Source: a phage. From it: 64,000 nt of DNA. The translations under genes were made by a program, and so were the position numbers. The DNA lies in NCBI GenBank assembly GCA_032986305.1, contig GCA_032986305.1_3672.1. The stretch is one strand, 5' to 3'. Under the pieces are notes generated by a model. That model saw only the letters and a list, made by a program, of their open reading frames with translations, was not told where the DNA came from and did no database searches. Shown here in pieces: positions 1 to 64,000 of the stretch (positions within the stretch are counted from its first letter, which is position 1; each line of letters starts with the position of its first letter).

Positions 1-3000
1 GCGATGGTGAACGGTCTAGGTGCTAAATTATCAGTCATTGGGAATTTACAAAGGTCTGCTGCCCTAGTCACTGGTGAAGACCCTGTAGGGATAAACGAGG
101 ACTCACAAGATCCTAACTCAAACTGAGGTATTGCGACGTCAATCCAATCCCCTGCGGCGTGTTGAGAACCCTCCGGCGGGGCAATCTGGAACTGGCACCC
201 AATATTCATGTCAGAGGCCACTGCCTCAAACGTAGCAACAACCCTTATCCAAGCAGGTCCGGCTGTTTGCCATCTCTCAGCTTTTACTTTAATTCTCCCG
301 GCTGCACCACCTGTTGTTTTAACTTCAAGTGTTGACAGGTTAACATAGGCATCACCCTGGAATACTGTGGTGGATCCGTTATACATGTCGAATCTTACAC
401 GCAGTCTCTGGTGAGCTTTACCACCTCTTGCAATAATAGATCCAGTACAAAATTTCTCAGCACCTGTTACATCTGCACCTCGGGTGGCTGGAACTGTAGC
501 CAGGTTTAACGCCGTTGTTTCTACACCGGATACGTTGCTTACTGTAAATCTTGCACCTTTTGTGCCGTTGGTGTTTGTTACAGTGTTGCCGACCGTAATC
601 TGTGACTGGGCTCCCCATTTGCTCGGGTCTTCACTGTTAAGCATCAGATTTGTCCTTTGACCTTCAATGAGCAGACCATCTCTTTCGAAACGTGGTTGGT
701 TTGCCTGTGCAACAGCCATGACACCGCGCTTAGTGAAATATGTTGCTGTAGAAGGTCTGGAGAACACCATCTCACCTTCACCTAGTACAGGTTTTAGATT
801 AGAGGTTAAAGGCAACCACAGGTCAGGCATGACTGGGGCAGTTGTACTTTCTGGGAAGCTCGTTCTCTTCCAAGGGCTCCAGTTCATTCCGCTGCCAGTG
901 TTATTATAGTACCTTTCCCACGTTCCCCCAAGATACATTTTATATATCTGGACACAACCTGTACCTTCGTTGGCAGAGTTTCTAAGCACGATCAGCGTAC
1001 CAGCCATCTGCTGCCCTGGTGGGTAGTGTCTTTCCGCTGTGGCGTTGGCATTTGCCTCTTGATGGTAAATACCTTCGCGATCCGCTTTGTAATCGTTAAG
1101 GTCACTAGTCCCCAACCCTTGACCACGGTGCTGAATAACTTTGTTCCACGCTCTGTGGTTACCCTGCTCTATGGAACGGGTGTACAGCTGATCTAAACGA
1201 CCTGCCATCTGGAAAGCATAGTTTCCAGAAAACGCCACAGACAGACCGCCAACAACCATCGAACCTTCTGGCCCGTTGACGTTGCCAGCCATTATTTTGG
1301 ACGGATTATTATTTCCGAACTGGTTGTTCCAGTCTGCACCTGTGTGGCATACAAAACCACCAGGGGCCGAGAAAGTACCGTCTTTGTTGAAATTGTAGAA
1401 TCTGTGAGCGGAACCTACAACATCACGAACAATAACTTGACCAGCTTCTGGAGTAGACCTGAACTCTGCTTGGCCTTGGAGGCCAGCACCATTGCCGCAT
1501 TTAGAGGTAAACGTACCGTTAGTCAGGTCATCTGTCCCATCCGATGCGCACTGGAATCCTGCATTAGAGAATAACGCCTTTCTAGGACTGCCGTAGCACA
1601 AATAATCAATACCGTCTGCCCATAGCTCGACTTTTGGCATGTTCATTTTGCTCATCACCGCATAGCGTTCAGCAGTGCCTATATAGTGCCACTGTGTGCC
1701 GCCACCAGTGTAGAACCCAGAGGTACCTTTGAAGTCAACAATAGGTCTGGTGTTGGTATTGTTATCTCCAAGAACAGCCAGATTTAAATCTGCTGACTGG
1801 AGAGGTGCAACGAACTTAACACCGTCCTGATTGTTTGTTACAGAGCCAACTTGATAATCTTGCTCTCTGGTAAACACTTCGACAACATTTCTACTTGCGT
1901 ATATGCTGACAGGGAAAGCACGAGCCTCTGCATAGAAAGCAACATACTCTTGTTTACCCCTTGTCGGAGCAACCATCCCAAGAAGTGCTTTTTCATTTTG
2001 ATAGAAATTCACTACCCCGTAGAAAGAGTCCCCTCTATCTGTCCAACCGCCAGTTCTATAGTGGCACTGTAAGGTGGCGCAGTTCATAGGGTCACCGCCA
2101 GATGACGATCTGGTGACTAAGGTAATATCAGTGCCAGTTGCTGGAGCATAATACGGATCTGTTCTAACGATGATTGGGTAATATTTCCCATCTTCCATCC
2201 CTGCAGTTCTTGGCAGTGTTAAGAAATCTTTGACACCCGCAGCTATAGGAACTTTGAACAGATTCTGAGCATCTGCCAGGGTTGTAGCCCCTGTACCACC
2301 TGCAGCTTGAGGTAAAGGCTCCCACTTGGCCTTCCGGTTGTTATAAACACCCCACTCAAGCGTTCCTTCACCTTGCTCGTCCATACCGCCATCCCAGATG
2401 ACCATCTTGGCGGCTTTCTTAGATCCCCAGAAACCTCTTTCTGCTCCTGAACTGCGGATCCATTCTCCAAGTCCCCAGTTTGCCATCTGACCGTTCAGAT
2501 CACCAACCTGCATATATTTAGGACAATCTAAGACCCCATCCTCACGGAAACCTAAATATCTATGAGTTTCAGATCCTTTTGCACCTTTGTGCAGGTGGAT
2601 TGTTAACCACGCCCTATTGTCGTTTCTTACCTCGGAGTAGATCCTATAACCATGTTCAAGAACACCATCGGTGTTATATTTATCCCCATGGAGAATACCT
2701 GAAGCAGATTTAACATCTCCTGAGTATTGAGCTAAGTAAAGGTGCCCGAAAGCAGGGGAGTTGTTTTTACCAAGGCCGATATGAGATCTGAAGGTGTCAT
2801 CATTCCGAGGTCTGACCATCGGCTGCCATGCAGTCCACTGGTTTGTGTTGGCCTGATAGGTTCTCAAATACCAAACATCCACGTTAGAGAATGGATAGTA
2901 TTCCTGACGACAGCCTGTGCCACCGTTAGCATTGTTCTGCCAAACAATCAGGTGACCAGCACCAGAACCTGCAGGATAACCATTTGCCTCAGTTGCATTA

Positions 3001-4007
3001 GCAGTCATCGGCTGGTAGTATATGCCGTCCTGATTACCAGTCAAGTTATTGATATTGAAATTTTCCTCAAGGGCTGCACGTTGCTTATAGAAAGCACCGA
3101 TATTGATACGGACTCCAGCAGCATCTCTGGCTCCTGTACCGCCTTGCTCTATAGCAAGAGGTTGCCACGAGGCTGTTTGTTGGTTCCACATACCCCAACG
3201 ACCTGCTGCATCAAGCTGCAAGTACCCTGCCGTGTTTAAATCATCTCCGGCACGGATAACTGTTCTTGTTGGGTTGTTTGCCTCCAGGCGTTTAAATTCA
3301 TCACGAAGTGCTATTCTTTTTGTTGTTGCTACACCGTTGGTTACTGCAATGGTATACATGGCTCCAGAGGTAGCGCCACGGAAAACACCATCAACAGTCG
3401 TAGTATCACGACGAGATACCACACCGTTCAGAAATTTTTCACCAGCTGCTTCAGAAGGGTAGTTAGTAGTTCTTCCCTCTTCAATAACTGCAGGACCAAC
3501 AAAGTTGACAAGGTGAATAACATCACCTACAGTATGCACTGTACCAAAATCTACCCGCTGTGCAAGCGCTTTAGCATCGTTGGCTGTCTGAACCGTAACA
3601 TCCATTACATCCTGTACAGACTGCCCCTCGGCTGTCATGATCATAGATGCGCCAATGGTAGACTCCAGCTCCTCCCTTAAGGACGGGTCTGTATACACCA
3701 TCCATGCAGCGTCGGTGATCCCACCGTCAGAGTATGGTGAAGACAGTGCAGGAACAGTATGTGGAAATTCGCCTTTCCAACGCAGGTAGAGGTCTTCCTC
3801 TTCGAAGTAGGCAAAATCCATTGGGCCGTTTAACTTACCACCTTCCTTAAAGGAGATTACATGAGAAACAGTCCCATCCACATGGACAACATCGCCAATT
3901 TTTACACGACGGGTCAGGTCTGGTTGTTGAACAACCAGGTAATCATCCTCTGTCACTGCGGTAGTGGCAGGAAGAGATTCAATTCTGACAACTTTAATAT
4001 CAGCCAT
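1..4007 (-). CDS. large tail fibre/tailspike protein, 3'-truncated by window edge (at least ~1335 codons in window)
   Basis: ATG at 4007-4005 (reverse) with AGGAGA 6 nt upstream; spot translations in this frame (around 2030-2072 and 1-150) are stop-free and protein-like; absent from ORF track presumably because no stop lies inside the window; distal end of tail module. Confidence 0.5.
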   Translation of the reverse strand, partial: MADIKVVRIESLPATTAVTEDDYLVVQQPDLTRRVKIGDVVHVDGTVSHVISFKEGGKLNGPMDFAYFEEEDLYLRWKGEFPHTVPALSSPYSDGGITDAAWMVYTDPSLREELESTIGASMIMTAEGQSVQDVMDVTVQTANDAKALAQRVDFGTVHTVGDVIHLVNFVGPAVIEEGRTTNYPSEAAGEKFLNGVVSRRDTTTVDGVFRGATSGAMYTIAVTNGVATTKRIALRDEFKRLEANNPTRTVIRAGDDLNTAGYLQLDAAGRWGMWNQQTASWQPLAIEQGGTGARDAAGVRINIGAFYKQRAALEENFNINNLTGNQDGIYYQPMTANATEANGYPAGSGAGHLIVWQNNANGGTGCRQEYYPFSNVDVWYLRTYQANTNQWTAWQPMVRPRNDDTFRSHIGLGKNNSPAFGHLYLAQYSGDVKSASGILHGDKYNTDGVLEHGYRIYSEVRNDNRAWLTIHLHKGAKGSETHRYLGFREDGVLDCPKYMQVGDLNGQMANWGLGEWIRSSGAERGFWGSKKAAKMVIWDGGMDEQGEGTLEWGVYNNRKAKWEPLPQAAGGTGATTLADAQNLFKVPIAAGVKDFLTLPRTAGMEDGKYYPIIVRTDPYYAPATGTDITLVTRSSSGGDPMNCATLQCHYRTGGWTDRGDSFYGVVNFYQNEKALLGMVAPTRGKQEYVAFYAEARAFPVSIYASRNVVEVFTREQDYQVGSVTNNQDGVKFVAPLQSADLNLAVLGDNNTNTRPIVDFKGTSGFYTGGGTQWHYIGTAERYAVMSKMNMPKVELWADGIDYLCYGSPRKALFSNAGFQCASDGTDDLTNGTFTSKCGNGAGLQGQAEFRSTPEAGQVIVRDVVGSAHRFYNFNKDGTFSAPGGFVCHTGADWNNQFGNNNPSKIMAGNVNGPEGSMVVGGLSVAFSGNYAFQMAGRLDQLYTRSIEQGNHRAWNKVIQHRGQGLGTSDLNDYKADREGIYHQEANANATAERHYPPGQQMAGTLIVLRNSANEGTGCVQIYKMYLGGTWERYYNNTGSGMNWSPWKRTSFPESTTAPVMPDLWLPLTSNLKPVLGEGEMVFSRPSTATYFTKRGVMAVAQANQPRFERDGLLIEGQRTNLMLNSEDPSKWGAQSQITVGNTVTNTNGTKGARFTVSNVSGVETTALNLATVPATRGADVTGAEKFCTGSIIARGGKAHQRLRVRFDMYNGSTTVFQGDAYVNLSTLEVKTTGGAAGRIKVKAERWQTAGPAWIRVVATFEAVASDMNIGCQFQIAPPEGSQHAAGDWIDVAIPQFELGSCESSFIPTGSSPVTRAADLCKFPMTDNLAPRPFTI

Positions 4008-4042
4008 TCTTTCTCCTGAAAGGGGGCAAACAGCCCCCTATG

Positions 4043-6640
4043 TTAAAGGTACAATCCACGGTATTGAGCATAAAGTCCCAGACCGCGAAGGATTTCGCCA
4101 GAGTGATAGCCTACCGGATCAGAAACTGCCCAGCAGCCGTTTAAAACATTATCCCCGTTAATGAAGTGGTGCTTTTGCAGTAACTTCACACAGGCTTCTA
4201 CAACAATATCTATTTGAGGTATTGTCTCTGAATACCCGCACAGACCTAGCCAGCAGCAACCTGCAAGCCATTCACCTACCACCCACATCCTGTCCCCTCT
4301 GTCTTGATAAGAATATCCACCAGAGGTGTTAAAGTCTGTAGGTAGATTTCCTGAGTGAGAGGACTGGAATCTGTTGAGGAACCATGCCCATTTCTGGCAG
4401 AACAGGAACAGTCTTTCATCAACAGGTTCTTTATGTTTCTTAAGCTCATATAGTGTGCGACACGCAGCAACAAAGGCTCTTGATTGGAGTTTAGAGTTAT
4501 CTACCATCTCCCACCAACCAGTCAACCCCTCATTACCTCTCTGCCATACGTAGCGGGATGCAACTGGTCCTTCTGTTTTAAATGTGTTATTATACCAAAC
4601 TTGGGAGTCGTACATAAATCCAATCGTATTTGCCAATCTTTGACGATCTATGTTTTCCGCACCCATACAGTAGACTACCGGATATTGCATTCCGGGGTAG
4701 GGCCAATTTGGCCTTTCCTCTAGAAGATAATTTTCCTTATCTATCACCTTTCCGGCAGGGAACACACCTGGAGTGTGTCTGTATGCGCCTTGCTTGTAGT
4801 TTCTGACATAGCAATCACCAACCTTGGCTGTTGATTCTGTCTTGCTTGCCATCCATACACTAAACCAGATCAGATAAGCATCCCTATCTGCAACATAAAA
4901 TTGTGGCAGCGTGTTGACGCAATACAGATCGAACAAGCCATTGCCTATCTGCCTGTCGCTCAGATTGAAATCTACAGAGGTAATTCCTTTAGGGTTAGCA
5001 AAGAAAGGTTTAATCTCATCTTCTGTGTGATGAGGTTGTGTTGGGTCTAGTTTAAAATCACCTAGGGTAAGAGTTTCTGTTATCCATTGTCCATTAGTGG
5101 CATATAGATCAGCATACCATAACCAACGGTCTTTGTCAAGAAATTTGACCCTTATCATCTCATCATCTGATCGATAAGTTACTGAGTTTAAAGAAATCTC
5201 TCTTCCAAAATTGAAAGTTACCTTGCCTCTTGCTATGTTGCAACGGGTGAAGTTGTCGGAGTGGTTATAAATGTCGGTATCATACTGCATACTAACACTA
5301 GCGCCACCGCTTACGACAATGTTTTCCTCTTTTGGTAAGAGATACGGGTTACCATCTTTACCAACCACCTCTACGAAATCAGTAACCTTGGCAACTGTCT
5401 CTGTTACCTCTGCCCCTCCAAAAGGGACACCTATCCTATACTGTTTTTTGTTATTGTTGCCATCGTTAAGGATGAAGTGTGGCTGGAACAGAACCCCTTC
5501 TCCTCCGAAATTCATAACAATTTCAGCATCTCTGCCTATCTTGTATGTAGTCCCTTTTTGAATTATTTCGCAAGGCTGACGTGCGTTCATTCTAAAATTG
5601 ATATACCCGTCGCTGTCCCTGCTCATGACAGGAACTGTTCCTGCGACTAGACAAGTACCATCTGTGAACGGTGCCTTAATTAACGTGGTCTTTCTAAACA
5701 GTTTGTCGTAGGCATTTATATCGCTGAAATTAAGCAGCTTATTATAAGACTGCTTAAACGCGGTGTAATACTTTTCCTCACCTGTCAAGGTGTAGAGTTG
5801 ATAACAAGCGTCACACCACATTTCTTCCCCGTCCAACTCTGGGGCTTGATTGTCTGCAACCACGTTTATAGGATTTACAATTACAGGGGATCCAGCAGGT
5901 ATCACTGATCCACCCTGCTCTTGTGGCAATCTCACACAGTAGGTTACCTTGTGGCTGCCTGTAACACCCTTATCCTGCAGTTGGATTGTGCCGAACTCTA
6001 CAGACGTATGACCGCTGTCGGCTATGCTACCGTTAGCCCAATAGCGATTACCATCCCATGCTATATACCACTCAACCCACCAACTTAACCCAGATGTTGT
6101 CCAATTTGGGTTAGCATCTGTGCCGCCGTAAACATCAGAGTCTACAGTGTTTCTTCCTAGCACACCGTTATACGCTTGGAATGCCTTATCTAGGTATTCA
6201 CCCCATGTCGGAGATCCGGCTGGGATTTTTCCTCTACCATTGGTAAAAGACACCACTACATCTTTAAACCCGCCATGTGATGGAACCCCATCTGTGGATA
6301 ATGGGTAGTGGGACAATCTTTGCATTTTACTTTCTACTGCATAGGCACCCAGAAGATGACTGTTGTAGGCTTCCCAAGCTTCTTTGGCCCTATCTAGGTA
6401 AAAATCGCTTTTTGATGCCCTGTATGCCTCAATGTACCCCAGAATCAACACAGCCTGAGCTTCATGCATTGCCCAATCATTATTTATCTTACTTCCTGAC
6501 CAACCTGACGCTATAAGTCCATCCTGGTTTACCAGTTTGTTCTGCGTGGGGAGATTGGTAATGCCTGTGTTGTTATCGAGGCACTTCCTGTGCCCCTCAA
6601 TCATCTGAAATACGTTATCAATGTTGTGTTGAATACGCAT
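4043..6640 (-). CDS. tail fibre/tailspike protein (865 aa)
   Basis: long ORF with AGGAG RBS, directly downstream of baseplate genes; size and position typical of receptor-binding fibre. Confidence 0.5.
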   Translation of the reverse strand: MRIQHNIDNVFQMIEGHRKCLDNNTGITNLPTQNKLVNQDGLIASGWSGSKINNDWAMHEAQAVLILGYIEAYRASKSDFYLDRAKEAWEAYNSHLLGAYAVESKMQRLSHYPLSTDGVPSHGGFKDVVVSFTNGRGKIPAGSPTWGEYLDKAFQAYNGVLGRNTVDSDVYGGTDANPNWTTSGLSWWVEWYIAWDGNRYWANGSIADSGHTSVEFGTIQLQDKGVTGSHKVTYCVRLPQEQGGSVIPAGSPVIVNPINVVADNQAPELDGEEMWCDACYQLYTLTGEEKYYTAFKQSYNKLLNFSDINAYDKLFRKTTLIKAPFTDGTCLVAGTVPVMSRDSDGYINFRMNARQPCEIIQKGTTYKIGRDAEIVMNFGGEGVLFQPHFILNDGNNNKKQYRIGVPFGGAEVTETVAKVTDFVEVVGKDGNPYLLPKEENIVVSGGASVSMQYDTDIYNHSDNFTRCNIARGKVTFNFGREISLNSVTYRSDDEMIRVKFLDKDRWLWYADLYATNGQWITETLTLGDFKLDPTQPHHTEDEIKPFFANPKGITSVDFNLSDRQIGNGLFDLYCVNTLPQFYVADRDAYLIWFSVWMASKTESTAKVGDCYVRNYKQGAYRHTPGVFPAGKVIDKENYLLEERPNWPYPGMQYPVVYCMGAENIDRQRLANTIGFMYDSQVWYNNTFKTEGPVASRYVWQRGNEGLTGWWEMVDNSKLQSRAFVAACRTLYELKKHKEPVDERLFLFCQKWAWFLNRFQSSHSGNLPTDFNTSGGYSYQDRGDRMWVVGEWLAGCCWLGLCGYSETIPQIDIVVEACVKLLQKHHFINGDNVLNGCWAVSDPVGYHSGEILRGLGLYAQYRGLYL

Positions 6641-6641
6641 C

Positions 6642-7310
6642 TTAGATAGCTCCTGCTATAATCAGTGCCCCGTACCAAGTTAGCCCGTTGTCGTAGGTTT
6701 CTAACTTGAAAATATCTGTTGCACCAGCTGTAAATGTTAGGATAGGATCTCTTCCGTATGCCCATTTAACATTATCAGGCCAATAGACTTTGTTGCCTCC
6801 AGAGGTCTGAGTAATGCATACGGTTATAGTTCTCGCCACCCCTTCAAGGCCTTCTGTTTGATTTTCAAAAGAGATTGTGGTATTTGAAGTTAGTCGAACT
6901 TTAAAAGTGTCCGCAACTTCAAGATCCATATCAAGCTGACCACCAATAGATCCGTAATCAACTATTCTGCCAGAAGAAGTTGCAGCAAGCTCCCCAAAAA
7001 CAGACCAGGCTTTTGCAGACACACCCCCAGCACCCTCTACAGTAGAGTCTGGAAGGATTATTTTAGGATAATCCCCGTTCCACGTGTAGTAGCGCTTGGT
7101 CTCTGGGTCATAAGCAAAGTCCTTCTTGCTCTTAAGATAACCACCCTCTGTGAAATAGACTATTTTGGTAATGCTGAGATCGTTGACAACATCGTCAATC
7201 TTAGCCTTTCTTGTCCCATCAGTCTGATTGACAACCAAGAAGTCATCACTCAGGACTGTTTCTGCATCTTCAAGATCTGGAATTGGTATTGTAGGATAAG
7301 CTACAGCCAT
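6642..7310 (-). CDS. tail/baseplate-associated protein (222 aa)
   Basis: ORF tightly packed in tail module; no recognised motif. Confidence 0.35.
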   Translation of the reverse strand: MAVAYPTIPIPDLEDAETVLSDDFLVVNQTDGTRKAKIDDVVNDLSITKIVYFTEGGYLKSKKDFAYDPETKRYYTWNGDYPKIILPDSTVEGAGGVSAKAWSVFGELAATSSGRIVDYGSIGGQLDMDLEVADTFKVRLTSNTTISFENQTEGLEGVARTITVCITQTSGGNKVYWPDNVKWAYGRDPILTFTAGATDIFKLETYDNGLTWYGALIIAGAI

Positions 7311-7319
7311 GATTTCTCC

Positions 7320-8036
7320 TTAGTTAACATCAATAGCACGACCAGACTGGTTGGCAATAGCCTCATCATTAGAGGTAGCAATAACACCAGAGTATTCGCG
7401 CTCATCTGGAGCAAGCGTCCAGGTATTGCGGTTAATGGTTTGTTCTGCCTCGGTCATCAGCAGATCTTTATCCTGAGTCAACAGAGAGCCGACAGGGATC
7501 GGGTTTTCCATCTCAGGACCAGCATACTGGTTCCACCATGTGGCATCTCCGGTTCTAGGCAACCTGAAGTTGATCAGGTAATACAGTTTATTAGCCCACT
7601 TAATCCAACCTTCATCATCACATAGAGAGGTTGTCCCAGAATCAGGTTGTGGATAGGTAAACTGATCAAGACCTACGAAAGCAAGTCTTACAATCTCGTT
7701 CTCCTTGGTAACAACCTCAAAGAACGCTTGATATGTTCTCGATCTTCGATCCATGGTAGATTGGAAGTTTATGATGTTTAGCACATCCGGCTCTTGTCTT
7801 GCCACTTCCATAATCTTGTTATCAAGAACAGTCTTCATGACTTTCTTGCTAAGAAAGTCCATATAAGGGAAGCCAAACAATTCGTCAAAGTACCAGCTCC
7901 CTTTCCAGGTATTAAACCTCATCCACAGGCGCTGGCGCAGACTTACTTGGTTCGAGTCTATCAACTTAAGACCTTTGTCTATCGCCAAATCGCCTGTCTG
8001 TGGGTCCATCAATATATCACTATAAAGCGTAGCCAT
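7320..8036 (-). CDS. baseplate protein (238 aa)
   Basis: ORF in baseplate block; function from position only. Confidence 0.35.
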   Translation of the reverse strand: MATLYSDILMDPQTGDLAIDKGLKLIDSNQVSLRQRLWMRFNTWKGSWYFDELFGFPYMDFLSKKVMKTVLDNKIMEVARQEPDVLNIINFQSTMDRRSRTYQAFFEVVTKENEIVRLAFVGLDQFTYPQPDSGTTSLCDDEGWIKWANKLYYLINFRLPRTGDATWWNQYAGPEMENPIPVGSLLTQDKDLLMTEAEQTINRNTWTLAPDEREYSGVIATSNDEAIANQSGRAIDVN

Positions 8037-8048
8037 GCAAGCCCTCTA

Positions 8049-8726
8049 TTAGTGCGGTCCACTTGTCTCACCATCAGGGCAAGAGTGGGTATGACCTTTA
8101 TATTCTGCATAGAATGAGTCCAAATCCACACCAGCAGCAGTTATGATTCTGCCCGATGGGTCTATTGTGGCACCATTCATTCTAATATTTCCGTCCACAG
8201 CAGCTCGTAAATTGGCAGCTCCGTTGGTGAAAGAAAACTCCCCGCTGCTGTCGCACCGTAATGTCCCACCGGGTGTTTGAAGCTCAAAATCACCAGAAGG
8301 TGTAAGCTTAAAATAAACCCTATCATTCCATAACTCTACATTATCAGGATCGATCTGCAGAGCGTTAGAGTCTGAATGAACAGAGGTTATTGCCCACCCT
8401 GGAAACAGGCCGTGAGTTTGTTGATCATCATTATTGTTTTCATTTCTCTCTGAAAACTGCAATCCTACAACATCTCCAGCCTTAATAGGAAGTGTTAACC
8501 TTGCCTTCCCACTGTTTGCAGACATCACCTGGATTGGCACATCATAGATAAGAGGGTATCTCTCAACATCTCCGTCATCAAACGTGGTTTCAGCTATTGG
8601 CTGCACTGCTGCGGAGGGGATACTGTAATCTACACTGACAACTCTGGCCCTGATACTGGTGTGGTAGTCCCTCATTATTTTTTCTATAAAGGATCTTACA
8701 GCAGCATCTTTCCTATTTATTGCCAT
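8049..8726 (-). CDS. baseplate central spike protein, P2 gpV-like (tentative)
   Basis: 225 aa; C-terminal HxH motif (..GHTHSCPDG..) resembling the metal-binding apex of gpV-type spikes; position in baseplate block. Confidence 0.4.
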   Translation of the reverse strand: MAINRKDAAVRSFIEKIMRDYHTSIRARVVSVDYSIPSAAVQPIAETTFDDGDVERYPLIYDVPIQVMSANSGKARLTLPIKAGDVVGLQFSERNENNNDDQQTHGLFPGWAITSVHSDSNALQIDPDNVELWNDRVYFKLTPSGDFELQTPGGTLRCDSSGEFSFTNGAANLRAAVDGNIRMNGATIDPSGRIITAAGVDLDSFYAEYKGHTHSCPDGETSGPH

Positions 8727-9724
8727 TATACCTCCTCAGTTTTGTCAACAACTCCACCCACTGTTTCCCCAAGGCCAAGCTCTGTAGTGTAATCACCACC
8801 TTCTATGGTGCCCTTATGATGCACTGTGATCACCTTATAGAAGCCTGTGTACTGCCTGCTTTTAAGATAAATGGTGGACTCTGGGAGGATAGCTCCGTTG
8901 AGACATGTGGTTACAGTAAGACCAACATCCTCTCTCGGGTTTTTCTTTTTCTTACTTGTGCCACCTTTCGCAGCAGCTTTAGCTTTTCGTTTTTTAGCAG
9001 GTTCTGGGTTTTTAGGAGTAGGTGATCCGTGCATCCCAGATTCTGCACTTATTTCAAACACAGAATCCTTGAACCTTTTTCCAACCTTGGTCCAATACAA
9101 AGCCCCATCCTGAACGCTAAACGTCGAGTTGGTCAGCCTTGCAAACCTGCGGAGGTTCTCTGCAGTGTTTCCAGAGAAAGCCATAGAGTATTGCAAAGTC
9201 TGGTTTCCAAAACCAACAACCCTACCTTTTGGCAAGTTCATATCCTTCAGTAGGTCATTAAGCACAGAGTTCAGAGGTGTACCTTTCTGATAAGATCTTG
9301 TGCTTTGGCACTTAATGATGTTCTCAGTGCCATCCCCAAAGATGAACTTAGTTTTTCTGGTCGGGCCTTCCCATCTGTCCTCAACAAACTCTACAGTTCC
9401 AGAGAATATCAACTGGTTCTCATTATCATAGCCAGCCTCAAACATAACTGCAAGAGCATCAGCTTGATGCATATCTAGATAGTTAACTGTATCGTCAGAC
9501 AGGTTGTAAACTGTCACATAGCCTTTGTTTGGCTCTTTGGTATTGTCCTTTTGTATGTCAAACTCTATATTGGCAGCACCAGTGTCCGAACTAATCTCAT
9601 AAACTCCGGAATCACTCTCTCCTTTCTTTTCAACAGATTTTGGGATATTGGTTTTTGATTTACCGCCATGTTCTACAGGACGACCAAACAATAATCGCCA
9701 TGTTCTACGTCTGTACTCTGCCAT
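8726..9724 (-). CDS. baseplate/tail protein (332 aa)
   Basis: ORF with lysine-rich segment; position in tail module. Confidence 0.35.
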   Translation of the reverse strand: MAEYRRRTWRLLFGRPVEHGGKSKTNIPKSVEKKGESDSGVYEISSDTGAANIEFDIQKDNTKEPNKGYVTVYNLSDDTVNYLDMHQADALAVMFEAGYDNENQLIFSGTVEFVEDRWEGPTRKTKFIFGDGTENIIKCQSTRSYQKGTPLNSVLNDLLKDMNLPKGRVVGFGNQTLQYSMAFSGNTAENLRRFARLTNSTFSVQDGALYWTKVGKRFKDSVFEISAESGMHGSPTPKNPEPAKKRKAKAAAKGGTSKKKKNPREDVGLTVTTCLNGAILPESTIYLKSRQYTGFYKVITVHHKGTIEGGDYTTELGLGETVGGVVDKTEEV

Positions 9725-10104
9725 TATTCTAACCCTTGCTGTTCCTTGTAAAGATCAACTGGGGTACCGTATACAAGTTGCAGCTCAGACCTTGCTCCAA
9801 GGTTGTATCTTCCAACCCTTCCCCAATATTGATCGTCTTTAAACGACAGCACCATCAATCTACCTTTCGGTAAATCGTCTCTGTAATGCAGTCCGTCTAG
9901 AATATCTTGACAAGCTGTTACTTTTCTAGTTACTAAAGGGCTGTCACCTACCGGACCAAGAGATAACCACCAGGACTCATCCCTCTCATTCCATTGCATA
10001 CGCATTTCATACGTCTCATTGTCTAAAACAACACGCATGGTTTGATCAGGAAAGCCGTCAATGTCCCACACAAAGGTGATTATGCACCAATCTTTAAGTT
10101 CCAT
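9724..10104 (-). CDS. tail protein (126 aa)
   Basis: ORF, start overlaps upstream stop; position only. Confidence 0.35.
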   Translation of the reverse strand: MELKDWCIITFVWDIDGFPDQTMRVVLDNETYEMRMQWNERDESWWLSLGPVGDSPLVTRKVTACQDILDGLHYRDDLPKGRLMVLSFKDDQYWGRVGRYNLGARSELQLVYGTPVDLYKEQQGLE

Positions 10105-10117
10105 TACACGCTCCCCC

Positions 10118-11002
10118 TTATTTTCCGTTAACTTTGTTGTAGTTTCCCTGCTCAGATGGGACTATGGTAGAAGGTCTTCCATATTCCTGATAATACCAAT
10201 CAGCAGCAGATTGGGTAACACCGTTTTCATCCGTCCACATCATAGATTTGTATGGCTGCCACTCTTCTGCGGCATTTGTGGATGCAGTGTCTGCAAATGC
10301 CCCTGTGTCCCTCTTGTTACCTACGTTACTGCCATTCTTACAGTCGTTGACAGCACCTTTTTGCTGGGTCTTGCCTACTTTCTTAGGGTTGCTGTATACA
10401 GTTGCATTAACAACCTTGTTCAAGTAGAATGTGCGGAACTCTGTAAGTTCTACATCAAACACCATCGCAGCACCTTCACCAACAGACTTGTTGGCAGAAA
10501 GGCTGGTTATGATGTAGTTCTCAAGGAGTCTTTCCTCGGTAACCAAAGAAACCAACTGGCGCTTATTAATGATCTCAGTCAAAGCCTCCAGTGCAGCGCC
10601 CGGTCGCATAGATGCTGCAGGGTTTTTAGAGTCAGTATTCCTGTCAATGTAGTTTTGCTCATAGATTATATGTGGTGATGTATTTACCCTGCCAGTAAAA
10701 GAAAATACACCATCTTTAATTACAGCGTGGTCTGACAGGGTAGATTTATCTTCCACCGCAAAATCAGTCTTATCAACAGTATGTTTGAAAGAGTAGTTCT
10801 CAATCTGATCGAAGATGATGGCAAGATCGTTAGTAAAGTTTTTACCCTTCATCTCCGTATTGCGACCACCATAGTTAAGACCGCTGACAAACATAGTGTA
10901 CTTTACATCGCTTTCAGTTTGCTGTTCTGCCTTTTCAGCCTTTGGAGATTTAACCTCTTGAGGCTTGTACAGGTCTTTTTCATCAACTATATTGCTTGGC
11001 AT
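10118..11002 (-). CDS. tail protein (start moved to internal ATG with GGAGAGG RBS)
   Basis: ORF track 10118-11029; internal Met (MPSNIV..) has a better RBS. Confidence 0.35.
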   Translation of the reverse strand: MPSNIVDEKDLYKPQEVKSPKAEKAEQQTESDVKYTMFVSGLNYGGRNTEMKGKNFTNDLAIIFDQIENYSFKHTVDKTDFAVEDKSTLSDHAVIKDGVFSFTGRVNTSPHIIYEQNYIDRNTDSKNPAASMRPGAALEALTEIINKRQLVSLVTEERLLENYIITSLSANKSVGEGAAMVFDVELTEFRTFYLNKVVNATVYSNPKKVGKTQQKGAVNDCKNGSNVGNKRDTGAFADTASTNAAEEWQPYKSMMWTDENGVTQSAADWYYQEYGRPSTIVPSEQGNYNKVNGK

Positions 11003-11065
11003 AACCTCTCCAGGACACTCCGATACCATCTAAATATTGTATCATAAAATAGCCGTTTTTACAAC

Positions 11066-11096
11066 ACCGATAAAATAAAGGGGGCCGGAGCCCCCC
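11066..11096 (-). terminator. intrinsic terminator downstream of tape measure gene
   Basis: GC stem (GGGGG..CCCCC, 11080-11096) followed on the minus strand by a U-rich tract. Confidence 0.45.
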
Positions 11097-11109
11097 TGTG
11101 TGCTGTTTA

Positions 11110-13452
11110 TTACCAAAGATCTGTTGACATAAAGTTAATATCTTTGTTATTCTCCCACTCAAGTTTTGCATCAAGTATTTTGCTAAACTCCCCCTCATCT
11201 ATTGAAATCGTGATTTTGCCATCACTGATCTCTAAAGGTAGCATTTCCATAGTTCTTAATTGAGAAGCAAAACCAGGACCACCCGGCAACGGAAGAGTCC
11301 CTCCCGGTAAGGTGTCCAAAGGATCAACAAACCCGTTACCTCCCGATATGATATCTTTGCGAATCATATCGCTGATAGTATCCAGTTGCTGATTTCTCTC
11401 ACTCAGCGGGTTGAAACGGTCATTAAATAACTCCCCGGCACTTAATATTGTACCGATAATACCAAGCTTCCCAAGCAGGCCAACTTTACCGCCAGGTGTC
11501 TTGAGGCCACCTCCCCCTTTTCCTGCCGCACCACCACCACCAGATCCTTCTGTGGTAGCTGCACCTGCACCTGCTGCTCCAGCTGCGCCTCTTATAGAAC
11601 TAAGGAATTTGAAGGTTTTTACAAGCATAGATGCCATGACAAAACCTTTTGTCAGGGCGTTCACTACCAGCATGATGGCAGCAGCAAACCCTGCCCATTT
11701 AGCATAGCTAAAGGTGTCATTAAGCTCTTCAGAATATTCCTTCGTCTTAGCTGTTATGAATCCCCATTTAATCCCCCATTCAAGGAAAAACATGCGGATC
11801 TTGACTATGGTATTGTTTAGTTCACCAACTACCCAGTTGAGGCCTCTCATAAACCCGCTAACAAAATCACCAGAGGCATCCCACACAAATTGCAAAGTCT
11901 CACCTGTGCGAATCAGTGTATAATAGAACTCTGTTAATTCATCAGCCCAACGGGTGAACAGCTTCTGACGAGATAGTTCGATGAAGGTTTTCAGCCTGTT
12001 TTCTGCCAGTACGTTAGACTTCTGCATTCTTTCATAACCAGCTGCAGATGCCTCGTTCATGTACTTAGCCACATACTTCATGATCTTGGCTGTTTTAACC
12101 TCACCTTTCTTCATCATGTCCATGAACTGATCCATGGATAGTTCAGAAAGACCAAAAGCCTCTTTGGTGGCTTTGATAAAAGGTTCGTATGCACCAGGCA
12201 ATGCTTCAGCAAGTTGTTGCTTCAGTTCTTCGGACATTACCTGTCCTTTACCGAGCATTTGCTGGATTGCCATGATGCCACGCTGGTATTTTACCTCATC
12301 GGCACCGTAAGCAGCAGCATACTGTGAGTATGCAGAGAATAGCTCATGCACCTCTTGATTTGTCATCTGGTTTTTGGCGTTTACCGCCATCTGGGCGTAA
12401 CCTTGAAGACCAGATTTGAGATCAAAACCAAGACGCATAGCCTCTTGCTGGACAAACGCAACCTCACTGTTGGCTTTGTTTGGATCTCCAGTAACAGCAG
12501 TAAGAGCAGCACTTGCCCCCTCCATCATGTGACCAGATCTGTTCACAGCAGTAAATCCAGAGAAAGCCGTATACGCAGCTGTTGCATTAATAACAGATCT
12601 ACGTAAGTCTCTCATGGCATCGCCTAGTGTAAGCGTTTGGCTGGTGGCGCTTTTAAATCCAGACTGCAGCGCTGACAGGTGGGCGTTAAAGGTTGACTTT
12701 TTCATCTCCCCGCGAGCAAACCTGGACTCTAACTCTGAGTATCCTGGCAAGCTTCCACGGAATCCGGCTCCATACTTGGCAGAAAGTCTTATCGCAGAGT
12801 TGTAGAGGTGGGTTCTCCTTGCCTCACGATCCGACATAAGCCTATTATCCATACCAGCTTTACTGTCTCTTCTTAGCTGTCTATGATAACGATTCATAGC
12901 GGCTGTTTGAGCTTTCACAAGGTTAGGGTCGGAAGCCACACCACCCATATTAGGGTTACCTGGGATATACTTGAAAGATTTGGCATTAGCCAGAACTCTT
13001 GCCTTGGGTGCCTTATAACCGCCGTAAGACACTGGTGTAGATTTGGCAGCCTTTTTGGCCTCTTTAGCTTGCTGCTGGTAGAACTTACGCATCCTAGCCA
13101 TTTCTGGATTTTTAGCGGTAAGATTACCCACAGCTTGTTTGCGTCTCGCGTTCTCCCTACGTTCTATTGCAGCCCTTACTGCAGCCTCTTTCTTGGCTTG
13201 TGCTACGCTCTCCCTGTGCAGTTTAGCATTTGCCTGAGATTGCTGTCTGGCAACCCGTTGCATTGTTTGCTGGGTTTTAACAGCCACTGCCTGCCATCTA
13301 CTCATTGGGTTGGCTGAGTTAAAATCCTCGCCAAGTTTCCTGAACTCCCTCCCAATACTGCGAATTTTCTCTACAGCTTTTTTGTAGGAGGAGTTCTCTA
13401 TCTCAAAGCCAATCTTGTTGACTGTTGTGGCAACTATTTTGTTTGTAGCCAT
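11110..13452 (-). CDS. tail tape measure protein (780 aa)
   Basis: long ORF immediately after chaperone pair; coiled-coil-like Ala/Gln/Lys-rich N-terminal half and Gly-rich segment; canonical position. Confidence 0.7.
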   Translation of the reverse strand: MATNKIVATTVNKIGFEIENSSYKKAVEKIRSIGREFRKLGEDFNSANPMSRWQAVAVKTQQTMQRVARQQSQANAKLHRESVAQAKKEAAVRAAIERRENARRKQAVGNLTAKNPEMARMRKFYQQQAKEAKKAAKSTPVSYGGYKAPKARVLANAKSFKYIPGNPNMGGVASDPNLVKAQTAAMNRYHRQLRRDSKAGMDNRLMSDREARRTHLYNSAIRLSAKYGAGFRGSLPGYSELESRFARGEMKKSTFNAHLSALQSGFKSATSQTLTLGDAMRDLRRSVINATAAYTAFSGFTAVNRSGHMMEGASAALTAVTGDPNKANSEVAFVQQEAMRLGFDLKSGLQGYAQMAVNAKNQMTNQEVHELFSAYSQYAAAYGADEVKYQRGIMAIQQMLGKGQVMSEELKQQLAEALPGAYEPFIKATKEAFGLSELSMDQFMDMMKKGEVKTAKIMKYVAKYMNEASAAGYERMQKSNVLAENRLKTFIELSRQKLFTRWADELTEFYYTLIRTGETLQFVWDASGDFVSGFMRGLNWVVGELNNTIVKIRMFFLEWGIKWGFITAKTKEYSEELNDTFSYAKWAGFAAAIMLVVNALTKGFVMASMLVKTFKFLSSIRGAAGAAGAGAATTEGSGGGGAAGKGGGGLKTPGGKVGLLGKLGIIGTILSAGELFNDRFNPLSERNQQLDTISDMIRKDIISGGNGFVDPLDTLPGGTLPLPGGPGFASQLRTMEMLPLEISDGKITISIDEGEFSKILDAKLEWENNKDINFMSTDLW

Positions 13453-13506
13453 GCTTTCCTCATAATAAAAAGGGCCAGATCCCAGAAAAGGAATCCGGCC
13501 CTTAGA

Positions 13507-14240
13507 TTATCCTCTCCTGCGTTTAGCTTTCGCAGCAGCTGCGGCAGCCTTCTGCTCCCGCTCCATTTCCCTGTTTTGGACGGTATCTAGGAATTCTTCG
13601 ATATCAAGATACTCACAGAGCTTCAGGAAATACGCCATATCTGCAAGATTTAGCGATTCAAAATTTTCCCCTTTGAAATTCTTGAGCACCCTGCACCAAA
13701 GAAAGTCGAACCAGTTAAGTGAACTGTTCTTGGCTGCCCACTCACTGGCCCTCACAACAACCTTGCTTATTCCTGCTCTTCCGGAGTCTGATCCAGATTG
13801 TTCACCTGCTGGATCATACCCATCTGCTGTAACATCTCCAGAAGGCTTCCTAAACCGTCTTGTGTGAAAAAACAGCCGTAGTTAACCTCCAGAACCTTAC
13901 CTGCCAGCTTAATCATCTCTAGCAGATGCCCTGCAAACACAACATCAGGGTTAAGCTTATCCACACCATCCACGGTAATATCTTCGAACAAGATTTTAAA
14001 TAACTCTTCAATAGAGTTGTCATCAAGTTCTTGGAACAGGTAAGCCAGGGCTGTAGGAAGGACCTCTGCCATATTCTGACCGCCTGAGAGAATAGATCCA
14101 CCGATAGCACCTAGCGGGACAGCCACAATCTTACCGATTTTAGGCATGTTTTTCATTGCTTTCATCGGTCCCCAGTGGGTGATCACAAAGTTGTGCCCTG
14201 CTAAATCAATCTCTGTTGTAGGTCTAAAATTTATAGCCAT
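13507..14240 (-). CDS. tail assembly chaperone frameshift product (G-T-like fusion via -1 programmed frameshift)
   Basis: -1 frame is open from the heptamer TTTTTTC (reverse of 13866-13872) through ORF 13507-13755; read by hand the shifted frame continues ..FHTRRFRKPSGDVTADGYDPAGEQSGSDSGRAGISKVVVRASEW.. Confidence 0.5.
13767..14240 (-). CDS. tail assembly chaperone (G-like, 157 aa)
   Basis: ORF between tail tube and tape measure genes; overlapping -1 frame ORF downstream. Confidence 0.55.
   Translation of the reverse strand: MAINFRPTTEIDLAGHNFVITHWGPMKAMKNMPKIGKIVAVPLGAIGGSILSGGQNMAEVLPTALAYLFQELDDNSIEELFKILFEDITVDGVDKLNPDVVFAGHLLEMIKLAGKVLEVNYGCFFTQDGLGSLLEMLQQMGMIQQVNNLDQTPEEQE
13866..13872 (-). 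other. slippery heptamer U UUU UUC for -1 ribosomal frameshift
   Basis: X XXY YYZ pattern in the G reading frame (codons tgt ttt ttc). Confidence 0.45.
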
Positions 14241-14350
14241 TTTATAGCATCCTTATTAGTCATGTTGTGCACCATATTTGTGTATTTTACCATGATTATG
14301 GTGCATTGTCAATTTAACCTTTCAAGCAATTCAAGAACGTGTGTCAAAAC

Positions 14351-14384
14351 CATAAAAGCAAAAAGCCCCACCCGAAGGTGAGGC
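14351..14384 (-). terminator. intrinsic terminator after tail tube gene
   Basis: minus strand GCCTCACC-TTCG-GGTGGGGC hairpin followed by TTTTTGCTTTTAT. Confidence 0.5.
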
Positions 14385-14402
14385 TTATGCTAAAGTGTGC
14401 CC

Positions 14403-14876
14403 TTAGATAATACCTGCAAGACCTGCGAGGCCAGTAAGAGCACCAGTGATGTTATCACGGTTGAGCCATGCATCCAGAATACCGATATCCCAGTCCAATT
14501 GACCTACTTCGGTTCCGTAAGTCAGGTCAGGCTGTTTCTGGATCCAACCAATTGTGGAAATACCAGGACCCTGGCTACCTTCCAGCAGAACCGGGAAGAA
14601 TACCAGGCCAGTAATCGATGCCTGTTTCTGCCAGTCAGAAAGGTAAGCGTTCCATACAGAAGTGTTCTGCAAAGATACAGTCATAACACCAGATTGGTTA
14701 CGAGACAGGGCCGCAGACATTTCGCCATCCACACCAACGTGAGGGTAGATGTTATCTTCATTTCTTGAAACAACGATCTTGGTGTCAGCAGCGAAGCCAG
14801 TGACACGCTGCTGCATCAGGTACAGTTTGACCTTTTTAGGGTCATAAGCATAAGGAGTTAAAATTTGAGTTTCCAT
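14403..14876 (-). CDS. tail tube protein (157 aa)
   Basis: small ORF immediately downstream of the 458-aa sheath-sized gene; AAGGAAG RBS. Confidence 0.55.
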   Translation of the reverse strand: METQILTPYAYDPKKVKLYLMQQRVTGFAADTKIVVSRNEDNIYPHVGVDGEMSAALSRNQSGVMTVSLQNTSVWNAYLSDWQKQASITGLVFFPVLLEGSQGPGISTIGWIQKQPDLTYGTEVGQLDWDIGILDAWLNRDNITGALTGLAGLAGII

Positions 14877-14886
14877 CTAGTCTTCC

Positions 14887-16263
14887 TTATTCAGTCATTG
14901 CAACAGCATTGGTGGATTTAGAACCAACTTTGTCCAGAAGGACGTTGATCCGGATACGAACGAAGTGCAGGGCGTTGTTATACACCAGTTCTACTTTCAC
15001 ACCTTCCAGAACACGAGCAGCCAACTGATTGGTTGGGATCTCTGCACGTTTAGGAACTGTGATGATCGGGTCGTAGAACACATTGTTGTCTTCGTCAAAA
15101 CCTGTCAGGATCGCGCCATTCTTAATGCCAGTATTGATCGGGTTGTTCATCAGAACAGACTTGATAACCGGAAGATCATCATCAGACATCTTCATGCTTA
15201 AACCCATATTAGAGCGACGATGCATGTACCCAAACATAGATTCTTCAGATCTGAACTTGATCCAGTGTGCAAAACGAATAGCGTCTGCATACTGACCTGA
15301 AGCACACTTGCCTTCCCAGAAAGCGCCAACACCGTTAATCATTCTGTAGAAGTTAACGTGGTTTTCCCAAATCGCCATACGCTGAGTTAAAGTCAGAGAT
15401 GGTGCAATCACACCAGGCATCTGTTTTAAATGCAAGCTGTCGCCATAGGACGGATCGTTAGATGCCATAGCGCCTATGATACCACCCTCTGGAAAATCTT
15501 TATCAGCACGAGGATCGTACATGCCAACACTGTCATATTGTGCAGCCATCAGTTTGGTGGCGATGTTATTATCTTTACCCGTCACATCTTCTGCAGTAGA
15601 GTAGACATGCAGCTTGTAGTTAGCCTGAGCCCACTTAGCACATGCTTCAATGTCGGTGTGGTCTTCATGGCACAGGAAGTACCAATTGTCACGCTCAGCA
15701 TTGATCTTATCAACTACTGTAGAAGGTTTTTCAGCATTGGCGATATTTTTGATTGTATAGTTACCAGTATGGTAACCAACAGTACAGTCACCAGTGATGG
15801 TGATAACACCATCGGCAGCCTCTACAGTGATATCGTCCAAGTTATCATCTGCTTCGATCTTAGTCTTCATTGACTCTGCAATCTGAGTTGCACCTGTTCC
15901 ACCAGAGATAGGTACTATCAAAGAAGTATTGTAGCTACCTTTTGCAATAGTCATTACGACATCGGTATCAGCTGCGGCAGCAATACCTTTAAAATCTACA
16001 GTGGTCTTTTCTTTGGCCTGTCTGCCGATCATAACGTATTGTGGAGGGAATACACCACCAAAAGCTTTTGCTGCAAACTCATACGCTGCAGAGCCTTGTG
16101 CGAAACCATCTTCCACCATCTGATCCAGCTCTGCATATACGCGAGCTCGCTCAGTAAAGTTGTTGTGGATAGCGATGAACAGGGGAGTTTCGAAACCTAC
16201 AGTGTCAATAGGCTGGGTTCCGAGGTTAACTGTAACATCTACCACTTTATCTAAATATGGCAT
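14887..16263 (-). CDS. tail sheath protein (458 aa)
   Basis: size and position (before tube, chaperone, tape measure) typical of contractile-tail sheath. Confidence 0.55.
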   Translation of the reverse strand: MPYLDKVVDVTVNLGTQPIDTVGFETPLFIAIHNNFTERARVYAELDQMVEDGFAQGSAAYEFAAKAFGGVFPPQYVMIGRQAKEKTTVDFKGIAAAADTDVVMTIAKGSYNTSLIVPISGGTGATQIAESMKTKIEADDNLDDITVEAADGVITITGDCTVGYHTGNYTIKNIANAEKPSTVVDKINAERDNWYFLCHEDHTDIEACAKWAQANYKLHVYSTAEDVTGKDNNIATKLMAAQYDSVGMYDPRADKDFPEGGIIGAMASNDPSYGDSLHLKQMPGVIAPSLTLTQRMAIWENHVNFYRMINGVGAFWEGKCASGQYADAIRFAHWIKFRSEESMFGYMHRRSNMGLSMKMSDDDLPVIKSVLMNNPINTGIKNGAILTGFDEDNNVFYDPIITVPKRAEIPTNQLAARVLEGVKVELVYNNALHFVRIRINVLLDKVGSKSTNAVAMTE

Positions 16264-16335
16264 TTGTTTCCTCTTAATATCTGTGCACGGATATCAAACA
16301 CGCAGTGTAATCATTACACTACACAATTATAACGA

Positions 16336-16887
16336 TTACTGACCACTGTCTGTAACCGCTTTACCAGAATTGGGTGAAGGGAAGTGTGTGGTTATTTCAG
16401 CCTTAATTCCCTGAAGATCCTCAAAAGCCCCAATGTCTGTTTCAACAAACCTTACGTTAAATGTCAGCATCACAGTGGCTCTATTTTCATACGTCTGCTT
16501 ATTCAACGGCACTCTTTGAGGTGAGATTGTTGAATTGTTAGAGTAGGCAAAGCACGATCCCAGAGGGAAATACTTGTCATAAAACATTGGAAGGTTTATT
16601 GCTTGCAATACTCTGCTAAGTGCAGCATATGCCCTGCCACGATAAGCTGTTAGCAGATAGGTAACAGTGTAGCTGTGGGTGACATAAGCATTACCCTCTG
16701 CATCTTGAAACTCATTATCTTCCCAAGTGGTAGGATTGATCGCCAAGGTTTGTAAAAGTACAAACTCACCTTCCGGCTTCGGTATGGTAGAGCTTTCTGC
16801 CAGAACTACAGTTCTTCCTGTGGCAACCTTGACAAGCTTAGCAATGGTTGTTTCAAGATCAGAAAAAACTTTTTCGAAAGCTTCCAT
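16336..16887 (-). CDS. virion structural protein (183 aa)
   Basis: ORF between head and tail modules. Confidence 0.3.
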   Translation of the reverse strand: MEAFEKVFSDLETTIAKLVKVATGRTVVLAESSTIPKPEGEFVLLQTLAINPTTWEDNEFQDAEGNAYVTHSYTVTYLLTAYRGRAYAALSRVLQAINLPMFYDKYFPLGSCFAYSNNSTISPQRVPLNKQTYENRATVMLTFNVRFVETDIGAFEDLQGIKAEITTHFPSPNSGKAVTDSGQ

Positions 16888-17312
16888 CAGTTTTCTCCTT
16901 CAGGCTCTTCTACCACAAAAAATCTATATCTCCCACCACCAGAGGTAACATATGCATCGCATTTTAAAACGGTAAACCATTTCAAGTCACCACGGATGTC
17001 AGGAAGTTGAATTTGATCAGCCATTGCATATGTTCCTTCATCTGGACTATACAACTTGGTTGAGGAGTAAACTGTAAAAGCCTCGTACTGTCTGTCACCT
17101 TCAGGGTTTATTTGAGAGGAGTAATCTTTGGCTGCCCTTCCTGTCAACGGCTGCACAACACACTCTAAGACATCAAACTCTTCATACTCAAGTTCTAACC
17201 CCTCGTTGGCAAAAGGGCCACCAACTGTTTTGTTATACACTCTGTGGCGACCTTTGAATGTTTTACGAGGTATTAGTCTGTTCTTTCCTATCAGCTTATA
17301 ACCTGCTGCCAC
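16887..17312 (-). CDS. virion structural protein (141 aa)
   Basis: ORF; start overlaps upstream stop. Confidence 0.3.
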   Translation of the reverse strand: MAAGYKLIGKNRLIPRKTFKGRHRVYNKTVGGPFANEGLELEYEEFDVLECVVQPLTGRAAKDYSSQINPEGDRQYEAFTVYSSTKLYSPDEGTYAMADQIQLPDIRGDLKWFTVLKCDAYVTSGGGRYRFFVVEEPEGEN

Positions 17313-17328
17313 TCAACCCCCTTATTTT

Positions 17329-17799
17329 TTACTGTCCGATTTTAAAGGTTGCAGATTCAAGCAGCACATCGTAATGCCGCATAGCCTCGTTGAAGCCTTT
17401 CTCTTGTGCCCACTGCTCGCTAACAGTAGGATTACTAAACTGCCCAGCCTCAATAACAAACTGGATAGCTTTGGCCCCTGTGTCCCCCATCTGCTTAAGA
17501 ATAGCCTCTGCACTTGATCCTCTAGCCATAGCTCTCAACAATTTTTCTGTCAAGGTCTGTAGTTGAGTGCTGTGAAATGCAAAGGCTGTCTCCATGAAAT
17601 TGCGAACAGGCAGCCCGTTCCAACCGAAGTTGTGAATGGCTGCCAATGTTGCCATATTTAAGCCTGACGGGTGAGGTTCGTCATAAAAGCCGTAGGTTAT
17701 TGTTTTACTTTCAAGTCTCACAAGTTCTTTGTAGAAGCGATCTAAACGCTTTAGGTTGAACCTTGTTTGACATCTAACCTTTAGCATTATATCCCTCAC
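17329..17799 (-). CDS. head-tail connector/completion protein (156 aa, tentative)
   Basis: position only. Confidence 0.3.
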   Translation of the reverse strand: MRDIMLKVRCQTRFNLKRLDRFYKELVRLESKTITYGFYDEPHPSGLNMATLAAIHNFGWNGLPVRNFMETAFAFHSTQLQTLTEKLLRAMARGSSAEAILKQMGDTGAKAIQFVIEAGQFSNPTVSEQWAQEKGFNEAMRHYDVLLESATFKIGQ

Positions 17800-17840
17800 T
17801 AATGTATTTTACCACAAAGATACATCAAAAGCAACAATTT

Positions 17841-18461
17841 TTAAAAACTGCGTTTGCGTCTTGGGTGGCGAGGAGGTTGGTTATTTAGACCACTGATAGG
17901 TGTAATACCCTGGACATCGAACGGCCCGTTGCTGTTTTCATTAAATTTAACCCGAATTCCTTCATCTACACGAACACCACCAATGATAATCATTCTGCTG
18001 TAAGCATCTAGCTCAGAATCTACATAGTCTGGGTGTGCCAGCAGCCAATCAAGGAAATCTTTCCATTGAGCGTAGGAAGATCCGCCACGAATCTCTATGG
18101 TCTCATCACCTATTTTTTCCAGACGGGAAGTTATACTTGCATTACCGCTGGACACTTCCTGCATCATCAGCCACCGCACAAGTTGCACAAGCACATTGTA
18201 CTTAAGCAGAGGTAGCTTATCAGGATCTGCCGGATAATTTAGTTTCAACTTCTCCATGTCAAGGAATGTTTTAATTACCTCATCAGGGAGAGTTTCCTCA
18301 TCAACATTGCCGAGCAACAACCTCATAATATTAATAAGAGGTTGGTCTGGATCAGGTTCCGGAAGTACAGGATCTTCTTTTGGTGGTTCTTCTGGGGTAT
18401 CGACTACACCATTATGGTTAGGCGGGGACGGGATAATCTCTTCATCTTCATACCATGCCAT
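17841..18461 (-). CDS. virion structural protein (start at internal ATG with GAGGT RBS)
   Basis: ORF track 17841-18518; MAWYEDEE.. start has an RBS; Pro/Glu-rich N-terminal region. Confidence 0.3.
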   Translation of the reverse strand: MAWYEDEEIIPSPPNHNGVVDTPEEPPKEDPVLPEPDPDQPLINIMRLLLGNVDEETLPDEVIKTFLDMEKLKLNYPADPDKLPLLKYNVLVQLVRWLMMQEVSSGNASITSRLEKIGDETIEIRGGSSYAQWKDFLDWLLAHPDYVDSELDAYSRMIIIGGVRVDEGIRVKFNENSNGPFDVQGITPISGLNNQPPRHPRRKRSF

Positions 18462-18520
18462 TTGAAAATACCTCGTAAAAATAAAGCCCCATTCCTGATT
18501 TGGAAGGGGCCTTAACAAAA

Positions 18521-19360
18521 TTATGCCAGTGCAGCCTCAAAATCTTTCATCATATTTTGGAAAGTTTTTGCCTTACTTAAGGTAACACCGTGCTCTTTGG
18601 CGAAGGTTTGGAGTGCATCTTTTGAACCACTTTTGTCATCTTCGTTGTTAAGAGCTGCAGCCTGCTGCAGTATGGCATCAATATCATTGTGAGAAGATCT
18701 TGATTCTTGTGCCTGTTCAGGCTCCTGCTCAGCACCTCCTGGTGCAGCCGGATCTGGAGATTCCTCACCACCAGGTTCAGTAGGACCTACAGGCGGCTCC
18801 GGCTCTGGTTCAGGCGGTGGAGCTATCGTAGAGACAAGTCCAAGATTTACAACCTGAGAACGTTTCTTAGGCCACTCAATGGTGAAAGTTTGGGTATCTT
18901 CTTCATAAACAACGTTGCATTGCTCATCGTTTATGGTCACTTTTTTGGGCATCCCTTCAGGGTCCCACAGATGACCTTCTGCTACGGAAACCTTGAAAGC
19001 AGCATCTACCTCTTTAAACACCGAAGGAGTGAGTGTAATATTGACATCACCGCTTTGAAGTGTTAAAGTGCTTTCATCAAGATTTTCTGTGAAGAACAGA
19101 AGAATAACACCCATACGGATGGTTGAAATGCCTGTATCAATTGGCAGGCCTGTGTGTTTTGCAATCTTCTCGAAGAAGTCTACAATCGTTCTGCATGGAT
19201 AGTGAACACTTCCAATAACGAACTCTGTTGGTGGAAGCAGGGCTGATAAACCAACATTGATTTCTGGATTGTATTGTGCTAAAAATTGATAAAAACTTAA
19301 CTGATTGTTGAAAACTCTTAATAGAGGATCATACTCGACTGGATATACGGCTCTCTTCAC
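18521..19360 (-). CDS. virion structural protein (279 aa) with PEPEPEPP linker
   Basis: ORF directly downstream of major capsid gene terminator. Confidence 0.3.
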   Translation of the reverse strand: MKRAVYPVEYDPLLRVFNNQLSFYQFLAQYNPEINVGLSALLPPTEFVIGSVHYPCRTIVDFFEKIAKHTGLPIDTGISTIRMGVILLFFTENLDESTLTLQSGDVNITLTPSVFKEVDAAFKVSVAEGHLWDPEGMPKKVTINDEQCNVVYEEDTQTFTIEWPKKRSQVVNLGLVSTIAPPPEPEPEPPVGPTEPGGEESPDPAAPGGAEQEPEQAQESRSSHNDIDAILQQAAALNNEDDKSGSKDALQTFAKEHGVTLSKAKTFQNMMKDFEAALA

Positions 19361-19381
19361 GGGACACTCCTGTTAAACCCT

Positions 19382-19417
19382 AATAAATAAAAAAGGGGAG
19401 GGGAGAACCCCCTCCCC
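19382..19417 (-). terminator. strong intrinsic terminator after major capsid gene
   Basis: GGGGAGGGG/CCCCTCCCC stem followed on minus strand by a 6-U run. Confidence 0.6.
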
Positions 19418-19441
19418 ATATGGGATGAATCACATTAGTGA

Positions 19442-20464
19442 TTATTCACTTTTCAGAGTTACTTTAACAACCAGCTCTGGGCGGGTGTTAACTGCCAGCA
19501 TGGAAGTTTCAGATTCGATTTTCTGTTCTCTCAGGTAGGCAGAGTGTTTATACCACATATACAGCTCTTGAGCTGGGGTATTTGCATCTTCCAGAGTGTC
19601 AGCCGGAGCAAAGTGCAGCTGGAACATCTGATCGATACCCATAGGCATCAGACGAGCCTCACCGTCCGGAATGTTGCCAGAGATGTCTTCGATGAAGGTC
19701 ATACCCTTGTGTTCAAACACACGGTAAATGCTCTGTTCACCACCTGCACCCAGACGACGACGCAGCGGTTCCTGAGAAGAGCTGTAGTAGGTGTAAGCCA
19801 GCTCTACCAGCGGGTGATGAACCAGTGCTGAGAAGAATTTCGGAGAGCACAGCGCGATGATGTTATAAGCACCAGCGTTGTCACCAGCCTGCAGAGCAAT
19901 GTGCAGACGTGCATCTTCGATTACTTCCATCGGGTCCTGTGCTGCATTTTTAGGATCGATTTCGATAGATTTCTGGGAAACGCCCCACAGTTTGTAATAG
20001 TCATACTGACAGGTGGTGTCGCCAGGGGCATATGATTTACCCAGAACTGCAGCAAACAGCGCTTTTTCACGCAGAGTTTCGTGGGTCAGACGGATACGAC
20101 GAACCACACGGGTAACTACGTCCTGAACAGTTTTCGGTGCATCAGGGGTGAAGTAGCGACGGAAGTTCTGAACATCTGCAGCGGTGATGCCTTTATCCAG
20201 CGGGAAGAACGGGATGTTCAGGTTTTTGATCTGAGCACGTTCGCTACCAACGTAGTTACGTTCACCACCACGGCGACGTGCAGCAATATCACCAACCACT
20301 TCATCTGCACGTTCAATCTGTGCGATTGTTGAGGTGCCTAGATGAGTTTCAAACAGATCCATACCAGTGATCAGTCGGAATTGGCGCGGAACCAGTTCAA
20401 GAGTAGCACCTAAATCAACAATACCAAAATCATCTTTACGGGTGTTAGCCATTATTTTCTCCAA
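19442..20464 (-). CDS. major capsid protein (lambda gpE-like size, 340 aa)
   Basis: 340 aa ORF after a 124-aa decoration-like gene and scaffold; GGAGAA RBS; followed by strong terminator (high expression unit). Confidence 0.6.
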   Translation of the reverse strand: MEKIMANTRKDDFGIVDLGATLELVPRQFRLITGMDLFETHLGTSTIAQIERADEVVGDIAARRRGGERNYVGSERAQIKNLNIPFFPLDKGITAADVQNFRRYFTPDAPKTVQDVVTRVVRRIRLTHETLREKALFAAVLGKSYAPGDTTCQYDYYKLWGVSQKSIEIDPKNAAQDPMEVIEDARLHIALQAGDNAGAYNIIALCSPKFFSALVHHPLVELAYTYYSSSQEPLRRRLGAGGEQSIYRVFEHKGMTFIEDISGNIPDGEARLMPMGIDQMFQLHFAPADTLEDANTPAQELYMWYKHSAYLREQKIESETSMLAVNTRPELVVKVTLKSE

Positions 20465-20498
20465 ATAACTTTAAAATTTATTTCCCAAAGATCTAGGA

Positions 20499-20873
20499 TT
20501 ATTCCTGAACTTTGTTGCCTTTGGCTTCAAGCGCTGCCAGAACTGCTTCAGCTGCCGCTGTGCCGCCAGCAACTTTCAAATGAGCTTTAGCGAAGGTTAC
20601 ACCGCGAACAGCAACAACCAGCTTGTACTTCTCGCCAACTTTCAGCGGTTCTGCAAGATTTACACGACCAGCAGAGTCGGGCAGAAGCGCACGGTCAACC
20701 AGCACACCAAAGGTGTCTGAACCATCTTGATTAGCCAGAGTACCGGTTTTGGTAACTACTGCGCCAGCAACGTGATCAGCAGTGAGAGTGATTTCAATTT
20801 CTTTAAAGTTGAAACCTGCATCGCTAGAATCAACTTTGCCGAGCACGATATCAGAATATTGAGTGGTGATCAT
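20499..20873 (-). CDS. head decoration protein (lambda gpD-like, tentative)
   Basis: 124 aa ORF immediately upstream of capsid gene. Confidence 0.45.
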   Translation of the reverse strand: MITTQYSDIVLGKVDSSDAGFNFKEIEITLTADHVAGAVVTKTGTLANQDGSDTFGVLVDRALLPDSAGRVNLAEPLKVGEKYKLVVAVRGVTFAKAHLKVAGGTAAAEAVLAALEAKGNKVQE

Positions 20874-20894
20874 TATTTTCCCCTATTAAACAAA

Positions 20895-21875
20895 TTATTT
20901 ATTGGATTCTTTACGTGCGCGAGCCAGAGCTTTAGCGACGTTTTCAGCAATAATGTCTTCAGCAGATTTAGCAATGTCGTCCACCACGACATCACCATCT
21001 TTACCTTGCTCTGTGGTTGCGAACTCTTCTTTAGCTTTTTCAACTTTAGCTTCCAGTTCAGCAATACGAGCTTGAGCTTTTTCCAGCAATTCAACAACAG
21101 GGGCGTTAGCTTTATCCAGCATGAATTCGACCAGAGGTGCGTGGTCTTCTTCAGTGGTGAAGCTTAACGCCTGAGCTTTTTCCAGCATTTTAGCTTTTTC
21201 AACTTCTACCTGAGCCTTGATGATTTCTTCAGCTTTTTCATTGGTAGCTTTCAGTTCTTCGAACTGTTTCAGCAGGTCCAGGTACTCTTGAGACTTGGTT
21301 ACGTCTTCCACCGGATTCTCCTCGGTATTTGCGGATTTATCAACATTGTCCACAGCGTCTGTAACAACTTCTTCTGTGGTTTCCTGTGCCGCTTTAATAA
21401 GTTTCCCTTCTTCATCGAAGAGATCAGCGGTCATCTGCTCAAAAACTTGTTGGGTTTTCAACAGAGTGTATTGGTCAACAATACTTAAATCTTTACCTTC
21501 TTTAGCAGCTTTGTGAATGGTTACGTTATCACAACGTTCTTCTAACCACTGCACACAAGCCTCTGCATCAGCCTGTGCCCACTCCCAATCTGGGTGTTCT
21601 TTTGCCCAAGCTTCTTCCTCAATCTCGAACCCAAGCAGGTGAGCCAGTGCCTTAGCATCGTCATACCACATATCGAAAAAACGACGCAGGTATTCTTCAA
21701 AGCTAAGTTCAACAGTAACTTGGCGAAGAGCCTTAACGATATCCTCTGTTAACTGCTCGGGCTTAAGATCGCTCTTCATTAAAAGAGATACAGGCCTATT
21801 GTTAGCGCTATAGCCTTGCGCCTTGTGGCACAGGGCAATCCCTTTCTCTTTAATAGTGATTGTTTTTTCAGACAT
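20895..21875 (-). CDS. head scaffolding protein
   Basis: 326 aa, acidic, Glu/Lys/Ala-rich coiled-coil-like C-terminal half; between portal and capsid genes. Confidence 0.45.
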   Translation of the reverse strand: MSEKTITIKEKGIALCHKAQGYSANNRPVSLLMKSDLKPEQLTEDIVKALRQVTVELSFEEYLRRFFDMWYDDAKALAHLLGFEIEEEAWAKEHPDWEWAQADAEACVQWLEERCDNVTIHKAAKEGKDLSIVDQYTLLKTQQVFEQMTADLFDEEGKLIKAAQETTEEVVTDAVDNVDKSANTEENPVEDVTKSQEYLDLLKQFEELKATNEKAEEIIKAQVEVEKAKMLEKAQALSFTTEEDHAPLVEFMLDKANAPVVELLEKAQARIAELEAKVEKAKEEFATTEQGKDGDVVVDDIAKSAEDIIAENVAKALARARKESNK

Positions 21876-22290
21876 TACTCATTGCCCTCTTCTACAACAC
21901 TGATCCCGAAGTTTACGTTGGTGATCTCGCCAGTTTCTTCATCAACATTGCCAGTTGCCTGAATGCTTAGTCCACCAACAATGCCAGCCTTCTTAGCTTC
22001 CCATAATTCAGGATTGTTGTATTTAACTTTAGCAACCCAAGAGCCAGCCTTGATGACCTGCTCAGTACCAATTACCACAACATCAAACTCTTCTTGAATC
22101 CACGTCTTTTCAATAGTGAATGCATCTGTGGAGGTCAAGTGGAAAAGGTTTTCAGAAACTAGGCCTGCGGCGTATGCTGCGTCCCAATTATCTTTAGCCT
22201 TTTTGATGGTGTCTTTACTCATCCACTCACCGTGAGCGTCTTTAGTGTCCGGTTCGTAGATGATTTCGTAGGAAATCATTTCTTCCTGTG
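21875..22290 (-). CDS. head morphogenesis protein (start uncertain)
   Basis: ORF track 21875-22447 overlaps portal 3' end; internal ATGs with weak RBS. Confidence 0.3.
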
Positions 22291-22361
22291 GCATCTTATT
22301 CCCCATGTGGATTATTTTATCACGCCAAAGGAGGTTTTGCAACCCCCTGTGTTGATAATTT

Positions 22362-23918
22362 TTAATTTTCCATGTTGGATATGGAATTATCTCTGGTTGA
22401 TGACATCTTAGAAGTGCCGTTGCCAGTGGATCCTGCAGCCATTCCATCGCCAGCCCTACTGATGTCCTGGCCCAAGAGCTTCATTAGCTCTTCCTGATCC
22501 ATGTCCTCGTCAAATCTTTCATCAAACCCACCTACTTCAAGAATCTTATTAATTACTGCAGGAGTTTTTGGCAAGTAACCTACAGCACCGATCCTCTGGA
22601 CAAACTTGGAGAAGCTCTCCATGTCCACCTCTTCAATCAGGCCAGGTTTCAGTTTAGGCATATCATCATCTTCAAGGATGATACCATTCAATGCCAGAAG
22701 CTGTGGAATAAGATCTTTATTGAAGGCCTCAGTGATAATATCTATATCACGCTGAACAAAATGACCATGGATAGACTGTTTTGACTCAGACAGAGAGAAG
22801 GATCCGACGTTATCGTTACCGAGGTTAATAAAGCCAGCACCGAAACGGTCAAGAATCGCCTTCTTACGGGCATCAATCAAATCTTTAGTTGAATACTGCT
22901 TGCCCATACCGTCAACCCCCTTCAGGGTCATGGAGTAAAGCTCTTTACCAGACTTATCTCTATCAGACGGAAGTATAAAGAAACTTTGCTCCCCACTATG
23001 GGCGTTTGCTGCGTCAAGCATAAGATCTGCAACCATTCTCCCTTCCATTGAATTCGGGTCAATACTGGCCTTGTTCAAAATATTGGAAGGAATTTTCAGC
23101 TCAAGCACACCACCAAGGTCTTTGGAACAGCCAACAACCTCAAGGTTTTCAATCAAAACTTTCTCACGGAAAGATCTGTAGCAACCTATCATCGGTGACA
23201 CACCTGCAGGGTTAGATTCTGTTCCTGACAGAGTCATGAGCATAAGCTTTTTAGCAGGGATGAAAATTTCAGGCTCATTAAAGCCTTTTGAAGGCATTGC
23301 AGCAAGAGGTCCAGCCCAGCGTGCATTCTGAGTGTTTAGAAATGCATTAGGTGACTGATAAATACCTGTCAGTGTTCTACTATTCTTGTCAAAGACAAAC
23401 GGCTCTGATCTGGACAGACTGGCCTGAGGTCGGAATGCAATTTTATCAATAAGGAGCATCCCGGCATATTTACCTTCTTTCTCTCTGCGGTATACTTTCT
23501 CAAACAGTGAAAAACCATACTCGTTAAAGGTAGCTGCGCTTCTTGCAATATCCCGAAGGGTTTGTTGGTTTGCTAAATTACGCAAAGAATACTCTATAAG
23601 CTCGGCAGCTTTCTTAGAGTCTTCACTTTTAACATTATAAAGGATCTTAAAATCATTGAATGCTTTCGTGATGAAAACATATTTTGTATCTAAGGCAGTA
23701 GCAACTGTGGAATCACATTTCATAGTCTCCACTGTGGCAATCAGCTGAGGCCAACGCAATTCCTCAACCATCATAGATTGCGATTCTGCCATGATTTGGG
23801 AAAGTGCGCCAGAACCGATCTCACTCATACGAACATTATGAGTTGGTGCGCCTGCGTTCCCAGATTTATTCACAGTTTTGGCTGTGGCGTTGTGTTTCCT
23901 GCGGTTCTTTTTGGACAC
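22362..23918 (-). CDS. portal protein (518 aa; start GTG or downstream ATG)
   Basis: size and position between terminase and scaffold; annotated start is GTG. Confidence 0.6.
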   Translation of the reverse strand: MSKKNRRKHNATAKTVNKSGNAGAPTHNVRMSEIGSGALSQIMAESQSMMVEELRWPQLIATVETMKCDSTVATALDTKYVFITKAFNDFKILYNVKSEDSKKAAELIEYSLRNLANQQTLRDIARSAATFNEYGFSLFEKVYRREKEGKYAGMLLIDKIAFRPQASLSRSEPFVFDKNSRTLTGIYQSPNAFLNTQNARWAGPLAAMPSKGFNEPEIFIPAKKLMLMTLSGTESNPAGVSPMIGCYRSFREKVLIENLEVVGCSKDLGGVLELKIPSNILNKASIDPNSMEGRMVADLMLDAANAHSGEQSFFILPSDRDKSGKELYSMTLKGVDGMGKQYSTKDLIDARKKAILDRFGAGFINLGNDNVGSFSLSESKQSIHGHFVQRDIDIITEAFNKDLIPQLLALNGIILEDDDMPKLKPGLIEEVDMESFSKFVQRIGAVGYLPKTPAVINKILEVGGFDERFDEDMDQEELMKLLGQDISRAGDGMAAGSTGNGTSKMSSTRDNSISNMEN

Positions 23919-23937
23919 AAGCTTTACCCCTCAAAAC

Positions 23938-23970
23938 AGTATAACAAAATAGCCCTCGTGTTAGAGGGCT
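23938..23970 (-). terminator. terminator-like hairpin between terminase and portal genes
   Basis: AGCCCTC..GAGGGCT stem followed by AUUUUGUUAU on minus strand. Confidence 0.3.
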
Positions 23971-24020
23971 AGTATCTCCGATTACTCTATTCTACCACAT
24001 CTAATTAAGATTGGCAACAC

Positions 24021-24827
24021 TTAGATAAAACGCTTGAACATAGAAGGTGATGAGATTGATGGAATCACACAAGGAAGTGCTACCTCCTCTTTCTCCAGGA
24101 AATTAATTGCAGAAGCTACACAGTCAGCCCAGTCGTCTTTTCTGTTAAATGTTGATCTTTCCCCGTTGAATTTTTCAAGTTCAGTCAGAAATGCTTCCAG
24201 AGTATCAGGATGGAAACTGGATTTTACAATCCTAACCATTCCTTGTTGGGCAAGATTGGCAAAAGGTGAGAACCTTGTCAGTTTAGATTTGTTGGAAGGC
24301 ATTGGGTCTTCTTCAACCCTAAACCCTTCGGCGAGCAAGGATCTGGAGGATGTTAAGAACTCACTCTTACCTGCCTGACCGGGGTCCACAGAGAATACGA
24401 TTATACAATCATCACCATCAAACTGCGCCTGTTTCCTGATGATCACATCTCGTTCACCAGCCTTTTTACAGAACTTGCCTTCCAGACCTGTGGAATACCT
24501 CCCGTCATCCACGTTTTCAGGACAATAATCCCCTGACAGGTAATAAAAGCCGTCGCTATCTTTACTTACCTTAACACTGGCGGTAAAGTCAGGAAATTTA
24601 TTACCGGAAGTTCTGTCGGTTCCTGCCTTATCCCATGCCCTGCAAGATACTGATCCAAGGGGTACTCTATCGGCATCACGAAGGAAAGATCTTTGAAAAT
24701 AGTTTGCACCCTCAGGCTTTGCAAACCAGTTGCCATGAAGAAGCTGGGCTTTTTCAAGCTCGGGCAGACCTTCAAGAAAAGCAAGGTATTCTGGGTTGTC
24801 TCTCAAGCAGACAGGATTATCGAATCC
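24021..24827 (-). CDS. terminase large subunit, exon 2 (nuclease domain); 5' boundary approximate
   Basis: 261-aa ORF; continues the reading frame of exon 1 after removal of the intervening intron. Confidence 0.65.
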   Translation of the reverse strand, partial: GFDNPVCLRDNPEYLAFLEGLPELEKAQLLHGNWFAKPEGANYFQRSFLRDADRVPLGSVSCRAWDKAGTDRTSGNKFPDFTASVKVSKDSDGFYYLSGDYCPENVDDGRYSTGLEGKFCKKAGERDVIIRKQAQFDGDDCIIVFSVDPGQAGKSEFLTSSRSLLAEGFRVEEDPMPSNKSKLTRFSPFANLAQQGMVRIVKSSFHPDTLEAFLTELEKFNGERSTFNRKDDWADCVASAINFLEKEEVALPCVIPSISSPSMFKRFI

Positions 24828-25804
24828 TTATATTCAAAGGTGGTCGCAACACCACCTTCCGCACCTTTACGTGCTGCTGCATGTTACCATGCAGAGTAGA
24901 CTATATCACCACCCATTTCAGGGTGCTTCGCTTTTCGAGCGCCATAAGCTTGCGCCCTACTCCCTCTCGGGATAGTCGTTGAACTACATTACCAATCGTA
25001 ATTGTTTGAAATATAGGTGTAAGTCTTACGGTCTTTTATTCCTTTAACAACACTAAAACTTACTCCCCACTTCTTAGCTATTTTATTTACACACAAGACC
25101 TTATCACTAAGATCCTCGCAGATACCTATTATCTTGTGCTCACTTATCCGATTAGAGGTTGGCACTTTTCTAAAGTTAAACTCTTTAGAAATATCTGGGT
25201 ATACTGAGCCATTCTTTATACCACTTACAAGTGGTTGATTGACACCAAACATTTCACAAATGTCTTTTACCCTTGCGCCTTGCTCTAACAGCCTACATAT
25301 TTCAAGAGCAGTGGCATCATCCAGGGACCTGTATTTATTGACATAGTCCTTTTTAAGTCCCATTTCATGAGCGTGATGTGTGTTTTCCTCAGGCGTTGTC
25401 CACTCAAGGTTCCATGCGGCGTTATTCAACTTATTACCATCTAGGTGGTTTACTTGAGTTTTCACGCTGGGATTGTCATTATCAACAAAAGTCATAGCAA
25501 TCACTCTGTGAACGAGCACTTGGAACTTTTTACCGTCCTCGCACAAAGTTACCATAGCATAGCCAGTCTTTTTCTGCACATTAGGATGGAGGAATTTATT
25601 AGAATACAGACTGTAAATTCTGCCATCGTATGTAGCACAATAATGATTGTAGCCTAAAAAGCCTAAATTTTTCATTTCAAACATCTCCCTACTACAGGTT
25701 CGGAAGGGTAATTATAGCTGCTGATTGTCCGTTTAGCAATCGGATTTCCCAGCAATTAACGAAGTTATTCGACGTGCATTTCTGCACGAAGCCACTATCA
25801 TTTA
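24828..25804 (-). mobile_element. group I intron in terminase large subunit gene, carrying an HNH homing endonuclease ORF (boundaries +/- ~20 nt)
   Basis: R-like GTTCAACGACTATC (reverse of 24962-24975) and S-like GATATAGTCT (reverse of 24897-24906) core elements; 3' core nearly identical to the nrdD intron at 53500-53545; interrupts a single terminase reading frame. Confidence 0.65.
24989..25675 (-). CDS. HNH homing endonuclease (intron-encoded)
   Basis: motif ..VHRVIAMTFVDNDNPSVKTQVNHLDGNKLNNAAWNLEW.. (HNH_3-type); ORF lies inside the intron; stop 12 nt before the R element. Confidence 0.7.
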   Translation of the reverse strand: MKNLGFLGYNHYCATYDGRIYSLYSNKFLHPNVQKKTGYAMVTLCEDGKKFQVLVHRVIAMTFVDNDNPSVKTQVNHLDGNKLNNAAWNLEWTTPEENTHHAHEMGLKKDYVNKYRSLDDATALEICRLLEQGARVKDICEMFGVNQPLVSGIKNGSVYPDISKEFNFRKVPTSNRISEHKIIGICEDLSDKVLCVNKIAKKWGVSFSVVKGIKDRKTYTYISNNYDW

Positions 25805-26547
25805 ATGGTTGCGCCTATAAACGAGAATGACAACGGTCTTGGCTTGATCTCCACACCCAGTCCGTTAACCGTGGTGTATTTCTCTATCAACTCTTCTTTA
25901 GAGTCTCCCCAAATAAATTCACCGTCGCGTCGGATAAAATATCTTTTCTTACCGCATTTCTCCGGATCTGGATACCCTTCATCGTCCAACCACCATCTAA
26001 CCAGTTTGGCAAGCATGTGTTCTGAATCGGGGTTACAGCTGATAACCATTCTTGATGGATACTTTGACTGAGATCGCAGACGAGACATCAGATAGTCTAT
26101 CTGCTCCCATTCGAACTGCGTTCCCTCATCGAAGCAAACCATGGTGTACTCAAGCCCTTGATGGTTAAGCTTATCTTGTACATACTCCATGTGGCAGTAT
26201 TTTACAACAGCTCCCTTTTTGCTCCTATCCCACTTGCCAGTGTTCGGATCAAACCGTGGAAAAATGAACTTATGATCCTTCTCTCTGAACTTTGGCTTAA
26301 TGTTTTCAGGCAGATCACTATAAATAGCTACTGCTTTAGGCCATAGTCCACCCTCACCTTCCAACTGTGGGGTTGTTCTTCGGAACATAACCACAGAGCT
26401 GTGGGGGTCATCAATAATTTTAAGCGGCATCAACTGCAAGAGGAACGACTTGCCAGACCCTGCGGCACCGCCGATTACCAAAATATCTGCATCATTTTCG
26501 AGGATCATCTTCTGCTTTTCAGAACACGGTCCGTAAATCTTAGACAT
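25805..26547 (-). CDS. terminase large subunit, exon 1 (ATPase domain); 3' boundary approximate
   Basis: Walker A GGAAGSGKS near the N-terminus; ORF ends at a stop lying just inside the intron. Confidence 0.7.
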
Positions 26548-26834
26548 TAACCTCTCTCCTTTGGAAAAAGTGTTCTAATATAGTCTTGCAAAATGATCAA
26601 TTTAGCTCTATCATTGCTACAAGACAGATTATTATCCCTCATAATGCCAGAGTTCACTGCATCTGGCGCACCTTTCTTCAAAGGCATAGCTTTAGCAGGT
26701 GGTTTCATGGCACCTTCCGGGGGCTTAACAATCAACCTTCCTACATCTGGAGGGTCAATCTTGTATTCTTTCTCAACACTGGTTGCACACCCACATAATA
26801 ACAAGCACGCAATAAACAGTGTAGCAACTCTCAT
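26547..26834 (-). CDS. o-spanin-like outer-membrane lipoprotein
   Basis: signal peptide with L-C-G-C lipobox, Pro-rich periplasmic part, 95 aa; overlaps upstream gene by 4 nt. Confidence 0.45.
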   Translation of the reverse strand: MRVATLFIACLLLCGCATSVEKEYKIDPPDVGRLIVKPPEGAMKPPAKAMPLKKGAPDAVNSGIMRDNNLSCSNDRAKLIILQDYIRTLFPKERG

Positions 26835-27229
26835 CGATCCTCCTGATTGATACTCTCATTATAAATATCTATAAGCTGATCAGGAAGTGTTGACTTCTTA
26901 CCTTCAGGTGATTGGAGGTAGATAATCTGCTTTTCTCTACCTTCCCTCTCAGCCATATTTAATTTATCCTGCAGATCAGAAAGAGATTTTTCAAGGTTTT
27001 TAACCTCCTCTGCGTGGCCCATTTTAATTTTGTCGGCCTGCTTTTGTTGCTGATCAAGGATCCGTTCCCACTTTAACTCTGTTGCTGACACACCCTCTTG
27101 GTAGGCATCATTAAGCTTAGAGTTAAACCAATACACGGCCCCAAGATAAGCTGCACCTATAGCCGCTGCAAAAACTAAACCTTTTATGATCCCTCTATAC
27201 CTACTCAGCCATGTTAAACCTGAAATCAT
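26831..27229 (-). CDS. i-spanin-like protein
   Basis: N-terminal transmembrane helix followed by a charged coiled-coil-like region, 132 aa; paired with the lipoprotein gene. Confidence 0.45.
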   Translation of the reverse strand: MISGLTWLSRYRGIIKGLVFAAAIGAAYLGAVYWFNSKLNDAYQEGVSATELKWERILDQQQKQADKIKMGHAEEVKNLEKSLSDLQDKLNMAEREGREKQIIYLQSPEGKKSTLPDQLIDIYNESINQEDR

Positions 27230-27244
27230 TTTAAGGCTCCAGAA

Positions 27245-27278
27245 ACGAAAAAACCCCGCAGCTATACAGCTAACGGGG
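27245..27278 (-). terminator. intrinsic terminator between tRNA region and spanin genes
   Basis: CCCCG..CGGGG stem then TTTTTT on minus strand. Confidence 0.45.
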
Positions 27279-27334
27279 CGGGTTAAAATTGAGTAACCTA
27301 AATAGATCGAAACTAACTAAAAGGAGACTAATAC

Positions 27335-27603
27335 TTATCGAGGCACTCGGTGGATGATTCTAACAGTAACTGCATTTTCATTCATCAAGTATGCATCTAC
27401 ATCTCTGTAAATATAAAACTTCTGCTCACTATCAACAACACAAGCTACCGCCCCTTCAGAGTTGTCTTCAAAAAAGACCACCACTGCATCGCAGCTGAGT
27501 TCATGATATGACTCTCGAAGATTTACAGCCAGAGGATTGAAATCGTCACGAAAATCTACAGTATTTGTTGGATTTACACGCTCTACAATTTTAAGTGTAT
27601 ACA
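27335..27603 (-). CDS. hypothetical protein (89 aa; start moved to internal ATG)
   Basis: ORF track start overlaps tRNA-Pro; internal MYTLK start has AAGGAA RBS. Confidence 0.35.
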
Positions 27604-27649
27604 TTTTAAAGGTTCCTTTTGTGTGTATATGTTTAAAGTATAACTGAAA

Positions 27650-27726
27650 GTGGTCTCCACGGAGTGATTCGAACACTCGACCTCCTGATCCCAAATCAGG
27701 CGCTCTACCAAGCTGAGCTACGCGGA
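27650..27726 (-). tRNA. tRNA-Pro (anticodon UGG)
   Basis: hand-folded cloverleaf: acceptor CTCCGCG/CGTGGAG, T-loop TTCGAAT, anticodon loop TTTGGGA, CCA encoded. Confidence 0.8.
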
Positions 27727-27737
27727 GTATTTACTAT

Positions 27738-27812
27738 TTGGTGGCCCTGGGTGGAATTGAACCACCGTCTGGCGATTATGAGTCGCTTGCTTGAACCTTC
27801 CAGCTACAGGGC
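27738..27812 (-). tRNA. tRNA-Met (anticodon CAU; elongator or Ile-lysidine type)
   Basis: acceptor GGCCCTG/CAGGGCC, T-loop TTCAATT, anticodon loop CTCATAA, CCA encoded. Confidence 0.75.
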
Positions 27813-27813
27813 C

Positions 27814-27889
27814 TTGGTGCTGATGGCAGGACTTGAACCTGCAACCTATTGATTACAAATCAATTGCACTACCAATTGTGCTACATCAG
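27814..27889 (-). tRNA. tRNA-Thr (anticodon UGU)
   Basis: acceptor GCTGATG/CATCAGC, D-stem GCAC/GTGC, anticodon loop TTTGTAA, T-loop TTCAAGT, CCA encoded. Confidence 0.8.
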
Positions 27890-27894
27890 CAAAA

Positions 27895-27993
27895 AGGTGC
27901 TAGGCGGTGGAATCGAACCACCTATGTATTCAACGACTACCTCGTCTATTTTCAGGATTAAAAATCCTCGCCCTTGCCAAAGGGCTTACCTAG
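27895..27993 (-). tRNA. atypical tRNA-like gene, possibly tRNA-Lys (anticodon UUU) with ~30-nt extra region; may be a pseudo-tRNA
   Basis: perfect 7-bp acceptor pairing GCTAGGT/GCCTAGC, canonical T-arm GGTGG-TTCGATT-CCACC, D-stem GCCC/GGGC, 4-bp anticodon stem with loop TTTTTAA, but ~99 nt long and no CCA. Confidence 0.35.
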
Positions 27994-28091
27994 CTCAGTA
28001 TGTTGACCATGTTGCTAGTCGGCGATGACGACTGTAACATTTGATAATCCGGTTCTGCTTCCGGCTTTCGCTTAATTACAAGGTCAACAAT

Positions 28092-28182
28092 GTGGCGGAG
28101 AGTAATGGAATCGAACCATCATCGAGTCATCCTCAATGGGACGGTTTTCAAGACCGCTTGAGCACCATTGCTCCCTACCCTC
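28092..28182 (-). tRNA. tRNA-Ser (anticodon UGA), long variable arm
   Basis: acceptor GGAGGGT/ACTCTCC, anticodon loop CTTGAAA, extended variable arm, discriminator G, CCA encoded. Confidence 0.7.
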
Positions 28183-28189
28183 CTTTATA

Positions 28190-28218
28190 AATTATACTGA
28201 TAATGACACTGATTTTCG
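28190..28218 (-). promoter_or_regulatory. sigma70-like promoter upstream of tRNA-Ser
   Basis: minus strand TCGAAA-N17-TATAAT, -10 ending 7 nt before the tRNA 5' end. Confidence 0.4.
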
Positions 28219-28296
28219 AGCAGTTAGTGACTAGTATAAACGACGATAAATATCAATGCCATTATCTGTATTATTTACGCATCTAAAAATATAAAT

Positions 28297-28383
28297 TTGG
28301 TGGGGAGTGGTGGAGTCGAACCACCCGAGTCGCAATGACAATAGATTTACAGTCTACACCGCTACCTCTACGGGATAACTCCC
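28297..28383 (-). tRNA. tRNA-Tyr (anticodon GUA)
   Basis: acceptor GGGGAGT/ACTCCCC, anticodon loop CTGTAAA, long variable arm, T-loop TTCGACT, CCA encoded. Confidence 0.75.
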
Positions 28384-28387
28384 CAAT

Positions 28388-28462
28388 TTGGCACCCCGTA
28401 CTGGACTCGAACCAGTGTCAACGGCTTAGAAGGCCGCTGCTTTATCCACTAAGCTAACAGGG
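28388..28462 (-). tRNA. tRNA-Arg (anticodon UCU)
   Basis: anticodon stem-loop GCGGC-CTTCTAA-GCCGT, T-arm ACTGG-TTCGAGT-CCAGT, CCA encoded. Confidence 0.7.
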
Positions 28463-28559
28463 CACTGGGTGGCTTTCTTTTACACCTTAGCCGCCAGAAA
28501 AGGTGGGAGACCATGTTTACAATATTACACTGTTAAGCAAAGTTTGTCAAGAAAATATT

Positions 28560-28898
28560 TTAGCTATTGCTAACAGGCTGTATTTCTGTAGTAAATGGCA
28601 TAAAAGGTGCTGGTTTTTCAGCCTCTTCCACTACCATCTCTTCCTCTTCACCAAACATCTCATCATATTCTTCCTGCATTCGGTCTGCCTTATCAAGAAC
28701 ATACTCTGCAATGCTTTGACGAATATTTTGTTTGGTTTTCGGGTCCAACATCAGCTCTCTTAAAACTTTGTGAGCTTCTGGAACCATCGCTATAAAAGAT
28801 TCCTTCATATCAAGGATGTTCTTCTCTAGCTGAATGGCGTTGGACTCCTCTTTCAGAGGTCTGCCTCTACGGCGACGCTTTTTAGTTGTATCCGCCAT
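28560..28898 (-). CDS. hypothetical small basic/acidic protein with AT-hook-like KRRRRGRP motif
   Basis: start moved to MADTTKK.. with GGAGGA RBS; acidic C-terminal tail. Confidence 0.4.
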   Translation of the reverse strand: MADTTKKRRRRGRPLKEESNAIQLEKNILDMKESFIAMVPEAHKVLRELMLDPKTKQNIRQSIAEYVLDKADRMQEEYDEMFGEEEEMVVEEAEKPAPFMPFTTEIQPVSNS

Positions 28899-28904
28899 GT
28901 TTCC

Positions 28905-29200
28905 TCCATTATCACGTGATAGGTGGATTTTATCATAGCAAATACTGATTGTCAAGTTCGCCGCAGGGTGGTATTCCCTGCGACTTGTCCAGCGTCCTGG
29001 ACCAGCAAGACCCAACAAGTGGGTTACCAGAGGCCTATTACCCGCGCTTCGGCTCGACCTTGTTACAGGTTGGCTGGGGTCACATCGTCATGTGCTGGCT
29101 GCCCCTACCATTTTAAGTGTGGTGCACTATCAAGCCCTCTAAGGGGAACTCAGCCTTCTCCGAACCCTGTTTCAAAGCATCCAGAGATAAAGCCATCAAA
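28905..29200. ncRNA. GC-rich non-coding island, candidate structured RNA (strand and function unknown)
   Basis: GC content visibly above flanking DNA; hairpins CGCAGGG..CCCTGCG and GTCCAG-CGTC-CTGGAC; only an Arg-rich implausible ORF spans it. Confidence 0.25.
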
Positions 29201-29244
29201 TTCATCTTTAAATTGGATATTCATCATGATACACGAAAACAACC

Positions 29245-29487
29245 TCATTGTAAAGCACAAATAAATAAAACATACTTAATTTGTTTGTTATCAGGCTCAG
29301 GGTAGAAGTAGAAGATCTTGCTATCACCGATCTGAACACCACCATCCCAACAACATAGCCCATAACCTGTATTCATACAAGCTAAGTCGTTGGCAAAATC
29401 TATTGCATCATCCAGTGCACGAAATTCACCTTCATCTTCTAAATAATCCTCATTCATGGAACGAAAAACGAGCTTAACCTTAAACAT
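29245..29487 (-). CDS. hypothetical protein (80 aa)
   Basis: ORF only. Confidence 0.3.
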   Translation of the reverse strand: MFKVKLVFRSMNEDYLEDEGEFRALDDAIDFANDLACMNTGYGLCCWDGGVQIGDSKIFYFYPEPDNKQIKYVLFICALQ

Positions 29488-29563
29488 AGCATTACCTGTA
29501 GACCTCGTAAGTTAAAATTGCATCACATCATATTGCAGATCTTATCAGGTAACACTATTTTTG

Positions 29564-29773
29564 TCAACAGATTCCGGCCTTATCCTTCCTGTCTGCGTAT
29601 TCTTTAATCGCAACCTCATCTGCATTAGTGACCAGGTCTTCAAAGTAACTCTCAAGCTCCTCGTCAATGTCAGGAGACCAGCCCTTTTTCCTGTCAGTGT
29701 GAATCGCAGACTTGTTAAACTTAGTACAGTTCTTTGCTACCGGATTGTTCATTAAGCACCCCTCAGCGTTCAT
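29564..29773 (-). CDS. hypothetical protein (69 aa)
   Basis: ORF only. Confidence 0.3.
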   Translation of the reverse strand: MNAEGCLMNNPVAKNCTKFNKSAIHTDRKKGWSPDIDEELESYFEDLVTNADEVAIKEYADRKDKAGIC

Positions 29774-30341
29774 AGTAAATCTTATTTAACATTACCTCAT
29801 CCTTTGCAGAAAGGATATCTAGATATGCATCACCGAATCTACCTGCAACAACCTCTGCATGATACATCACTTCGTTAATATCGTCAAGAGGGATAACTGG
29901 ATGACCGTATCTCTCTGAGTATTGTCTCAGAGTGCGATGTAGGGAGTCATCATCATAGGCAGACTTTTTAATATCGCAAACACGACGAATAGCCTTGATG
30001 TCGAAAAACCCTGTACGATACCAACCAAGAAAAAGGTTTCGTGCAGTGTCAACATCTACATCAATACCATTAAGAACCTTATCTACAAGATAGCTGTCAT
30101 CCTTTGGACCAGCTTCCTTAGTGCGAATGTAGTTGCCATCTTTTCCAGGTGACATCTCCTTCTCATCACCAACCTGCATGCCATCATTTGGCGGTGTTAG
30201 CCACTTATCCGGATGCTTACGATCACGAGCGTTAGAATGATTACGCTGGAAACCAGGCTTCCACTTGAAAGTTTTCTCCATCTGTTCTTCATTCTGATAA
30301 CGTTTTGCAATCTTTTCACGGTCATCTTTGCGTGAACCCAT
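29763..30341 (-). CDS. hypothetical protein (192 aa)
   Basis: ORF with GAGGAGG RBS. Confidence 0.4.
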   Translation of the reverse strand: MGSRKDDREKIAKRYQNEEQMEKTFKWKPGFQRNHSNARDRKHPDKWLTPPNDGMQVGDEKEMSPGKDGNYIRTKEAGPKDDSYLVDKVLNGIDVDVDTARNLFLGWYRTGFFDIKAIRRVCDIKKSAYDDDSLHRTLRQYSERYGHPVIPLDDINEVMYHAEVVAGRFGDAYLDILSAKDEVMLNKIYYER

Positions 30342-30454
30342 AGCTGCCTCCTCTTCAAGTTATAGAAAAACTCACTGTATCACTTTGTAACGAGCTTTTC
30401 TATCAAACTGGTGCGATTGCATTACCTGGTATAGTTTATATAGCTGTGGAGCGA

Positions 30455-30710
30455 TTTAGGGGCCTTCTTGTCAGTTTCCACACATAAACTTCATCCAAGC
30501 TCGCGCGGGAGGCTCTCAACCGACTCCTTACGGCGCTGGCAAGCTTTCGTCGGTGGTCCACATCAGTGCTCGGCCTTTGGCCTGCGCTATCGCTTCGCTC
30601 CCACACATGTTAACAGACCTGCATGTATGCACTTCTGTTATTGTGTGCACCAAGGAGGCCCGGCATCTCGCCCCTCGTAGGCGAGTGCCAATGAAGGGCC
30701 GACACTACCT
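30455..30710. ncRNA. GC-rich non-coding island, candidate structured RNA (strand and function unknown)
   Basis: ~250 bp GC-rich block between AT-rich DNA; hairpins CTCGCC..GGCGAG and GGCC-TTT-GGCC; GGGGCCTTC at one end nearly complementary to GAAGGGCC at the other; only a low-complexity ORF. Confidence 0.25.
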
Positions 30711-30843
30711 ATAGTAAGTAATAATTTTAAAACATGGTACTTAGGATCTAGTATATTCTACATAAGTTAAGTATATGTACTTAGTACCATAAGTACTAGA
30801 TCTTTTATTTTTTATTATTTAGTTATTTTAGTTATATTCTTTA

Positions 30844-30927
30844 TGTGTCCGTATCACGGACAGTTAGTGTCCGTATTACGGACAGATGTGTCCGCGTGAC
30901 GGACAGTAGTGTCCGTATCACGGACAG
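30844..30927. repeat. four tandem ~21-22 bp palindromic repeats GTGTCCGT-N3-5-ACGGACAG (operator or iteron array)
   Basis: copies centred at about 30854, 30876, 30898, 30918; each is a 7-bp inverted repeat; 20-22 bp periodicity; AT-rich palindrome-rich DNA lies next to it at 30720-30840. Confidence 0.6.
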
Positions 30928-31001
30928 TTACTGACCTCTGTTCCAGAGCGAACATAAAACATACGAATCCTTATAGTACAGATATTTAAGTTTTTACTGG
31001 T

Positions 31002-31352
31002 CTAACCAGTTGTTGACATTCGAATAACCTCTTCTGGTGGCAAAACTTTGGAAAATGTACATCTTTTACCTCTCCCTTGTGTGGATATTTCAACCACTCC
31101 TGCACATTCTAAAGTTTTAACACACGCTGCTGCTTTTGTTTTCTTTATCCCAACATCTGCTGCAATTTTCCTTGTGCTGGGTGTGAAGCGTGAATTTCCT
31201 CCAAGCTTATACCAGTTGTGCAGGTAGCAGTATACGATCTTGTCATATAAGTCAAGAACAACAACCTCCCCAGTTGTGTCATTCAAAACTTTTGACATAG
31301 ACAGTATTTCAAGGGGGACTTTAAGATATAGCAGCTTATCCCCATCTTTCAT
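31002..31352 (-). CDS. small helix-turn-helix-like DNA-binding protein (tentative)
   Basis: 116 aa; segment ..STRKIAADVGIKKTKAAACVKTLECAGVVEI.. resembles an HTH; gene ends ~75 bp before the palindromic repeat array. Confidence 0.35.
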   Translation of the reverse strand: MKDGDKLLYLKVPLEILSMSKVLNDTTGEVVVLDLYDKIVYCYLHNWYKLGGNSRFTPSTRKIAADVGIKKTKAAACVKTLECAGVVEISTQGRGKRCTFSKVLPPEEVIRMSTTG

Positions 31353-31399
31353 ATCTCCTGATTCTCCTTGTGTGGCAATTTTCTTTAAAATAGCAGGGA

Positions 31400-31954
31400 T
31401 TACTCCCCGCTGTCAATAGCAAGACTCATTGCAATACGGTATGCCTCTTCTAATGGTAAGAGTCTCCCCCACACATCCCAACCGACATCAAACTGCCTGC
31501 CAAACAACTGCTGTGTGGTTCCGTGAGCATGACCGAACAGTTGGACTGATCCGTGAGGCTTTCTGTTCCACTTTGCAAACTGGTAATGGCTCATACAGAT
31601 CAAATTCTTGTTGTGGCGAAGCTCGTAATAATCTACAACCTCATGACCGAACTCTTTCATAATTCTGACAGTCGTCCTTGTGTCATGGTTACCACGAACA
31701 AGAATAATATGTCCGTTCAACATATTTAGAACATCTGGGAGCAATTTGTTGATATTCTTATCATTAGTGCACGCAATATCTCCCAAGTGAAACACAGTGT
31801 CTGCAGGTGACACAACAGAGTTCCACTTGGTGATGATTCCCGCATTCATACTGTCAAGATTGTGATCATACTGAGATCTGTGTTTTTGACATGAATCGAA
31901 CTCCATGACCCGCTGGTGGAGAAAGTGTGTGTCGCTTGTTACAAAGTATTTCAT
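31400..31954 (-). CDS. calcineurin-like metallophosphoesterase (start at internal MKYFVTSDTHF)
   Basis: motifs D-x-H (SDTHF), GDIA, GNHD, GHAH in canonical order. Confidence 0.6.
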   Translation of the reverse strand: MKYFVTSDTHFLHQRVMEFDSCQKHRSQYDHNLDSMNAGIITKWNSVVSPADTVFHLGDIACTNDKNINKLLPDVLNMLNGHIILVRGNHDTRTTVRIMKEFGHEVVDYYELRHNKNLICMSHYQFAKWNRKPHGSVQLFGHAHGTTQQLFGRQFDVGWDVWGRLLPLEEAYRIAMSLAIDSGE

Positions 31955-31961
31955 ACATTCC

Positions 31962-32372
31962 TCATTTAAGTTTAATGCAGTTTTTAAGCTGGCGTTCCAT
32001 ACGATCCACAACCCTGTCTGGAACATCATGAATGCTTTTATTACCATGGCGGTTTTCAACCACGATCACGGTATAACTATACCCATGACTGATCGCCATG
32101 TCAATATATTCTTGCACATATTTTTCTTTTGTAAACGTATTACTTACCACGATACGGTCGTATCCCATACGCATCATATCTTCTACGTTATCTTTGCACC
32201 ATTTTGCTGCAAGTGTTACTTTACTTGCATCCCAGTTATAATTTCCATCATCGTCGTACCAGAACATGTCGTTCTCAAAATGTGGATACAGACCGTCTAA
32301 AGATAGCGCATTTGCCAGTGTTGATTTGCCAGACCCTGGCAGACCACGCACGATATATAGCATTTTAGACAT
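31962..32372 (-). CDS. P-loop polynucleotide kinase-like protein (T4 Pnk kinase-domain-like)
   Basis: Walker A ..IVRGLPGSGKST.. near N-terminus; start MSKML with GGAGGA RBS; adjacent to phosphatase and divergent from RNA ligase. Confidence 0.55.
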   Translation of the reverse strand: MSKMLYIVRGLPGSGKSTLANALSLDGLYPHFENDMFWYDDDGNYNWDASKVTLAAKWCKDNVEDMMRMGYDRIVVSNTFTKEKYVQEYIDMAISHGYSYTVIVVENRHGNKSIHDVPDRVVDRMERQLKNCIKLK

Positions 32373-32400
32373 AGTAATCCTCCGTTTTAATTTCAACGAT

Positions 32401-32429
32401 AGTATACCTGACTGTTTTGTTAATTTCAA
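32401..32429 (-). promoter_or_regulatory. sigma70-like promoter for kinase-phosphatase operon
   Basis: minus strand TTGAAA-N17-TATACT. Confidence 0.45.
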
Positions 32430-32432
32430 GTG

Positions 32433-32461
32433 TTGACACTAGGTTATTTGTGTGGCAGGAT
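32433..32461 (+). promoter_or_regulatory. candidate early promoter (good -35 TTGACA, weak -10)
   Basis: TTGACA at 32433-32438, back to back with the divergent minus-strand -35. Confidence 0.3.
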
Positions 32462-32472
32462 AGGCTGACAAA

Positions 32473-33408
32473 ATGACAAATGAGGAACGTATGATGAAGT
32501 ATTTTAATGCAGATGACCTAGTAGACAAAGGTCTTGTAACCAGTCGGTATTATCCAGATCTTGGATTAAAGATCTATAAATATGCCAGAAAAGTATTCTA
32601 CAACAATCTGTGGCATTTGTCTCCGCGTTTACTGGAGTGCCGAGGTATTGTTGTTGGCAATGAGGGGAATGTTGTGGCATGGCCTTTCACAAAAGTATTC
32701 AACTTAGGAGAAAACTCCACCAACCTACCGGACAGTAAACTTGTTACTGCGGTAGAGAAAAAGAACGGATTCCTTGGTGTGGTATCATCTCATAAAGGTG
32801 AACTATTGTTCTCAACAACCGGATCTCTTGATTCTCCATATTGTAACCTCACAAAGGAAACCATCCAAGAGCAATGTGGTAATTTAGATCTTATCAAGAA
32901 GGTTATGGGCAATGAAAACATGACATTCATGTTTGAAATTTGTCACCCTTCAGATCCGCATATTGTTCAGGAAGATCATGGCGCATATTTGATAGGTTGC
33001 AGATATAATGATTCTGGAATAATGCTGCCAGAAGCAGCTTTAGATGGGATTGCCAAATACCTTGGCGCAAAACGTCCTCACACTGTGCGTGAAATTCCGT
33101 TCAGCTATGCAAAAGAATTGGCTGCAGAAACAAGAGGTGAAGGGTATATGATTCGTAAGCCTTACTACCCTTATGATCTGCAGCTGAAGATCAAGTCTCC
33201 ATACTATCTGGCACGGAAGGCCGTAATGAGGGGTAAAGCTTGGAAGATTTGGGATGATGATATCTTTAAACGTGTTGACGAAGAGTTTTACGGCATGGTA
33301 AACTTCATTCGTAGCAATTACACAGAAGATGTGTGGAACTGCCTACTGGAGCAGGAACGCAGGGAGATACTCGACCACTATTTCCACAACGAGGACTATA
33401 TGCAATGA
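32473..33408 (+). CDS. RNA ligase, T4 Rnl1-like (alternative start at 32491)
   Basis: recalled T4 Rnl1 motifs: ECRGI, FNLGEN, nucleotidyltransferase motif I KKNG (K-x-[DN]-G), EGYMIRK..LKIKS. Confidence 0.6.
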   Translation: MTNEERMMKYFNADDLVDKGLVTSRYYPDLGLKIYKYARKVFYNNLWHLSPRLLECRGIVVGNEGNVVAWPFTKVFNLGENSTNLPDSKLVTAVEKKNGFLGVVSSHKGELLFSTTGSLDSPYCNLTKETIQEQCGNLDLIKKVMGNENMTFMFEICHPSDPHIVQEDHGAYLIGCRYNDSGIMLPEAALDGIAKYLGAKRPHTVREIPFSYAKELAAETRGEGYMIRKPYYPYDLQLKIKSPYYLARKAVMRGKAWKIWDDDIFKRVDEEFYGMVNFIRSNYTEDVWNCLLEQERREILDHYFHNEDYMQ

Positions 33409-33755
33409 AGAAGTTGATTGTGTGGCTGGATGATTTGAGAGATCCGTCAAATTATGGACTCCCAGACGCTGTTTGGCTGAAGAATTCCTCCGAGTTTATG
33501 GATTTTATTAACGATAATGGAAAGCTCTACAGACGCGTTTCTGAGTGGCATATGGACAACGACTTAGGAGAAGTATTCGAAGGATATGATTGCCTATCCA
33601 TGTTGGAGGAAAAATTTGTATTCGGTAAGCCTCCCGTGGTTGACAACGTGAAGATTTTCGTACATACTTCTAATCCATCAGCGGCTCGTAAATTCATGCT
33701 TGCAGCTGACTCGTTTAAAAAGTTTGGAATAGAGATTAAACAAAACATCTACTGA
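33405..33755 (+). CDS. hypothetical protein, possibly flavodoxin-like/receiver-like fold
   Basis: 116 aa; KKLIVWLDD start and later DxD and VHTSNP segments loosely resemble a receiver-type domain; ATGA overlap with ligase stop. Confidence 0.3.
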   Translation: MKKLIVWLDDLRDPSNYGLPDAVWLKNSSEFMDFINDNGKLYRRVSEWHMDNDLGEVFEGYDCLSMLEEKFVFGKPPVVDNVKIFVHTSNPSAARKFMLAADSFKKFGIEIKQNIY

Positions 33756-33763
33756 GGACACTT

Positions 33764-34525
33764 ATGCGACGACTGATTATTATCTCCGGTGCTGGTTTGA
33801 GCGCTGAATCTGGTATTCCCACTTTCCGATCTGGTAGCACTGCAATGTGGGAGAATTTCAGCATCGATGAGGTGTGCAACATCCACACCTTTGCCAAGAA
33901 CTACTATAAGGTGCATGACTTTTACAATGCACGTCGTGTAGCTCTGGGCAGTGTTGATCCTAACCTTGCACATCTTCGGATCGCTGAGTGGTATTCCCGC
34001 TGGTCTGGTCGTGTGATCAACCTTACCACCAATGTAGATGATTTGCTGGAGCGTGCTGGTGTAAAACATGAAGATATTTTACATGTCCACGGGTATTTGC
34101 CTGAAATCACCTACGAAGATGCTGAAGGTAATGATGTAATTAAAAATATCGGATACACGGAGGTAGATACAGGTAAGTATACCTGGGTTAAGCCCAATGT
34201 AGTGTTCTTCGGTGAGGTTGCTCCTAAGTATACAGACATGTATGACCTGTTGACATCTCTCACAAGCAATGATATGGTGATCCTGGTAGGTTGTTCTAAC
34301 ACAGTTATTAATTTTAACTGGGAATTGTTTCCTGCTACTTGTAAAGGCACAAAACTGCTGATTGTAAACAAGTATGATTCGCAGAGTGCAGATGGAAGTG
34401 GCATTTCACGTAGCGACCTTTATCAATATGAGGATCGCGGGATCCCTGTATGGTTTAACGGTGCTGTTGACGCTTTCTCTGATAAAGTATTTATTGAAAC
34501 TGTAGAAAACTTTATGGAACTTTAA
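33764..34525 (+). CDS. SIR2-family (sirtuin-like) NAD-dependent enzyme
   Basis: motifs GAGLSAESGIPTFR, TNVDDLLERAG, catalytic-type HG, VFFGE; no obvious zinc-ribbon cysteines. Confidence 0.65.
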   Translation: MRRLIIISGAGLSAESGIPTFRSGSTAMWENFSIDEVCNIHTFAKNYYKVHDFYNARRVALGSVDPNLAHLRIAEWYSRWSGRVINLTTNVDDLLERAGVKHEDILHVHGYLPEITYEDAEGNDVIKNIGYTEVDTGKYTWVKPNVVFFGEVAPKYTDMYDLLTSLTSNDMVILVGCSNTVINFNWELFPATCKGTKLLIVNKYDSQSADGSGISRSDLYQYEDRGIPVWFNGAVDAFSDKVFIETVENFMEL

Positions 34526-34538
34526 AAGGAGACCTTTA

Positions 34539-35252
34539 ATGCTGAATACTAAACTGATCGACAACCTGGAAAAACTGTCTCAGCCTGAAAACTACCTTTG
34601 GTCTGCCAACTGGGTGGAAAACTGGAACCGTGTGGCAGCTAAGGTGAAAAAATCATACACACCATTCGAATTACAGCTTAGCTTCATTGAGGAAGAGTTC
34701 AATGAAGTTTTGGAAGAGCTGGAGAAAGGTGATGGTGGAGATCACTTGCTAAAAGAGGCCTGCGATCTTCATGTTGTCACAAGTTATGCCGCTTATCTTG
34801 TTAATGACAATCACGAAAAGTGGTCAAACCTGTTTGATAATCCACGAGGTATTAAGTTCAAGATTGGTGAGTTCTATGATACACTGATCGCTGCGAAAAA
34901 CACCTCTAAGCAAAGAGCGTCTGCTTACCGCTTAGCAGAGTTGTCAACAGCTTTGCTGTTCCAGCTTCGCGGAGATGTGTGCGGGATGATGCGTAAGGTT
35001 CTCAAATCGAATGACAGCAAGTTTGCACGGGTCAACCATCTACGGTATTCACACGGTGCCAGTGCAGATATGCCTGCTGAACAACTCATCGAGTTGGAGA
35101 TTAAAGATCTTGAGCGACGCTTTGATGGTCGATATGAAGGTTTTGTTGCTAAGGAAGAATTCTACAACGGTAATAAAGTTATCATATTCCTTGACAGTAA
35201 AGGTAAGATCATGAAGCCTTCAAGCTTCAAGGATGTAACAGGGTATATTTAA
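34539..35252 (+). CDS. hypothetical protein, possibly MazG/HisE-like nucleotide pyrophosphohydrolase domain
   Basis: N-terminal EExxE-type acidic helix pattern (..FIEEEFNEVLEELEKG..); weak. Confidence 0.3.
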   Translation: MLNTKLIDNLEKLSQPENYLWSANWVENWNRVAAKVKKSYTPFELQLSFIEEEFNEVLEELEKGDGGDHLLKEACDLHVVTSYAAYLVNDNHEKWSNLFDNPRGIKFKIGEFYDTLIAAKNTSKQRASAYRLAELSTALLFQLRGDVCGMMRKVLKSNDSKFARVNHLRYSHGASADMPAEQLIELEIKDLERRFDGRYEGFVAKEEFYNGNKVIIFLDSKGKIMKPSSFKDVTGYI

Positions 35253-35259
35253 CAACATA

Positions 35260-35285
35260 GCCGGGATCACCCGGCTTTACTTGTT
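35260..35285 (+). terminator. intrinsic terminator
   Basis: GCCGGG-ATCA-CCCGGC hairpin followed by TTTACTTGTT. Confidence 0.45.
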
Positions 35286-35624
35286 GTGGAAAGTATGCAA
35301 GTGAGGCAGATAGTTATGTACAAGCACTCTAGAGATCTTGAAAACGATGCTGTGTTTGGGGATCAGATGAAAGAGTTGGTTAAACTCATAGGCAGGATAG
35401 AGGATAAGTTTGACACTAAGATCTACATCGACAGCAAAGTATTCAACCACAAAATATGGACAAATCTGTGTGTTGGACTACATGGAGATAAAGATGTTGT
35501 AAATTTAGTTGTAATTAAGTTCATAGTGTGGCAGAATAAGACTATACGTTATTCCGATCCACACTTACTTGTTTATCCTATAAAAGACCTACTACAGAAA
35601 GAGGACTGCAATGCCGTTATTTAA
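35286..35624 (+). CDS. hypothetical protein (112 aa)
   Basis: ORF only. Confidence 0.3.
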   Translation: MESMQVRQIVMYKHSRDLENDAVFGDQMKELVKLIGRIEDKFDTKIYIDSKVFNHKIWTNLCVGLHGDKDVVNLVVIKFIVWQNKTIRYSDPHLLVYPIKDLLQKEDCNAVI

Positions 35625-35880
35625 TCTTGCTAAACCTGTAGAAGCCCACCAGTTTGACGGAAGCTCTTCATCAGTATCTGATCTGCAACGGTGGATTGAT
35701 ACAGGTGTGTTTACATCGTCACCTGTTCGGACCAGAGATCTTCGTCGCATGTGTGAGCTTGTCGAGCCTTTTGGTAACCTTGTCTTGTACCAAGGAGATT
35801 GGCTAGTTGACTTTATGGGAGACTGGTTGGTAATGAGTAAAGAAGAGATGTTTAAAATTTTTAAGGAAGAGGCCGAGTAA
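35611..35880 (+). CDS. hypothetical protein (89 aa)
   Basis: ORF, overlaps neighbours. Confidence 0.3.
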   Translation: MPLFNLAKPVEAHQFDGSSSSVSDLQRWIDTGVFTSSPVRTRDLRRMCELVEPFGNLVLYQGDWLVDFMGDWLVMSKEEMFKIFKEEAE

Positions 35881-37163
35881 TGCATCAAATCAAAACAACA
35901 CTGTACGCACTGAACAAAGATGGCAGCTACCAACAGTGGAAAGTATTCACTGATGGCGAAAAGGTTATCGTAGAGTTTGGCAAGCTTGACGGTAAATTGC
36001 AGTACAAAGAGACGGTATGCACACCTAAGAACGTAGGTCGTGCCAATGAGACTACAGCTGAGCAACAGGCCGAGCTTGAGGCTATCAGCAAGTGGGAAAA
36101 ACAAGTCCGTCTGGGGTATGTTGAAAACATGGAAGATTGCGAGCAGGGTGTTGATCTTTTACCCATGCTGGTGCATGACTACCTGAAGCGTGGCAAGGCA
36201 CTTAAACTACCTTGCTGGATCTTGCGTAAGTTAGATGGCCTTCGTCTGCTTGTTGTTTTCCAAAATGGTGAGCCTAAATTTATTTCCCGTGGTAATAAGT
36301 CCTACCCTATTCAAGGAAAGCTTTTAGAGCAACTTCGTTCTTTCCATTCTACCACTGGGATTAAACAACTTGATGGGGAACTATACATTCATGGTCTTCC
36401 TTTGCAGAAAATAGTGTCTCTTGCTAAACGGTGGCGAACACAGGAAGAGATTCAGGCCGAGATCGATAAAGACTATGAGGCAGATAAAAAACGCCGTCAT
36501 ACCGCAATTAAGGCAGGCTTATCAACATACAAAAACTTCAACAAGGTAGATATTCCTGTCGATGTTGAGCCTGTTCGTGATGATTTGCGTTACGGTGGGT
36601 ACTGTAGCTACGATCTTGAGTATCACATTTTTGATATTCCTAGCGACAAGGTGTGGTGGGATCCAGAAACAGAGTCTGGACGCTGCAAGGATCTTATGGA
36701 TGCAGAGGATACCGTTACCACTCTGATGCTTGACCATATCAAGGTTGTTGACGCAGAGCTTGCGTACACAGTTGATCATTGCGAAGAATCTGTTGGTATA
36801 TTCATGTCCGAAGGATATGAAGGTACTATCATGCGTAATTTCTGCGGTAAATATGAGTATGGTCAGAGAACATCTGAAGCATTGAAATGGAAAAAGTTCA
36901 ACGACGCAGAGGTGAAAGTTATTGACGTTGAGAAAGATAAGAATGATGAAGGTGTTCTTATCTGTGTTGACAAGGAAGGTGTTGTTGTTAAAATGAAGAT
37001 GAAAGGCACGCACGAGGAGCGTAGCTATGACAGGATGCAGGAAATGATCGGCAAGTTTGTCACCTTCAAATATCAAGCAAGGACAGAAGACAACAACTAC
37101 CAATTCCCTGTCGGTATCTGCGTCCGAAATGTTAACCCAGACACTTGGGAGGTGCTGGAATAA
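35880..37163 (+). CDS. ATP-dependent DNA ligase
   Basis: motif I K-L-D-G-L-R (..ILRKLDGLRLLVV..), motif IV/V-like EGTIMR and LKWKKF, OB-fold-like C-terminus. Confidence 0.65.
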   Translation: MHQIKTTLYALNKDGSYQQWKVFTDGEKVIVEFGKLDGKLQYKETVCTPKNVGRANETTAEQQAELEAISKWEKQVRLGYVENMEDCEQGVDLLPMLVHDYLKRGKALKLPCWILRKLDGLRLLVVFQNGEPKFISRGNKSYPIQGKLLEQLRSFHSTTGIKQLDGELYIHGLPLQKIVSLAKRWRTQEEIQAEIDKDYEADKKRRHTAIKAGLSTYKNFNKVDIPVDVEPVRDDLRYGGYCSYDLEYHIFDIPSDKVWWDPETESGRCKDLMDAEDTVTTLMLDHIKVVDAELAYTVDHCEESVGIFMSEGYEGTIMRNFCGKYEYGQRTSEALKWKKFNDAEVKVIDVEKDKNDEGVLICVDKEGVVVKMKMKGTHEERSYDRMQEMIGKFVTFKYQARTEDNNYQFPVGICVRNVNPDTWEVLE

Positions 37164-37316
37164 TTTAGGTATGCTTAGTAGATAACGGTAGCCAATTGAA
37201 TAAGTGTTTTCAATTTGCACCTACATATACCCTGATGTATGCACTGTGCAACCTAGCCACACCACACAGTGGTGCTGATCGGGGCCTCGTTATGAGTGAA
37301 CTGGAGAGTATGAAAA

Positions 37317-37787
37317 ATGAAACTTGATAAAAATGTTCAACGAAAAGCTTTCTTGGATATGATCGCATATTCGGAAGGCACAGATAATGGTAGACAACCA
37401 ACTAAGGATCGGGGATACGATGTCATAGTTGGTGGCAAGCTGTTTAGCGATTACAGCAAGCATCCAGGTGTGTACGTTAAGCTAAATGCTAAACTTACCT
37501 CCTCCGCTGCTGGGCGTTACCAGGTTTTGGAGAAGTTTGCTAAACACTACATGGAACAGTTAGGATTGCCAGATTTTGGCCCTGCCAGTCAGGACAAGAT
37601 TGCGTTGCAACTGATCCGTGAGTGCAAGGCTCTCTCCGACATTGACGAAGGGCGTATCCACGAGGCTATCCATAAATGCCGTTCCCGCTGGGCTTCGTTA
37701 CCTGGTGCTGGATATGGTCAGCATGAACAGAAGATCGAGAAGTTGATCGAGGTGTTTAAAAAGGCAGGCGGTGTTGTCCTTGATTGA
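37317..37787 (+). CDS. endolysin, lambda R-like lytic transglycosylase
   Basis: close match to recalled lambda R sequence along most of its length (QRKAFLDM..SEGTDNGRQ..GYDVIVGG..DYS.HP..AGRYQ..WASLPGAGYGQ). Confidence 0.85.
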   Translation: MKLDKNVQRKAFLDMIAYSEGTDNGRQPTKDRGYDVIVGGKLFSDYSKHPGVYVKLNAKLTSSAAGRYQVLEKFAKHYMEQLGLPDFGPASQDKIALQLIRECKALSDIDEGRIHEAIHKCRSRWASLPGAGYGQHEQKIEKLIEVFKKAGGVVLD

Positions 37788-37790
37788 TCA

Positions 37791-37819
37791 TTGACATAAC
37801 CACACGGACGTGGTATTGT
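37791..37819 (+). promoter_or_regulatory. sigma70-like promoter
   Basis: TTGACA-N17-TATTGT. Confidence 0.45.
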
Positions 37820-37850
37820 TACCTCATAAAATGTTTAGCAGGGTTTAACC

Positions 37851-38057
37851 ATGAAAGATTTTCTGTTGGCAATTTTGTTCATGGCAGCATGTCTGGCCTG
37901 TGGTGTCGTGTTTGCAGGTGAAACAGCGTATCTTGTCGATGTATATCGGGACAATGGTAAACGTATTTGCCTTTATGAGACAAGTCAAGGTGAGCTCTAC
38001 GAGCTTGTGAAACAAGGCGAGGCTGGATCTTGTCCTCGCACCCATTTCTTTGAATGA
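37851..38057 (+). CDS. small secreted or lipoprotein-like protein (68 aa)
   Basis: hydrophobic N-terminus with Cys in lipobox-like context. Confidence 0.35.
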   Translation: MKDFLLAILFMAACLACGVVFAGETAYLVDVYRDNGKRICLYETSQGELYELVKQGEAGSCPRTHFFE

Positions 38058-38066
38058 GGAGAATAC

Positions 38067-38531
38067 GTGGAAGACGGACGTTTAATGAAGTCTGAACGCA
38101 GGCTTATTGTGCAACTGATCCCAGAAACAGCTTGGTATAATAACCTCCGAAACGCTGTGAAGAAGAGTGAGTGGGATAAGATCCGTAAGAAGTGCTACAG
38201 AGAAGCCAACTACACTTGTGAGGTGTGCGGAGGCAAAGGCAGCAAACACCCTGTGGAGTGTCATGAACTTTACACTTTCGAAGAGGGAGTGATCCGGCTT
38301 GTCGGACTGATAGCGTTGTGCCCGGATTGTCACACATCGGTGCATCCTGGGTTAGCAAATATCCGTGGGAAGTATGCTCAGGCAGTTAGTCAGTTAGCTA
38401 AGGTGAATAAGATCACCAAGGGTATGGCGGAGGCCTATTACCGAGACTGCTTTGCAGAGTGGCGTGAGCTTAGTAAAGTTCCAGAATGGAAGACTGACTT
38501 TTCGTGGATAGAGGGTTACCTTGATGGCTAA
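38067..38531 (+). CDS. HNH-type (His-Me finger) nuclease-like zinc-binding protein
   Basis: C-x2-C .. H-x .. L-x2-L-C-P-D-C-H pattern (CEVCGG..ECHEL..LCPDCH). Confidence 0.4.
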   Translation: MEDGRLMKSERRLIVQLIPETAWYNNLRNAVKKSEWDKIRKKCYREANYTCEVCGGKGSKHPVECHELYTFEEGVIRLVGLIALCPDCHTSVHPGLANIRGKYAQAVSQLAKVNKITKGMAEAYYRDCFAEWRELSKVPEWKTDFSWIEGYLDG

Positions 38532-38814
38532 GAAACCTGTAAAAGAGAAATTTGATAAGACAGCTTTTGTATTCGATACACCTTTGGACGATATCATCAG
38601 AGGTATGCAAGACTTGTATCGGAAGGCTGAATCTGAGCAGCTGTCAGAATCAGAGCTTTACTGGTTGGGTTGGTGGGAGCTTAATCTACCTAAAGCTGAA
38701 AGATCTGATCTAAAAACCGTTAAAACGTGTGCCCAAGAAAATGCTGCACTTGGAATTTACCACAAAAGAAAAAGATCAACAAAAAGCTCTCCAAGAAAGA
38801 CTAAAAAGTCTTGA
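38521..38814 (+). CDS. hypothetical protein with basic C-terminal tail (97 aa)
   Basis: ORF only. Confidence 0.3.
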   Translation: MMAKKPVKEKFDKTAFVFDTPLDDIIRGMQDLYRKAESEQLSESELYWLGWWELNLPKAERSDLKTVKTCAQENAALGIYHKRKRSTKSSPRKTKKS

Positions 38815-38840
38815 CAAATGAGTCTCTGATCTGATATTAT
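38811..38840 (+). promoter_or_regulatory. sigma70-like promoter
   Basis: TTGACA-N18-TATTAT. Confidence 0.45.
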
Positions 38841-38873
38841 CAGTTAACTATTTATTAACTAGGAGAACTAGGT

Positions 38874-39182
38874 ATGCTTAAAATTTTTATTGTTGAAGAT
38901 AAAGATATCGTCCAGTTGTATGCAAATGAGAATCACAAAGGTATGATTCTGAAGAAGGCAAAAAACCTTCATGAAAACACAATTCAACCGGGTGATGTAA
39001 TTAAGATCTGTGGTTATATGATACCAGACTCCTTGATGAAAATAACCCACCACTGGGGGTCTAATCCGTTCCTTTTTGAAAAGTATTGGGATGTTGAGTC
39101 ACTTATTGCAGAGAGTGATGATGCATTTCATTACAGCATCCAACCATCTTGCAGAATAACTAACAGGAGGGGCTTTGAGTAG
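38874..39182 (+). CDS. hypothetical protein (102 aa)
   Basis: ORF with RBS. Confidence 0.3.
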   Translation: MLKIFIVEDKDIVQLYANENHKGMILKKAKNLHENTIQPGDVIKICGYMIPDSLMKITHHWGSNPFLFEKYWDVESLIAESDDAFHYSIQPSCRITNRRGFE

Positions 39183-40314
39183 AGAATATCCACTTATTGA
39201 ATCTGTAGATTGTCTTGCTGATCTTCTCGAACCTGACGCTATAGTTTATTATGACTTCGACCAGGTTGCATATCAAGCTGCGGCAAGTTGTGAAAAAAGG
39301 ACAATTGAGGTAACACACAAAGCCTCCGGACGCAAGAAGATGTTTAAAACACGAACAGAGTTCTGGGGGCGGCAGAAAAACACCGTTGGTGGTTGGTTAA
39401 AAGCTGAGAATACCAACCGTGAAGCCGCATGTAAAAAGGCTGGAAAGGAGTTTATTCCGTGGACACGCGAAGATTTCGATGTCTTGGATATCCAAACCCC
39501 TGATCCTGTAGAGAACTGCTTACACACAATTAAGTGTAAAGCTAATGCAGTTCTTAACTATCTTGGTATTCCGGAAGAGCGATGTGTCGGGGTGTTGGGA
39601 GGCACAGGTAACTTCAGACTAGATCTTCCAATGCCGGAAAGATACAAAGCCAACCGTAACAATACTCTTCGACCACTGCTGCTTGGAGATGCAAGACAGT
39701 ATCTCCAAAAGCAGTATAATGCTCAAGTGATCAACGGTATCGAGGCTGACGACTGGTTAGCTATCCAGCAATTTGAAGGTTGGAACCACTACCAAAAAAC
39801 AGGAAAGTTCAACAAGTTTATTATCTCTATTGATAAGGACCAAAGAACACTACCGGGGCTTGTGTTCGATCCTATGCGAAACGATAAGGGAGATTTTGTA
39901 AGGGAAACCCCTATGCTGATCGATAACGGTATGGGGAACATCTTCATGAAGCCTAATGGAGAGGTTGGTGGTTACGGAATGCTGTTCTTCGGATACCAAA
40001 TGCTGTGTGGTGACTCTGCTGACAATATCAAGCCGTATCAAGGACTTATCGGTAAGGGTAAGTTCGGGGATGCCTCAGCATTCTACCTACTGTCTCAGTG
40101 CAGCACTCCAAAGGAGATGTGGGTGGCTATTATTGATCAGTACAAGAAGTGGTTCCCGAAAGGTGTTGTTAAGTACACTGATTTCAATGGTATTGATCGT
40201 AGAATTTCCGTAGGTCAATGGATGAGTATAATTTTTGACTGTTTGTATATGAAGCGAACATTCAATGATCAGACAAAACTTGTTAACGTTCTTAGAAATG
40301 TTGGAGCAATTTGA
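39175..40314 (+). CDS. 5'-3' exonuclease / flap endonuclease (FEN-like)
   Basis: GIEADDWLA acidic motif and LCGDSADNIKPYQGLIGKG helix-hairpin-helix-type motif. Confidence 0.6.
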   Translation: MSREYPLIESVDCLADLLEPDAIVYYDFDQVAYQAAASCEKRTIEVTHKASGRKKMFKTRTEFWGRQKNTVGGWLKAENTNREAACKKAGKEFIPWTREDFDVLDIQTPDPVENCLHTIKCKANAVLNYLGIPEERCVGVLGGTGNFRLDLPMPERYKANRNNTLRPLLLGDARQYLQKQYNAQVINGIEADDWLAIQQFEGWNHYQKTGKFNKFIISIDKDQRTLPGLVFDPMRNDKGDFVRETPMLIDNGMGNIFMKPNGEVGGYGMLFFGYQMLCGDSADNIKPYQGLIGKGKFGDASAFYLLSQCSTPKEMWVAIIDQYKKWFPKGVVKYTDFNGIDRRISVGQWMSIIFDCLYMKRTFNDQTKLVNVLRNVGAI

Positions 40315-40646
40315 TGACTAAAAATTCTGTAGATAGTGCAATTATGGAAGCTGTTTTTGAGGATGATCATACAACAGGGACCATTAAAACAAAAAATACA
40401 TTTATTGTTGCCACAGGTATGTGGCGGTTGTATGAAGATGACACTATTGCATACATCTTGTATACTGATGATTACGCAGATGATCGTGTATGGTCTGCTG
40501 TTTTAAAAGAGGATTGTGAGCTGATTGAGGGCGAGCGGTTATGCATGTTCACCAGTGTGGAAACAGATGTTAAGCTTTGCTCTCTCGTCTTGTTCAAAGA
40601 TAAGGCTTATGCTCCTGATGAAGGAGAGGAGGATGAGGAAGCATGA
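40311..40646 (+). CDS. hypothetical acidic protein (111 aa)
   Basis: ORF only. Confidence 0.3.
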   Translation: MMTKNSVDSAIMEAVFEDDHTTGTIKTKNTFIVATGMWRLYEDDTIAYILYTDDYADDRVWSAVLKEDCELIEGERLCMFTSVETDVKLCSLVLFKDKAYAPDEGEEDEEA

Positions 40647-41272
40647 GAGAGCGCCTATTATCCATAGACCAGTCGTTGACACACACAGCTTGCGTTGTAT
40701 GGGACGATGGAAAGCCTGTTCATAAGGTTGTGTTACGAACTCAAAGCTCATCTGCAAAAGAGAAGAAACCAGGGACGGTTTCTTTTGCAACAGCTGCTGA
40801 GCGTATTGACTGGATCTGCAAACAGGTCAGATATTATATCCACACGCACGGAGTTGACACCGTGGTTATGGAAGGGCTTTCCTTTGGATCACGCGGAGAT
40901 GCCACACGTGAACTGGCCGGGTTGTTTTACGGTCTTGAAATTATGCTTTGGGATGCCTTAGCTGATTGTGAAAATGACGGCCTGTTTAAGGTCCACACAG
41001 TGACACCAACAACTGCCAAAAAGTTTGCTCGCAGTCATCTTCCTGAAGAACTTGCTTTTGAGGAGAAGAAAAAGCTTGACAAAAAGACAGGTAAAGAGCA
41101 TACTGTGAAGAAACCTGTTACAATGGATAAAAAGTTGATGGTTAAGGCCTGCGAAGTATCTGAACCGGGGTTCCTAGACGGGATCAATTTGGTACAAGGT
41201 AAGGCCGATCTCGCAGATGCTTATTGGATAGGCAGGGCTCATCTGGAGGGATTATCGCAAAGCGTAAAATAA
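40643..41272 (+). CDS. RuvC-like Holliday junction resolvase
   Basis: N-terminal LSIDQS..ACVVWD, VVMEGLSF, ADAYWIG segments matching the RNase H-fold RuvC acidic-residue pattern. Confidence 0.5.
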   Translation: MRERLLSIDQSLTHTACVVWDDGKPVHKVVLRTQSSSAKEKKPGTVSFATAAERIDWICKQVRYYIHTHGVDTVVMEGLSFGSRGDATRELAGLFYGLEIMLWDALADCENDGLFKVHTVTPTTAKKFARSHLPEELAFEEKKKLDKKTGKEHTVKKPVTMDKKLMVKACEVSEPGFLDGINLVQGKADLADAYWIGRAHLEGLSQSVK

Positions 41273-41829
41273 GAAAGAAAGCTGTCAAAGCCCCAGTTCA
41301 TAACGGGTGGTTAAAAGATTCTAAGGACATAGCCAACTTTCGAAAAGAATTGTCAGAGGAGCAGGATGGTCTTGATCCGATCTTGTGCGAGCCACTTCGT
41401 AAGCCTTGTTTAGATCATGATCATCTGACTGGTCGTTGCAGGGGTGTTTTGTCTCAGTGCACTAATACCTTTGAGGGGTATGTGCTTAAATACTGGATGA
41501 AATACTGTAACGAGTATACAGATTGCAGTTTATCAGAGGCGTTGCGCCGGATGGCTGACTATTTGGAGAAAGACTACAGCGACTTCCCGCTCCACAAAAA
41601 CTACAGAGATGATATGACAAAGTTCTTGAGGAGATGCTCTAAAGCTACGATTATTGCACGAGCAGAATCAGATCTCAATCTTGTCATTAATCCGGAGTGC
41701 ACCAAGCATGAGGCTATTGAGTTCTACATGCAGGAGTTTATAAAGAAAACTGAGGAGAGAGATTTCTATGGGGATGAAAAAGGTATTCAATCCTTGCGAC
41801 TCAGTCCTGATCAGGATGAAATACCGTAA
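41224..41829 (+). CDS. endonuclease VII-like (T4 gp49-type) junction-resolving nuclease; start uncertain
   Basis: signature ..CLDHDHLTGRCRGVLSQCTN..; annotated start is TTG overlapping upstream gene. Confidence 0.55.
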   Translation: MDRQGSSGGIIAKRKIRKKAVKAPVHNGWLKDSKDIANFRKELSEEQDGLDPILCEPLRKPCLDHDHLTGRCRGVLSQCTNTFEGYVLKYWMKYCNEYTDCSLSEALRRMADYLEKDYSDFPLHKNYRDDMTKFLRRCSKATIIARAESDLNLVINPECTKHEAIEFYMQEFIKKTEERDFYGDEKGIQSLRLSPDQDEIP

Positions 41830-41989
41830 CTGGAAAGGTGTTGTTGCAGATCGCTGCGTTACTGAGCCTAATTTATGGTTTGGCTCTACAGAGTATCATA
41901 AAGAAGAGCAGTGGTTGATGCGTGCCTTCGATGTAGACAAGGGCGAATATCGTGACTTCGCTTTAAAAGACATTCTTCAGTTTTACTAA
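41768..41989 (+). CDS. hypothetical protein (73 aa)
   Basis: ORF only. Confidence 0.3.
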   Translation: MGMKKVFNPCDSVLIRMKYRNWKGVVADRCVTEPNLWFGSTEYHKEEQWLMRAFDVDKGEYRDFALKDILQFY

Positions 41990-42001
41990 GGAATCTTAAC
42001 G

Positions 42002-42985
42002 ATGATGACAAAGTTAACTCTTGAGCAAATTTTAACACTAAAGCAACAGGGATACACTAATAGACAAATTGCTCGTGAATTTTTAGGCCGTGAGTCACGT
42101 GAGAGCTGGATCCGACTACAGCTTAAACGTGCACAAGAGAATATGTCAGAGATTGTAGGAGAAGCAACGGAGCGCTTCCTTGAAGAGCACAAAGGTGCTA
42201 AAGTTTGGGTGTATGATACAGAGACATCCCCAACAAACGGCTGGTTCTTTGGGCACTATAAGACCAACATTCAAACCTGTGGTATTGAAGTTATGCCTTA
42301 TATGCTAACTTTCGCAGGTAAGTGGTTAGACAGCCCTAGTGTGGTTGACTGCGCTCTTCCAGATTACAAAATGTGGGATGAGGATATTCACAATGATCTC
42401 GAATTGATTCAGGATTTGTGGTATTATCTGGATAAATGCGATGTCGCAGTAGCCCACAATTCAGGTTTTGACTGCGGGTGGGCCAACCAACGATTTGCAT
42501 TTCACGGGTTGCCTCCAACAAGCCCCTACAAAGATGTTGACACCCTTAAAATGATCAAAAAGGCATTCCGTTTGAATGCAAACACTTTGGAGTATGCATG
42601 CAAATACTTCCAACTGGCCCGACAGAAACTGATTGATCACACATTTGAAATGTGGATCAAGTGTGTCCATGGCGATCTTGAGGCATTTAAACAGATGCGG
42701 GAGTATAATGTTGGTGATATCCTGTCTCTGGAAGGACTGTATTTGCTGGCTCGCCCGTTTGCTAAGCAGCACCCAAACATGTCATTGTACTACCAGGACG
42801 AGGAGCCAAAGGTTCGTTGCCCACGCTGTGGTGGAGAACACTTTCACGAGGAAGAAGCTTTGGCATATACTCAGCTGAGTGCATTTAAAACATACCGCTG
42901 CGAAGGTTGTGGATCTGTTGTTCGTGACCGTAACAACATCCGTACCAGAGAAGAAATGAAAAACACCCTGATTCAGATAATCTAA
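42002..42985 (+). CDS. DEDD-type 3'-5' exonuclease with N-terminal HTH and C-terminal zinc ribbon
   Basis: HTH-like GYTNRQIAREF; exonuclease motifs VWVYDTETS, AHNSGFDCGW, YNVGDILSLEGLY; CPRCGG..CEGCG. Confidence 0.5.
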   Translation: MMTKLTLEQILTLKQQGYTNRQIAREFLGRESRESWIRLQLKRAQENMSEIVGEATERFLEEHKGAKVWVYDTETSPTNGWFFGHYKTNIQTCGIEVMPYMLTFAGKWLDSPSVVDCALPDYKMWDEDIHNDLELIQDLWYYLDKCDVAVAHNSGFDCGWANQRFAFHGLPPTSPYKDVDTLKMIKKAFRLNANTLEYACKYFQLARQKLIDHTFEMWIKCVHGDLEAFKQMREYNVGDILSLEGLYLLARPFAKQHPNMSLYYQDEEPKVRCPRCGGEHFHEEEALAYTQLSAFKTYRCEGCGSVVRDRNNIRTREEMKNTLIQII

Positions 42986-42993
42986 CAATTATA

Positions 42994-43021
42994 GGGAGGC
43001 TTGCGCCTCCCTTTTCCTTTT
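42994..43021 (+). terminator. intrinsic terminator
   Basis: GGGAGGC-TTGC-GCCTCCC then TTTTCCTTTT. Confidence 0.55.
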
Positions 43022-43030
43022 GGAGGCACT

Positions 43031-43849
43031 TTGAGCAAGAAAGAGTCCAACGACAAATATTACACAAACCCTGAGTATGCAGAATATCTTGTTGGTAAAG
43101 TAAAAGACAAGTATGGGAATTGTGCATACGTTGAGCCTTCTGCTGGAAGGGGTTCTTTTTCAAAACTATTTTCAAAGATACTGTCGTACGATCTAGTACC
43201 AGATCCTGAATTTGAAGGACCAACACAGTGCATTCAGGCAAACTTCTTGGAGGTGCATCCCAAGGCAGATGTCTTCATAGGTAACCCACCATTTGGCAAG
43301 AATTCATCTTTAGCTTGCAAATTCTTTAACCATTGTGCATCATTGCTAGAGCTTGGCGGGGCTATAGCCTTCATATTGCCACGGACATTTGAAAAAATAT
43401 TTTTTGCAAACAAACTGGACATGTCTATGCACCTTGTCTACAGCGAAAGGTGCCCTAAGAACTCGTTTTTACTTAATGGCAAACCTTACGACGTGCCATG
43501 TGTTTTCCAAATTTGGGAGAAAAAGGCGTGCAATAGGGATCCTGTAGAGATTGGAGAGAATAAGTTATTTTCTTTTAGCACTCCAGATGACTACGACTTC
43601 TGTGTAAGACGTGTTGGGTATAATGCTGGAAAAGTATTGGGGGATGATGACCCAAAATCTGAAGAATCGACATATTTCATAAAATCTTTAGTTGACGGTG
43701 TTGACAGAGTGTTTGCCGAATGCTATTCTTCTTTTCAAGAAGAAGCAGGTAAGACTGCTGGAATGAAGAGTATAGGCAAGAAAGAACTACAATACATTTT
43801 GGAGACCCGGTATGATCAAAAGCATAGACTTGACCAAAGAACTTACTGA
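43031..43849 (+). CDS. DNA N6-adenine methyltransferase (TTG start after terminator)
   Basis: motif IV FIGNPPFG, motif I-like EPSAGRGSF. Confidence 0.55.
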   Translation: MSKKESNDKYYTNPEYAEYLVGKVKDKYGNCAYVEPSAGRGSFSKLFSKILSYDLVPDPEFEGPTQCIQANFLEVHPKADVFIGNPPFGKNSSLACKFFNHCASLLELGGAIAFILPRTFEKIFFANKLDMSMHLVYSERCPKNSFLLNGKPYDVPCVFQIWEKKACNRDPVEIGENKLFSFSTPDDYDFCVRRVGYNAGKVLGDDDPKSEESTYFIKSLVDGVDRVFAECYSSFQEEAGKTAGMKSIGKKELQYILETRYDQKHRLDQRTY

Positions 43850-44270
43850 TGCAAAAGCTTTTGGTGAGACAGCGGTACAAAGAGGCCAGGCGATGGGACT
43901 GGCACTACCTTTCGTCTTAAAAGAGCACTTTACAGATTTTCAACTTATCAAAGGTGATAAGGGAATGCTTATCCTGGAGCATAAGTTGAGTAAGAAACGC
44001 TACAAAGTTGTTTTTAATTCTAAAGCCCCAACAAAACTTGGATTCAGAACTTACAATCTCAACCCATCCTATACTAAGGGTGTTGGAAGGGTAGAACAAC
44101 AGCATTTCAGTGCTAGAGCTTCTTTAGCCCCTTTGATGCTAAATTTCTCAGGGGTGGCTTTAGGATACCTTGATAAGAAAAGAGTTCTTCATGTCCGTTT
44201 CACAGACTTTGTAACGCTTTTAGCTAACAACGAAGTTGATGAAAAGGGACGTGTAAAAACAAACTTCTAA
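43812..44270 (+). CDS. hypothetical protein (152 aa)
   Basis: ORF only. Confidence 0.3.
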   Translation: MIKSIDLTKELTDAKAFGETAVQRGQAMGLALPFVLKEHFTDFQLIKGDKGMLILEHKLSKKRYKVVFNSKAPTKLGFRTYNLNPSYTKGVGRVEQQHFSARASLAPLMLNFSGVALGYLDKKRVLHVRFTDFVTLLANNEVDEKGRVKTNF

Positions 44271-44285
44271 TAACGCATAGTATGA

Positions 44286-44489
44286 TTGGAGACCGCAATG
44301 ACACTAAAGTTAACAATTACAGACAGCTTTTCAGAAAACTTTATCCCAGAAATGATGGGTAAGATGCGATCATTGCTTGATCAGATTGAGGAAGCTGTTT
44401 GGGAAGACGATGCTGTAGTGGCTAACGAGCTAGTAGATAAGTGTAAAAGTATTATTGATGCAGTTGAAGAATATCACGGAGGTTTTTGA
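44286..44489 (+). CDS. hypothetical acidic protein (67 aa)
   Basis: ORF with RBS. Confidence 0.3.
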   Translation: METAMTLKLTITDSFSENFIPEMMGKMRSLLDQIEEAVWEDDAVVANELVDKCKSIIDAVEEYHGGF

Positions 44490-45103
44490 TGGATATTATT
44501 GTTCTTAACGCCCCACCTAGCAGCGGCAAGGATCACATTGCAGATCTCTTGTTGGAAGCTATTCCTAACTCACACCACCGTGAGGTTAAGGAGATGCTCT
44601 TCAGTGTGGCAATTAAGGCAGCTGGTGTAACTCCTCAACTCTGGAATGCACTTTATGACCGCCACTACAAAGAAGAGCCTTGCCCTTTCTTAATGATAGA
44701 CGGCAAGCATGTTTCTCCGCGAGAGTGGATGATCCATTGTAGTGAAAATCTGATTAAACCTATCTTTGGTGAAGATGCTTTCGGTAAGGCCGCAGTCACA
44801 TCCTTGAAGAAAGATTTCCCTAAAGGTAAAGGGGTTGTTGTTTACTCCGATGGTGGATTCAAAGAGGAGCTGGCATGCCTTAGTGAGTACGCATACAGCA
44901 CAGGTGGAGATCTGTTGTTGTTCCGTATTCACCGTGTCGGATATGACTGGGGAAATGATTCCAGAACCTATCTAAGCCTGGAAAAGAACGGAATAAAAGG
45001 GATTGAGTTCGATGTTGTAAATCCTGAAGGTGCACCTTGGGAATGTGCATCGGAGATTGTGTGCAAGTATATTGATGCTAAAGAGGCCCAAGAAGAATGT
45101 TAA
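44486..45103 (+). CDS. P-loop nucleotide kinase-like protein (possible dNMP kinase)
   Basis: N-terminal ..IVLNAPPSSGKD.. P-loop-like; in nucleotide metabolism cluster. Confidence 0.4.
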   Translation: MMDIIVLNAPPSSGKDHIADLLLEAIPNSHHREVKEMLFSVAIKAAGVTPQLWNALYDRHYKEEPCPFLMIDGKHVSPREWMIHCSENLIKPIFGEDAFGKAAVTSLKKDFPKGKGVVVYSDGGFKEELACLSEYAYSTGGDLLLFRIHRVGYDWGNDSRTYLSLEKNGIKGIEFDVVNPEGAPWECASEIVCKYIDAKEAQEEC

Positions 45104-45690
45104 TCGGAATTGATGTAGATTTGACACTGGTAGATTCAGGAACAGCATGGTGGGAGTGGTTGGAGCGTTTGTATGGTCCAGCCAGTAAGACAGTCGTTAA
45201 ACCTTCTAATGGGCTGATGTATTACGATCTGTCAAAGTATTGGCCTGATCGCCCCAAAGAAAACATCATAGGACCTTTTGATTTCTGGAGTGATCCGTTC
45301 CTCTACGACTTTCTTAAGCCTGAAGAGGGGGCTATTGAGGTTATGAAAGATTTGGTGGCTCGCGGTCACAAGCTCGCATTTATCTCGGTATGCAAGAAAG
45401 GTCACCTTGCATCTAAATCAAGGTTCTTAAAGCGCTGGACCAGTGATTTTATGGATCTGGATGATCACACCCAGGGTCACGGCTTCTACGCCACACATTT
45501 CAAAGGTAATGTGGCTGTAGATGTTATAATTGATGACAGGCATGAATACCTGAACCAATTCGCTTCACGACCTGAAGTTATTAAAATCCTAAAAGACACG
45601 CCTTATGAGCAATTCGAAGAGTTAAAGGTCAGTGTTGACTATACCGCTAATAGCTGGTATAAAATAGGAAAGTTTTTAGAAGGTATTTGA
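45097..45690 (+). CDS. HAD-superfamily phosphatase (possible 5'-nucleotidase)
   Basis: N-terminal DxDxT motif (GIDVDLTLVD). Confidence 0.45.
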   Translation: MLIGIDVDLTLVDSGTAWWEWLERLYGPASKTVVKPSNGLMYYDLSKYWPDRPKENIIGPFDFWSDPFLYDFLKPEEGAIEVMKDLVARGHKLAFISVCKKGHLASKSRFLKRWTSDFMDLDDHTQGHGFYATHFKGNVAVDVIIDDRHEYLNQFASRPEVIKILKDTPYEQFEELKVSVDYTANSWYKIGKFLEGI

Positions 45691-45691
45691 A

Positions 45692-45892
45692 ATGGGCAGA
45701 TGTTCTAAAGGTGGCGATCCTGTAGTCAGATACGGTGACTGGCTAGAGGTGTATGATCTGGGAGGTAAGCTGGTGTATGCCTCCAGGATCACCCAAGACA
45801 TGTGCTCCGATATGTTCAACAGATACCTTGCATTTAAGGCTAACATAAACCCAGACGAAATTTCCAAAATTAAAACAAGGAGAGCTAAATAA
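45692..45892 (+). CDS. hypothetical protein (66 aa)
   Basis: ORF only. Confidence 0.3.
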   Translation: MGRCSKGGDPVVRYGDWLEVYDLGGKLVYASRITQDMCSDMFNRYLAFKANINPDEISKIKTRRAK

Positions 45893-46875
45893 TGCTAAAA
45901 CTGTGCACTGCAAAGATCATTGCTGACAGCATTTCCGAGAAAGGTAAGCGTATCACCACTTTTGAGCTAGAGTATCCTCGAATTATTCACTCAGAGCTTA
46001 TGACACATCGAGTGTTCAGCCGAAACGCCATGTCTTCCCGTGCAGTGCCTGTAGGCAAGATGCTACAACAGATTGTGGAGAATCCGGCAATGCCAGTTCG
46101 CTTCGGTGTAAATAAGCGAGGGATGGAAGATGGTGGGAAGCACGATCAAAAGATCCGTGTAGAGTACACCGACATGGAGCTAACTCCTGAAGAGTTTTGG
46201 AAAGAAGCTGCAAAAAACGCCGCTTGGCATGCAGAGAAGTTCGCCCTTGCTGGTTACCATAAGCAAGTATGTAACCGCTTAGTGGAGCCGTTTCAGCGCA
46301 TGAAAACAGTTGTAACAAGCACAGAGTGGAATAATTTCTTCCATCTCCGTTGTTGGCACGATGCTGACCCTACTATTCAGATGTTGGCTAATTGCATGTG
46401 GGAGGCTCTTATGAATAGCACTCCTGAAATCCTTAAACCGGGTCAATGGCACACTCCATATGTAGAGCACGTTTATTTGGACGGAGAGTTTAACTACGCT
46501 GTACGTGACACAGAAGGAAAGCTCTGTATTCTCGATACTAAAGAAGCTCTGTCTATTAGTGCTAGTTGCTGTGCACAAGTATCTTATCGAAATATTGACA
46601 GCACGTTTGAAAAGGCAGATAGTGTGGCTAAAAAATTGATTGGTGGGGATCGTATTCATGCAAGCCCTTACGAGCACCAGGCAACACCTATGGATCACGA
46701 TAACGCAATGGAACGTTTAAACTACTATCTATCTTCATGTGAAATCACACAAGACAGCTGTGTTTGGCAGGAAGGTGTAACCCATCAAGACCGTGATGGT
46801 AAATTCTGGTCTGCCAACTTTTGTGGGTGGGTTCAGCACAGACAACTGCTTAATAACCACTTTGTGAAAGGTTAA
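45892..46875 (+). CDS. thyX: flavin-dependent thymidylate synthase ThyX
   Basis: ThyX signature ..MTHRVFSRNAMSSRA.. (RHR-x-S-type motif); ~330 aa. Confidence 0.8.
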   Translation: MLKLCTAKIIADSISEKGKRITTFELEYPRIIHSELMTHRVFSRNAMSSRAVPVGKMLQQIVENPAMPVRFGVNKRGMEDGGKHDQKIRVEYTDMELTPEEFWKEAAKNAAWHAEKFALAGYHKQVCNRLVEPFQRMKTVVTSTEWNNFFHLRCWHDADPTIQMLANCMWEALMNSTPEILKPGQWHTPYVEHVYLDGEFNYAVRDTEGKLCILDTKEALSISASCCAQVSYRNIDSTFEKADSVAKKLIGGDRIHASPYEHQATPMDHDNAMERLNYYLSSCEITQDSCVWQEGVTHQDRDGKFWSANFCGWVQHRQLLNNHFVKG

Positions 46876-46904
46876 TCCTATCACAGCGATAGGTAACTTT
46901 TGTG

Positions 46905-46933
46905 TTGACTAATAGTATCAGATAGTCTATAAT
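46905..46933 (+). promoter_or_regulatory. sigma70-like promoter
   Basis: TTGACT-N17-TATAAT. Confidence 0.5.
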
Positions 46934-46973
46934 AATGGCTCACTTTGTTGGTGAGCCAGAAATGGAGACAGAT

Positions 46974-47435
46974 ATGAGTAATGTTATGATTCCTAAAAAG
47001 ACATTTATTTCAGTTACTTTAGATTTCCTAGCTACCGTCCCTGGGTTTAACGTTCGCACACGAAACGGTCTCCGAGCTGCACTCTTCACCGTAGGGTTTG
47101 ATTTAAAAAATATTGATGTTCTTCGTGGAAAAAACGTTAGATGCAAAAATAAGCCAACCCATTATCGAAAGGCAGATGTATTTGCTGGTGTCATGCGTGC
47201 AGACTTTAGATACCCACAAATGTATAACGGTGTAGATATTTTAGATGTAGATAAAGCACCTGGTGAGGCAATGCTTGTTCAAGATCTTCCGTATGATATC
47301 TCTGTAGAGGATCGTGTTAATGTAAGAAAGTATACAAAACAATCTGAAAAGGCTGAAGATATTCATATTGTTGATGAACCTTTCAATTTTGAAGATCTGC
47401 ATCGCCTGGAAAAATTATTCGGTATTGAAAGCTAA
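46974..47435 (+). CDS. hypothetical protein (start at ATG after promoter)
   Basis: ORF track start 46935 would precede the predicted transcription start; MSNVMIPKK start has GGAGA RBS. Confidence 0.3.
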   Translation: MSNVMIPKKTFISVTLDFLATVPGFNVRTRNGLRAALFTVGFDLKNIDVLRGKNVRCKNKPTHYRKADVFAGVMRADFRYPQMYNGVDILDVDKAPGEAMLVQDLPYDISVEDRVNVRKYTKQSEKAEDIHIVDEPFNFEDLHRLEKLFGIES

Positions 47436-47445
47436 GGTGGTGAAG

Positions 47446-47676
47446 ATGAGTCATAACTCCAAGTGGAAGGATCTTGGTTTTGCAAGTCGGGCAGAATATG
47501 TTGGTTGGCTTTGGTTCAACGGCCTGACAAACGATATTAAAATGTATGATGATGTTTATTATGATGAGTATACAGGTAAAATTATAAATATCTCTGTAGA
47601 AGAGGATACCTTTATTCAGCAAGATACTGATACCTGCCTTGATAAATACGTTAATGAAGTGGAGGAAGCAAATTGA
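47446..47676 (+). CDS. hypothetical protein (76 aa)
   Basis: AAGGTGGTG RBS before MSHNSKW. Confidence 0.3.
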   Translation: MSHNSKWKDLGFASRAEYVGWLWFNGLTNDIKMYDDVYYDEYTGKIINISVEEDTFIQQDTDTCLDKYVNEVEEAN

Positions 47677-49988
47677 TCACCAAGGTAATTAAAAGCAACG
47701 GATGTGAAGTGGCATTCGACCCAGAACGTTTAAATAAGGCAGCTATTTTCGGTGACGACGGTAACGGCAATTGGTCACACATTGCACTGGATGCATACAA
47801 ACGACTGTATGATGGATGTACAACCAAAGAAGTTAACCAAGCTATCATAGACTCCTGTGTTAGCCGTAAAGACGAAGCACATTCCCGTATGGCTGGTCGT
47901 GTTCTTATTGGTCAGATTTATAAAGAGGCTTTTGGAGGGTTTACAAAGATCCCTTCCTTACCATCATTTTACAACGACATGGTTGAGAAAGGGTATTGGG
48001 AGGATATGGGTTATAGCTTTACCGAGCTAAATACTTTAGACGCTGTTATTGACCACAGCAAAGATCTCGGTTACGGCTATGCAGTCCTTAAACAGTTTCG
48101 CGACAAATACGGGATCAAGGATACTCTTAAAGACACCCTGTTTGAATCTCCCCAGATGATGTTTATGGGGATAGCAATGGCTGTCATGAAGAATATGCCG
48201 AAAGAACGTCGTATCAACGATGTTGTAAAATTATACACTTATCTGTCCGACTTAAAGATCAATGCTCCGACACCGTACTTAAACGGGCTGCGCACAGGTA
48301 AGACAGGGTATGCATCTTGTTGTGTAATAAAAGCGGATGATACAGCAAAATCTATTGGTGTGGCACGTGAAGTTGCGTACACAATGACGGTTAACCAAGC
48401 AGGTATCGGCTACTATTTATCATCAAGATCTGCAGGCGATGGTGTTCGTGGTAACACTATTAAACACATGGGTAAGATTCCATATTATCGAGGTATTGAT
48501 GCTGGGGTTAAGGAGAACAGACAACAATCGCGTGGCGGTTCTGCAACAGTATCATTCCTTGCACTAGACCCGCAGATTGATGAGCTAATCCGTTTGAGAA
48601 ACCCTATGACTGTTGCTTCAAAAAGAATCAACACCATGGACTACTCTATAGGTATTAATAGGTCGTTTATCAACCGTGTGGCTAAGAATTTAGATTGGAT
48701 GCTTGTTTCTTATAAGCACGCTCCTCAACTGCATGAAGGTATCTTCACCATGTCTATGGAGGAGTTTGATGCAGAGGTTGATCGTATCGCTAAAGATGAC
48801 AGTATTCCTAAAACATGGATCCGAGCTAGAGATCTTGCTGTTGAGCTGATCACGCAGCGTACCGAAGTGGGGAGGCTGTACGTATACTGGACAGATGAGA
48901 TGAATAGACATACACCTTTTAAAGATGTGATCTACTCAAGTAACCTGTGTGCAGAAATAGCCCTCCCGACAAAAGGCTATTCAGATATGCGTAATATCTT
49001 CAAGTACGATGCTGATGATGGCGAGGTTGCATTGTGCTTCCTGTCATCTCTTGTAGCTGGAAGGGTTACCCCAGAGGAGTATGAGGATGTTGCATACTAC
49101 ACGGTGCTTATGATTGACAATGTTATGGAAATCATGACATATCCGTATGAAAATATGGAGAGCACTGTTAAAAAACGCAGATCCATCGGGGTTGGCCTTA
49201 CCAATGTTGCACATTTTATTGCCAGCCACAAGGTTACTTACGGATCTCCTGAAAGTAAACAGCTTGTTCACGATCTTGCAGAACTTCACAGCTACAGCTT
49301 GCATAAGGCAAGTTTACGGTTGGCAAAAGAGCGTGGTGTCTGCGAGTGGATGCATAAAACAAAATATCCAGAAGGTTGGTTACCAATCGACACCTATAAC
49401 AAAGAGGTAGATAGCGTGGTGAAAGATCCTTCTCTTAAACAGGATTGGGAAGGGTTACGTAAAGAAATCATTGAAAATGGTGGGCTACGTAATAGCGTTC
49501 TTGAAGCATATATGCCTAATGAAAGCTCTTCGCTGGCAACAAACACCACTAATGGGGTTTATCCTGTCCGTGAGCACATTATCTTTAAAAAATCGCCACA
49601 AGGGCAGGTGCTGTTTATCGTTCCTGACTATGATGAGTTGAAAGAGTATTACACCTCGGCTTGGGACGTTGATACTAACGACATGATCGATATGTATGCT
49701 GTGATTCAAAAATTCACAGGTCAGGCAATCAGCGCGGATTTATACATAGACTACACCAAGTTGAAAGATGGTAAAATTTCAATGAAGGAGCAGCTAGGGT
49801 ACCTTATCCGTGCCACTAAATTCGGGATGAAGACATGGTATTATTTAAACTCTAGGGTTGGTGCTGGTGACTCCTTGGCAGAGGAACTTCATGCCAAGAA
49901 ACAGGCTGAAGATGAAACCAGAAAGAACTACCCTTTGATTGCAGATAGTTCAGTTGAAGATCCGTATTGCGAAAGCTGTGCACTATAA
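47673..49988 (+). CDS. nrdA: ribonucleotide reductase class Ia large subunit NrdA
   Basis: 771 aa; active-site motif SNLCAEIALP, C-terminal redox cysteine pair YCESCAL. Confidence 0.85.
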   Translation: MITKVIKSNGCEVAFDPERLNKAAIFGDDGNGNWSHIALDAYKRLYDGCTTKEVNQAIIDSCVSRKDEAHSRMAGRVLIGQIYKEAFGGFTKIPSLPSFYNDMVEKGYWEDMGYSFTELNTLDAVIDHSKDLGYGYAVLKQFRDKYGIKDTLKDTLFESPQMMFMGIAMAVMKNMPKERRINDVVKLYTYLSDLKINAPTPYLNGLRTGKTGYASCCVIKADDTAKSIGVAREVAYTMTVNQAGIGYYLSSRSAGDGVRGNTIKHMGKIPYYRGIDAGVKENRQQSRGGSATVSFLALDPQIDELIRLRNPMTVASKRINTMDYSIGINRSFINRVAKNLDWMLVSYKHAPQLHEGIFTMSMEEFDAEVDRIAKDDSIPKTWIRARDLAVELITQRTEVGRLYVYWTDEMNRHTPFKDVIYSSNLCAEIALPTKGYSDMRNIFKYDADDGEVALCFLSSLVAGRVTPEEYEDVAYYTVLMIDNVMEIMTYPYENMESTVKKRRSIGVGLTNVAHFIASHKVTYGSPESKQLVHDLAELHSYSLHKASLRLAKERGVCEWMHKTKYPEGWLPIDTYNKEVDSVVKDPSLKQDWEGLRKEIIENGGLRNSVLEAYMPNESSSLATNTTNGVYPVREHIIFKKSPQGQVLFIVPDYDELKEYYTSAWDVDTNDMIDMYAVIQKFTGQAISADLYIDYTKLKDGKISMKEQLGYLIRATKFGMKTWYYLNSRVGAGDSLAEELHAKKQAEDETRKNYPLIADSSVEDPYCESCAL

Positions 49989-50026
49989 TTTTAAAGGGGC
50001 TTCGGCCCCATTTTAGAGGTAGAATA

Positions 50027-51115
50027 ATGGCTGTATTTAATGCTGAGAACACCGCTCATAAAACTGGTGACTATCCGCTGTTTCTGGGACAGCAAATGGG
50101 TATGTACGACTCTATCAACAAAAAATATCCACAACTGTTCGAACTGTACAAAAAACAAAAAGAACAAGACTGGGCAGAGGATGAAGTGGATTTGTCGCAA
50201 TCTATTTCAGATTTTGTAACATGCTCCAAGTCAACTTATGATGTGATGGTGCAGACCTTGATGTGGCAATGGGAGGCTGATAGCGTTGCGGCAAGATCGA
50301 TCATCTGCCTCTTTTCACCATTCATCACTAATAGTGAGCTTTTCACTCTATTGATGAAACAGTCAGAGATTGAAGTTCTTCACGCGCTAACTTACTCAGA
50401 GATTGTTAGACAATGCCTCCCCAATGCCCGTGAGATTATAGAAGAGATTCAGGAAAACCAAAACGTTCTGAGCAGATCTGGCGTTATTGTCAAATACATG
50501 CAAGAGCTTGAGGTTATTGGTGCAAAATACCGACTGGATCCTTCTAGTGTTGAAGAAGATATTGTGCGGAAATGCATTCTTAGAGCGCTTTTTGCACTTT
50601 TAGCCCTGGAAAGTATTGAGTTTATTGCAAGTTTTGCATGCACTTTCGCAGTAGCTGAACAGGGTATTTTTGTTCAGGTGGCGCAGCTTGTTCAAAAAAT
50701 CATGCTTGACGAAATGCTACATTCGAAAGGTGATTTTGCCATCATTGATATCCTGCTTAATGATCCGGCATGGGAGAAAAGCTTCCTTGAGATAAAAGGG
50801 GAGTTAAAAGAGATTCTTGATGAAGTACGAACCAAAGAGTACGGTTGGAGTGACTATATTTTCAGCGAAGGAAGAGCGATTATAGGTCTTAACTCACCAT
50901 TGCTTAAAGAATGGGTTGACTATAACTGCTCACCGATTTATGATTACTACGGCATCGACAAAGACTTTGTGCCGCCAACAAAGGACCCTCTACCGTTTAT
51001 GCAGGTGTGGATGAAACCTTCATTGCAACAGACGGCGAACCAAGAAATGTCGAACACTGACTACCGCGTCAACACAACTGTTAATGACGCTGAAGAAGAA
51101 ATTTGGGAGTTTTAA
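50027..51115 (+). CDS. nrdB: ribonucleotide reductase small subunit NrdB
   Basis: immediately downstream of nrdA; ~360 aa; start ATG with GAGG RBS. Confidence 0.75.
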   Translation: MAVFNAENTAHKTGDYPLFLGQQMGMYDSINKKYPQLFELYKKQKEQDWAEDEVDLSQSISDFVTCSKSTYDVMVQTLMWQWEADSVAARSIICLFSPFITNSELFTLLMKQSEIEVLHALTYSEIVRQCLPNAREIIEEIQENQNVLSRSGVIVKYMQELEVIGAKYRLDPSSVEEDIVRKCILRALFALLALESIEFIASFACTFAVAEQGIFVQVAQLVQKIMLDEMLHSKGDFAIIDILLNDPAWEKSFLEIKGELKEILDEVRTKEYGWSDYIFSEGRAIIGLNSPLLKEWVDYNCSPIYDYYGIDKDFVPPTKDPLPFMQVWMKPSLQQTANQEMSNTDYRVNTTVNDAEEEIWEF

Positions 51116-51118
51116 TAC

Positions 51119-51397
51119 ATGAGCTGTGAAAAATCTTTTTTCTTTATTATTTACGGTAAAGATAACTGCCCACATTGTGTAAGAGCAAAAGAATTTGCAG
51201 TCAGTAAAGGTCTGCCTTTTGTATATAAGACACTTGGCGAGGGTTACACAAAAGAAGAGCTTATTGAGAAGTGCAGTCCAATCGTACCCAGAACGTTGCC
51301 GCAGATCTTCTTAGAAAGCAATCTTGAAAGTGCCCATATAGGCGGTGCCGACGATTTCATCTCTTTTGTTAAGAATGGTTTTGGAGAGAAAAAGTGA
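51119..51397 (+). CDS. glutaredoxin/NrdH-like redoxin
   Basis: CPHC active-site motif (..YGKDNCPHCVRAKEF..). Confidence 0.7.
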   Translation: MSCEKSFFFIIYGKDNCPHCVRAKEFAVSKGLPFVYKTLGEGYTKEELIEKCSPIVPRTLPQIFLESNLESAHIGGADDFISFVKNGFGEKK

Positions 51398-52254
51398 AAG
51401 TTGTAAAACGGGACGGTAGAGAAGAGGTCTATAACGGAATTAAGGTGATCAAGGCGGCAGAGTCCGCCTTACTTGAGTCTGGACATACTGAAGAAGAAGC
51501 TTACCGGATCGCCTGCGCGGTTAATGAAGTTGTTGCTAACAATCTACCAACCGACCAGTGCACGATCTCTGTAAAAAATATCCATATCCTTGTTGAAGAC
51601 GCTCTTATGGATATGGGTTTAAAATGTGCAGCCAGAGAATACATCCAGTATAGGCAGACAAGAGATAATAACAGAGAGGCAGGTGGAAAACTGCTTGCAG
51701 ATATTAGTGGCTTCTTGGATCGCACTTGTGATGAATTTACAAAAGAAAACGCAAATAAGCCTACCAATCATGTACACACTCATCGTGACCTGCTTGCAGG
51801 CATCCTTAGCAAACACCTTGCATCAACACAGATCCTGCCAGACCGTGTCTCAGAAGAGCACAATAAAGGCTTCATCCATGTGCATGATCTTGACTACTTG
51901 ATCAGTCCGTTAACAAACTGTTGTTTGGTAAATTATCCAGATATGTTGGAAAACGGATTCAACATTGGTAACGCCCATGTCAGTAAGCCGAAGTCAATAG
52001 GGGTTGCAACAACAATCCTTAGCCAAATTTCTAGTGCAGTAGCTAGTGCTCAGTATGGGGGTCAGACTATGAGCCATATTGATCATTATCTGGCACAGTA
52101 TGCTGAGGCGACCTATGAGAAGAATCTTAAATTTTGCCAGGAACACTGGTTGCCAGATGCTGAGACTGTTGCAATGCAAATGACAGATAAAGACGTATTT
52201 GACAGCATGCAGACTTTGCTCTATCAAATCAATACGTTAACCTCTGTCAACGGT
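51394..52254 (+). CDS. nrdD: anaerobic ribonucleotide reductase NrdD, exon 1 (GTG start)
   Basis: N-terminal ATP-cone-like MKVVKRDGREEVYNG..; reading frame continues into exons 2 and 3 after intron removal. Confidence 0.7.
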
Positions 52255-52568
52255 TAACAAACTGGCCGTTTTAAAACTCTGCTAACCTCAGTATGAGGGG
52301 TCAGCTGATCGCTGGCTAACGGGGAACGCTAAGGCGAAAGCTATGCCAATCCCGTGACTAGCTTCACAAGGAGTGAGGCGGTTGTAACGACTAACCTTTT
52401 GGTGTAGGGATTATGGAAGATTCCGAAACGCAGAGGTCTGATTAAGAATCACACGGTGTGATTTCAGGCAAGAGATAGTCTGGCCTTGTGGAAACATAAG
52501 GGTGGGGACCGCAAACCCCTTTTATCACATTAAGTTTAGGTCTGGACACCTCAGTATTTGGTAGAATG
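52255..52568 (+). mobile_element. group I intron 1 in nrdD (ORF-less, ~314 nt)
   Basis: non-coding insertion between in-frame nrdD segments; R-like AACGACTAACC (52386-52396), S-like AGATAGTC (52473-52480); 5' exon ends in GGT, intron ends AATG; homologous to the other two introns. Confidence 0.55.
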
Positions 52569-52811
52569 ATTACCAAAAACTACTTGAAAGTCCACAAAAT
52601 GGGTCTTGGTGAAGAATGTATCACACCTGTGTTCCCTAAAGTGCTGTTCTTCCTAGAAGAGGGTGTCAACATGAACCCTGGAGATCCTAACTATGATTTG
52701 AAACGTTTAGCTCTGGAATGCTCTGCAGAGCGGATTTATCCTGACTTTGTTTCTGTTCCACTAAATCGTAAAGTGACAGGCTCGACAGATGGCAAAGTAA
52801 CGAGCATGGGT
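52569..52811 (+). CDS. nrdD: NrdD exon 2
   Basis: encodes ..VFPKVLFFLEEGVNMNPGDPNYDLKRLALECSAERIYPDF.. matching recalled class III RNR sequence; ends in GGT before intron 2. Confidence 0.6.
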
Positions 52812-53573
52812 AAACTATAACTGCTCATGTAAAATCTATCTAAACGGGGAAACTCCAGAACGGACAATCCCGTGCTAAACGTAACAGAACTCCTGACCAA
52901 GAGGAGTCCTGAAATGAGAAAACAAATTCGTGATTTTGAAGGTTATGAAATTGACGAGATGGGCAATGTTTATTGCACCCGCTACGAAAATGAAAGAATT
53001 ATTCATTCGTGGGAAGAGATAAACACAGGTTACCGTCTTGTTAGGATACGCAAGAACAAAAAGACTGTTTGCCTAAGGGTTCACAGACTTGTTGCTGAAG
53101 CGTTCTTACCAAATCCAGACAATTTACCCTATGTTAAGCACAAAGGGGACAACAGGAAAGATAACAGTGTATACAACCTTGAGTGGGGAGCTTGCCCAGA
53201 CAATACGCAAGAAGGATACAACAACAACTGTTATGCTTTTTACACAAGATGCCACGGTGTGAAAGCCACCAACAAATTAACTGGTGAGGTTTTCCACTTT
53301 AAAAGTCTGAGATGTTGTGCTGATGTTTTAGGAGTGGATAGAAAAAGAATATCTGCTATCCTGAAACGTGGTGCGCCTAATAACTATGATTACGAGTTCT
53401 GTTACGAAATGCCTAACGACTAACCGTGATGAATGTAGCGGTGTAGGGTGTAAGCCGATGACACTCGAAATGGTAGACACACTAAGTGTGAAGATATAGT
53501 CTGATCTGCATGGGAACATGCAGCAGCACGTAAAGGTGCGGGGGTGGACTTGCGAACCACCCTGAACATAATG
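52812..53573 (+). mobile_element. group I intron 2 in nrdD, carrying an HNH homing endonuclease ORF
   Basis: R-like AACGACTAACC (53415-53425), S-like AAGATATAGTC (53491-53501); 3' core near-identical to terminase intron; exons rejoin as ..TSMG|CRSFL.. Confidence 0.65.
52915..53423 (+). CDS. HNH homing endonuclease (intron-encoded)
   Basis: GAGGAG RBS; motif ..RVHRLVAEAFLPNPDNLPYVKHKGDNRKDNSVYNLEW..; stop codon lies inside the intron R element. Confidence 0.7.
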
Positions 53574-54536
53574 TGTAGAAGTTTCTTATCGAAATATAGC
53601 GACCCTGTAACAGGCGAGGAGAAATACCTTGGCAGATTTAACTTAGGCGTTGTTAGCCTTAACCTGCCAATGATTGCGGCAAAAGCCAAGACGGAAGGTG
53701 TTGATTTCTTTGCAGTTCTTGACGAATACTTGGATCTTGCATACGAGGCTCACCTTGTAAGGGTTAATCGTCTAAAAGGAACAAAGGCAGGGCAGAACCC
53801 CATCATGTGGTGTGAAGGCGCTCTTGCTCGCCTGGATCCTGAAGAGAGTGTTGATAAACTCTTCTATGACGGGTACGCTTCCATCAGTATTGGGTATATT
53901 GGTGTGTATGAAACCTGTCAGATTTTGGGTAGAGAGGGTGACAAGGCTTTAGCTCTTGGAATCCTTCAGCACATGAGAGATGCTTGTGAGCGATACAAGA
54001 AGGAAAGTAGACTAGCGTTTAGCTTGTACGGCACTCCTTCTGAGAGTCTATGCTATAAAGCTGCAACCTGTCTGGATCGTGAATATCCGGAAGTGTTGAA
54101 GCACGAGCATGAATATCTCACCAACAGTTTCCATCAGCCAGTATGGATAAATAGCTCTCCTTTTGATAAGTGGGAGTATGAGGAAGGTTTTGCTATGATC
54201 TCCTCTGGTGGCAACATCGGATACGTAGAAACACCTAACCTGAAAAACAACCTGGATGCTTTAGAGGCTCTTGTTGACTTCGGGTATAAACATATTATGT
54301 ACTTCGGTATAAACCAGCCTGTTGACCAATGCTTCAAGTGCGGTTTCCAGGGAGAATTTAAAGCCTCTCCAAGAGGTTTTATATGCCCTTGTTGTGGAAA
54401 CCATGAGGAGGGAACGATCAGTGTAATTAGACGTGTGTCTGGATACCTTTCCAGTCCTAACTCCCGTCCTTACAATAAAGGTAAGCAAGCGGAAGTTATA
54501 GAACGGGTTAAGCACTATGGAAGTTGTAGTTGCTGA
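53574..54536 (+). CDS. nrdD: NrdD exon 3 (glycyl-radical C-terminal part)
   Basis: CRSFL..GRFNLGVVSLNLPMIA, C-terminal Cys cluster CFKCG..CPCCG and glycyl-radical-like RRVSGYL. Confidence 0.7.
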   Translation, partial: CRSFLSKYSDPVTGEEKYLGRFNLGVVSLNLPMIAAKAKTEGVDFFAVLDEYLDLAYEAHLVRVNRLKGTKAGQNPIMWCEGALARLDPEESVDKLFYDGYASISIGYIGVYETCQILGREGDKALALGILQHMRDACERYKKESRLAFSLYGTPSESLCYKAATCLDREYPEVLKHEHEYLTNSFHQPVWINSSPFDKWEYEEGFAMISSGGNIGYVETPNLKNNLDALEALVDFGYKHIMYFGINQPVDQCFKCGFQGEFKASPRGFICPCCGNHEEGTISVIRRVSGYLSSPNSRPYNKGKQAEVIERVKHYGSCSC

Positions 54537-54539
54537 TAC

Positions 54540-54569
54540 TTGACAGAAGCCACAAGGATGTGGCATACT
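54540..54569 (+). promoter_or_regulatory. sigma70-like promoter
   Basis: TTGACA-N18-CATACT. Confidence 0.4.
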
Positions 54570-54602
54570 TGGCTAATCTATGAGAACCAAGAGGGATCAA
54601 AG

Positions 54603-55559
54603 ATGCCTAGAGGAAAACAACTTACAACTGAAGAATTTACAAAAAGAGCTAGAGAAGTACATGGCGATAAATATGACTATTCAAAAACCGTATATAAAAC
54701 TGCTAAAAGTAAGGTTGTAATTGTATGCCCTGTTCATGGTGAGTTTACGCAGATCGCTGGACATCATATCCTTGACGGTAGTGGGTGTCCTAAGTGTGGT
54801 AGAGTGCCAGTAGGCAATAAGCTTAGAAACGATTCTAGTGATATTATCAAAAAATTTGTAAAAATCCACGGTGACACCTATGATTATTCTAAGGTTGAAT
54901 ATGTTAACTATAAAACTCCTGTAAAAATTGTATGCCCTGAGCACGGAGTGTTCTTGCAATCCCCATCTAACCATTTGAAAGGCCAAGGGTGCCCTGAGTG
55001 TAGTAAACTCATTAGCGCAGCAAAAAGGAATAAAGGCCCTGAATTCATAGAAAGAGCCAAAGAAATCCATGGCGATAAATATGACTACTCTTTTGTAGAT
55101 TATATGACTTGCGAAGATAAGGTAGAGATAATCTGCAACACTTGTGGAAATCACTTCACCCAGACACCTTCTTGCCACCTGTCTGGTCGTGGATGCCCTA
55201 AATGTGCCAAAAACGGTTTCTTATCTCACAACTATGGGAAGCTTTACCTCATGGTTGATAACTTAGAAGCGCCAACACTTATGAAGATTGGTGTGAGCGT
55301 CAATGTAGAAGCGAGGAAGGGAAGGATATTAAGAGCATCCAAGAAGGCTGGTGCAGGTATTTATGATCTCCACATAGTAAAAACATGGGGCGGATCGACT
55401 GAAAACATGCTGAGTGTAGAAAAATCTGTGCATGAAGCCTTCAATAAGTATAAAATAAACTTCTCTAAAGTATTTAGTGGAAGCACTGAATTCTTTCACT
55501 ACAGACCTGAAGTGTTTAGCATAGTGGAAGCAGTATACAAAGAGATCTGTGGTAAATGA
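54603..55559 (+). CDS. free-standing homing-endonuclease-like protein: three zinc-finger repeats plus C-terminal T5orf172/GIY-YIG-related domain (tentative)
   Basis: three repeats of HGDKYDYS..C(P)..HG.F..H..G.GCP.C; C-terminal ..GKLYLMVDN..KIGVS..HIV..; between nrdD and nrdG. Confidence 0.45.
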   Translation: MPRGKQLTTEEFTKRAREVHGDKYDYSKTVYKTAKSKVVIVCPVHGEFTQIAGHHILDGSGCPKCGRVPVGNKLRNDSSDIIKKFVKIHGDTYDYSKVEYVNYKTPVKIVCPEHGVFLQSPSNHLKGQGCPECSKLISAAKRNKGPEFIERAKEIHGDKYDYSFVDYMTCEDKVEIICNTCGNHFTQTPSCHLSGRGCPKCAKNGFLSHNYGKLYLMVDNLEAPTLMKIGVSVNVEARKGRILRASKKAGAGIYDLHIVKTWGGSTENMLSVEKSVHEAFNKYKINFSKVFSGSTEFFHYRPEVFSIVEAVYKEICGK

Positions 55560-55611
55560 TCGTAGAAAGATACACATGTCTTAAATATGCTATTAACTAA
55601 GGAGGTGCAGT

Positions 55612-55728
55612 ATGTCATCGGGTATCTATAAAATCTGCAAGTGCGGTTGTCATTGTAATCTTCGTTGGTGCAAGGCACTGGACGATTTTATTTGGCATTG
55701 CCCTAAATGTGATGCGGAGTATCTATGA
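55612..55728 (+). CDS. small Cys-rich (zinc-ribbon-like) protein, 38 aa
   Basis: AAGGAGGTG RBS; MSSGIYKICKCGCHCNLRWCKALDDFIWHCPKCDAEYL; ATGA overlap with nrdG start; below ORF-track size cutoff. Confidence 0.4.
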   Translation: MSSGIYKICKCGCHCNLRWCKALDDFIWHCPKCDAEYL

Positions 55729-56198
55729 ATATTGCCGGATACACAGAAATATCTTACACCGAAGGGCCAGGTATTAGAACTGCCTTATGGGTATCTGGGT
55801 GCCCACACGCTTGCCCTGGTTGCTTTAATCAGGCATTTTGGTCAAAAGATAAGGGGAGAGAGTTTACTGAAGAAGACTTGCAAAAAATCTTGTCAGATTT
55901 AGATAACCCGTCTGTGTGCGGTATCTCTCTGCTGGGTGGAGAACCCTTAGCATACTATAATGAGCCAGATATTATTAGCCTGATGGAGAAAATTAAGGAA
56001 AAATTTGGTGACAAGAAAACTATTCTTGTATATACTGGGTTCACATTTGACCATATCTCTAGTGATGTTCTTAAACTGGCTGATATCATCATTGACGGTA
56101 AGTATGTAAAAGATTTACCAACCAAGAAACCGTTCCGAGGTAGTGATAACCAAAGAATGTTTAAAAAAGTATCAGGCGGTTGGGTTCAGGTAGACTAG
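55725..56198 (+). CDS. nrdG: anaerobic ribonucleotide reductase activating protein NrdG (radical SAM)
   Basis: 157 aa; N-terminal Cys cluster ..WVSGCPHACPGCFN..; adjacent to nrdD. Confidence 0.65.
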   Translation: MNIAGYTEISYTEGPGIRTALWVSGCPHACPGCFNQAFWSKDKGREFTEEDLQKILSDLDNPSVCGISLLGGEPLAYYNEPDIISLMEKIKEKFGDKKTILVYTGFTFDHISSDVLKLADIIIDGKYVKDLPTKKPFRGSDNQRMFKKVSGGWVQVD

Positions 56199-56201
56199 TT
56201 G

Positions 56202-56231
56202 TTGACAAAGCTTTGTTAAGTTGGTTATAAT
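56202..56231 (+). promoter_or_regulatory. sigma70-like promoter
   Basis: TTGACA-N18-TATAAT. Confidence 0.5.
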
Positions 56232-56260
56232 TGTCGTAATGAAAGCAGAGGAGGTGCCAA

Positions 56261-56374
56261 ATGGCTAAAAAAGCCTTGAAGAAGGCGTACAAGAAAGAGA
56301 TTGCGCTTGAGCTTAAGAAAAAACACAAGCGTGAAAAGAAACATCATGAGGATGAAGAGGGGGTGCAACAGTGA
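56261..56374 (+). CDS. small highly basic protein, 37 aa
   Basis: GAGGAGG RBS then MAKKALKKAYKKEIALELKKKHKREKKHHEDEEGVQQ; below ORF-track cutoff. Confidence 0.35.
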   Translation: MAKKALKKAYKKEIALELKKKHKREKKHHEDEEGVQQ

Positions 56375-56721
56375 CACAAGAACGTATCGATTTGGCTAAT
56401 AAGTTTGTAGATCTCATTTTGCCACGGTTAGTTACTCAACATGCAGACGCTATTTCTACTAATCTTGATGGCTTACGCCTAATGCTGAATCGCACAGATG
56501 ACCCTCGTATTCGGGCTGATTTAGAAGCCTCTGCCAACAAACTGGAAAAGTTCTTGCAAGTAGATACGCAAGAGGCCTTACACAAGATTATGGTGGAAGG
56601 TTTCTCTAAAGAATTTACCATTAAAGAGCTTAAGGAGCTGATCCACCAAGAAGAGATGAATATCCGAGTTCAGGCTGTTGCAAGCAGCATGGAAGCGGCT
56701 ATTGAAAAACTGTTGCAGTAA
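56371..56721 (+). CDS. hypothetical protein (116 aa, GTG start)
   Basis: ORF overlapping upstream stop. Confidence 0.3.
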   Translation: MTQERIDLANKFVDLILPRLVTQHADAISTNLDGLRLMLNRTDDPRIRADLEASANKLEKFLQVDTQEALHKIMVEGFSKEFTIKELKELIHQEEMNIRVQAVASSMEAAIEKLLQ

Positions 56722-56759
56722 AAGTGCTTGGTACATCTCAATCTGAAAGGAGTCCCAAC

Positions 56760-57548
56760 ATGGGTCGAGCTAAAGAAACAAAACGCATGCGTGATGAAGC
56801 TAGAGAGGCTCGCAAATCTGATCGCCTGCGTAAGGCTGCTGAGAAATTTGCTGACGAACGAGAGCACACCGCTCCAGCTCTCCGACCAATGAATAAGAAG
56901 CAGCAAAAGTATCTTGATTATCTAGGGTCACGTAAGATTATTATTGTAAACGGTGTGTTTGGATCCGGTAAGACATTCATGGCATCTGCATATGCAGGTG
57001 ATCTTCTGCGTAAGAACGAGATTGATAAGATCATTGTTGCACGTCCTTATGTACAGACCGGAAAATCAAGCGGATACAAACCGGGAACGTCAATGCAGAA
57101 GCTTTGGCCTTACCTTCGTAGTATGATGGACACTATTTGTCGTCGTGTTGGCAAAGGTGCTTTTGCCGCAATGCTAGGAGACGGTCAGAACAGCCGTATC
57201 GAGATTTGTGAAGTTGAAAGCATTCGTGGTCGTAGTTTCGATGAGCGATGCTTTGTCCTGATTGACGAGGCACAGCAAACTAACCCTGAAGAAATGTTGT
57301 CAATTATCACAAGGATCTCTGATCAGGCAACCCTTGTAATTATGGGCGATAATAGCCAACGTGACATCCCTGGTAAATCTGGCCTTGCATGGGTGACGGA
57401 TTTCTTTACTCGTCATCCAGATCCTGAGGTTGGAATGATCAGCTTTGATAGTCCAGACGATGTCGTTCGTTCCGGGTTGGGTCGTCAGATTGCACTCAAT
57501 CTTATTGAGGATCGTGCAAATCATATTTGGACCCCTGTTTCCGAGTAA
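56760..57548 (+). CDS. PhoH-like ATPase
   Basis: Walker A GVFGSGKT, Walker B-like LIDEAQ; start ATG with GAAAGGAG RBS. Confidence 0.6.
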   Translation: MGRAKETKRMRDEAREARKSDRLRKAAEKFADEREHTAPALRPMNKKQQKYLDYLGSRKIIIVNGVFGSGKTFMASAYAGDLLRKNEIDKIIVARPYVQTGKSSGYKPGTSMQKLWPYLRSMMDTICRRVGKGAFAAMLGDGQNSRIEICEVESIRGRSFDERCFVLIDEAQQTNPEEMLSIITRISDQATLVIMGDNSQRDIPGKSGLAWVTDFFTRHPDPEVGMISFDSPDDVVRSGLGRQIALNLIEDRANHIWTPVSE

Positions 57549-57555
57549 TACAGAA

Positions 57556-57580
57556 GGGTGGTTATTCCACCCTTAAATAT
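57556..57580 (+). terminator. terminator-like hairpin
   Basis: GGGTGG-TTATT-CCACCC followed by TTAAATAT. Confidence 0.35.
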
Positions 57581-57592
57581 CTAAAACAGTTG

Positions 57593-57621
57593 TTGACAAA
57601 TAGGCAAGCTTTAGATATTAT
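57593..57621 (+). promoter_or_regulatory. sigma70-like promoter
   Basis: TTGACA-N17-TATTAT. Confidence 0.5.
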
Positions 57622-57649
57622 TATCGGACAAAACAAGGAGGAGGACAGT

Positions 57650-57961
57650 ATGGCTACAATACAAGAGAAACTGAATAAAATATACTGCCTGTTTGTCTAT
57701 AACGGCGAGACAATTTTGGCAAATAAAGGATCCAAGAATGTGTGGATCAAGGACAGTGGTGGTAATATAATCAACTTAGCGTTGCTACGTGAGCGCCGAC
57801 ACAGATTCTTTATCGAGTCTCGGATTATTGAAAGCAGCACCTGCTACAGAACAGGCGATAAAGTAATTGTTGACAATGATACGTGGTATGTGGTAGACTG
57901 GCAATCATTGAGTTGTGATGCTTCTGACAATCGTAAGTATTCCATAGTGATTGCTAAATAA
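57650..57961 (+). CDS. hypothetical protein (103 aa)
   Basis: strong AAGGAGGAGG RBS before MATIQEK. Confidence 0.4.
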   Translation: MATIQEKLNKIYCLFVYNGETILANKGSKNVWIKDSGGNIINLALLRERRHRFFIESRIIESSTCYRTGDKVIVDNDTWYVVDWQSLSCDASDNRKYSIVIAK

Positions 57962-58021
57962 AGGTAAATGTGAATCAGGTTTAAATAAATAGCTTTCAAC
58001 TTCCAATATTAAGGATTTCTC

Positions 58022-59071
58022 ATGAATTTAACACCTCGCAGCACCATGGTACACGGCATGAAAGAAAAACAGAACGGTTTCGAACCTATGAGTAATAAAA
58101 TGTTTGGTATGCCGGGCGGTATCATGGAAACATACAGCTACCCAACACCTGTTGTTGACCACGTTCTTTATATCGACGATTTGGAAGACCTACAGGATCA
58201 TATGTCTCGTCTGCAGACGATCCGTATGGCTCAGCCGGAAGAAAGCATTCGGGTAATCATCAATAGCCCTGGGGGTTGCGTGCACATTGCAATGGCTTAT
58301 CTGCAGGCATTCCGCGAGTCTCAGGCAAGCGTTGTTGCACATGCTGAAGGGATGTGCTGCTCTGCTGGAACAATCCTATGGCTGGGTTGCAAAGAACGCA
58401 CCGTGGCTCCGGACACAGAGTTTATGTTCCACTACTATCAAGGCGGCACTTATGGTAACGGTGTGAACATGAATACTCAGGTCAGCTACTGGAAAAAACG
58501 TTTCGAACGCCTGATCGAAAAATACTACGGTGGGGTGCTTACAGAAGATGAGATCGCATCCATCACAGCTGGTGGCGAAGTGTGGTTGGACGGAGAAGAG
58601 CTGGCAGCACGCACTGGAGCTATTATTCTGGATGAAGGCAACATACAACGCATCCAGAACGGACAAAAACCGAAAAAGCTTCTGGCAAAAGGTGATGAAG
58701 AAGGCGTGTTAGGTGAAGCAGGTCTTCCGGAGATTCACCAGTGCACATCTTTAGATGAGTTAGTTCATGCTGTTGAATCTGCAAAAGCGGGTGGTTCGAA
58801 AGGTGATGTTCACACTGTGTTCCTGAATCTGCAGATGGAGAGTGGCGAGACCGTCAGAATTGCCCTGGGTGAGATTACTTCAGAAGATCTGCAGAGATTC
58901 TCTGTCGTTGAACTTCAGGATATTCTGTCTCAATTGAAGACTACTCTGAACGGCGGTGAAGAGGTTAAGGTGAAAGATAAGACTCGCAAGCGTCTGGTGG
59001 ACAATATTATTAAAACAGCAAAAGAGCTCAATGAAAAAATCCTGGGTGCAGGAATTGTCGAAGAAGCTTAA
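58022..59071 (+). CDS. ClpP-family serine protease-like protein with C-terminal extension
   Basis: ..IINSPGG.. motif, Ser in GMCCSAGT, His in MFHYYQ; 349 aa. Confidence 0.55.
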   Translation: MNLTPRSTMVHGMKEKQNGFEPMSNKMFGMPGGIMETYSYPTPVVDHVLYIDDLEDLQDHMSRLQTIRMAQPEESIRVIINSPGGCVHIAMAYLQAFRESQASVVAHAEGMCCSAGTILWLGCKERTVAPDTEFMFHYYQGGTYGNGVNMNTQVSYWKKRFERLIEKYYGGVLTEDEIASITAGGEVWLDGEELAARTGAIILDEGNIQRIQNGQKPKKLLAKGDEEGVLGEAGLPEIHQCTSLDELVHAVESAKAGGSKGDVHTVFLNLQMESGETVRIALGEITSEDLQRFSVVELQDILSQLKTTLNGGEEVKVKDKTRKRLVDNIIKTAKELNEKILGAGIVEEA

Positions 59072-59084
59072 ACATTAATTCTAA

Positions 59085-59108
59085 AGCCCTCTTCGGAGGG
59101 CTTTTATG
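59085..59108 (+). terminator. intrinsic terminator
   Basis: AGCCCTC-TTCG-GAGGGCT then TTTTAT. Confidence 0.55.
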
Positions 59109-59122
59109 ATCTGGAGATTTGC

Positions 59123-59656
59123 ATGACTTGTGCTAGAAAACCTGATGAACAACGTAACGCCTACGATGAGTATGTGACACCGGAGTGGTGTGCAGAAGGG
59201 CTGTATGACCTTATTCCGTTCCCAGAAGACTGGACCTACTTAGAGCCTTGCAGGAATAGTGCCTCAGGTGTGTTCTACTCCCGTATGCCGTTAGGATCTG
59301 CATGGGGAGAAATCCAAGAAGGTGTTGACTATCTGAATACAGAATACAACCATGTTGACTGTATTATCACCAACCCACCATACAGCCTGGCTCGTGAGTT
59401 TGTAGACAAGGCGTTGAAAGATGCTGACGTAGTTATTATGCTTTTGCGTCTTAATTTTCTGGAAAGCAAAACCAGATTCGAATGGTGGCTTGATAATGCA
59501 CCTACCACTGTGATCACAATATCTAAGCGCCCGTCATTCCAATCCAATGGTAGAACGGATGGGCAGGCATATGCATATTTTGTATGGGACAAGAAAAACC
59601 GTCTAGACTTGCCGCCATTTATGTGGTTGGCACCACCAGAGGCAGACTTGAAATGA
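59123..59656 (+). CDS. small DNA methyltransferase (N6-adenine type, motif IV NPPY)
   Basis: ..CIITNPPYSLA..; 177 aa. Confidence 0.5.
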   Translation: MTCARKPDEQRNAYDEYVTPEWCAEGLYDLIPFPEDWTYLEPCRNSASGVFYSRMPLGSAWGEIQEGVDYLNTEYNHVDCIITNPPYSLAREFVDKALKDADVVIMLLRLNFLESKTRFEWWLDNAPTTVITISKRPSFQSNGRTDGQAYAYFVWDKKNRLDLPPFMWLAPPEADLK

Positions 59657-59937
59657 AAATGAGTGCTAAGGACAAGTTGCACCAGTTAGCGCTAAAACGT
59701 CCTGTAACGCTCCCTGACGAGCTTAACTCCATTTATGATGCGATTGTAGGGGAGATACAAAATAAAGCGTTAGCAGGCTTTCTGGGATGCGGATTTTCGA
59801 TAAATCTACCCTCACATCTCTCAGATTACTTCCCACACATTGTTGGGGATTTGAGGGCAGGAGGTCTGCAGGTGGATGTTGTTGGCATCTCTCCGGAGAA
59901 AAATAACACAGTTGCCTACTTGACAGTGACCTGGTAG
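59653..59937 (+). CDS. hypothetical protein (94 aa)
   Basis: ATGA overlap with methyltransferase stop. Confidence 0.3.
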   Translation: MKMSAKDKLHQLALKRPVTLPDELNSIYDAIVGEIQNKALAGFLGCGFSINLPSHLSDYFPHIVGDLRAGGLQVDVVGISPEKNNTVAYLTVTW

Positions 59938-59974
59938 TAGTGTATTTTGTTTTCAACAAGAGGGGGGGTCATCC

Positions 59975-60214
59975 ATGTATAAGTCATTTTCAATTTACTC
60001 AAGACAGGCAAAACACTACACAGAGATTCTGATCACTCAGAAAAAATCTGTAGAAGGTGAGTGGGAATATCATCATAAAATGTTGCGTCCAGACTGGGTT
60101 TTTGATAGACTTATTGCTATGATCCCTCTTGGAGAAGTATACCCTATGACAGGCCATAGGGATGCTTGGGATTTAATTGACTATATAGATTCATTTAAGG
60201 AGCCCAGTGTATGA
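59975..60214 (+). CDS. hypothetical protein (79 aa)
   Basis: ORF only. Confidence 0.3.
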   Translation: MYKSFSIYSRQAKHYTEILITQKKSVEGEWEYHHKMLRPDWVFDRLIAMIPLGEVYPMTGHRDAWDLIDYIDSFKEPSV

Positions 60215-60609
60215 AGATTGAGATCACTAAAGAAGGTAAGAAAGTGTCTGGAGACTATGCAACAGTAATTCGAGATTTAATGTTTGAAACCACCAAGTTC
60301 GGCACATCTAAAGTTGGTCAAACTGTTAGTGTGCAAGGTAATATCGTCTCAGGAGAGAAGATAATCATCGTAATAAAAGGCCAGGACCCTGTAGAAGGGA
60401 CAGTGGGCCGAGGAGGCTACCTGTGTATCTCTGAAGAGCCTCGTATGCTAGTTGCTGATAACTCTACAGGTAAAAAGCGGGTATGTAACACGGACGAGGT
60501 GATGATTATCTATCCAGTCAACCCAGATGATCCGGCAACATGGATTGTGGGAAATGAAATCTTCTCTTTAGAAGAGTTATCCTTCCCAGCTCCGCGCTCT
60601 GTTCAGTAA
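60211..60609 (+). CDS. hypothetical protein (132 aa)
   Basis: ORF only. Confidence 0.3.
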   Translation: MKIEITKEGKKVSGDYATVIRDLMFETTKFGTSKVGQTVSVQGNIVSGEKIIIVIKGQDPVEGTVGRGGYLCISEEPRMLVADNSTGKKRVCNTDEVMIIYPVNPDDPATWIVGNEIFSLEELSFPAPRSVQ

Positions 60610-60648
60610 TAATTTATCTTACCAGGGACGGTAGAAGTAGGAGGTAGC

Positions 60649-60882
60649 ATGAAAGTTAAATTTCTTACAGATTTAGGGTACCCTTCCTTGGTTGACTGCA
60701 TTGGTAAAATTGTGGAAGCAAAACGGCTATCTGCAAACGATAATGTTGTCATGGTTAAGGGAAAAGATTTATTAGCTGCAGGTGCAGAGTCTGGCAGGAT
60801 CTCTCCTGACTATACATATTACCTATCTTTAAGTAATCTACCAGAACGAGGTGGCAAAGGCCTTGAAGTTGTGGAGGAGTGA
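60649..60882 (+). CDS. hypothetical protein (77 aa)
   Basis: GGAGG RBS. Confidence 0.3.
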   Translation: MKVKFLTDLGYPSLVDCIGKIVEAKRLSANDNVVMVKGKDLLAAGAESGRISPDYTYYLSLSNLPERGGKGLEVVEE

Positions 60883-61412
60883 CAGGTATGCTTCTTATTA
60901 ACTGGGAAGACCTCTATGGGGACAAAGACCCTGTTGCGTTTGTTGATCGTAGATGGAGATATACTGAAGAACAACTGGCTGCAAAAAATTTAACTGCGAA
61001 ACGCAGAAAGATCATCCAGTGCAAGTATAAATACGCACAGTTTGCTGCAAAAGTGTCTCCACAAATCGAGAGCTTTGTGCTTAAATTGTATGACGAGTAC
61101 CTCAAATTCAGATTGGATTTTGTACAGGTATACCGTACACAGTTGCGCCCAGATACTAGCATTTGTAGATGGAAGGTTGTTTGTGACGGTAAAGATTTGC
61201 CGCTCAGCTTGACAATTGAGCAGCGTTGTGGGTATCATGAGTGCGGTCTGTATGAGACTTGGGATGTCATTGTAGATCCTGCTAAGTACCTGAACACGGA
61301 GGAGCTGGAATATATCAATAAGGTTATTCTAGATATGTTTTTCAGCTACACCTGTGAAAACTCCAAGAAAGAACGGGATACTTTTCTTGACACCATAAGC
61401 AACCATCTGTAG
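60879..61412 (+). CDS. hypothetical protein (177 aa)
   Basis: ORF only. Confidence 0.3.
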   Translation: MTGMLLINWEDLYGDKDPVAFVDRRWRYTEEQLAAKNLTAKRRKIIQCKYKYAQFAAKVSPQIESFVLKLYDEYLKFRLDFVQVYRTQLRPDTSICRWKVVCDGKDLPLSLTIEQRCGYHECGLYETWDVIVDPAKYLNTEELEYINKVILDMFFSYTCENSKKERDTFLDTISNHL

Positions 61413-61442
61413 TATACAATTTAACCTACAAAGGGAGGGCTA

Positions 61443-61679
61443 ATGAGTATAAATGTTGTGTTAATAGGTTACCTGGTAATATCCGTTATAACAGCGGTAT
61501 TCTTGACAGGTATATGCATCGTGTCCAGACGAAGGGTGAAGTTTGATGATTTTATCACCATCATCACTGCTGCACCTTTTTGGCCTGTTGTTATCTTCAT
61601 AGTGATAATGTGTCTGGTTGATTACTACAAGAATATCCGTAAGGAGAAAAAGGAGAGTAGAGATGGATACCGCACCTAA
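61443..61679 (+). CDS. small membrane protein, two predicted transmembrane segments (78 aa)
   Basis: two hydrophobic stretches; AAGGGAGGG RBS. Confidence 0.35.
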   Translation: MSINVVLIGYLVISVITAVFLTGICIVSRRRVKFDDFITIITAAPFWPVVIFIVIMCLVDYYKNIRKEKKESRDGYRT

Positions 61680-61815
61680 AACTATCTATGCTGTTCTTAA
61701 AGAGATTGCGTTCTACGCAGATCTTAGCAAGGCACCTTTATGGGAAAAGAGCATGTATTTAAAATGGTGCGTTAATTTAGGGAGACCTTCTAGTGTTTCA
61801 AGCCATGTTTATTGA
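61663..61815 (+). CDS. hypothetical small protein (50 aa)
   Basis: AAGGAG RBS before MDTAPK. Confidence 0.25.
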   Translation: MDTAPKTIYAVLKEIAFYADLSKAPLWEKSMYLKWCVNLGRPSSVSSHVY

Positions 61816-61898
61816 GATGCTATCCGGGGTATTGTTACTGGTAGCCATCTTAGGTGGTGCAGTTCTGATGTATAACTATCTTGAAAAAGGAGACAGCA

Positions 61899-62084
61899 AT
61901 GGTAAAAAATAAATCTTTAGAGCAGGCTGAAAACCTTCTCCACGAGCTGGTAAAGGAGTGGAAAGTTGAATACTCAGATTTTAATGCACGAGAGGGTGAA
62001 GATTATTGGCCTACGGAGCGCTCAGAGGGAGAGTGGTATCAAGATTTTATAGAATGGCTATATCAGACGTGTGATGAGGGGTGA
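61899..62084 (+). CDS. hypothetical protein (61 aa)
   Basis: AAGGAGA RBS before MVKNK. Confidence 0.3.
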   Translation: MVKNKSLEQAENLLHELVKEWKVEYSDFNAREGEDYWPTERSEGEWYQDFIEWLYQTCDEG

Positions 62085-62542
62085 CGATGTTTGTTAAATA
62101 TGTAAAAACGTGCCTCAACAATCTTGGTAGAGAGCATTGGTACACCTTGCTTGAAAAAGGAGAAATTTTAACAAAATCTGGAAAGATAACTTTGATACCC
62201 TTGGACGATAAAGATCCGTCACTACTTATCATAGATGATTACGTTACAGGTGTGTCGTACGAGGTCTCTGTGGAGAGGTTAATACGTAGATCTGGAGGTC
62301 CTTATGACCGAAGAGAGTATGTTTTCGATTCTGTTACAGAGAAGGAAGATCCGTCTCTAATGTTTAGGATGGTAATCAGGGATATGAAATCATCTATAAA
62401 TAGGATCGTAAAGGACATTAAGGAGCCTTTTAGGGTAAAAGTTAAGAAGTTTTTTGATTCTAAGATTAACATACTTGCCGTTGTGCTAGGCGTAATTCAA
62501 CTTCTGTTAATTTTGCACTATCTTGAACTGTTGTTTAAGTAG
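62081..62542 (+). CDS. hypothetical protein with C-terminal hydrophobic segment (153 aa)
   Basis: ORF only. Confidence 0.3.
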   Translation: MTMFVKYVKTCLNNLGREHWYTLLEKGEILTKSGKITLIPLDDKDPSLLIIDDYVTGVSYEVSVERLIRRSGGPYDRREYVFDSVTEKEDPSLMFRMVIRDMKSSINRIVKDIKEPFRVKVKKFFDSKINILAVVLGVIQLLLILHYLELLFK

Positions 62543-62602
62543 CGTGCAATAAGGCACAAAGGATGTGCCATAATTAAATAGGTTAAGAAAGAGGTAGAGA
62601 GA

Positions 62603-62968
62603 ATGACAAATATTAAATCGATATTAAAATGGGTAGCTGCTATGGGGCTGGTAACCGTCGTGGCTTTTATAGGGTACTGGGTTTGGGAAACTGAATTAAA
62701 AGATATCGGATATACCAGTCTTGAGAGCAAGGCGTGTATTGGCATAACCGATGCATTCAGGCAAAATGCCATGGATCACGAATGTGTCGATGCAGATATA
62801 GATGAGAAACTGTCTAAGGACAAAGATTTTTACCATGGTCATGCCTTGCTTGATAGTGGTGACACTGTAGAATTCTGGTCGTGGTTCCGTGAAGATGGAA
62901 CAATAAAGACAGCAGTAAAGATTTCCAACAAAGAGTTAATGCTGTTGCAGCAGAAGGAGGTGCAATGA
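62603..62968 (+). CDS. hypothetical protein with N-terminal signal/anchor (121 aa)
   Basis: hydrophobic N-terminus; GAAAGAGG RBS. Confidence 0.3.
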   Translation: MTNIKSILKWVAAMGLVTVVAFIGYWVWETELKDIGYTSLESKACIGITDAFRQNAMDHECVDADIDEKLSKDKDFYHGHALLDSGDTVEFWSWFREDGTIKTAVKISNKELMLLQQKEVQ

Positions 62969-63252
62969 TTTGGATATCCTACACTGATGGCACCATGCTG
63001 TATACTGCAGGTACTAGGTATGAAGTCCAGGAGGACGATAAAAAATTTATCGTAAAAACATTTGACAAGGACGACAACCTTTTGTTAGAATTGACTTACA
63101 AGGTTGGGGAGGTATCTAGCATCCAATTGGATTGCGGTCATAAAGATAACCCGCTCAAGAAACCTGGGGTAGGTAAAGCTTCAGAAGAACGCCTGTCTCG
63201 TATTGCAGAAAGCGTTTCTGCACAAAAATCTAAGAAGGGGACTAGAAAATGA
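62965..63252 (+). CDS. hypothetical protein (95 aa)
   Basis: ORF only. Confidence 0.3.
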   Translation: MIWISYTDGTMLYTAGTRYEVQEDDKKFIVKTFDKDDNLLLELTYKVGEVSSIQLDCGHKDNPLKKPGVGKASEERLSRIAESVSAQKSKKGTRK

Positions 63253-63443
63253 AAAACTTACGTTTTAACACTTATTACTACAACACTTTGAATGATTTGT
63301 ATTATATTATTCGAAGTAAAAGTCCTGAAACAGTCCTATTCTGCCGCGAACCTTTCAAAGGAGAGGAAGTAGAGTCTGAGATGAATGTTAGCCATATTAC
63401 CTCTTTGTTGCTCTCAGGTGCAATGGAAGAAGCAATATTCTAA
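63249..63443 (+). CDS. hypothetical protein (64 aa)
   Basis: ORF only. Confidence 0.25.
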   Translation: MKNLRFNTYYYNTLNDLYYIIRSKSPETVLFCREPFKGEEVESEMNVSHITSLLLSGAMEEAIF

Positions 63444-63460
63444 ACCGGGCGGGAGGGTTT

Positions 63461-63646
63461 ATGAAGCACTATTGCCTGTTTGGTAGGATGGGTGTAGAGT
63501 GTGATTGGGTTTTCTTAAAACTTGTCAGCATCCGAGAGTCAATCCCAGAGGAAGAGCAAGAAAGTGAGCTGATGTCATGGATCAACTATTACGGCAACAC
63601 TTTCCGGTATGTCAAAATGGAAGGGCTGCCAAGCGAGGATGATTGA
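63461..63646 (+). CDS. hypothetical protein (61 aa)
   Basis: ORF with GGGAGGG RBS. Confidence 0.25.
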   Translation: MKHYCLFGRMGVECDWVFLKLVSIRESIPEEEQESELMSWINYYGNTFRYVKMEGLPSEDD

Positions 63647-63648
63647 TT

Positions 63649-63738
63649 ATGATTGCATCAATATTAACGTTTATGGGTGGCGTGGCAGTCGGATTCATTA
63701 TTTGCCTGTTTATAGTGATTATGTCTATGCGAGGCTGA
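63649..63738 (+). CDS. small hydrophobic peptide (29 aa)
   Basis: MIASILTFMGGVAVGFIICLFIVIMSMRG; below ORF-track cutoff. Confidence 0.2.
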   Translation: MIASILTFMGGVAVGFIICLFIVIMSMRG

Positions 63739-63741
63739 CTT

Positions 63742-64000
63742 ATGAAACTGTTCGAGTGGTTTAAAAAGTTTAAATATCGGGCCGTTGCTGTATCGAAATG
63801 GACCGTCCGCTGGGTGGACAATGATGGAACACAAATTCCCGGTGATCAGGATACCGGATACTGGGTTATGATGGAGAACGGATTTGGGAAAAGGAAGTTT
63901 AAATGTGTTGGTGCTCCTACTCTTTTAAATGTTAGAAGTGTGCCAGGGTACAGCACTATGGTTGTTTGGGAGCTATCCGGTGTTCCTCCTGCCAATGTGC
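63742..64000 (+). CDS. hypothetical protein, 3'-truncated by window end
   Basis: ATG at 63742, frame open to the window end. Confidence 0.3.
   Translation, partial: MKLFEWFKKFKYRAVAVSKWTVRWVDNDGTQIPGDQDTGYWVMMENGFGKRKFKCVGAPTLLNVRSVPGYSTMVVWELSGVPPANV

What the first reader, a model, noticed from the sequence alone, without database searches (positions are those of the whole stretch)
13507..14240. Programmed -1 frameshift in the tail assembly chaperone
The slippery heptamer T TTT TTC lies in the chaperone frame (reverse of 13866-13872). The -1 frame is open from there through ORF 13507-13755, predicting a G-T-type fusion. The site lies ~100 nt before the G stop, so the fusion replaces the G C-terminus.
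Basis: partly seen in the sequence, partly recalled or inferred. Interest (0 to 1): 0.4.

Follow-up and report, generated by a model that had tools for sequence, protein, structure and literature searches.

The report
Tail chaperone -1 frameshift, rV5-like phage
This rV5-like E. coli phage almost certainly makes a long form of its tail assembly chaperone by a programmed -1 ribosomal slip at T TTT TTC; the device is well known in other phages but is not annotated in the records of this phage group that I inspected.

Summary
The window is a Vequintavirus (rV5/FV3-like myophage). On the minus strand the order is sheath, tube, chaperone G (13767-14240, Pfam Phage_TAC_15), ORF T (13507-13755), tape measure. 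T_TTT_TTC (13872-13866) lies in the G frame. It is the only X_XXY_YYZ heptamer in the overlap. The -1 frame opens 9 nt upstream of it and runs to the T stop, predicting a 244-aa fusion.

Comparative evidence is strong. All 51 relatives fetched and analysed, plus Moogle, keep the -1 frame open from the homologous site; G identity falls to about 28%. Forty-three of 45 distinct G sequences have NNT TTT TTC, although the preceding residue varies (Cys, Pro, Ser). The other two carry CCCTTTT and GGGAAAG at or near that position. T has no conserved start codon. No fused protein was found in two very large protein databases.

Most lineages have a Shine-Dalgarno-like GGAGG/GAGGTG 11-13 nt upstream. No conserved downstream structure was found.

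The homologous site is already annotated as a join in Felix O1-like phage Moogle and was proposed for Pakpunaviruses in 2025. This is therefore a new member of a known kind: an annotation correction, not a new mechanism. No protein-level evidence exists here.

The parts
13767..14240 (-). Tail assembly chaperone G (157 aa), the 0-frame product
   Evidence: ORF. Pfam PF21822 Phage_TAC_15, E 1.1e-23, 84.5 bits. PHROG 3840 'tail assembly chaperone', E 6e-69.
13866..13872 (-). Slippery heptamer T_TTT_TTC. P-site Phe124 UUU and A-site Phe125 UUC can both re-pair to UUU in the -1 frame.
   Evidence: NNT TTT TTC in 43 of 45 distinct relatives, replaced by CCCTTTT or GGGAAAG in the other two.
13510..13866 (-). 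Trans-frame segment read after the slip (119 codons): a basic RRFRK motif, a Gly/Ser/Asp/Pro-rich linker, then the conserved T domain. The stop codon is at 13507-13509.
   Evidence: Translation. Alignment of the -1 frame peptides of 16 lineages.
13507..13755 (-). 'T' ORF as a mechanical ORF call (GTG start, 82 aa). Most likely it is only the C-terminal part of the fusion and not a separate gene.
   Evidence: The GTG is lineage-specific and there is no conserved start in relatives. PHROGs 10409/8811/16039 'unknown function', with different N-termini.
13882..13884 (-). TAA stop in the -1 frame, 9 nt upstream of the heptamer. It marks where the -1 ORF opens.
   Evidence: In relatives the last -1 stop lies 3-36 nt upstream of the heptamer (93 nt in Barba16S).
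13885..13890 (-). Shine-Dalgarno-like GGAGGT, 12-13 nt upstream of the heptamer. Candidate frameshift stimulator of the dnaX type (inferred, not shown).
   Evidence: Predicted anti-SD duplex of -10.0 kcal/mol. A comparable element (-6.4 kcal/mol or stronger) is present at the same spacing in 11 of 15 lineages, including Moogle, against 13% of background windows. The Glu codon there is mostly GAG, against 27% GAG elsewhere.
14284..14312 (-). Sigma-70-type promoter upstream of G (TTGACA-17-TAAAAT with TG extension)
   Evidence: 11 of 12 matches. The rV5 record annotates promoter P51 at the equivalent place.
13470..13503 (-). Intrinsic terminator-like hairpin between the T stop and the tape-measure start
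   Evidence: 14-pair stem followed by a T run. Annotated as a terminator in the rV5 and Murica records.
14363..14386 (-). Intrinsic terminator-like hairpin after the tube gene, upstream of the G promoter
   Evidence: Annotated as a terminator in the Murica record.
11110..13452 (-). Tape measure protein gene (780 aa), the expected client of the chaperone
   Evidence: Pfam PF20155 TMP_3, E 4e-18.
14403..14876 (-). Tail tube protein gene (157 aa), upstream neighbour
   Evidence: Pfam PF11681 KPP10_Orf10, E 7e-9. Annotated as tail tube or structural protein in relatives.

Best explanation
The G/T locus of this Vequintavirus encodes two tail assembly chaperone isoforms from one start codon.

Most ribosomes read G to its stop at 13767 and make the 157-aa protein. 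A minority slip one base backwards when Phe124 (UUU) is in the P site and Phe125 (UUC) is in the A site, on U_UUU_UUC (13872-13866). Both tRNA-Phe molecules re-pair to UUU. Reading then continues at CAC in the -1 frame for 119 codons. The result is a 244-aa G-T fusion that shares residues 1-125, the TAC domain, with G. It carries a basic/Gly-Ser-rich linker and an ~80-aa T domain in place of G's 32-residue C-terminal tail.

By analogy with lambda gpG/gpGT (from my own knowledge of Xu, Hendrix and Duda 2004 and later work), the shared G domain would coat the tape measure protein, and the T domain of the rarer fusion would recruit tube subunits to start tail polymerisation.

The upstream GGAGGU, 12-13 nt from the heptamer, probably stimulates the slip by pairing with 16S rRNA, as in dnaX. 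No downstream structure appears to be needed.

Shown: the sequence anatomy and its conservation. Inferred: that the slip occurs, its efficiency, the SD stimulation, and the functions of the two isoforms.
For: 1. Anatomy: as set out in the observation check.

2. Family identity of G: Pfam PF21822 at 84.5 bits and PHROG 3840. Gene order is sheath, tube, G, T, TMP.

3. Frame conservation. In 16 GenBank relatives, 35 IMG/VR loci and Moogle, the -1 frame is open from the homologous site to the end of T in every case. The taxa covered are Vequintavirus, Seunavirus, Avunavirus, Certrevirus, Stephanstirmvirinae, Plateaulakevirus, Barbavirus, Pseudaeromonas phage KLEP7 and the Felix O1-like Mooglevirus. 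The +1 frame closes within 2-20 codons beyond the G stop.

4. Nucleotide-level selection. The codons are TGT/CCT/AGT + TTT + TTC in 43 of 45 distinct sequences, so the preceding amino acid changes but its third base stays T. Flanking synonymous sites vary (TAC/TAT, GGC/GGA/GGT). Other Phe codons in the same genes are 50 TTT: 53 TTC.

5. Slip-site turnover. KLEP7 has C_CCT_TTT and Barba16S has G_GGA_AAG, the heptamer I recall from lambda. Both are in frame, in the overlap, and within about 4 codons of the same position.

6. No conserved start for T. L023 and L045 have no ATG/GTG/TTG before the conserved core. In CB7, L031, L041 and others the first candidate start lies inside the core. Gene callers worldwide start T homologues at many different internal positions, and no protein longer than 102 aa carries the domain apart from spurious LRR hits.

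7. Chance. P(-1 frame open | G protein) is 0.09 for the window, and the product over deep clades is about 1e-8.

8. U_UU.C is the second most frameshift-prone A-site tetramer in E. coli, and all-pyrimidine heptamers are favoured (PMC4066793).

9. The homologous site in Moogle (LEANFGSFF, AGT TTT TTC, GGAGG 13 nt upstream) is deposited as a joined 'tape measure chaperone' CDS. A 2025 paper proposes the same GTTTTT-type -1 PRF for Vandenendeviridae and Andersonviridae (PMC12846349).

10. SD-like element.
Against: - There is no protein-level evidence. The rV5 genomics/proteomics paper contains none of the words frameshift, chaperone or tape measure. Chaperones are not expected in virions (my own knowledge), so virion proteomics would not show the fusion.
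- In this window T does have a possible start of its own: GTG at 13755, with a weak AAGG 5 nt upstream. Independent initiation in this lineage is therefore not excluded.
- No conserved downstream hairpin or pseudoknot was found, and nothing in Rfam. The level of frameshifting is unknown and could be low.
- The IMG/VR loci were retrieved with a peptide pattern that includes the Phe-Phe site. That sample is biased toward keeping FF at the amino-acid level, although not in codon choice. The 16 GenBank relatives were found by whole-protein tblastn and do not carry this bias.
- The lineages are phylogenetically related, so the multiplied probabilities overstate independence.
Confidence: 0.86

Rival explanations
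1. G and T are two separate proteins. T is initiated independently at GTG 13755, possibly by coupling to termination of G 12 nt upstream. The U-run is simply the codons of a conserved Phe-Phe dipeptide.
For: GTG at 13755 is preceded by AAGG at a usable distance. Every GenBank record of this group that I inspected annotates two separate CDSs.
Against: The GTG is not conserved; the same position is Leu or Gln in Seunavirus and its relatives. Several lineages have no start codon before the conserved T core. Annotated starts of T differ widely between records, and between database clusters. Conservation of synonymous sites in the heptamer and the uninterrupted -1 frame through the overlap are not explained by separate initiation. 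The -1 peptide motif R-F-R directly after the heptamer is conserved.
Confidence: 0.07
2. The fusion is real but arises from transcriptional slippage of RNA polymerase on the T6 run (loss of one U in the mRNA), not from ribosomal slippage.
For: A homopolymeric T run is present in 43 of 45 sequences. From my own knowledge, RNA polymerase slippage on A/T runs is documented in bacteria.
Against: The run is only 6 T, and 5 in KLEP7. Efficient transcriptional slippage usually needs about 8-9 or more (my own knowledge). Barba16S uses G_GGA_AAG, which has no long homopolymer, at the equivalent site. The heptamer is held strictly in X_XXY_YYZ register with the 0 frame, and the last base is always C. 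Those constraints make sense for tRNA re-pairing but not for polymerase slippage. The upstream SD-like element is a ribosomal stimulator.
Confidence: 0.04
3. Chance: an unselected slippery-looking string in a gene that happens to be followed by an out-of-frame ORF.
For: In a single genome the -1 frame would stay open through the overlap about 9% of the time. The MFE of the downstream RNA is not unusual (z = -1.6).
Against: The whole arrangement is conserved in every one of 52 loci and in Moogle, down to 28% protein identity, with heptamer turnover.
Confidence: 0.01

Closest known systems
Bacteriophage lambda gpG/gpGT programmed -1 frameshift (Levin, Hendrix and Casjens 1993; Xu, Hendrix and Duda 2004, cited in PMC8785237)
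   Same: Two overlapping ORFs lie between the major tail (tube) gene and the tape-measure gene. There is a -1 shift on an X_XXY_YYZ heptamer. The long form shares the N-terminal chaperone domain and adds a T domain. The downstream ORF has no dependable start of its own. One relative (Barba16S) carries G_GGA_AAG, which I recall as lambda's own heptamer.
   Different: This is a myophage, not a siphophage. The heptamer is U_UUU_UUC. The slip occurs 32 codons before the G stop, so G keeps a sizeable private C-terminal tail; in lambda, as far as I remember, only a few codons follow the site. G belongs to Pfam Phage_TAC_15, with no detectable sequence similarity to lambda gpG tested here. A Shine-Dalgarno-like element lies upstream.
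Citrobacter phage Moogle (Felix O1-like, Mooglevirus) 'tape measure chaperone' with annotated frameshift (KM236239; PMC4319497)
   Same: The site is homologous. The motif is LEANFGSFF against LEVNYGCFF here. The codons are the same, NNT TTT TTC, and GGAGG lies 13 nt upstream. The -1 frame runs into a T-like ORF that ends just before the tape-measure gene. It is deposited as a joined CDS.
   Different: G is shorter (133 aa), the overlap is only 14 codons after the site, and the sequences are too diverged for Moogle to appear in the tblastn hits at E below 1e-3. Moogle is annotated with the join; the Vequintavirus and other related records I inspected are not.
Proposed -1 PRF with invariant GTTTTT motif in the TAC gene of Vandenendeviridae (Pakpunavirus Adele) and Andersonviridae (PMC12846349, Dec 2025)
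   Same: The argument is the same (the -1 frame is never interrupted across divergent alleles, with a conserved poly-T motif near the 3' end of TAC-N). The virion module is evolutionarily related; that paper places Vequintavirinae and Stephanstirmvirinae as relatives.
   Different: That paper's text as retrieved analyses the TAC locus only for Vandenendeviridae and Andersonviridae, not for Vequintavirinae or Stephanstirmvirinae. It did not report heptamer turnover, the synonymous-site test, the SD-like element or the lack of a start codon.
E. coli dnaX -1 frameshift (A_AAA_AAG with an upstream Shine-Dalgarno-like stimulator; PMC4344849 and PMC5600365 abstracts)
   Same: A tandem-slippage heptamer lies in a bacterial translation system, with an internal SD-like sequence roughly 10-13 nt upstream.
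   Different: dnaX also has a strong downstream hairpin, and its shift truncates the protein rather than extending it. No conserved downstream structure was found here. The SD role here is only inferred.

Membership tests
G/GT-type tail assembly chaperone with programmed -1 frameshift (Xu et al. 2004 criteria) | The pair of ORFs lies between the major tail/tube gene and the tape measure gene | tested here: met
   Tube 14403-14876 (PF11681), G 13767-14240, T 13507-13755, TMP 11110-13452 (PF20155), all on the minus strand.
G/GT-type tail assembly chaperone with programmed -1 frameshift (Xu et al. 2004 criteria) | The upstream ORF is a tail assembly chaperone | tested here: met
   Pfam PF21822 Phage_TAC_15 at 84.5 bits (cut-off 22). 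PHROG 3840, E 6e-69. The fold was not confirmed: the single-sequence AF2 model was unusable (pLDDT 38), and there was no PDB sequence match.
G/GT-type tail assembly chaperone with programmed -1 frameshift (Xu et al. 2004 criteria) | The downstream ORF overlaps the 3' end of the upstream ORF in another frame and extends it | tested here: met
   The -1 frame is open from 13881 to 13510, with a 112-nt overlap and 86 codons beyond the G stop. The +1 frame closes after 8 codons.
G/GT-type tail assembly chaperone with programmed -1 frameshift (Xu et al. 2004 criteria) | A canonical slippery sequence lies in the 0 frame within the overlap | tested here: met
   T_TTT_TTC at 13872-13866 is the only such heptamer in the overlap. 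U_UU.C ranks second among A-site tetramers in E. coli (PMC4066793).
G/GT-type tail assembly chaperone with programmed -1 frameshift (Xu et al. 2004 criteria) | The arrangement and the slippery site are conserved in divergent relatives | tested here: met
   52 of 52 loci, plus Moogle. There are 45 distinct G sequences: 43 with NNT TTT TTC and 2 with other valid heptamers.
G/GT-type tail assembly chaperone with programmed -1 frameshift (Xu et al. 2004 criteria) | The downstream ORF lacks its own translation start | tested here: inconclusive
   Met across the family: there is no conserved start, and several lineages have none before the conserved core. This window, however, has a lineage-specific GTG at 13755 with a weak AAGG.
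G/GT-type tail assembly chaperone with programmed -1 frameshift (Xu et al. 2004 criteria) | The fusion protein is made in vivo at a low fixed ratio and is required for tail assembly | not testable with these tools
   This needs mass spectrometry or western blotting of infected cells, plus genetics. No proteomic report was found.
dnaX-type SD-stimulated -1 frameshift | An internal Shine-Dalgarno-like sequence about 10-14 nt upstream of the heptamer that stimulates the shift | tested here: inconclusive
   The sequence is present (GGAGGT 13890-13885, duplex -10 kcal/mol), is shared by 11 of 15 lineages, and shows a GAG codon bias. It is absent in the Certrevirus and Plateaulakevirus lineages, and stimulation was not measured.
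dnaX-type SD-stimulated -1 frameshift | A downstream stimulatory hairpin 5-9 nt after the heptamer | tested here: not met
   RNAalifold found 0 pairs family-wide and only weak, non-homologous stems within subgroups. The window MFE has z = -1.6, and its stem starts about 20 nt downstream.

The most novel reading that the evidence does not exclude
The most novel reading not excluded combines three ideas.

1. The frameshift signal is an ancient device that needs no RNA structure and is stimulated by a Shine-Dalgarno-like element. It would be shared by a whole super-clade of large myophages: Felix O1-like, Pakpuna-like, rV5-like, phi92/phAPEC8-like, Plateaulakevirus and Barbavirus. Only the heptamer itself has been swapped over time (U6C, CCCUUUU, GGGAAAG).

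2. Because the slip occurs about 32 codons before the G stop, the two isoforms carry two alternative, doubly coded C-termini, and each of these has its own function.

3. The G/GT gene is a self-contained unit, bracketed by a promoter and terminators, and this sets the chaperone-to-tape-measure ratio.
Probability: 0.3. Interest if true: 0.35.

Novelty: new member of a known kind. Interest (0 to 1): 0.25.

Why it matters
The main value is practical. Of the 138 related GenBank phage records, the 21 I inspected list an orphan 'hypothetical protein' after the chaperone gene, or no gene at all, with inconsistent start codons. PHROGs files that fragment under three 'unknown function' families. Recognising a single G/GT gene with ribosomal slippage would correct the annotation of Vequintavirinae, Stephanstirmvirinae and related therapeutic-candidate phages.

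It also links these phages to the Felix O1-like and Pakpunavirus sites, so that one conserved recoding signal spans a very deep myophage lineage. This gives a natural series (U6C, CCCUUUU, GGGAAAG, with or without an upstream SD-like element) for studying how frameshift signals are maintained and replaced.

It does not reveal a new mechanism.

Tried and rejected
- **Downstream stimulatory RNA.** RNAalifold on 16 diverse loci gave no pairs. Subgroup folds gave only weak, non-homologous stems. The single-sequence MFE was not significant. A possible long-range GGUUUC...GAAACC pairing in Certrevirus rests on 5 sequences with one-sided changes only, so I did not pursue it.
- **Rfam.** A scan of 13400-14400 found only a sub-threshold GcvB hit (18.7 bits against 42), which is chance.
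- **Solved structures.** A PDB sequence search with G found nothing meaningful.
- **Structure prediction.** AlphaFold2 on the 244-aa fusion without an alignment gave pLDDT 37.9 and was unusable. No fold search was run on it.
- **Natural in-frame G-T fusions or deposited joined proteins.** None was found in the 5.8-billion-cluster search (maximum query coverage 62%). None was found with the T segment either. The long hits are DUF285/LRR repeat proteins, which I judged spurious.
- **Literature.** Searches for a described frameshift in rV5-like, PVP-SE1-like, phAPEC8 or phi92 phages found nothing specific. The rV5 paper and the phiTE cryo-EM paper do not mention it.
- **A +1 frameshift.** Rejected, because the +1 frame closes within 2-20 codons past the G stop in every lineage.

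Full report
**What the window is.** A megablast of 11000-16300 hits 138 phage records. Of these, 113 are 95-99% identical, and they are headed by Escherichia phages of the genus Vequintavirus (rV5, FV3, Murica and others). On the minus strand the ORFs and their Pfam matches are:
- sheath, 14887-16263 (DUF3383);
- tube, 14403-14876 (KPP10_Orf10);
- a 157-aa ORF, 13767-14240, matching Phage_TAC_15 at 84.5 bits against a cut-off of 22;
- an 82-aa ORF, 13507-13755, with no Pfam match;
- the tape measure protein, 11110-13452 (TMP_3).

PHROGs calls the 157-aa protein a tail assembly chaperone (phrog_3840, E 6e-69). It files the downstream ORF under three different 'unknown function' families.

**Checking the observation.** The minus-strand sequence reads ...GTT AAC TAC GGC TGT TTT TTC ACA CAA... 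in the chaperone (G) frame.
- T_TTT_TTC therefore sits at 13872-13866 in X_XXY_YYZ register.
- The -1 frame has a TAA at 13884-13882. It is then open through the heptamer, past the G stop and through the 13507-13755 ORF.
- The heptamer is 103 nt upstream of the G stop and is the only in-frame XXXYYYZ in the overlap.
- A tandem -1 slip, with Phe124 UUU in the P site and Phe125 UUC in the A site, lets both tRNAs re-pair to UUU. The next codon read is then CAC.
- The product is G(1-125) plus 119 residues (HTRRFRKPSG...KAKRRRG), 244 aa in all.

**Is it more than chance?** I fetched 16 relatives from GenBank by tblastn with G (annotated regions) and 35 loci from IMG/VR. G identity to the window ranges from 99% down to about 28%.
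- In every locus the -1 frame is open from the homologous site through T. The +1 frame closes within 2-20 codons beyond the G stop.
- Among 45 distinct G nucleotide sequences, the three codons at the site are TGT TTT TTC (25), CCT TTT TTC (16) or AGT TTT TTC (2). The preceding amino acid changes (Cys, Pro, Ser), but its third base is always T.
- Neighbouring synonymous sites vary (TAC/TAT, GGC/GGA/GGT/GCC).
- Elsewhere in the same genes, Phe codons are 50 TTT: 53 TTC. Third-position T is 31-55% for Cys, Pro and Ser.
- The two remaining sequences carry other valid heptamers, in frame, within the overlap and within about four codons of the same place: C_CCT_TTT in Pseudaeromonas phage KLEP7 and G_GGA_AAG (lambda's heptamer, from memory) in Rheinheimera phage Barba16S.
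- With G's protein held fixed and synonymous codons randomised, the -1 frame survives the overlap in 9% of trials for the window and in 1-41% for other lineages. One value per deep clade multiplies to about 1e-8.

Two caveats apply. The lineages are not fully independent. The IMG/VR set was retrieved with a peptide pattern spanning the Phe-Phe site, so it is biased at the amino-acid level, although not in codon choice.

**T is not a free-standing gene.** I aligned the -1 frame peptides of 16 lineages.
- They show a conserved R-F-R motif immediately after the slip site, then a Gly/Ser/Thr/Pro/Asp-rich linker of variable length, then a conserved ~80-aa core (..A.EYA.KNSSL.WFDYL....L..F.GE...SL...DM.YLLKLNEYLDI..F...).
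- No ATG, GTG or TTG is conserved ahead of the core. Two lineages (L023, L045) have none at all. In several others the first candidate lies inside the core.
- The window's GTG at 13755 corresponds to Leu or Gln in its nearest sister genera.
- GenBank annotators chose very different starts. rV5 and JES2013 even start the ORF at the CTG inside the slip region, while others start after the G stop or far downstream.
- An exhaustive HMMER search of 1.84 billion representatives with the trans-frame segment returned only short ORFs of 43-102 aa that begin at many different query positions. It also returned a few DUF285/LRR repeat proteins, which I regard as spurious.
- No protein covering both halves was found in the 5.8-billion-cluster collection; the maximum coverage of the 244-aa query was 62%. 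So no deposited join and no natural in-frame fusion turned up.

**Mechanism.**
- In E. coli the A-site tetramer U_UU.C is second only to A_AA.G in -1 propensity. Heptamers in which X and Z are all pyrimidines are favoured (PMC4066793). This fits the invariant final C.
- A Shine-Dalgarno-like GGAGGT lies 12-13 nt upstream, at 13890-13885. Its predicted duplex with the 16S 3' end is -10.0 kcal/mol.
- A comparable element (-6.4 kcal/mol or stronger) at the same spacing is present in 11 of 15 lineages, including Moogle, against 13% of background 24-nt windows in the same genes.
- The Glu codon that contributes to this element is GAG in most lineages, against 27% GAG elsewhere.
- This resembles the dnaX arrangement. 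It is an inference, and the Certrevirus and Plateaulakevirus lineages lack the element.
- I found no conserved downstream hairpin or pseudoknot and no Rfam family.
- Transcriptional slippage is unlikely. The run is only six T (five in KLEP7), Barba16S uses GGGAAAG, and the strict codon register and fixed last base point to tRNA re-pairing.

**Function, by analogy.** From established knowledge of lambda gpG/gpGT, the shared N-terminal TAC domain would bind the tape measure protein, and the T domain of the minor fusion would engage tube subunits. This was not tested here.

**Transcription context.** The locus looks like its own transcription unit:
- a terminator-like hairpin after the tube gene (14386-14363);
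- a near-consensus promoter (14312-14284);
- G/GT;
- a strong terminator-like hairpin (13503-13470) just before the tape measure start.

The rV5 and Murica records annotate the corresponding promoter and terminators.

**What is known.**
- The G/GT frameshift is a textbook feature of tailed phages (Xu et al. 2004, cited in PMC8785237).
- For this lineage, none of the 21 related records I inspected carries a joined CDS.
- The rV5 genome/proteome paper contains none of the words frameshift, chaperone or tape measure. The phiTE cryo-EM paper does not mention a frameshift or chaperone.
- The Felix O1-like phage Moogle does have a joined 'tape measure chaperone' CDS. Its site is plainly homologous: LEANFGSFF, AGT TTT TTC, with GGAGG 13 nt upstream.
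- A December 2025 paper argues for a conserved -1 PRF with an invariant GTTTTT motif in Vandenendeviridae and Andersonviridae. It names Vequintavirinae and Stephanstirmvirinae as structural relatives, but in the text retrieved it analyses the chaperone locus only for the first two families (PMC12846349).

**Verdict.** The finding is a new, so far unannotated member of a known kind. It extends a recognised, homologous recoding site to the rV5-like and phi92/phAPEC8-like phages and some smaller groups. Interest is modest (0.25): it is a useful annotation correction and a clean case of heptamer turnover, and no new mechanism is involved. Proof needs the junction peptide VLEVNYGCFFHTR from infected cells, a reporter assay, or a synonymous non-slippery mutant.

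Noticed in passing
window 13470-13503, 14284-14312, 14363-14386 (minus strand): The chaperone gene is bracketed by a terminator-like hairpin and a near-consensus sigma-70 promoter upstream, and by a strong terminator-like hairpin immediately before the tape-measure start codon. G/GT may therefore be a separate transcription unit, with tape-measure expression depending on terminator read-through (matching annotations in rV5 and Murica).
   Followed up: partly
GenBank MG065639, MG065654, MG065662, MG065672, MG065674, MG065677: About 20 records named 'Campylobacter phage' with host C. jejuni are roughly 97% identical to E. coli rV5-like phages over this 5.3-kb tail region, and one (A150) matches the phi92/Justusliebigvirus type. 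Host labels or sample purity look doubtful.
   Followed up: no
L004 1566-1934 (rV5 DQ832317 ORF 50); L056 766-1134 (JES2013 ORF49): Two records annotate the -1 ORF as starting at the CTG inside the slip region, overlapping G by about 109 nt. The long -1 ORF was evidently noticed but given an implausible start instead of a join.
   Followed up: yes
proteins P0005-P0045: A large set of 154-aa chaperones about 75% identical to the window's G comes from contigs of about 130-147 kb in Logan/ENA assemblies. The GenBank phage collection has only one record in the 60-80% identity band. This may be a poorly represented Vequintavirinae lineage.
   Followed up: no
L014 1820-2458; L017 2019-2784; L008 2012-2859: In Barba16S a DNA-binding protein gene on the opposite strand lies between T and the tape-measure gene. 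In Aeromonas phage 4L372XY an endonuclease gene lies downstream of T. In CB7 additional small ORFs lie downstream of T. The T-TMP junction seems to tolerate insertions.
   Followed up: no
L008, L009, L031, L033, L018: heptamer +10 to about +100: In Certrevirus-type loci, which lack the upstream SD-like element, RNAalifold proposes a long-range pairing between GGUUUC, 9-10 nt after the heptamer, and GAAACC/GAAGCC/GAAAUC near the G stop. It rests on five sequences with one-sided changes only. It could be an alternative stimulator or it could be chance.
   Followed up: partly
window 13600-13730 (T core); P0083, P0085, P0089: The T-domain core gives weak multi-stretch HMMER hits (E 1e-5 to 1e-3) to DUF285/leucine-rich-repeat proteins. 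This is probably a chance periodic Leu/Phe pattern.
   Followed up: partly
PHROGs 10409, 8811, 16039: The T fragment is split over three PHROG families of 82, 60 and 72 positions, all 'unknown function'. This appears to result from arbitrary start-codon calls on a non-gene.
   Followed up: partly

Follow-up and report, generated by a model that had tools for sequence, protein, structure and literature searches.

An HNH homing-endonuclease gene within a probable group I intron of the large terminase gene in an rV5-like phage

Introduction

The question raised by this locus is whether the gene for the large terminase subunit (terL), a standard marker for phage taxonomy and for the prediction of packaging mechanism, is here a single gene interrupted by a removable element or a set of separate genes. 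In the 64,000-nt stretch of phage DNA that we analysed (the window; contig GCA_032986305.1_3672.1 of assembly GCA_032986305.1), three consecutive open reading frames (ORFs) on the minus strand encode the ATPase half of terL, an HNH protein and the nuclease half of terL. The source is a Vequintavirus, that is an rV5-like E. coli myophage, with 2.6 kb around the insert being 99.0% identical to ECML-10 and 98.8% identical to rV5. We conclude that the insert is very probably a group I intron that carries an HNH homing-endonuclease gene and sits between the ATPase and nuclease domains of terL.

This intron is already known and is of a common kind of selfish phage element. It was described for rV5 in 2013 in a section headed 'Introns in terminase' (Kropinski et al., Virol J 2013;10:76, PMC3606486), and the same paper credits D. 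Shub for help in placing the intron and gives the group I intron of LL-H terL as precedent. RefSeq gives gp065 (terL) of rV5 (NC_011041) as a join of three segments, and the annotation of the BASEL phage RudolfGeigy has the same form. Automatic gene callers split or drop terL at this place: ECML-10 (OL631479) has no annotated terL, the region goes under 'DNA endonuclease I' in PDX (MG963916), and two or three separate 'terminase' genes are listed for JES2013 (NC_022323) and 19-1-2 (OK181858). The main value of an exact junction (25805/25804 and 24826/24825) therefore lies in annotation, as it lets the correct 515-aa TerL be written.

Results

To locate the coding parts of the gene, we used domain matches, which revealed Terminase_6N upstream of the insert, Terminase_6C downstream of it and HNH_3 within it, all on the minus strand (Table 1), so that the separation of the ATPase and nuclease halves by about 1 kb with an HNH ORF, as claimed in an initial annotation of this DNA, was confirmed. 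The two terminase matches make up the T4-type TerL domain pair, which in FV3 belongs to one polypeptide. The upstream ORF ends at a TGA 5-7 nt beyond the exon 1 junction, directly after a conserved ...SFSFIGAT motif. That ATPase and nuclease might normally be two genes in this lineage had been raised as an objection; its close relatives FV3 (NC_019517), where terL is one contiguous gene for 515 aa, and JES2013, which is likewise contiguous at the 25805/24825 site, speak against this. Aligning FV3 terL to the window leaves a single gap, namely the 979-nt insert, which is exactly missing from FV3 and JES2013, and the flanks are 98.5% (exon 1, as far as the junction) and 98.2% (exon 2, from the junction on) identical to FV3. 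Across the site FV3 reads ...GGCGCAACAATC TTCGATAATCCT..., and the window reads ...GGCGCAACCAT^TAAATGATAGTGG... on entering and ...TATAAGG^ATTCGATAATCCT... on leaving the insert (carets mark splice sites); the corresponding fragment is ACAATCTTCGATAAT in intron-less, FV3-type terL and ACCAT...ATTCGATAAT in the intron-bearing type.

Two rules for group I introns set the junction, in that the final U of exon 1 takes part in a U.G wobble pair in P1 and the intron terminates in G, which puts the 5' splice site after U25805 and makes G24826 the last intron nucleotide before the 3' splice site. Measured against this, the limits first proposed (24828-25804) hit the 5' splice site exactly and missed the 3' site (24826) by 2 nt, within the margin of about 20 nt given with them. 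The predicted ligated junction is ...GCAACCAU^AUUCGAUAA..., or in shorter form GCAACCAU^AUUCGAUAAUCC, and the joined exons come to 1548 nt with the frame kept (ACC AU^A UUC, Thr-Ile-Phe) and with neither frameshift nor stop. Comparison of the joined-exon translation with an intact large terminase, as the initial annotation had suggested, came out in its favour: the product has 515 aa, 514 of them identical to FV3 TerL, with D318E the sole difference. An exact-sequence look-up of this spliced TerL found no identical deposited entry. Shifting both splice sites by 1 nt leaves the protein the same (AUA or AUU, both Ile), so the junction given here is preferred over the shifted one because of the U.G/terminal-G rule only, the protein being unable to separate them. 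As an arithmetic check, the annotated terL joins span 2846 nt in rV5 (1548 + 979 + 319) and 2135 nt in RudolfGeigy (1548 + 268 + 319).

Table 1. Positions of terL, intron, ribozyme and tRNA features in the window.
Feature	Position	Strand	Description
Upstream ORF	26547-25798	-	249 aa; Pfam Terminase_6N, 62.3 bits
terL exon 1	26547-25805	-	N-terminal ATPase domain; codons 1-247 and 2 nt of codon 248
Group I intron (probable)	25804-24826	-	979 nt; IA-type core with P7.1/P7.2; within codon 248
5' half of ribozyme	25804-25685	-	Helix model on window sequence; compensatory changes in every helix; Rfam alignment of ORF-less allele
P1 5' strand	CCAU 25808-25805 (exon 1), U 25804 (intron)	-	P1 = CCAUU/AGUGG
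Internal guide sequence	25796-25792	-	AGUGG
P2	25788-25773	-	CGUGCA/UGCACG
P3 5' strand	within 25766-25754	-	CUUCGU/GCGAAG
P4-P5-P4'	25754-25719	-	P4 UGCUGG/UCAGCA; P5 UCCG/CGGA
P6/P6a 5' strand	25717-25707	-	P6-P6a CUAUA-A-UUACC/GGUAA-UGUAG
HNH homing endonuclease ORF	25684-24989	-	696 nt, 231 aa; in P6a loop; frame differs from exon 1
3' half of ribozyme	24993-24826	-	Sub-threshold Rfam match, covariation, helix model
P6a/P6 3' strand	24993-24984	-	GGUAAUGUAG; includes the UAA stop of the ORF
R element/P7	24984-24973	-	GUUCAACGACUA; P7 GACUA/UAGUC, pseudoknot with P3
P7.1	24972-24961	-	UCCC-GAGA-GGGA
P7.2	24957-24937	-	GGGCGC...GCGCUC
P3'	24931-24926	-	
P8	24925-24910	-	
S element/P7'	24907-24897	-	GAUAUAGUCUA
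P9	24894-24877	-	
P9.1	24874-24861	-	
P9.2	24856-24839	-	
Terminal G (omega G)	24826	-	
terL exon 2	24825-24021	-	Final nt of codon 248 and C-terminal RNaseH-like nuclease domain
Downstream ORF	24806-24021	-	261 aa, TTG start; Pfam Terminase_6C, 30.6 bits
tRNAs at threshold	27654-27727, 27742-27813, 27818-27890, 28303-28382, 28392-28463	-	Rfam
Weaker tRNA-like matches	27898-27994, 28097-28183	-	Rfam

Evaluating the insert as RNA, we found that a scan of the window at Rfam gathering thresholds returned tRNAs only, five of them in a minus-strand cluster at 27654-28463. The gathering score of Intron_gpI (RF00028) is 50 bits, and a permissive local scan gave matches below it in the 3' half (24877-25115, 35.3 bits, E 7e-7) and the 5' half (25453-25814, 21.4 bits, E 0.01) of the insert. 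The covariance-model check that accompanied the initial annotation thus fell short for the window copy and succeeded for the 268-nt ORF-less allele of RudolfGeigy and C7, which matches the full model at 95.6 and 87.5 bits (E 3e-24 and 8e-22). The window copy stays under the threshold because the ORF puts a 693-nt gap or loop into P6a and thereby breaks the model. In alignment the ORF-less core equals the window core except for a few substitutions outside P6, and a short hairpin (GCCUGAAUAUUCAGG) serves as its P6 where the window has the P6a stem and the 696-nt HNH ORF. We rejected the 35.3-bit match as a complete intron in itself, its P1-P6 part being spurious and drawn from ORF sequence.

The resulting helix model (Table 1) includes the R and S core elements that had been noted from the letters alone, and its P6-P6a stem closes the loop that bears the ORF. 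A chance 7-bp pairing, CCGUAAG/CUUAUGG, was discarded as P3, since the ORF-less allele and covariation identify CUUCGU (25764-25759) as the true partner. A putative P10 of 3 bp would form between AUU, the first nucleotides of exon 2, and GAU in the guide sequence. Two extra hairpins, P7.1 and P7.2, lie between P7 and P3', which is the mark of subgroup IA, to which the T4 introns belong. By blastn, the 3' core is similar to sequence within the T4 nrdB gene, an SPbeta-type gene for the ribonucleotide reductase (RNR) alpha subunit and nrdD of phi92, matches consistent with placement in IA, and also to sequence in or adjoining the DNA polymerase genes of several phages. Within IA we take the intron to be IA2, from its helices, interpreted after Michel and Westhof (1990), rather than from a subgroup-specific model.

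To ask whether this structure has been conserved, we aligned six homologues (the window, Avunavirus 19-1-2, Justusliebigvirus C3, Pseudoalteromonas phage J2-1 and the RudolfGeigy and C7 mini-introns) over the 13 helices and 74 pairs of P1-P9.2, and took as control the same structure with its 3' partners slid by 1-3 columns, together with 500 shuffles. Standard pairs filled 98.3% of cells versus 33.5-46.5% in the slid control, a percentage that is biased upward as there are only six sequences and the structure derives from one of them. The stronger figure is the count of compensatory pairs, with 28 of 74 changed on both sides versus 2-6 in the slid control. None of the 500 shuffles reached the observed value for cells paired, both-side changes or covariation score, and three did so for further pair types. 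The P7 and P7.1 stems are invariant across the six and so uninformative for covariation; P7.2 has compensatory changes. The splice-site U.G pair in P1 is invariant in all six, including J2-1, whose intron lies at a different terL site and whose remaining three P1 pairs have changed in step with its exon. All six introns also end in G (...AAGG^A, ...AAGG^A, ...AAAG^A and ...AACG^A in four lineages). The proposal that the insert is a group I intron is thus upheld by the ORF-less allele above the Rfam threshold, by covariation among six homologues and by a U.G/terminal-G junction that restores TerL.

The ORF looped out of P6a has two candidate starts, an ATG at 25684 that gives 231 aa and an ATG at 25675 that gives 228 aa, the latter being chosen by most gene callers and better spaced from an upstream GGGAG. 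In T4 intron ORFs a hairpin hides the ribosome-binding site. A comparable masking hairpin (CCCU.../AGGGAG, 25708-25685) was predicted in three lineages here, with a stability no greater than that of shuffled sequence (z -0.19, +0.18 and -1.16). Residues 57-102 of the protein match Pfam HNH_3 (PF13392) with a score of 28.0 bits, above the 24.8-bit cut-off, and its C-terminal helix-turn-helix matches stay narrowly under theirs (HTH_23, 24.0 versus 24.6 bits; HTH_7, 20.7 versus 23.8). Residues 11-154 align, with an E value of 3.1e-11, to the HNH endonuclease I-HmuI that an intron of phage SPO1 encodes (PDB 1U3E), and include the motif VNHLDGNKLNN...NLEW. The sequence is identical to that of rV5 gp066 (YP_002003568.1), annotated 'HNH homing endonuclease'.

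Comparing records, we found three states at this one site among near-identical phages of one genus. The intron with its ORF (979 nt) occurs in 14 records holding at least 80% of the 2.6-kb query, the ORF-less intron (268 nt) in 9 records that include the Vequintavirus phages RudolfGeigy, C7, C9 and JEP1, and the empty site in, for example, FV3, JES2013 and phiWec189. In the seven genomes tabulated, all five intron-bearing alleles (window, rV5, ECML-10, RudolfGeigy and C7) have ACC AU^A at the junction and both intron-less ones (FV3 and JES2013) have ACA AU^C. The exon differences at -3 (A versus C) and +1 (C versus A) are both synonymous, and the intron-bearing C-3 betters P1 (with G) as A+1 betters P10 (with U). 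Co-conversion during homing and selection for splicing, singly or jointly, would account for this pattern, as could selection for resistance to the endonuclease. A related intron with an HNH gene is present at the homologous terL site in Avunavirus (78% identity) and Justusliebigvirus (67%), a spread across genera that would be the expected footprint of a homing element targeting a conserved coding motif, IFDNP. About 18 records among these groups are labelled UNVERIFIED 'Campylobacter phage' (MG0656xx); in sequence they match E. coli Vequintavirus or Justusliebigvirus at 97-99% identity, and their taxonomy lines place them there.

A second terL intron site, at about 26122 on the minus strand and inside exon 1, is empty in the window. 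At this site rV5 and RudolfGeigy have an ORF-less group I intron of 320 nt (Rfam 84-85 bits; 84.9 in rV5), and in JES2013 it is occupied by 884 nt of inserted sequence that include an endonuclease VII ORF.

Elsewhere in the window, nrdD, the gene for anaerobic ribonucleotide reductase (51394-54536, plus strand), is interrupted twice relative to the uninterrupted 2124-nt nrdD of rV5, and both inserts are probably further group I introns. The first (52254-52510) has 257 nt and no ORF, and matches Intron_gpI over the full model span at 29.2 bits. The second (about 52812-53608, or some 0.8 kb) carries an HNH ORF at 52872-53423 whose product is 28% identical to that of the terL intron, and has a 3' core at 53418-53523 (Rfam 35.3 bits); its 3' boundary is approximate, the adjoining exon having diverged over about 35 nt. 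Directly after nrdD lies a 339-aa ORF (54540-55559, plus strand) with DUF723/treble-clef zinc finger repeats and a T5orf172/MUG113 (GIY-YIG-like) domain, which looks like a free-standing homing endonuclease judging from its domains. Similarity to rV5 stops at about 54571, and the ORF seems to be absent from rV5 there.

Discussion

Could terL here do without splicing? If the HNH ORF were a free-standing gene, the ATPase and nuclease halves would be translated apart and then assembled, as has been described (PMC7344957) for NrdA in Aeromonas phage Aeh1, where mobE splits the gene. Consistent with this, an in-frame TGA lies a few nt into the insert, the TTG ORF at 24806-24021 spans most of exon 2 and some GenBank records hold two separate 'terminase' genes. 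Yet the exon 2 boundary has no start codon, and TTG 24806 lies 19 nt inside the exon, so that a product starting there would be without the conserved FDNPVC. Moreover, the sequences on either side of the ORF make up a complete group I core, which exceeds the Rfam threshold in the allele that lacks the ORF and has been maintained by compensatory changes, and relatives retain a 268-nt ORF-less version at this site, where a free-standing endonuclease gene would leave none. We therefore regard a split gene as most improbable, and we give as little credence to a decayed, non-splicing relic that would make this terL copy a pseudogene. Although the window copy falls under the Rfam threshold and the loss of the ORF in some relatives shows that the element can decay, its core helices, U.G pair and terminal G are all intact and the exons are undamaged, with a product matching FV3 TerL at 514 of 515 residues. 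The intron is also 99.8% identical to that of rV5, a propagated lytic isolate, and ECML-10 and PDX are among further deposited isolate genomes with this arrangement. No second terL was apparent in the stretches of sequence that we read. Removal at the protein level, as an intein, might come to mind, as homing endonucleases occur in inteins too and related phages have inteins in other genes, but it is refuted by the reading frames: exon 1 and the ORF are separated by stop codons, and the ORF starts and stops independently in a frame that differs from that of exon 1 (26547-25684 = 863, not a multiple of 3). Pfam also finds no intein domains.

In the intron reading, which we retain, terL would be transcribed as a precursor in which the intron folds into a P1-P9.2 ribozyme core. 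An external guanosine would attack after U25805, the U of the P1 U.G pair, and the freed exon 1 would then attack after the terminal G at 24826, to yield the ...ACC AU^A UUC... mRNA for the 515-aa TerL. We infer that the intron functions from its anatomy and from the viability of carrier isolates, and since isolates with the intron allele are viable, a dependence of packaging on splicing necessarily follows. In a mixed infection, the I-HmuI-like endonuclease may cut or nick intron-less terL near the IFDNP-coding site, and repair of the cut allele would copy the intron in. Indirect signs of such homing by the HNH protein are the coexistence of full, ORF-less and empty alleles of one site and the occurrence of the same element at the homologous terL site of three genera. 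Together the three states neatly illustrate, in nature, how a homing intron is gained, degenerates and is lost, a cycle that is itself well known.

HNH proteins are reported to stimulate terminases in HK97-like phages (Kala et al. 2014, as cited in PMC7344957), and one could imagine that the HNH protein also acts in packaging here, or that splicing times TerL production. We think either very unlikely. Neither ORF nor intron seems to be needed, given that ORF-less and intron-less alleles occur in nearly identical phages.

The closest known system is rV5 (NC_011041, gp065/gp066), which has the same element at the same site, with an intron 99.8% identical, an identical HNH protein and exons 98.7% identical; it differs from the window in its additional ORF-less terL intron at about 26122. 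The ORF-less Vequintavirus allele shares the site, the ACC AT^A TTC junction and, bar a few substitutions, the core, but has a short P6 hairpin and passes the Rfam threshold, whereas the window copy with its ORF does not. Among phage IA-type introns more widely (T4 nrdB, td and nrdD, SPbeta bnrdE and the SPO1 DNA polymerase gene), the P1-P9 core, P7.1/P7.2 and the R and S elements are shared with the window intron, an ORF is likewise looped out of a peripheral helix, and I-HmuI of SPO1 is homologous to the window HNH protein. The host genes differ, being terL in the window and genes of nucleotide metabolism or replication in T4, SPbeta and SPO1.

Interrupted terL genes have been reported in many other papers. 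In Pectobacterium phage CB7, splicing of a terL intron has been proven by RT-PCR (PMC7344957); that intron follows about codon 128, whereas ours lies within codon 248, so that with its different site CB7 stands as a parallel case and not as experimental backing for the window intron, for which we found no RT-PCR, cDNA or homing demonstration in the literature. Group I introns also occur in terL of Lactobacillus phage LL-H (Mikkonen and Alatossava 1995) and of Staphylococcus Kayvirus, again at sites other than that of the window. What LL-H, CB7, Kayvirus and the window have in common is that a group I intron, frequently carrying an HNH gene, splits terL, such that packaging would depend on splicing in each of them.

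Follow-up and report, generated by a model that had tools for sequence, protein, structure and literature searches.

Phage T4 reportedly carries three group I introns, in td, nrdB and nrdD (sunY), all of subgroup IA2, and these are said to recombine spontaneously with one another at the core sequences they share. Closer to the DNA considered here is phage rV5, whose terL gene has been described as containing introns (Kropinski et al. 2013, Virol J 10:76, PMC3606486), in a paper that does not discuss the nrdD introns or the shared block treated below. The rV5 terL introns are thus in the literature already, and the shared block is a known, ordinary feature. The window (the whole stretch analysed, 64,000 nucleotides) is 99% identical to the Vequintavirus phages ECML-10 and rV5, and this similarity marks its source as an E. 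coli phage of the rV5-like type (Vequintavirus). Three group I introns lie in it, one in terL and two in nrdD. The terL intron is the same as one in rV5, at the same site and with the same HNH endonuclease (gp065/gp066, 98.8% DNA identity), but an extra, upstream, ORF-less terL intron of rV5 is absent from the window.

Introns in terL and nrdD

The terL gene lies on the minus strand, with exon 1 at 25805..26547 and exon 2 at 24021..24825, as delimited by the intronless terL of FV3, the list of open reading frames and splicing in silico. The three exons of nrdD, on the plus strand (51394..52254, 52512..52811 and 53574..54536), were delimited in the same manner by comparison with relatives. Exact excision of the introns in silico gives back an intact host gene in both cases: a TerL of 515 aa, whose alignment with the FV3 protein (516 positions, stop counted) has 515 matches, and a NrdD of 707 aa, free of internal stops. 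For annotation, terL and nrdD are best treated as single genes split by introns that are predicted to be self-splicing; two of the introns contain homing endonuclease genes (HEGs).

The terL intron (979 nt, 24826..25804, minus strand; from alignment to FV3 terL) starts with UAAAUGAUAGUGG after exon sequence ending in ACCAU and itself ends in UGAAUAUAAGG, with a terminal G. Intron 2 of nrdD (nrdD-I2; 762 nt, 52812..53573, plus strand), bounded by comparison with phage AlexBoehm, which is without it, starts with AAACUAUAACUGCUCAUG after CAUGGGU and ends in UGAACAUAAUG. The P1 pairings and termini were read from the sequence at boundaries set by intronless homologs. In terL, exon sequence CCAU/UA (the slash marking the splice site) pairs with UAGUGG, and in nrdD-I2, CAUGGGU/ pairs with GCUCAUG, both with U opposite G; the introns terminate in AAGG and AAUG, respectively. 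Intron 1 of nrdD (nrdD-I1; 257 nt, 52255..52511, plus strand; bounded by comparison with phiWec191, which is without it) is an ORF-less group I intron in which ACGGU/ pairs with GCCGU and whose terminus is ACCG. Its P9 is CCUUGUG GAAA CAUAAGG, the form of P9.1 called type A below is absent, and the intron is a third, more diverged member of the set. In FFH2, the same site holds an intron with a HEG.

A scan of the whole window against Rfam at the gathering threshold returned tRNAs only; the introns surface with an E-value threshold only. In regional searches the three gave E values of 5e-7 to 5e-5 with model RF00028 (gathering score 50). The terL intron and nrdD-I2 each scored 35.3 bits, both falling below the gathering score because the match is interrupted by an endonuclease ORF, and nrdD-I1 scored 29.2 bits. 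The terL intron also exists in ORF-less versions. One such ortholog, in phage RudolfGeigy, has a 5' ribozyme segment 98% identical to that of the terL intron and reaches 95.6 bits, against 84 bits for the other terL intron of the rV5 type.

The ORFs of the two larger introns lie in the loop of P6a. That of terL (24989..25675, minus strand) encodes 228 aa from the ATG at 25675; a further in-frame ATG lies upstream, at 25684. The protein matches Pfam HNH_3 with 28.0 bits (cutoff 24.8), together with sub-threshold matches to helix-turn-helix (HTH) domains, and its ortholog in rV5 is annotated as HNH endonuclease gp066. The ORF of nrdD-I2 (52914..53423, plus strand; 169 aa, stop codon 53421-53423) crosses P6a' and J6/7 at its 3' end and runs into the 5' strand of P7. 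It scores 19.7 bits with HNH_3 (cutoff 24.8) and 20.2 bits with an I-HmuI NUMOD-like model (cutoff 27), its motif VHRLVAEAF..NLEW aligns to the terL-intron HEG, and it is 100% identical to the "endonuclease" of phiWec191, the ortholog in phage VEcB being 91% identical. The two proteins share 29% identity over 94 aa and differ in their C-terminal domains. Both are probably HNH-type homing endonucleases, with cleavage predicted.

The shared block in the 3' domain

The pattern TGCATGGKAACATGCAGCAGCACGTAAAGGTGCGG has two matches in the window, at 24859-24893 (minus strand) and 53507-53541 (plus strand). The one difference between these 35-mers, T versus G, falls at position 2 of a GNRA tetraloop, and the similarity runs on in the 5' direction to 49 nt (GATATAGTCT..GGTGCGG), covering 24859..24907 (minus) in the terL intron and 53493..53541 (plus) in nrdD-I2, with 46 of 49 nucleotides identical. 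About 28.6 kb separates the copies, which point in opposite directions. A sequence-only reading of this DNA had placed a near-identical segment of about 45 nt in the terL and nrdD introns on opposite strands, within 24840-24910 and about 53502-53545. The segment is real, lies in those introns and on those strands, and is included in those intervals; pairwise alignment of the two introns extends the near-identity to the full 49 nt. The reading was right also about matching spurious translations: the peptide APLRAAAC is found in antisense ORFs at 24693-24899 (plus) and 53420-53689 (minus), both of which are artefacts. A chance or low-complexity match is excluded, as the 35-mer has no match in 100 dinucleotide-preserving shuffles (up to three mismatches tolerated), the block is neither low-complexity nor repetitive, and its copies occupy homologous positions in two ribozymes.

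In the folded model, the block spans J8/7, the P7 3' strand, P9 (with its GNRA loop) and P9.1 of a T4-like IA2 ribozyme. The terL copy, read on the minus strand, comprises J8/7 and the P7 3' strand (GAUAUAGUC, 24899-24907), a P9 of 7 bp with loop GUAA (24877-24894) and the P9.1 hairpin GCAC GUAAAG GUGC (24861-24874). Beyond the block comes the P9.2 hairpin, AAGGUGGU GUUGCG ACCACCUU (24837-24858), which with the 3' tail occupies 24826..24858. Upstream lie P8 (24910-24925), P3' (AGCGAAG, 24926-24932, whose partner is CUUCGUU at 25758-25764), P7.2 (GGGCGC..GCGCUC, 24937-24957) and P7.1 (UCCC GAGA GGGA, 24961-24972). Their equivalents in nrdD-I2 fall within 53423-53490 on the plus strand, followed by J8/7 and the P7 3' strand (53493-53501), P9 with loop GGAA (53506-53523), P9.1 (53526-53539) and, at 53542..53573, the P9.2 hairpin GGGUGG ACUUGCGAA CCACCC with the 3' tail. 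Rfam's own alignment agrees: GAUAUAGUCU..CUGCAUGGUAACAUGCAG falls on the last 33 or so consensus positions of RF00028, and in the alignment of the RudolfGeigy ortholog the first 31 nt of the block fall on the model's J8/7-P7-P9 positions. In both introns, P7.1 and P7.2 separate P7 from P3', and the 3' domain is made up of P9, P9.1 and P9.2, an arrangement that we take, from comparison with the T4 introns and from the Michel-Westhof classification, to mark subgroup IA2.

The predicted P9 (7 bp and a 4-nt GNRA loop), P9.1, P9.2 and tail were found in 12 of 12 family members compared, and a P9.1 of 4 bp with a 6-nt loop in 10 of the 12. Among 35 introns, 9 of 11 pairs in P9 and P9.1 show compensatory changes; since this set was pre-filtered for pairing ability, pairing is 100% by construction, and the counts of compensatory changes alone are informative. 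P9.2 was excluded from the pair counts, its register in the MAFFT alignment being structurally inconsistent. A role for the block as promoter, terminator or endonuclease target is excluded by its position on ribozyme helices with covariation, downstream of the endonuclease ORFs.

In the pre-mRNA, then, the block would form J8/7, the P7 3' strand, P9 and P9.1, with P9.2 and the terminal G coming next. UAGUC would pair with an upstream GACUA to make P7, the guanosine-binding helix; P9 would stand as a 7-bp hairpin under its GNRA tetraloop, and P9.1 would have a stem of 4 bp and a 6-nt loop. These elements, together with P9.2 and the terminal G, would be required for the predicted self-splicing that yields intact TerL and NrdD reading frames. 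We infer that both introns do self-splice and that L9 and P9.1 have tertiary roles.

Constraint, exchange and the age of the block

Whole-intron MAFFT alignments were swamped by the non-homologous endonuclease ORFs, leaving the 5' halves misaligned, and so partitioned, hand-anchored alignments were used. By these, the ribozymes of terL and nrdD-I2 are 94% identical in the block but 57% in the 5' half, 65% in P7-P8 and 74% from P9.2 to the 3' end, where the stem sequences are different. P2 is present in the terL intron and absent from nrdD-I2, their P3-P6 cores differ in type, and compensatory changes distinguish them in P3, P4/P6, P7.2, P8 and P9.2. From recent paralogs one would expect high identity across the whole element, ribozyme and HEG; what is found is 57-74% for the ribozyme outside the block and 29% over 94 aa for the HEG. 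Closer relatives occupy the same sites in other genera: the HEG of the terL intron has same-site counterparts 82% identical in Avunavirus and 62% in Phapecoctavirus, and that of nrdD-I2 has one 91% identical in Justusliebigvirus.

The sequence-only reading had seen in the block the recent intragenomic spread of one intron/endonuclease family. One family it is, in the broad sense that both are group I introns of a T4-like IA2 type with HNH-type HEGs; the recent spread is not borne out. Two near-identical copies of 35-49 nt in one genome, and HNH-type ORFs in the same P6a loop of both introns, are what a recent transposition of an intron/endonuclease unit between terL and nrdD would leave behind, but the divergence of ribozymes and HEGs, the same-site orthologs of other genera (62-91% HEG identity), the terL introns that have no ORF, the conservation of the block well beyond this genome and the low proportion of block-bearing phage records with two matching places (7 of 72) make such an event exceedingly improbable. 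The practical caution is that near-identity over 45-50 nt between phage introns is to be expected from ribozyme constraint and gives no date for a transposition.

The block is, in our judgment, quite likely the 3' part of the ribozyme in two T4-type IA2 introns that are homologous but parted long ago, its near-identity owed to constraint and not to recency. Nested purifying selection would account for it. J8/7-P7 would be held as in essentially all group I introns, and the CUGCAUG-GNRA-CAUGCAG P9 as throughout the T4-like family of phage introns. In P9.1, GCAC-GUAAAG-GUGC would be a variant whose sequence is conserved within a widespread sub-clade that includes the 3' domains of both introns. 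Over J8/7-P9, phages of Yersinia, Lactococcus, Bacillus, Salmonella and Xanthomonas show 88-95% identity and T4 introns about 90%, and the P9.1 18-mer occurs also in introns of Vibrio phages and in IMG/VR contigs. Exact copies of the 18-mer are present in at least 15 metagenomic introns, with differing P8, P9 and P9.2 stems; these were the 15 of 120 metagenome P9.1 loci listed that have an upstream group I core (the others being counted as chance or unrelated), and as they hold P9.1 by construction they speak to diversity of context, not to frequency. One metagenome locus carries the identical 49-mer between unrelated flanks. Exact scans of IMG/VR with the P9.1 18- to 25-mer gave 1-4 loci; two loci, L010 (inside a coding sequence) and L011, are without an upstream group I core and are likely chance matches.

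Perhaps, instead, P9-P9.1 (possibly P8 to P9.1) was copied between the two introns, or from a third intron, by domain shuffling or short-patch gene conversion. The introns would have recombined by homology within J8/7-P7, which is conserved, either while in one genome or when two phages infected the same cell, and the block would be younger than the rest of either intron. Two forms of P9.1 recur, type A (CAGCAC-GUAAAG-GUGCGG) and type B (CAGUUC-AUAAGA-GAACG), and the donor in the latter case would be a type A intron. The pattern of identity is mosaic. The terL block is 94% identical to that of nrdD-I2 but 71% to that of the same-site ortholog in phage nepoznato, while upstream the figures are 65% and 78%. 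In three-way comparison, informative sites in P7-P3' favor joining terL with the same-site Phapecoctavirus ortholog by 13:2, and those in P9-P9.1 favor terL with nrdD-I2 by 12:1 (Fisher p about 7e-5, stem sites being non-independent). The P9.1 of nepoznato, CAGUUCAUAAGAGAACG, recurs without change in the T4 nrdB intron and in an intron of a Klebsiella Mydovirus, so that discrete P9.1 cassettes are found on ribozymes that otherwise differ. Among the matches listed, 2 of 120 distinct IMG/VR introns with canonical P9 have the GCAC/GUGC stem and none of the 120 has the GUAAAG loop. Since type A is therefore not the family default, two type A introns in one genome exceed a random draw. Type A is moreover mostly joined to an nrdB-like 5' core, and the core of nrdD-I2 is td-like, an observation given little weight as the classes come from crude regular expressions that leave about half unclassified. 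Exchange at shared core sequences has reportedly been seen experimentally among the T4 introns.

Against this, the Avunavirus terL intron keeps the P9 and P9.1 stems, the latter GCAC/GUGC, with a different L9.1 loop, so type A is evidently old in the terL lineage and nepoznato the exception; an exchange in nepoznato would explain the mosaic without any in this genome. In many independent introns whose P9 and P9.2 differ, identity starts and stops exactly at the edges of the P9.1 hairpin, as selection on an element predicts and random crossover points do not. Type A is already present in the phi92-like orthologs of nrdD-I2, and any exchange must therefore be older than their spread among genera; the differences remaining within the block are too few for dating. 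Copying of the block into either intron seems on balance unlikely, though far less so than recent transposition. It is likewise doubtful that P9.1 consists of a few sequence-invariant cassettes swapped among diverged ribozymes by short-patch recombination, the terL/nrdD identity being the footprint of one swap. If so, the 3' domains of ribozymes are modular and are shuffled horizontally among natural phage introns, as laboratory crosses of T4 suggested. The cassette-like invariance of P9.1 could point either to such shuffling or to an uncharacterised tertiary contact. Under constraint, the reading favored here, it is presumably selection and not exchange that holds P9.1 identical. The connection between the two 3' domains may nonetheless be specific but old, and some exchange of domains between introns in the history of the family is plausible.

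Comparison with phi92-like phages and T4

A counterpart of nrdD-I2 is found in phi92-like phages (Justusliebigvirus VEcB; Phapecoctavirus), at the same nrdD site and between identical flanking exon bases. Identity is 84% for the 3' half of the ribozyme, 94% for the block and 91% for the HEG. These phages belong to a different subfamily and have GUGA as L9 and, in VEcB, GUAAUG as L9.1.

As in T4, a single genome holds several homologous introns with long near-identical stretches of core (splicing being predicted here), arranged in the order P7, P7.1, P7.2, P3', P8, P7', P9, P9.1, P9.2 and with an endonuclease ORF carried as a loop on a peripheral helix. The P9 stem, CUGCAUG/CAUGCAG under a GNRA loop, is identical in the T4 nrdB and nrdD (sunY) introns, as is the J8/7-P7 sequence GAUAUAGUC. 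The P3-P6 core of the terL intron resembles that of T4 nrdB, and the core of nrdD-I2 those of sunY and td. The differences lie elsewhere. The host phage is a Vequintavirus and the insertion sites are others: the T4 nrdD intron interrupts at about aa 277 in the numbering of the NrdD described here, where the introns follow aa 287 and aa 387. The P9.1 of T4 nrdB is type B (GUUC AUAAGA GAAC), whereas those of terL and nrdD-I2 are type A. The T4 sunY ORF (I-TevII, according to reviews) is in the 3' domain, whereas the HEGs of the window are in P6a, and both are HNH-type. Recombination among the T4 introns offers a mechanism for exchanging domains by way of conserved core blocks, and in this it bears on the mosaic pattern of P9.1. 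Here, however, because the copies are inverted and about 28.6 kb apart, crossing over between the two would flip the intervening segment and break both genes.

The shared block and its place in the ribozyme

A sequence of 35 nucleotides that the sequence-only reading had singled out occurs twice in the window, at 24859-24893 (minus strand) and 53507-53541 (plus strand), with one mismatch between the copies; 100 shuffles yielded no match to it with three mismatches permitted. Followed further 5' along the coding strand of each host gene, the similarity grows to a block of 49 nucleotides, identical at 46 of them: GATATAGTCT(AC)TCTGCATGG(T)AACATGCAGCAGCACGTAAAGGTGCGG in the intron of terL (24859-24907, minus strand) and GATATAGTCT(GA)TCTGCATGG(G)AACATGCAGCAGCACGTAAAGGTGCGG in the second intron of nrdD, nrdD-I2 (53493-53541, plus strand). 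The reading was therefore right that a near-identical segment lies on opposite strands in the two introns, and right that it gives rise to matching spurious translations; the "PLRAAAC" peptides come from spurious antisense ORFs that cross the block. A search of the rest of the window for more copies, which the reading had proposed as a check, found no third one.

The block corresponds to defined parts of a group I ribozyme. Positions 1 to 9 comprise J8/7 and the 3' strand of P7, and the UAGUC of the block pairs with GACUA at 24973-24977 in the terL intron and at 53418-53422 in nrdD-I2. Positions 14 to 31 form P9, a stem of 7 bp (CUGCAUG/CAUGCAG) with a GNRA tetraloop (GUAA in the terL intron, GGAA in nrdD-I2), and the sole mismatch within the 35 nucleotides is the N of GNRA. 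Positions 34 to 47 form P9.1, a 4-bp GCAC/GUGC stem with the loop GUAAAG, called type A here. The Rfam alignment places positions 1 to 31 on the last consensus positions of the group I intron model RF00028. P9, P9.1, P9.2, and a GAACAUAAxG-like tail are predicted in the folds of all 12 relatives considered, and P9.1 has a 4-bp stem and a 6-nt loop in 10 of these 12. Compensatory double changes were found at 9 of 11 P9/P9.1 pairs over 35 introns, a set pre-filtered for pairing and thus informative only in its covariation counts.

From established group I biology, one may picture the block at work in the pre-mRNA, where the P1-P6 and P7-P9.2 parts would fold around a looped-out endonuclease ORF. 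The block would contribute J8/7 along with one of the two strands of P7, where guanosine binds; the GNRA loop of P9 would dock on P5, and P9.1 and P9.2 would stabilize the core and place the terminal G, with the exons joined through two transesterifications. The HNH endonucleases would cut intronless terL or nrdD alleles of co-infecting phages, leading to homing.

The host genes and their introns

The window belongs to an rV5-like myovirus of E. coli (Vequintavirus), and its terL region is 99% identical to those of phages ECML-10 and rV5. On the minus strand, terL consists of exons at 25805-26547 and 24021-24825, separated by an intron of 979 nt (24826-25804) as judged by alignment to phage FV3, whose terL is intronless; the joined exons encode a 515-aa protein, with 515 of 516 positions matching FV3 TerL. 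On the plus strand, nrdD carries a first intron with no ORF (nrdD-I1; 52255-52511, 257 nt), delimited by phage phiWec191, which has no insertion at this site (in phage FFH2 it holds an intron with an endonuclease), and the second, nrdD-I2 (52812-53573, 762 nt), delimited by phage AlexBoehm, which lacks that one. Joined, the exons give an uninterrupted NrdD of 707 aa. All of these introns are patchily present and absent among Vequintavirus genomes, as expected for mobile introns.

The matches to RF00028 (35.3 bits for the terL intron, 35.3 for nrdD-I2, and 29.2 for nrdD-I1) have significant E-values but lie below the gathering score of 50, and the alignments of the first two are broken by their large ORFs; the ORF-less form of the terL intron, carried by phage RudolfGeigy, scores 95.6 bits. 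As read from each intron, the upstream exon ends in a U that faces a G in P1 (CCAU|UA with UAGUGG in terL, CAUGGGU| with GCUCAUG in nrdD-I2), and the terminal base is G. The 3' half runs in the order P7, P7.1, P7.2, P3', P8, J8/7, P7', P9, P9.1, P9.2, a layout that, by comparison with T4 sequences and in part by the group I classification, is that of the T4 td/nrdB/sunY type, which we take to be subgroup IA2. Both ORFs lie in the P6a loop. That of the terL intron (24989-25675, minus strand) passes Pfam HNH_3, and that of nrdD-I2 (52914-53423, plus strand) has HNH_3 and I-HmuI-NUMOD-like matches, both sub-threshold. The end of the latter (53405-53423) crosses P6a' and J6/7 and enters the 5' strand of P7, its stop codon falling within ACGACUAA, so the coding sequence overlaps the ribozyme core.

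Several features of the surroundings deserve mention. An extra upstream terL intron, missing from exon 1 in the window, is present in rV5, RudolfGeigy, and several relatives; it has no ORF in rV5, and in phages nomo and JES2013 it harbors one that resembles endonuclease VII. The window's own terL intron occurs with or without the HNH ORF in different Vequintavirus genomes. The last hairpin of nrdD-I1 (GGGG ACCG|CAAA CCCC) straddles the 3' splice site. Exon 3 of nrdD begins with TGTAGAAGTTTCTTATCGAAATATAGC (53574-53600), as against TGCCGGAGTTTTCTTAGCAAATACAGT in the intronless AlexBoehm allele (1519-1545 of comparison locus L003), with many synonymous differences over these 27 nt; its first ten, TGTAGAAGTT, are identical in Justusliebigvirus VEcB. 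Clustered just 3' of the intron-2 site, the differences fit co-conversion and look like a co-conversion tract, or perhaps like cleavage-resistance changes travelling with the intron. Directly after nrdD and before nrdG is an ORF of 339 aa (54540-55559, plus strand) with DUF723, treble-clef zinc-finger repeats, and a C-terminal T5orf172/MUG113 domain, which appears to be a free-standing gene of the homing-endonuclease kind lodged inside the nrd operon. About 1 kb upstream of terL, past two small Rz-like spanin ORFs, lies a tRNA gene cluster (27654-28463, minus strand), five of whose members reach the Rfam tRNA gathering score, along with weaker tRNA-like matches. Outside the window, Vequintavirus DNA polymerase genes (AlexBoehm 69783-69834, FV3 125939-125990) include a stretch that resembles the terL intron in its P3-P6 core, which suggests that these genomes have another group I intron elsewhere. 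Many GenBank MG0656xx "Campylobacter phage" records (UNVERIFIED, with C. jejuni given as host) hardly differ from rV5-like coliphages and carry a Vequintavirus classification; their names or hosts are probably wrong.

The age of the block and the P9.1 hairpin

The sequence-only reading had taken the likeness of the two copies as a sign of recent spread within the genome. The remainder of the introns speaks against this. Identity between the terL intron and nrdD-I2, 94% in the block, is 57% over the 5' half (P1-P6), 65% from P7 to P8, and 74% from P9.2 to the end, where the stem sequences are unlike. A P2 hairpin is present in the terL intron and absent from nrdD-I2, and the two differ in the type of their P3-P6 core, with UUAAUUGCUGGGAAAUCC..GACAAUCAGCAGC in the terL intron, like T4 nrdB, and AUCUAUCUAAACGGGGAA..GACAAUCCCGUGC in nrdD-I2, like T4 sunY. 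P7.2 has undergone compensatory replacement (GGGCGC/GCGCUC in terL, GGGUGU/ACACUC in nrdD-I2), as has P8. The two endonucleases are 29% identical over 94 residues and differ in their C-terminal domains. Moreover, each unit of intron and endonuclease finds much closer counterparts at its own insertion site in other genera: for terL, Avunavirus phage 18-1-2 (82% in the endonuclease) and Phapecoctavirus nepoznato (62%), and for nrdD-I2, Justusliebigvirus VEcB (91% in the endonuclease, 84% in the ribozyme). We therefore reject a recent copy. Across the phage-genome collection, the P9-P9.1 block occurs in 72 records, only 7 of which have two matching places.

The block is conserved well beyond this genome. 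The T4 nrdB and nrdD introns share its J8/7-P7 and P9 stem, and for introns from phages of Yersinia, Lactococcus, Bacillus, Salmonella, and Xanthomonas the identity over the stretch from J8/7 to P9 is 88-95%. The exact 18-mer containing P9.1 is found in an intron adjoining the capsid gene of Vibrio phage 1.232.O, in Vibrio phage HNL01, in IMG/VR contigs L006 and L009, and in at least 15 metagenomic introns that carry quite dissimilar P8, P9, and P9.2 helices. An environmental intron on the minus strand of metagenome contig Ga0136596_1036289 (L058; some 60 nt near position 846 once the locus is reverse-complemented) matches the nrdD-I2 block at 49 of 49 nucleotides, and its P8, P9.2, and exon are unrelated to those of nrdD-I2. 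That the limits of identity are repeatedly the limits of the P9.1 hairpin points to selection on P9.1.

Among the matches listed, 120 distinct IMG/VR introns selected only for a canonical P9 include 2 with the type A stem and 14 with an invariant second type, CAGUUCAUAAGAGAACG, the commonest P9.1 in this set; the others are diverse. The second type is exact in T4 nrdB, in the nepoznato terL intron (1285-1335 of locus L018), and in a Klebsiella Mydovirus intron (L023).

In a three-way comparison, the terL intron goes with its nepoznato ortholog over P7-P3' (13:2 informative sites) and with nrdD-I2 in P9-P9.1 (12:1; Fisher p ~7e-5, paired sites being non-independent). This mosaic points to at least one replacement of the 3' domain as the terL intron evolved. 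The same sites might be read as an exchange between the two Vequintavirus introns, but we think that unlikely, as the GCAC/GUGC stem recurs in the terL intron of Avunavirus (with the loop GUAGUG) and type A is already there in phi92-like nrdD introns. On the latter two observations, the simplest reading is that nepoznato would be the replaced lineage and type A old in both the terL and nrdD lineages.

Comparison with known introns

A single phage with several homologous group I introns that share near-identical core blocks is the classic situation of T4, reportedly described by Shub et al. in 1988, a paper cited in PMC2988022 (reference B71). Several GenBank records annotate the nrdD introns through split or joined genes, and rV5 terL is entered as a joined CDS; its introns, among them the endonuclease-bearing one of the window, have already been published (PMC3606486, "Introns in terminase"). 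Given this precedent and these records, the block is a feature of a known kind, correctly sighted from the sequence but over-interpreted as to its age. The T4 nrdD (sunY) intron lies at about residue 277 in the numbering of the window's NrdD, 10 codons upstream of nrdD-I1 (after residue 287) and distant from nrdD-I2 (after 387), yet it is nrdD-I2 that its 5' core and guide sequence GCUCAUG closely resemble. There are thus three insertion sites in nrdD, occupied by related introns.
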